The notes under the pieces: model-generated | The model's input: only the letters and a program-made list of their open reading frames with translations | The model's database searches: none | What the model was told of the DNA's origin: nothing | Program-made: the position numbers and the translations under genes | In this document: piece after piece, positions 1 to 12,141 of the stretch | Layout: each line of letters begins with the position of its first letter | Numbering within the stretch: position 1 is the first letter of the stretch | Assembly: GCA_051382305.1 (NCBI GenBank) | Contig: JBBCAV010000389.1 | Span: forward strand, 1 to 12,141 | DNA: 12,141 nucleotides | Reading direction: 5' to 3' | From: Bdellovibrionota bacterium FG-2 | GTDB taxonomy: Bacteria; Bdellovibrionota; UBA1018

Positions 1-1274
1 AAGGGCCTCTCTTCATCTACCAACTCTATTGCCAACTCATCAAGAGCATCCCTCGCGTTGGCAAGGGCATTGATCCAAACCTGTTCTAATTGGAAAGGAT
101 CTCCATTAACCGGGCGAAGTCCTTCGTGCAAATCGGTTACGATCTGAATACCGCGCAATTTGAGTTGCGCCCCCATAAGCATAAGCGCCGATTGCATCGT
201 TTCGTTGACGCTAAGGGGGCCGAACTCGAGATTACCTTGCCTAGAAAATTCGCGAACATGCTTTATCACTCGATTACAGCGCTCAATAGATGTCGTTATT
301 TCTTTAAGTGCAGTATCAAGCTCCACCTCGCTCAAAAGCTTTTTTTCGTTAAGTTTCCTGATGAGATCAACCGCCAGAGAAATTCCGGCCAATGGCTGAT
401 TCATCTCATGGGCCATCCCCGCGGACATTTCGCCTAAAGTGGACAATTTCGCGGTTTCAAAAAGCTGGGCTTGAGACTGGACAAGGTCCGACGCTTGCCC
501 TTTTATCACCTCTTGATGCAGCTTAACCTGAGTGACCATTATATTGAAAGTCTTCGCAAGGGCCGCCAATTCATCACTTCCCTTAACATTCAAGACGACA
601 TCCAGTCGTCCAACACCAATAGCTTCAGTCGCGATTTCCATTTCCTTTAGCCGTTTCACCAAATTTAAGAACAGAAAAGCCGCAATAAAGCCAGAAACAA
701 GGAGGCCTAAAAGAAACAGTCCCACAACCAGCCATTTAATATAAGCAAGTTTGGTCGCAAAAATCTGCGAATCACTTCGACTTCTTGCCTCTAAAAGAGA
801 AATCGCGCGAGTGATTTCGGGAATAAATTTACCTACAAAAAGTTCTCTTCGCGTCGTCAATAGAAGTTGTTTGGCATTTTCAAAATCACGCAACTCAAGA
901 AACCCTCCGACTTGATCCAAAACCTGATCCAAGTCGGCGTAGAGGCTGATCGAAGCTTGAGCAGGGCTCGCCTGCACCTCTCCATACAAGACTCGCAGCC
1001 TCTCAATCGATTTATTAATTTCATTTTCAGCAGCCTTGAGTTGCTCGAGAGACCTTGCGCGGTCAAATCCCAATAAAACCTCATAGGTAATCAAAAGGCG
1101 ATCTCGAACCTTTGCGCGAAAAGTTGTGAGATTAAGCAATTCAAGCTCAGTTCGGGATGCCGCGACCTTAAAAGCCAGAACTTCGGATGTTTGCCAATAA
1201 ACTATACTTATCGTCAAAAGAAACGGAATAATCGCGCCCAGCAATAGTGTGAGAAGTCTTGTTCGGAGTTTCAT
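1..1274 (-). CDS. Membrane-bound HAMP-domain sensor histidine kinase (NtrB/DctB-like HisKA), 3'-truncated by the window edge
   Basis: Not in the ORF track; translated by hand from ATG at 1274, and the frame stays open to the window edge (~424 codons). Features: TM1 (MKLRTRLLTLLLGAIIPFLLTISIVYW), a periplasmic helical region, TM2 (WLVVGLFLLGLLVSGFIAAFLFL), HAMP (KRLKEMEIATEAIGVGRLDVVLNVKGSDELAALAKTFNIM), H-box (KLSTLGEMSAGMAHEMNQPL) and N-box (QLEQVWINALANARDA). Confidence 0.93.
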   Translation of the reverse strand, partial: MKLRTRLLTLLLGAIIPFLLTISIVYWQTSEVLAFKVAASRTELELLNLTTFRAKVRDRLLITYEVLLGFDRARSLEQLKAAENEINKSIERLRVLYGEVQASPAQASISLYADLDQVLDQVGGFLELRDFENAKQLLLTTRRELFVGKFIPEITRAISLLEARSRSDSQIFATKLAYIKWLVVGLFLLGLLVSGFIAAFLFLNLVKRLKEMEIATEAIGVGRLDVVLNVKGSDELAALAKTFNIMVTQVKLHQEVIKGQASDLVQSQAQLFETAKLSTLGEMSAGMAHEMNQPLAGISLAVDLIRKLNEKKLLSEVELDTALKEITTSIERCNRVIKHVREFSRQGNLEFGPLSVNETMQSALMLMGAQLKLRGIQIVTDLHEGLRPVNGDPFQLEQVWINALANARDALDELAIELVDEERP

Positions 1275-1349
1275 TCTCTACTTACAATTGTAATAGACGG
1301 GCCAGGTTTAGCAAATACATTTGAAATTGTGGGCAAATATGCTGTATTG

Positions 1350-1664
1350 CTATCGCCTCGATTTTGACGGTGAATGATCTGCTTTTGAAAAAATCCGGCG
1401 CGGTTCGTAGACAGTTTCAATTTCGATCAAGTTCTTTTTTATCCGATAAACAATCCGGTACCCCGCTTCGACTAACTCCCGCAAATCCTCTGAAGCATAC
1501 TCAGGAACAATGCGCCCTGAGGTGGGAAAATCGGCTAGAATCTTAGTACGTTCAATGAGCCGTTGAATGAATTGCTCCGCATTGGCAGGTGATCCTTGAT
1601 TGACAATATAGTCCTGAATCTCAAATAGTTTCTCGCGAGCCTCATCCGTCCAAACAATTTTCAT
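1350..1664 (-). CDS. Type II toxin, RelE/ParE superfamily
   Basis: 104 aa with typical ParE/RelE-family motifs: MKIVWTDEAREKLFEIQDYI...LADFPTSGRIVPE...LRELVEAGYRIVYRI...IEIETVY. Overlaps the upstream antitoxin by 4 nt (ATGA). Confidence 0.92.
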   Translation of the reverse strand: MKIVWTDEAREKLFEIQDYIVNQGSPANAEQFIQRLIERTKILADFPTSGRIVPEYASEDLRELVEAGYRIVYRIKKNLIEIETVYEPRRIFSKADHSPSKSRR

Positions 1665-1951
1665 TTTCGCGTTTTACGCCTTTTAGCAAGTTGGCGCTCC
1701 AACTCCTCAGTACTGACCACCCGGCCCGCATCACCATCCGCAACGCCTTTTGCGACAGACGCCATAAAACGCTCTGAATAAATTCGGTCGTACTCTTCGG
1801 GCGACACAATAACGCCTGCGGCTTTGCCGTTCTTAGTAATCACAATCGGATGCCCCGAACTCTGCACACGATCAAGATAAGCTCCCGCGTGGTCCTTAAA
1901 CTCAGCGACCGTTACAAGATCCGTTGAAAGTTGAATTGCTTTTAAGCCCAT
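1661..1951 (-). CDS. Type II antitoxin, Phd/YefM family
   Basis: 96 aa with the Phd/YefM signature VTVAEFKDHAGAYLDRVQSSGHPIVITKNGKAAGVIVSPEEYD. AGGAGG RBS at 1957-1962 (minus strand). Lies directly upstream of the toxin. Confidence 0.93.
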   Translation of the reverse strand: MGLKAIQLSTDLVTVAEFKDHAGAYLDRVQSSGHPIVITKNGKAAGVIVSPEEYDRIYSERFMASVAKGVADGDAGRVVSTEELERQLAKRRKTRK

Positions 1952-1975
1952 TAAAACCTCCTGAAGGGAACCATC

Positions 1976-2006
1976 AGTATAGCGTGTTTAAACGACCTTT
2001 AAAAGG
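1976..2006 (-). promoter_or_regulatory. Putative TA promoter (-10 TATACT) with two adjacent palindromes, a candidate antitoxin operator
   Basis: Minus-strand TATACT at 1981-1976. Palindromes GTTTAAAC (1986-1993) and CCTTT-A-AAAGG (1996-2006) have TTTAAA cores 11 bp apart and cover the spacer/-35 region. Confidence 0.4.
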
Positions 2007-2052
2007 CATAATTATATCCGATAACAGCCGCTGAATTACCTCAAAACATCCA

Positions 2053-3059
2053 TCACTTAGAAGAAACCAACCCATCAAGCACCGTATAGAGAGGGCTCTT
2101 ATCGATGTAGATATCATCAAACTTGTACCCGGATTCGGCAAGAGAAGCAGACAGCAACTCCCCATTGAAAAGCGCCCCACCACCCGTGATCACAAGCAAG
2201 CCCACCCACTTCGAGGCAGTGTTATAATACTCTGTAATAAAATCCGTCGCGATGCGTCGAAAATCTTTGTTGGTATCCCAACGTGCGTTTTCTAAAATCA
2301 AAGATACATCGATCTGCTGGGTTGCAATCTCAAGTGACTTACATCCCAACTCGATTTGCTTCATAAGCCAGTAGGGCTCTACGCCTTCGATGTTTTCTTC
2401 TTTAAGGGCGCGCAAGATCGCGTCGCTATAGAAACGCGCGCCAAACTCCGTGATTGAAAACTTCTCCACCCCTTGCTGTGCGCTAACGACATACATTTTG
2501 GTTGACGCAAAACCGATATCGACAAACAAGGCGGAATCAAATTCAGATTTGATTTTGCCGACATACCCAATGACCCCGTCACTGGCAGGCACCACACTAA
2601 CTTTCAGTTCAACTATTTTCCTGATTTTCTGCGGCCCGCGATATGCGACGAGCTCAAACTTTCCCGCCATCGCCCCATAAATCGTCTCAAATACCTGCCT
2701 TTTTGTTGGCACATCCACGACAATACTTAGCTCGATTTCATCCCCCGAATCCGAATATCAAAAAGTGATTTTCTCAGAACCAGGCACGCGATCAAGTTGT
2801 TCCGGCAAATTCCCTCAGCGCTCTCATCGCCACAGTTCCAGCGCTCGTTTGGGCAATCCCCGCCAACCAGATAGCGAATCCCGCCAAACTCATGGCAAAT
2901 CACGCGATCGGCGCTCTCAGGCGCTTGGGTAGCCGCAGTTGGAAAAAAACTTCTCCCAAACAGTTTGTAATCGCCGCCAGCGTCAGCCCCTTCATCTTGA
3001 TGAAGGACACAAACTTTCGTGTAAAACGATCCGGCGTCAATGAAGATCTTTTTCTTCAC
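2053..3059 (-). pseudogene. Actin-like ATPase (ParM/StbA-type) split by a single-base frameshift at ~2730-2757; ~335 aa if joined. Either a pseudogene or a sequencing error
   Basis: ORF 2727..3059 carries phosphate-1 (IFIDAGSFYTKV) and the ParM-like segments FFPTA and GIRYLVGG. ORF 2053..2718 carries phosphate-2 (LFVDIGFASTK) and the adenosine motif (LVITGGGALFNG). The downstream frame is open from 2757 (YSDSGDEIELSIVVDVPT), overlapping the upstream frame, which stops at 2727-2729. Adding one base gives 1008 nt, a normal actin-fold length. Confidence 0.78.
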
Positions 3060-3083
3060 GCAGATGTCTTTAGGCTAAAAAAG

Positions 3084-3605
3084 CTAAAATACGATTTTCT
3101 TCGCAGGTTTGCCCTTCTTGCGAAGCTCCTGATAGCTCTTGCCCTTCTTAGGTTCACCCGACTCTTCAATCGTGATCAATTTTGCGGCATCAGTAGGATT
3201 GAATTCGTTTAAGCTGCTCTCGGGACCTCTTGGAGGAGCGTTAGAGGTCCCCGCCCCCTGATTCATATTCAATTTCCGAATCGTATTTTTGATGTCTCTA
3301 ATTTCTTCAAAAAGAGACGAATTCTCCAGACCGCTCGCTTGATTCTCTTTTGATTCCAACATCGAATCAAGATTATCGATCTTGTCTTTCGTCGAGCGAT
3401 GCAAGTTTCCCGAAGAAACTCTCTCAACTAGGTCTTGAAGACTCAAAAGGGGGTCACTCCCCCTTTTGCGGCTGCTTTCAGCTAACTTCAAATATGTTTT
3501 GAGCACAACCTTCAAAACATATTTGGAGCCTTCAGGATGTTGTTTACCGAAACGATAAAACAGGTTTTCGAGTTCTGAATCAATAACGAGATAAGATGAG
3601 TCCAT
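3084..3605 (-). CDS. Hypothetical protein; possible N-terminal ribbon-helix-helix, central coiled coil and low-complexity basic tail (ParR-like adaptor architecture)
   Basis: 173 aa with an AGGAGG RBS at 3610-3615. The N-terminus SYLVI-DSELENLFYRFGKQ-HPEG-SKYVLKVVLKTYL fits a strand-helix-helix pattern, and the tail is KKGKPAKKIVF. Located between two actin-like genes. The CDS is solid; the fold is inferred. Confidence 0.6.
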   Translation of the reverse strand: MDSSYLVIDSELENLFYRFGKQHPEGSKYVLKVVLKTYLKLAESSRKRGSDPLLSLQDLVERVSSGNLHRSTKDKIDNLDSMLESKENQASGLENSSLFEEIRDIKNTIRKLNMNQGAGTSNAPPRGPESSLNEFNPTDAAKLITIEESGEPKKGKSYQELRKKGKPAKKIVF

Positions 3606-3626
3606 ATTGCCTCCTAAAATTCTTGC

Positions 3627-4826
3627 CTAAAGTTCCTGAACGATATTAGCCACTGAAAAACCCGGCTTAACATCTTCGCCTTTATCCATTGCGATTTGAT
3701 CGCGAGCCAAAAGCATAAAACCCACACAATTGATATGCCGAGAGTCAACCCCGGTTGCCTTTGCATCCAGAACCCGCTGATCCACAACTTCTTGTGGCCA
3801 ACCAAAATAATCCCCAATGTTCTTCTTTATTTTATCAAACAGCAGATGAGCCCCGCCTCCAATGATAATAAAATAATCAATCGCCTGACCCTTCTGGGAC
3901 AAACTGGCCACGTCTGCGGCAACCTTATCCCCGATCTCGCGAGCAAGGATCGTGGTCTGCTGCTCCAAGAGTTTCGAAAAATCAAAGACCCCGGCACCTG
4001 GAACTTCAATCTTATAGTCCTTGGAAGGCAGTCGCTCCATTAAGCGCTGCTCGGGGATCTTAAACTTCTGGCCGCTGGATTCGAAAATGACGTTAGCGAT
4101 GTTTCGGGTAATCGTGAAAATCCCTTCAGTAAAGGACTCAGACAACCCGATCTCCGCCTCATTCTCCACCACCGGGAGCTTAATCCACGTCCCATGTCCA
4201 ATATCGATGACATAGGTATTCTGAACCGTCATATTATATTTACTGAATAACAGCGCCATGTACGCGCCGTAGGCCTGATACTGCATGACACTGAAGTCCA
4301 ACTGAATCTCAATCTCGCGGACCTCATTAAGCGCCACGTTCTTAGCTTTGATCAAAAGAAACTTTTTGCCATCCCGCTCTACCAAATGTTCCTTAATATA
4401 GGCGAAAAACTTCTCGATGACATTCTCCCCGTGCCGAACCGTGATCCCAAAACCAAGGCCGATACGATCAAGCTTTTGGCCCTTTTTCTCCATTTCTAAA
4501 GACAAAAGAAAAAGCCCCGCCTTGATCGCCACAAATGCGTCATCATAGTTCGTGAGCAACCCCTTATGGGTGAACCAATCGGTCTTCTCAGACCGTCTCG
4601 TCATGGCGCCCACATACCTCCACGAGTTCCGATTATCGTCAAACACGGCCACATTGCGAATCCAGCGCGAATCCGCTGAGCGATTCATGTGCCGCCAGCT
4701 ATTTTCCATCGCTTCGGTCAGAGCATCCCCCACGACCGAGGAAAACAAAACGACCGTATCATCGCAGCAAAACTTGCTCGCGGATGTCCCTAACTCCCCA
4801 CCTACTGCAAATGTTTCATCAGCCAT
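3627..4826 (-). CDS. mad28: Actin-like ATPase; probable Mad28-type magnetosome-associated actin (family assignment tentative)
   Basis: 399 aa. Phosphate-1 variant AVGGELGTSASKF, connect-1 FSVMQYQAYGAY, phosphate-2 YVIDIGHGTW, adenosine FIIIGGGAHLL and C-terminal INCVGF. The actin fold is well supported. The mad28 name is inferred from size and from context with HEAT and coiled-coil genes. Start overlaps the upstream stop (TAATG at 4828-4824). Confidence 0.62.
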   Translation of the reverse strand: MADETFAVGGELGTSASKFCCDDTVVLFSSVVGDALTEAMENSWRHMNRSADSRWIRNVAVFDDNRNSWRYVGAMTRRSEKTDWFTHKGLLTNYDDAFVAIKAGLFLLSLEMEKKGQKLDRIGLGFGITVRHGENVIEKFFAYIKEHLVERDGKKFLLIKAKNVALNEVREIEIQLDFSVMQYQAYGAYMALLFSKYNMTVQNTYVIDIGHGTWIKLPVVENEAEIGLSESFTEGIFTITRNIANVIFESSGQKFKIPEQRLMERLPSKDYKIEVPGAGVFDFSKLLEQQTTILAREIGDKVAADVASLSQKGQAIDYFIIIGGGAHLLFDKIKKNIGDYFGWPQEVVDQRVLDAKATGVDSRHINCVGFMLLARDQIAMDKGEDVKPGFSVANIVQEL

Positions 4827-6847
4827 TATCTAGATCCTTTAACTTCGCTCAGCTCCGCTTCGAGAGCTGCACGTGATTGAACAATGAGTTCGTATTCACC
4901 CTTCATGGATTCATACTCCTTAACCACTAAATCGCGCTCGTGCTTTGTTTTGGCCGTTTCTTTTTCAATTTCGGCGAAAGTTCGTTTCACCGTCTTGATT
5001 TCGTCGTCTTTTTCCCTGTTTGCACGGGTCGCTTGCGCAATTTGCGCCGTGAGTTCCTTCTCTTTTTTTGCAGCTTCTTCTTTTGCCCGATCAAGGTCTC
5101 GAGTCACTGTCTTCTTGAGCTCTTCGATCTCCGCTAGCGCCGCCGCTTTCTTCACTTCCAATTCTTTTCGAATTTCTTCTTCTATCCTCGCTTTTGCCCC
5201 AGCAATATCAGCCTTGATCTTCTCGATCTCAGCTTCACCTCGCTTCTTTTCTTCAGCAAGCTGGCGCTCAACTTCAGCTTTTTCGGCTTCCATCTGTTTT
5301 CTCAACTGGACGAGATGAGCCTCAACCTTTTCTTTATCTTCTTTGAACTTCTGCTCCATGGCCAAAAGTTCGTCTTTATACTTTAACCGCTCGGCTTCGA
5401 TCACCTTCGAGGCGTCCTCTAACTTCTTGGCGATCTCGGCGTCAACCCGAACCTTCTCTTCAGTCATTTCGGCCCGCATGGTGTCGCGCTCTTTTGCAAC
5501 TGAATCTAAGAGCTCCGCTTTTTCATCCCTCGCTTGAGCTAACTCCTGGGTCAACCGCTCCACGTTTGCCTGGACACTCGCCTGCTCGTCTTGAAACTTC
5601 TTCGAATTATACTGGAGACTCTCCACCTGGGCAACCAGGTCCTTGATCCGATCAACAACGAAAGCCTTTTTCTCTTTTACCAAGCTTTTTTGAGAAACGG
5701 CCTCATCGCTCTTGTCAATATTCTCTCTGATCGCCTTGCCTAGTTCAGCGATGTTGAATGGCTTGGCATAATACTGCTGAATGGCCCCTTCATTCATGGC
5801 TTTAATCGCCGCGTCCATTTCACCAAATCCCGTCAAAAGAAAAATCGGCAGATCGGGCTGCAATTTGCGAATCTCATAGGACAACTCGATCCCAGTCTTC
5901 TTGGGCATCCGGCAATCCGTAACCACTAAAGCAACCTCGGGATGTTGCTTAAGCATTGCAAGCGCCGCATCGGCTTGTTCTGCAACGATAATGGTGTATT
6001 TGCTCTTAAAAACGTCGGAAAACATGCGCCGCATGTCTTCTTCGTCATCCACAAACAAGACACAATCTTTGCCGTCGATCTTTTTACGAGTGCTTTTCGC
6101 TGTTAAATCGGAACCCACTTGGATGGTAGCGCCCTTCGTTGAATCGATCTGAATCTCGATCTCTTTGAGGGCGTCTTGGGCCTTCGTTTTTTCCTTATTC
6201 AAAAGATTTTTCTGGGCTTCCAACTGCCCAGATTTATCCTTGAGACTTACCGTCTCTTTTTCCAAATCGCCTATCCTTGTCTTAAAATGCGCGATGTCTC
6301 TAACGACACCTTGAACCCGGGCCAGACTTTGCTCTTCAAGCTGCCGAGCCTTTTCAAGTTGGACCTGAGCTTGTCTCTGTAGTTTTTCCGCATCGCTCAC
6401 GCGATCAAAAATAGTGTGAACCTTTTCGTAGACCGCTTTTACGTCAGCTTTGTCTATTGAACTACCGGCGTCCTGCCCTGAACGCAGCACCGAGAGCTTC
6501 TCAATCACACTTTTGAGTTCATGATAATTCAAGGGTTTAACAAAGCAGGTATCCGCCTGCTTGGATTCAATGGCCGCAAAAATATGTTCGTCTGTTGGAA
6601 GTCCCGCGGTTGTTACGATCTTAATCGCGTCACTACTCGCTCGTTCAAGCACCTCTGTAAAGGGTGCGCCAACAAGCGCCTCCGTCACAATGACGACTTG
6701 AGGCCGAAACCTTTCGATCAGTGCGTGGGCCGACTTGCCGTCAGTGCAAACCTCGACTTCATGGTAATGCTCCAGCTCTCCTTTGATCTCAGTCAAAAAC
6801 AGGCTATCCGCATCCACGACAAGAATTCTTTTTCTGCTGTTACTCAA
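4826..6847 (-). CDS. Double receiver (REC) domain protein with long coiled coils and no DNA-binding output domain
   Basis: 673 aa, TTG start with a GGAGGG RBS upstream. REC1 is degenerate (ILVVDADS...PQVVIVTEAL...FVKP). A coiled coil follows, then a canonical REC2 (LFVDDEED...VALVVTDCRMPKKTG...FLLTGFG...YYAKPF) and ~290 aa of E/K/A-rich heptad coiled coil. Confidence 0.85.
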   Translation of the reverse strand: MSNSRKRILVVDADSLFLTEIKGELEHYHEVEVCTDGKSAHALIERFRPQVVIVTEALVGAPFTEVLERASSDAIKIVTTAGLPTDEHIFAAIESKQADTCFVKPLNYHELKSVIEKLSVLRSGQDAGSSIDKADVKAVYEKVHTIFDRVSDAEKLQRQAQVQLEKARQLEEQSLARVQGVVRDIAHFKTRIGDLEKETVSLKDKSGQLEAQKNLLNKEKTKAQDALKEIEIQIDSTKGATIQVGSDLTAKSTRKKIDGKDCVLFVDDEEDMRRMFSDVFKSKYTIIVAEQADAALAMLKQHPEVALVVTDCRMPKKTGIELSYEIRKLQPDLPIFLLTGFGEMDAAIKAMNEGAIQQYYAKPFNIAELGKAIRENIDKSDEAVSQKSLVKEKKAFVVDRIKDLVAQVESLQYNSKKFQDEQASVQANVERLTQELAQARDEKAELLDSVAKERDTMRAEMTEEKVRVDAEIAKKLEDASKVIEAERLKYKDELLAMEQKFKEDKEKVEAHLVQLRKQMEAEKAEVERQLAEEKKRGEAEIEKIKADIAGAKARIEEEIRKELEVKKAAALAEIEELKKTVTRDLDRAKEEAAKKEKELTAQIAQATRANREKDDEIKTVKRTFAEIEKETAKTKHERDLVVKEYESMKGEYELIVQSRAALEAELSEVKGSR

Positions 6848-6873
6848 AGAACCCCCCTCCCCACATTAGAAAT

Positions 6874-8730
6874 CTAAATCCGTTTAAATTCCGTCAACAC
6901 ACTCTCAGACGTAACCGAATCCTTGCCCGCAAAAGACACGGACGCACAAACACTATCAAGCAGCTTGATTGCTTTACCTGGAAAATACTGATTAGGCAGC
7001 GTGCCTGAAACCTCCACACATTTGGCAACCGCATCGCTGGAAATCCTCACCCGATGGTGCGCCTCGTAAACATTCTTGATCCCCATCAGAATATGAACCG
7101 TTTGGGTTGCATTGGGCTCCGAAATATCCACAACCTGAAACCGCCTGACCAACGCCCGATCTGGCTCGATATGCCGTTTATATTCGTCATAGGTTGTTGC
7201 ACCAATGCAAGGAAACTCCCCGCGCGCCAGATAGGGCTTCAAAATGTTTTCAGCGCCCGCCGAACCTTCCGTGCTTCCCATCCCAAGCAGGGTATGAATC
7301 TCATCAATAAAAACAATAATGCTGTCAGCGTTAGACATCACTTCTTCAAGCAATCCCTCGAGCCGCTTCTCAAACTCTCCTCGATATTTTGTCCCCGACA
7401 GCAGCGAATTCAAATTAAGAGCAAACAAGCGCTTGTTTCTAAACGCTTCGGGCACTTCGTTCTTCACGATTTTGGTGGCCAAACCTTCAACAATTGCCGT
7501 CTTACCTACTCCGGCCTTACCTACCAAAAGAGGGTTGTTCCCTTCAAGTCGTGACAAAATTTTCAGACACTCCTGAATCTCGCTATCGCGCCCCACGACG
7601 GGCTTAATCTTGTTTTCCAGAACTAATTTTGTAAGATCACGGCCATAGCGCTCAAGCAGAACCGTCCCTTTTAACCCTGAATCGCCTTTAATTGAGCCGA
7701 AAATAGGCGCTATCTCTGGGGGCAAATCTAAACTGGGAGCCAAAATCACAAGAAAACTCCCCGCGTGCTCAAGCGGCTCCGGCAGGGATTTGATCATCGA
7801 GATCATTTCGGCAAACTCCTGGCCCGAGAGATTCTCGCGGGTCAGGTAATAATGAAAATCTTCTAGCAAATAGAGGGTATTTTTTCGAAAGCCGCTTTGG
7901 CATCCGCTTCGAATCGCACCGAGCATATCCAAAGGAGAGAGTCGTTTTTGCGCGAGCATTCGGTCGTCATAAACGTACGCCGATCCTTTGGGAGACCCCA
8001 GACCTTCTGAATAGTTCCATTGCACGGGGGTAAGCCCCAAGGTGTCTGACACCTTTATGAATTCGCCAATCAGTTTCTTTGAATCGGTGTAAGAGGCGAT
8101 CATGAGATTCTTGGCGTTTTCGGCCGTGAAGGGTGCAAGCATCGGACTGGCAGAATTTATGGAGACCCTAGGCTCCGATTCAATTTCGGCTTTTTTTGCC
8201 TGGTGCGCTTCACTTTTTACCGTCGGAGCCAATGGGACAGCTTCAGGTCGGATCTCAGAACCATCCGCGTCTCTCGCCTCAAAACTCTCCCCAAAACTAG
8301 AAAGATCAAACCAGCCAAACTGGAAATCCTTAAGCCTATGTTGCTGCTCTTTCGAATTTAGAGCCAAGAAGGTTTTCTTAAAATAGACAAACACGTCAAA
8401 CTCATAAGCTTCGGGCAGCCGCCATTTCGCTAAATCATCAGACGCGCGGCCGTTATCCGCAACCCGGTTAAAAAGCGCGATTCGATATTTCTTTTCTAGA
8501 AAAATATCAGTGGGGTCAATGGGATTGTAAAAGGCGAGTTTGACCTCTTCAGCGATATCATTCTGAAGCAACCACTCCAGATCACGCCCCAAGGTTTCAG
8601 GCATTCCTTCACCCTCGTCGCCCTCAATGATGTCGTAGGCGCGATTCAAGGCCACAATGTCGGTCTTGAGTTGCCTCGAGAGCGCATCTTTTCTGGCTTG
8701 AACTGTTTTAAGGATTATTGGACACCCCAT
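6874..8730 (-). CDS. AAA+ ATPase with a single ClpA/ClpB-type NBD1, preceded by a Ycf46-like degenerate AAA domain and an unknown N-terminal domain
   Basis: 618 aa. Clp NBD1 motifs: LERYGRDLT...PVVGRDSEI, NNPLLVGKAGVGKT (Walker A), GTKYRGEFE (pore loop), IIVFIDEIH (Walker B), CIGATTYDEY, DRALVRRFQ (Arg finger) and FPGKAIKLLD. There is no NBD2 or Clp repeat N-domain. Residues ~208-345 (WNYSEGL, SPLDML, LYLLEDFHYYL, LVILAPSLDLPPEI) match the Ycf46 N-terminal pattern as I recall it. Confidence 0.85.
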   Translation of the reverse strand: MGCPIILKTVQARKDALSRQLKTDIVALNRAYDIIEGDEGEGMPETLGRDLEWLLQNDIAEEVKLAFYNPIDPTDIFLEKKYRIALFNRVADNGRASDDLAKWRLPEAYEFDVFVYFKKTFLALNSKEQQHRLKDFQFGWFDLSSFGESFEARDADGSEIRPEAVPLAPTVKSEAHQAKKAEIESEPRVSINSASPMLAPFTAENAKNLMIASYTDSKKLIGEFIKVSDTLGLTPVQWNYSEGLGSPKGSAYVYDDRMLAQKRLSPLDMLGAIRSGCQSGFRKNTLYLLEDFHYYLTRENLSGQEFAEMISMIKSLPEPLEHAGSFLVILAPSLDLPPEIAPIFGSIKGDSGLKGTVLLERYGRDLTKLVLENKIKPVVGRDSEIQECLKILSRLEGNNPLLVGKAGVGKTAIVEGLATKIVKNEVPEAFRNKRLFALNLNSLLSGTKYRGEFEKRLEGLLEEVMSNADSIIVFIDEIHTLLGMGSTEGSAGAENILKPYLARGEFPCIGATTYDEYKRHIEPDRALVRRFQVVDISEPNATQTVHILMGIKNVYEAHHRVRISSDAVAKCVEVSGTLPNQYFPGKAIKLLDSVCASVSFAGKDSVTSESVLTEFKRI

Positions 8731-8736
8731 TCTTTT

Positions 8737-9504
8737 TTAATCTCGCTCGTCTGAAAAACTCTTCACCCGCAGCTTTGTATCTTCAAGATACTCGCGCACG
8801 TCACTCAAGGCATCGTGATAGTCAAAAAGCCGCTTTTCAATCACCTTGTTCTTATCTGTACCCGAATGGCGCATCTCTTCTGATTTTTTGAAACGCTCGA
8901 CCATCTTCGTTTTCTTCTTCATGACCTTTGGAAGGTCGTTTTCAAGTTTCTCAAGGCCAGATCGAATTGTTGCACTCTTATGCTTGATGTCTTTTGCCAC
9001 CCCAAAAAGCTCGGCGTTTTGTTCCCAAAGCGCTTCTGCCCTCGATTGCAAAGAGCCTAAGTTCCCACTGAGTTCCCTGTACGACTCCTCAAGCTCCGGC
9101 AATTTGGTCTTGAAACTCTCAGTCTCGTTCAATTTCAGCCGTACCTGCTTATTGAGATAGAGGCTCTCGCCTTTCAAACGCTCGCGCTCGGAGCGTAAAA
9201 AACTCACGTTACGCTCTAGCTCAAGGGCATGATGTTTGAGATGCGCCAGCCGCTCGGCATCATCAAGAAACCGAATCGCTCCTAGGTTCAAGAGATCCGC
9301 AAAAATCAAATGAGCTTCACTGGAACTGAGCGTAAAAAACTGTTGAATTTCTTCTGCTGTTTTCAAGCCATCAATACAGCTCAAAAAATCAACCTTCACG
9401 GCATCCCCCGAGACGGCCTCCGGAGCAATCACGGTCGGATATTTTTCCTTGATCTGATCCCAGCTATCTAAAAGCTTCTTCTTTAGCTCTGAGGAATTAT
9501 CCAT
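8737..9504 (-). CDS. Hypothetical protein: N-terminal winged-helix-like domain plus long coiled coil (Mad26 position in a mad-like cluster)
   Basis: The likely start is ATG 9504 (MDNSS), with an AAGGA RBS 7 nt upstream and an overlap with the previous stop, giving 255 aa rather than 262. N-terminal FLSCIDGLKTAEEIQQFFTLSSSEAHLIFADLLNLGAIRF is wHTH-like; the remainder is heptad-rich. Confidence 0.65.
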   Translation of the reverse strand: MDNSSELKKKLLDSWDQIKEKYPTVIAPEAVSGDAVKVDFLSCIDGLKTAEEIQQFFTLSSSEAHLIFADLLNLGAIRFLDDAERLAHLKHHALELERNVSFLRSERERLKGESLYLNKQVRLKLNETESFKTKLPELEESYRELSGNLGSLQSRAEALWEQNAELFGVAKDIKHKSATIRSGLEKLENDLPKVMKKKTKMVERFKKSEEMRHSGTDKNKVIEKRLFDYHDALSDVREYLEDTKLRVKSFSDERD

Positions 9505-10039
9505 GGACCGATTCCTTCTGCTCAAACTTATCCATCAGAACGACAACCTCTTTATAGGCATCATCTCGCTCTTCTTCAGCTTTTTTCAAAGCCTTTGAGA
9601 ACTCCTCGTTTTGAGCAGCAAGTGCCCTGGTCTTTTCTTTTTCCTGATCTAACTGCGCCTTGTGTTCGTCAACCCTTTCAAGGGCCATCTCAAGCCGTCG
9701 GTCAACTTCCCCTAACATCGGATTTTGTTTTTCAAGCTCCTTGAGCTTGTATTGCAAATCCTGATTTTCACGCTTAAGGTTGAAAATCTCAGAATCCCGA
9801 GTCTTTGCCTCGATTCTCATCGCGACATTCACTTCCATCGTATCTTTAAGCTGCGCTTCAAGCACGCGAATGGCAGACAACATATCCTCGATATTGCCAT
9901 GCAGAACTTCGTTTGAAACTTTTGCGAGATCCTCGACCTTGATTTGAGCGAGGTCCCTCAAGCCGTCTTTAATTTTGGAAATACTAAACCGCGAAGGTTC
10001 TGCGGATGTGTCGCCTTTTTTTATTTCATCAGCCTTCAT
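9497..10039 (-). CDS. Coiled-coil protein, possibly Mad25-like
   Basis: 180 aa, almost entirely heptad E/K/L-rich after an N-terminal segment (LRDLAQIKVEDLAKVSNEVL). ATGA overlap with the upstream gene. The Mad25 call is from position and size only. Confidence 0.65.
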   Translation of the reverse strand: MKADEIKKGDTSAEPSRFSISKIKDGLRDLAQIKVEDLAKVSNEVLHGNIEDMLSAIRVLEAQLKDTMEVNVAMRIEAKTRDSEIFNLKRENQDLQYKLKELEKQNPMLGEVDRRLEMALERVDEHKAQLDQEKEKTRALAAQNEEFSKALKKAEEERDDAYKEVVVLMDKFEQKESVHG

Positions 10040-11037
10040 TTTGCAGCCCCGCCTTCCAATTGCGAATAGAATTGAATTTTGCCCTTTTTAATAACCGTCC
10101 GTAACTCCTCAGTCAGCGTCTCCAAAGACTTCTCAGACTCTGCTGTCTTATCTAGGAGCACCTTCTTATCCTTGCGAGTTCTGCCCAATAAGGTGTCCAA
10201 CTGGCCCAACAAATCCTCGTAAACTCCCGCTTCATCTTTGGCGAGCGCGTATCCTCGTTGAAGATCTTTGTAGCGCTTGGCCATACTCACCAAACTCTCA
10301 TAATCCCCATCGAGGTTCTGCAGTACACCCGCTCGCTCGCTGCTTAGAAACTGAATCTCCAACAAAAGTCGATTGCATTCAATTTGGGCCGTGGCTACTT
10401 TGTTCTGTAATACGCGAAACAATTCTTTTGCTTCGTCATATACTTGAACCACTTCAACGTATTGTCCTTGAAGGACCCGATTCTGCTCAAACAACGCCTG
10501 ATTCTCGAGTTTGATCTTCTCACTTTCGTGGGCCAAGAAATTAGCCCGATCCTGAAGCTCTTGCAGCCTAGCCGAGATGGGATTAGCGCCCGAAACCTGC
10601 TCGTCTTCTACCATTGCATGTTCGCTTGCGCTCGCCGCGTGCAACGCCTGAGATTTAGTTTCCACCACAGGTTCAATCGCCAATGGCTTTGGCCTGTCCA
10701 TGCTCTCTGCGAGATGAGAGAGGTGGCTTACGATCCGAGCAATCTCCAGCCGTAGCTGCTCTTTTTTATCAGAAACCCCTCCCGCACTCCTCAGGGTCGA
10801 TTGGACGTTGCGAATTCGAGCCTGAAGGCGAACATCCTTCTCTGCTTCTGCAAGGGGCAAAAGTTGAAGAACCACGCGTTCATAGTCCTCACGAACTTCA
10901 CTCAAGGATGCATTTGAATCGGCTTTCGCCACAACTTTTGCGAGCGCCTCAATACAAAGTTCGATGACTTCAGTCTTCTTTTTAAGCCTAAATGGGAGCT
11001 TGCTTGTGAGAGCGTGCATCCCTTTCATCTTCATCAT
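10036..11037 (-). CDS. Coiled-coil protein, possibly Mad24-like
   Basis: 333 aa: helical N-terminal region, Pro/Ala linker, and ~180 aa C-terminal coiled coil. ATGA overlap with the HEAT gene stop. The Mad24 call is from position only. Confidence 0.65.
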   Translation of the reverse strand: MMKMKGMHALTSKLPFRLKKKTEVIELCIEALAKVVAKADSNASLSEVREDYERVVLQLLPLAEAEKDVRLQARIRNVQSTLRSAGGVSDKKEQLRLEIARIVSHLSHLAESMDRPKPLAIEPVVETKSQALHAASASEHAMVEDEQVSGANPISARLQELQDRANFLAHESEKIKLENQALFEQNRVLQGQYVEVVQVYDEAKELFRVLQNKVATAQIECNRLLLEIQFLSSERAGVLQNLDGDYESLVSMAKRYKDLQRGYALAKDEAGVYEDLLGQLDTLLGRTRKDKKVLLDKTAESEKSLETLTEELRTVIKKGKIQFYSQLEGGAAK

Positions 11038-12141
11038 TCTGCACCCCCTGTGCCCGCACCCCCAGGCTCCACTGTCTTAATACGTTTGCGTGGAGCCGGC
11101 TTTGATGCAGCTTCTCGATGCTGCTGCTCAGAGGCAGCTAATTCCGGTGAAGGGGCCGCAAGGGCGCCCTCATGCATCTTGGAAATCCACCACGTCTTAA
11201 GCTCTTCGACATCCCCTTTAAAAGGAACGGAGCCCCCGGTGATTCTCTCAAGCGCAGAGATAATCGTTTTGCGCAATTCTTCATCACTTTCAGTTAAAAG
11301 CCTGATCAGCGGCAATACAGAAGCTTCATCACGCAGATTGGAAAGCGAAAGAATCGCGCTTTTCTTTACGCGCCTGTCCTGATCGGCAGCGGCTTGCAAC
11401 AAAGCAGGAACTGCAGTTGGAGCATCACACCAGCCCAAGAACATTGCACTTGAATTGCGAACTTCAACATTTTCGTCTTTCAATCCTTCGATCAAATAAG
11501 GAACTGAATCATTGCGCCCCGCCTTATACAAACCGCGAATACAGGCCGCGCGGATCGCTGCATAGTCGTGCTTCACAAAATCCTTGCTGATTGCAAACGT
11601 GTCCTTATCTTCTAAGCGCACTAATGAATTGATGAGTTCGGCTTGAAGCTGGGGATCACCGTACTGCAACGCTTCTTTGAGGGCTGCGCCCGCATATTTA
11701 TTTCCCAGTTTCCCTAATTCACTGGCGGCAAGCCTCTTGATTTCGGTCTCGTCATCTAAAAGATCATAGAGCGCTTTACGAAAAATAATGGCGTCGGACT
11801 GCAAATGGAATTTCGCTTTTCTTAGGGCATCCTCAATCGCATGCTTGATTCGCTTATGAGTCTTATCGCCGGCTGCACCCATTCCCGTGGTGTCTTCGAA
11901 TGACACTGACTCGCCCGAAACATTCTTTTTCTCAGCGTCGTTTAACTTTGCTTCGTACTTTTTCAGCGCGTTGAGCTGATTTTCATAGGCCTGAATCTTC
12001 TCGACGATTTCGCGAATTTCGGGGACTTCAAAGAGCTGGTCTTTATTGTCCACGCCCGAGCCAATTTTCCCGACTTGGAGATAGCCTTCGCGAATCTGGT
12101 TTTCGAGGGTTGCAATCCGGGCTTTGATTTCTGTATAGTTA
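11034..12141 (-). CDS. mad23: Coiled-coil + HEAT (PBS-lyase HEAT-like) repeat protein, probable Mad23-type; 5'-truncated by the window edge
   Basis: The frame stays open 29 codons upstream of the GTG at 12053 (NYTEIKARIATLENQIREGYLQVGKIGSG-VDNK), so the true start lies outside the window. About six HEAT units: LLDDETEIKRLAASELGKL, ALQYGDPQLQAELINSL, VKHDYAAIRAACIRGL, GLKDENVEVRNSSAMFLGW, AAADQDRRVKKSAILSL, LLTESDEELRKTIISALERI. The HEAT call is strong; the mad23 name is inferred from architecture and context. Confidence 0.62.
   Translation of the reverse strand, partial: NYTEIKARIATLENQIREGYLQVGKIGSGVDNKDQLFEVPEIREIVEKIQAYENQLNALKKYEAKLNDAEKKNVSGESVSFEDTTGMGAAGDKTHKRIKHAIEDALRKAKFHLQSDAIIFRKALYDLLDDETEIKRLAASELGKLGNKYAGAALKEALQYGDPQLQAELINSLVRLEDKDTFAISKDFVKHDYAAIRAACIRGLYKAGRNDSVPYLIEGLKDENVEVRNSSAMFLGWCDAPTAVPALLQAAADQDRRVKKSAILSLSNLRDEASVLPLIRLLTESDEELRKTIISALERITGGSVPFKGDVEELKTWWISKMHEGALAAPSPELAASEQQHREAASKPAPRKRIKTVEPGGAGTGGAE

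Follow-up and report, generated by a model that had tools for sequence, protein, structure and literature searches.

The mad23-mad27 genes of RS-1, FSS-1, and BW-1 encode a HEAT protein with a coiled coil, coiled-coil proteins, and a protein with an ATPase domain, and lie beside mam genes (Russell et al., 2025, PMC12748827). Actin-like proteins of magnetosome gene clusters include MamK, which forms the magnetoskeleton with MamJ, MamY, and McaA/B, and Mad28, which is paired with the MinD/ParA-like ATPase Mad29. In the excerpts available from the respective papers, the region "mad28, mad29 and a hypothetical" spans 2.6 kb (PMC9376291), and RS-1 Mad28 has a mass of 42.6 kDa with a 48-residue N-terminal region ahead of its actin part (PMC12713370). 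A further comparison is provided by the type II ParMRC systems and their relatives (R1 ParM/ParR, pCBH ParM, pSK41 ParM, Alp7A/Alp7R, Anabaena CorM/CorR, and Ta0583). The operon analysed here is probably a cytoskeletal module of a magnetosome gene cluster, in which a ParM-like filament and adaptor system stands in for MamK.

The window, that is, the whole 12,141-nucleotide stretch analysed, is an entire contig (C389) of a fragmented assembly (433 contigs, 85% complete) and carries nine tightly packed, co-oriented genes, all on the minus strand (Table 1). An earlier note on this DNA had described at least nine such genes; nine are present, the ninth being U173 between the two actin genes. The junctions reported in that note are confirmed: adjacent genes share ATGA at 11034-11037 and again at 10036-10039, they share 8 nt (ATGGATAA) at 9497-9504, and TAATG lies at 4826. 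The remaining intergenic gaps measure 6, 26, 21, and 24 nt. The start of the third coiled-coil gene is placed at 9504 because of the 8-nt overlap, giving 255 aa. The HEAT gene is truncated by the contig end, with 368 aa visible compared with 497 aa in a related locus (L009), where it opens the operon after a divergent feoB. Neither promoter-like matches (16, compared with 11.4, SD 3.3, in shuffles) nor terminator-like matches (19, compared with 14.3, SD 3.5) exceed shuffled expectation in the window. A Phd/ParE toxin-antitoxin pair adjoins the operon on the same contig.

Table 1. Genes of the operon in the window.
Feature	Coordinates	Strand	Evidence
HEAT-repeat protein, N-terminal coiled coil, Mad23-type	11034..12141	-	HEAT_2 E 1.6e-24; 5' end cut
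CC333, coiled coil, 333 aa	10036..11037	-	weak SMC-like matches only
CC180, coiled coil, 180 aa	9497..10039	-	sub-threshold coiled-coil families only
CC255, coiled coil, 255 aa	8737..9504	-	ATG 9504 by overlap and orthologs
AAA+ ATPase, 618 aa, Mad27-type	6874..8730	-	AAA and AAA_lid_9
RECCC, REC / coiled-coil / REC / long coiled-coil, 673 aa	4826..6847	-	Response_reg E 2e-27
ACT399, ParM-type actin-fold ATPase, 399 aa	3627..4826	-	PF21522 31.8 bits (cut-off 27.8)
U173, small conserved partner protein, 173 aa	3084..3605	-	position after ACT399, conserved in relatives
ACT2, second ParM-type actin-fold ATPase, two ORFs here	2053..3059	-	single ORF in relatives

The upstream half was compared with the classical-type mad module of a stand-in genome (G045). 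The HEAT protein, previously likened to Mad23, is homologous to the 565-aa HEAT protein of that module (32.5% identity over 329 aa, E 5e-56). The AAA+ protein consists of a specific N-terminal region, a single ClpB-NBD1-like module, and a lid, and ClpB, ClpV, and ClpA models match it over NBD1 only (residues 352-605). It had been taken for an inserted chaperone, an interpretation that fails because a homologous 518-aa AAA+ protein lies within the G045 module (38.5% identity over 400 aa, E 5e-85); residues 28-140 correspond to a separate 128-aa gene there (E 6e-10). In the available excerpts of the literature Mad27 is an ATPase-domain protein of about the size of the 518-aa protein. We read the HEAT gene as a putative mad23 and the AAA+ gene as a putative mad27, names that rest on the stand-in genome, gene order, and published descriptions. 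The three coiled-coil proteins occupy the place of Mad24-26, although no domain family exceeded the cut-off for any of them in a Pfam-type profile search and no similarity to the G045 coiled-coil proteins was detected by BLAST or by hhalign (probability 3.8% and 21%). CC333 is conserved in position in loci L008-L013 and L023 (24-90% identity) and CC180 is syntenic in relatives. Conservation is highest in CC255, which has a conserved N-terminal globular part and shows 39-78% identity and 43 invariant columns in 10 orthologs. RECCC matches Response_reg in two stretches, best at residues 263-374. An alignment of orthologs indicates that the second receiver domain, which is absent from the orthologs in L012 and L021, retains the acidic pocket and DxxMP, whereas the first has Thr at the acceptor site, where most orthologs have Asp.

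ACT399 (44.9 kDa) has a predicted structure with pLDDT 83.2 and pTM 0.80, for which Foldseek returns pCBH ParM (6ixw, E 4.6e-16) and Ta0583 as the best PDB matches. Its atlas neighbours are ALP/ParM families, and its nearest outgroup consists of Asgard "ParM/StbA family" proteins. Across 37 loci from several phyla ACT399 is 50-99% identical, with invariant phosphate and adenosine motifs (93% identity for the copy in the related genome G002); plasmid ParMs are usually far less conserved. ACT2 evolves fast by comparison, and the copy in L008, with a predicted structure of pLDDT 92.1 and pTM 0.87, finds R1 ParM (1mwm, E 3.3e-14) as its best PDB match. These predictions indicate ParM-type folds for both proteins, an assignment that rests on fold-search rank and sequence-level matches and not on TM-scores, because by that measure MamK (0.61/0.73) scores as well as ParM.

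U173 has a helical N-terminal part, a variable linker, and an FNPxDAAKL motif; its C-terminal tail is basic and has F as the last residue. Among the 19 loci with an actin identity of 59% or more, 18 have U173 directly behind ACT399, and the remaining locus breaks off just past the actin gene. No Pfam or PDB family was found for U173, and the searches found no ParR, RHH, or other DNA-binding family. A predicted complex with ACT399 scored 0.45 (best control 0.00). Of 80 solved complexes, 58 attain the corresponding mark, as do 2 of 110 mismatched pairs; at scores of 0.60 or below, just 7 of the 80 attain it, together with the two mismatched pairs. With alignments built for this analysis supplied, the runs share at least 50% of contacts and U173 has a pLDDT of 46-55. 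The prediction, which returned no interface, hints that U173 may bind ACT399.

The proposal that the operon belongs to a magnetosome gene cluster of a poorly studied lineage was borne out. Another contig of the same assembly (C68) carries a mamAB operon, with MamA, MamQ, MamB, MamP/MamE, MamO, and MamM as best NCBIfam matches, all under the equivalog cut-offs, together with a magnetochrome domain (PF18509). In G002 the operon and a mamAB operon share one 160-kb contig. There the operon is flanked upstream by a Volactin-type actin, a small gene, a ParA-like ATPase, and a feoAB block, and on the other side by a two-component block and the mamAB operon; its position is thus in the middle of the cluster and not, as had been supposed, at its tail. 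These matches and linkages place the operon within a magnetosome gene cluster, in a magnetotactic Bdellovibrionota lineage that has been little studied.

The earlier note identified the 399-aa actin as Mad28. ACT399 would then be the gene that the literature calls mad28 in Bdellovibrionota and the operon would be mad23-mad28 with extra genes, which we consider decidedly unlikely. ACT399 does follow the HEAT, coiled-coil, and AAA+ genes much as mad28 follows mad23-27 in the FSS-1 list (PMC7951924), mad28 is reported in all magnetotactic Bdellovibrionota clusters by authors who may mean ACT399 (PMC13200544), and Mad28 can exist as several divergent copies (PMC10653835), as stated in the excerpts available from these papers. 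However, it is a Volactin-type actin on contig C7 (41.8 kDa, E 4e-72), and not ACT399, that is followed by a small gene (104 aa) and a mad29-like gene for a MinD-like ATPase, over 2.4 kb in total. The G002 copy of this protein is 90% identical, with a Pfam Volactin match that starts at residue 58 (residue 65 in the Volactin-type protein of G045), whereas the ACT399 core begins at residue 6, without the published 48-residue region. The available excerpt of PMC9840458 calls mad28 conserved in magnetotactic Desulfobacterota; yet in the five magnetochrome-positive Desulfobacterota genomes lacking ACT399 no match to ACT399 or ACT2 was found, and a Volactin-type actin is present in three. BLAST finds no similarity between ACT399 and Volactin-type or MamK-type actins, and clustering of 1.84 billion representatives at 50% puts the whole ACT399 family into one cluster, next to which no other magnetotactic cluster lies. 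ACT399 and ACT2 were rejected as Mad28 in favor of the C7 protein, whose naming as Mad28-type likewise rests on gene order, the stand-in genome, and published descriptions.

ACT399, U173, and ACT2 might instead be a general ParMR-like module for DNA segregation or cell shape, a mere passenger of the island with no role in organizing magnetosomes, a possibility that appears quite improbable. Plasmid-partition ParMs are the best structural matches, each actin gene has a small gene behind it, as parM has parR, and the adjacent Phd/ParE pair would suit a passenger, but this pair is missing from all 37 related loci, and U173 is without a recognizable DNA-binding family. Magnetochrome matches occur in 25 of 37 ACT399 genomes and in 0 of 14 control genomes; the 12 negative genomes (nine of the Wallbacteria/UBP16 group and three Planctomycetota), in which the neighbours of ACT399 differ, fit a passenger and show that the family extends beyond magnetotactic bacteria. 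Against this, all six ACT399 holders among 401 Bdellovibrionota genomes are magnetochrome-positive, compared with 3 of the 395 others, all weak matches of at most 23.3 bits, and within the same family the 3 of 57 other genomes with ACT399 are exactly those with magnetochrome matches. Among 401 Desulfobacterota genomes the single holder is also positive. Moreover, the actin genes overlap or lie within 26 nt of their Mad23/Mad27-type operon neighbours, and the entire gene order is conserved across at least three phyla, with all nine genes present in L008-L013 and L023 (Bdellovibrionota, Syntrophales, and Acidobacteriota). A further alternative concerns ACT2. Both actin-like ATPases reported earlier are present, but the second is here one gene divided into two ORFs (2727-3059, 110 aa, and 2053-2718, 221 aa). 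A DNA alignment with L008 traces the split to the loss of 1 nt near 2757/2758, and in each of the 14 aligned relatives the gene is one uninterrupted ORF (330-406 aa). A true pseudogene, in a module decaying in the FG-2 genome and an operon not fully functional, would account for this split but is unlikely: conserved residues are retained in both halves, the other genes of the operon are intact and have coupled starts, and a single-base error is plausible in so fragmented an assembly.

Within the genomes compared, ACT399 was found only where MamK was not found: none of 26 magnetochrome-positive ACT399 genomes has a MamK match above 88 bits, whereas three of five magnetochrome-positive genomes without ACT399 match at 406-482 bits, a contrast among related, mostly incomplete genomes whose kin are not independent. 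The operon is probably a magnetosome-cluster module that replaces MamK. Its upstream half corresponds to the scaffold genes of known mad modules: the HEAT protein is of Mad23 type, three coiled-coil proteins follow, and the single-ring AAA+ ATPase, which may remodel the coiled-coil assemblies, is of Mad27 type. ACT399, and probably ACT2, would form filaments with ATP, and U173 would bind ACT399 as ParR binds ParM and attach the filament to the magnetosome-bound HEAT/coiled-coil scaffold. Neighbouring two-component kinases may phosphorylate the receiver protein and so tune assembly. This set and the Mad28-type actin encoded elsewhere in the genome would jointly do the chain-building job of MamK. 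The downstream half (RECCC, ACT399, U173, and ACT2) has no description in the literature searched.

Compared with ParMRC systems, the locus shares an actin fold closest to ParM structures, a small gene behind the actin gene for a partner whose C-terminal tail is conserved, and a weak predicted actin-partner contact; it differs in that neither a centromere nor a DNA-binding fold in U173 was found, in having two unrelated-looking actins in series, and in lying inside an organelle gene cluster and not on a plasmid. Mad28-Mad29 likewise includes an actin-fold protein of a magnetosome cluster, is present in the same genome, and lies directly upstream of the operon in G002, but Mad28 differs from ACT399 in its Pfam family (Volactin, PF25216), N-terminal extension, and neighbours, and the Mad28-type actin has no BLAST similarity to ACT2 either. 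Relative to mad23-mad27, with which it shares homologous HEAT and AAA+ proteins, the operon also encodes a coiled-coil protein with two receivers and a pair of ParM-type actins, and mamK is absent. MamK differs from both actins in that its model (NF040964) is not among the families listed for them at E up to 0.01 and its structure (5ljv) ranks only 35th for ACT399 and 29th for ACT2 in fold searches. Like MamK, however, ACT399 is an actin-fold protein encoded in a magnetosome cluster, and the task proposed for its set would also be the alignment and positioning of magnetosomes.

Contig C389, the entire window, belongs to the genome of Bdellovibrionota bacterium FG-2 (G000; 4.3 Mb in 433 contigs, 85% complete). 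Every sizeable gene of the window lies on the minus strand, and the operon runs in the order listed in the table. All of the overlapping or abutting junctions claimed in the earlier note are present, and the other intergenic gaps within the operon measure 6 to 26 nt. The gene set proposed there is likewise confirmed, with one correction concerning the second actin-fold gene, ACT2, which in 14/14 aligned relatives is one uninterrupted ORF (330-406 aa) and in the window is one gene split by a 1-nt deletion. The contigs of one sequencing run span 2053-2733 and 2772-3605 and none crosses the frameshift, so that this run neither confirms nor removes the deletion. No RNA sequencing run among those listed carries the operon, and a scan of the window for promoters and terminators gave matches not above those in shuffled sequences.

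Features of the operon, its surroundings and related loci
Feature	Location	Coordinates	Strand	Length (aa)	Description
HEAT	window	from 12141	minus		HEAT-repeat protein, cut by contig end
CC333	window		minus	333	coiled-coil protein
CC180	window		minus	180	coiled-coil protein
CC255	window		minus	255	coiled-coil protein
AAA+	window	6874-8730	minus	618	AAA+ ATPase
RECCC	window	4826-6847	minus	673	two receiver domains, two coiled-coil stretches
ACT399	window		minus	399	actin fold
U173	window		minus	173	
ACT2	window	ending at 2053	minus		second actin fold; 1-nt deletion near 2757/2758
Junction	window	11034-11037			ATGA
Junction	window	10036-10039			ATGA
Junction	window	9497-9504			8 nt
Junction	window	4826			TAATG
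Antitoxin and toxin	window	1350-1951	minus	96, 104	Phd/YefM and ParE/RelE type, genes overlapping
Histidine kinase	window	3-1274	minus		HAMP-HisKA membrane kinase, truncated at contig end
Volactin-type block	C7 of G000 (L062)	1415-5321		151, 383, 104, 321	151-aa gene, Volactin-type actin, 104-aa gene, MinD-like ATPase (lengths as given), then DtxR-FeoA and FeoB
ACT399 paralog	G791:C37	44906-46012		684	P0130/P0149
Small mad-module protein	L059 (G045)	5104-5490		128	similar to N-terminal part of window AAA+

The antitoxin and toxin genes lie between ACT2 and the kinase, and tblastn finds neither of them in the 37 related loci; for this reason the pair looks like an insertion specific to G000. 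In related loci L008-L011 a block of kinase and response-regulator genes follows ACT2, and the kinase block fits the "atypical" two-component run reported near Bdellovibrionota magnetosome clusters.

The proposal of the earlier note that the operon belongs to a magnetosome gene cluster is substantiated by the near relative G002 (actin 93% identical), in which the whole cluster occupies a single 160-kb contig shared by the operon and the mam genes. The order in G002 is small mad-like genes with a Fur-family gene; the Volactin-type actin (Pfam PF25216, a candidate Mad28), a small gene and a ParA/MinD-like ATPase; feoA/feoB on the opposite strand; the operon; a Fic gene with a block of two-component genes; and the mamAB operon. 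Cluster genes thus flank the operon on both sides, which places it mid-cluster and not at the tail, as had been supposed. In G000 the mam genes are found on a different contig from the operon, and we infer their physical linkage in this genome. The gene run on that contig, C68, has as its best NCBIfam matches MamA, MamQ, MamB, MamP/MamE, MamO and MamM, all under the equivalog cut-offs of models that are alphaproteobacterial, and C68 also carries the magnetochrome domain PF18509. The Volactin-type block on contig C7 of G000 ends with DtxR-FeoA and FeoB, both encoded on the opposite strand, and judging by the order in G002, C7 probably abuts the 12141 end of the window. In six further genomes (G003, G005, G006, G016, G029 and G035) a magnetochrome match is on a contig numbered like that of the ACT399 locus record. 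The accessible text of PMC13200544 describes magnetotactic Bdellovibrionota clusters as containing a mamAB operon, mad17, 23, 25, 27, 28, 29 and 30 and nearby two-component genes, and no mamK; the closest named homolog of ACT399 (85% identity) belongs to one of the genomes that the paper names.

The upstream half of the operon was compared with the classical-type mad module of G045, used as a stand-in for the Mad references. This genome is one of five magnetochrome-positive Desulfobacterota genomes lacking ACT399; in the sample of 401 Desulfobacterota genomes, six have magnetochrome over the cut-off and one of these six has ACT399. The G045 contig encodes, in order, a receiver-like protein, a pair of coiled-coil proteins, a HEAT protein of 565 aa, a second pair of coiled-coil proteins, a 128-aa protein, a STAS protein, a Volactin-type actin, a membrane protein and a 518-aa AAA+ ATPase. 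The window HEAT protein matches HEAT_2 with an E value of 1.6e-24 and the G045 HEAT protein with 32.5% identity over 329 aa (E 5e-56), in keeping with the resemblance to Mad23 noted earlier. The window AAA+ protein is 38.5% identical to its G045 counterpart over 400 aa (E 5e-85), indicating that what had been taken for an inserted chaperone is a homolog of a regular part of the G045 mad module. Its residues 28-140 match the separate 128-aa G045 protein (E 6e-10), which marks a fusion or a fission of genes in the putative Mad27-type family. ClpB/Hsp104 disaggregases have two nucleotide-binding domains and a middle domain. Assignment of the AAA+ protein to this class was rejected, since the match covers no more than positions 156-398 of the 853 in the model and the protein stops after the first lid; Walker A, Walker B and a KYRGEFE pore-loop motif are readable. 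The three coiled-coil proteins of the window occupy the position of Mad24-26; BLAST detects no similarity between them and the coiled-coil proteins of G045, and hhalign of the CC255 profile with two of the latter gives probabilities of 3.8% and 21%, no match in either case. Mad23 is described as a HEAT/coiled-coil protein (PMC12748827), and the available portions of PMC7951924 and PMC9840458 describe Mad27 as a cluster-associated ATPase-domain protein, encoded by 1527 bp in FSS-1 (about 508 aa). On the basis of these descriptions and the homology to G045, the HEAT gene is read as Mad23-type, by comparison with the stand-in rather than with a named Mad23, and the AAA+ gene would be Mad27-type, the G045 ATPase being equated with the published mad27 by size and "ATPase domain" only.

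Structure predictions are of good confidence for ACT399 (pLDDT 83.2, pTM 0.80) and for ACT2 of related locus L008 (pLDDT 92.1, pTM 0.87). The best Foldseek matches of both are to the ParM family, namely pCBH ParM (6ixw), Ta0583 (2fsj), R1 ParM (1mwm), Bacillus thuringiensis ParM and Alp7A, with MamK ranking 35th for ACT399 and 29th for ACT2. The TM-scores to MamK are comparable to those to ParM, and the ParM-type assignment therefore also leans on evidence at the sequence level. ACT399 matches PF21522 over its cut-off and a ParM NCBIfam model weakly, and the Atlas neighbours of the actin are ALP/ParM families; ACT2 has no sequence-family match, and ACT399 finds nothing significant in the PDB by sequence. 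The MamK model NF040964 is not among the families matched by ACT399 or by the ACT2 pieces at E values up to 0.01, and its best match genome-wide in G000, on a different contig, scores 79 bits, the level of MreB, where MamK level is 400 bits. Taken with the predicted folds, these results indicate that ACT399 and ACT2 are ParM-type actin-fold proteins. Neither family shows any variation in the phosphate-1, phosphate-2 and GGGA columns. ACT399 is unusually conserved (66-69% identical across Bdellovibrionota, Syntrophales and Acidobacteriota), and ACT2 is fast-evolving (29-65% identity). A search of 1.84 billion representatives with ACT399 returned only 19 proteins, the family forming one 50% cluster. 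The closest full-length sequences outside it, about 30% identical, are labelled "ParM/StbA family" and come from Asgard archaea, which also speaks for the ParM-type assignment. The outsiders P0139 and P0144 come from Heimdallarchaeota and Helarchaeota (23-30% identity) and are not bacterial ParMs. Another Bdellovibrionota genome, G791, encodes an ACT399 paralog whose actin part is 38% identical; some 13 kb separate it from the ACT399 gene upstream.

The earlier note took the 399-aa actin to be Mad28, the actin that, in the accessible text of PMC9840458 and PMC12713370, is conserved in magnetotactic Desulfobacterota beside MamK. In the part of PMC12713370 available, Mad28 of RS-1 is a protein of 42.6 kDa in which a 48-residue N-terminal region with amphipathic helices precedes the actin core, and the available part of PMC9376291 gives its neighbourhood as mad28, a hypothetical gene and mad29 (an ATPase) within about 2.6 kb. 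ACT399 (44.9 kDa) begins its first core strand at residue 6 and ACT2 (36.8 kDa) its core at residue 2, and the order ACT399, U173, ACT2 is not that of the mad28 neighbourhood. At E values up to 1, neither protein is matched in the five Desulfobacterota genomes that are magnetochrome-positive but lack ACT399; PF25216 and MamK are each present in 3/5 of them. The Volactin-type actin of C7 (41.8 kDa; Pfam Volactin E 4e-72) is followed by the 104-aa gene and the MinD-like ATPase within 2.4 kb in total, with feoA/feoB adjoining, and the Volactin match begins at residue 58 in the G002 homolog and at residue 65 in that of G045. BLAST detects no mutual similarity among ACT399, ACT2, the Volactin type and the MamK-type actins. 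With gene order, size and N-terminus, absence from these five Desulfobacterota genomes and BLAST dissimilarity all in agreement, ACT399 and ACT2 are most probably not Mad28, as set apart by its published descriptions and by the G045 stand-in; the identification of the 399-aa protein with Mad28 is accordingly judged unlikely, the N-terminal region, the neighbourhood and the conservation in Desulfobacterota all being wanting. Database labels are silent on this point: no named Mad protein and no RS-1 or BW-1 protein is among the word-index protein matches to ACT399 or to ACT2 (8 matches for the latter), the same holds for the best 120 of 2893 matches to the Volactin-type query, no Mad model in NCBIfam matches, the Atlas supplies labels of families only, and no literature linking volactin with Mad28 was found. 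A PilZ-like label for the small gene following the Volactin-type actin was dropped, as Pfam gives nothing.

The nine-gene set is complete in seven related loci (L008-L013 and L023). The pair ACT399-U173 is present in 18 of the 19 loci with an actin at least 59% identical, the 19th locus stopping just past the actin, and the receiver/coiled-coil gene lies immediately upstream of ACT399 in 10 loci. The second receiver of this RECCC protein retains the canonical residues; in the first, the phospho-acceptor position (residue about 56) is Thr in the window and L008 and Asp in most orthologs. The N-terminal part of U173 is helical and conserved; after it come a linker that varies, an FNPxDAAKL motif and a basic tail whose last residue is Phe. 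ParMRC partition systems have a DNA-binding adaptor of the ParR type together with a centromere repeat. As regards the adaptor, the operon does not fit such a system, since U173 matches none of the Pfam and PDB families searched, including RHH and ParR. When ACT399 and U173 were modelled as a complex, the median score was 0.45 (runs 0.51, 0.45 and 0.44) against 0.00 for the best control. The 0.45 mark is attained by 58/80 solved complexes and 2/110 mismatched pairs, with only 7 of the 80, and both mismatches, attaining it at 0.60 or under. The prediction, made from alignments built for this analysis with a partner pLDDT of 46-55, runs agreeing in at least 50% of contacts and no interface reported, hints that U173 may contact ACT399.

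Relatives of ACT399 were found at 37 loci in a scan of species-representative genomes that used two exact peptide patterns, so that genomes missed by it are not evidence of absence. Magnetochrome matches occur in 25/37 of the ACT399 genomes and in 0/14 control genomes. Among 401 Bdellovibrionota genomes, ACT399 is present in six including G000, all six magnetochrome-positive, and only three of the other 395 have magnetochrome matches, none above 23.3 bits; in the window's own family, the 3 of 57 other genomes with ACT399 are identical with the three carrying magnetochrome. The MamK model exceeds 88 bits, the MreB level as in controls, in 0/26 magnetochrome-positive ACT399 genomes and scores 406-482 bits in 3/5 magnetochrome-positive genomes without ACT399, a contrast for which Fisher's p of about 0.002 at face value overstates the case, given that most of these genomes are incomplete and that they are kin. 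The 12/37 ACT399 genomes without magnetochrome count against a role confined to magnetosomes. In a quick tree, of which only this feature is relied on, the 19 cluster-linked magnetochrome rows form one supported clade beside 9 Wallbacteria-group rows; the high-GC rows L036, L037, L038 and L041 were probably cut in the wrong frame, and L033, L034, L040 and L043 were left out as too short. Of the 19 genomes in this clade, 17 have the Volactin type along with ACT399; this type was found in none of the nine Wallbacteria-group genomes and none of six magnetochrome-positive Myxococcota. The ACT399 relatives of the Wallbacteria/UBP16-type loci without magnetochrome (L024-L032) are 54-57% identical, with a conserved 426-aa protein whose start resembles a signal peptide by eye and a poorly conserved 238-aa gene as neighbours, and may show this actin employed outside magnetosomes. 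Those of the magnetochrome-positive Myxococcota (L035, L036, L038 and L040-L042) are 50-51% identical, and in G035 no more than a few kb separate the gene from magnetochrome genes. Since neither a MamK-level nor a Volactin-type match is found in these Myxococcota, ACT399 may be their sole cluster actin.

From gene content, homology, predicted folds, order, linkage and distribution we infer a mechanism. The HEAT and coiled-coil proteins would form a scaffold, on the model of the network of Mad23/25/26 interactions in RS-1 (PMC12748827), with the AAA+ protein acting as a single-ring remodeller and the receiver/coiled-coil protein under phosphorylation control fed by the adjacent kinases. ACT399 and ACT2 would form two ParM-type filaments served by an adaptor, U173, which would capture ACT399 filaments and tie them to the scaffold; ACT2 could be the second filament or a cap. 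Together with Mad28, the ParM-type filaments would take the place of MamK. The identity of the operon and its general role are likely as described here; the substitution of MamK by a ParMR-like machine is a more doubtful proposition.

In magnetotactic bacteria MamK is regarded both as the filament that builds the chain and as a universal marker. According to the accessible text of PMC13200544 (2026), Bdellovibrionota clusters lack mamK, another gene must do its job, and Mad28 is the sole named candidate. The operon adds two candidates, and with them a putative adaptor, all found alongside MamK-less clusters in several phyla, so that the question of what replaces MamK becomes testable, and it provides a marker for finding MamK-less magnetotactic genomes. 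No description of ParM-type actins in magnetosome clusters was found in the main text of the literature searched, whose figures or supplements may label such genes, nor, by title and abstract, in the literature on magnetosome gene clusters, ParM and mamK. The cluster type itself is already published, and the HEAT and AAA+ genes are of known kinds; their homologs in G045 suggest that mad scaffold genes are common to MamK-type and ParM-type clusters. We tentatively suggest, while thinking it somewhat improbable, that MamK-less magnetotactic bacteria (Bdellovibrionota, some Syntrophales, Acidobacteriota, Elusimicrobiota and Myxococcota) build the chain with a co-opted ParMR-like machine of ACT399, U173 and ACT2 under phosphorylation control; if this is true, an actin family would have been recruited a second time, independently, to position a bacterial organelle.
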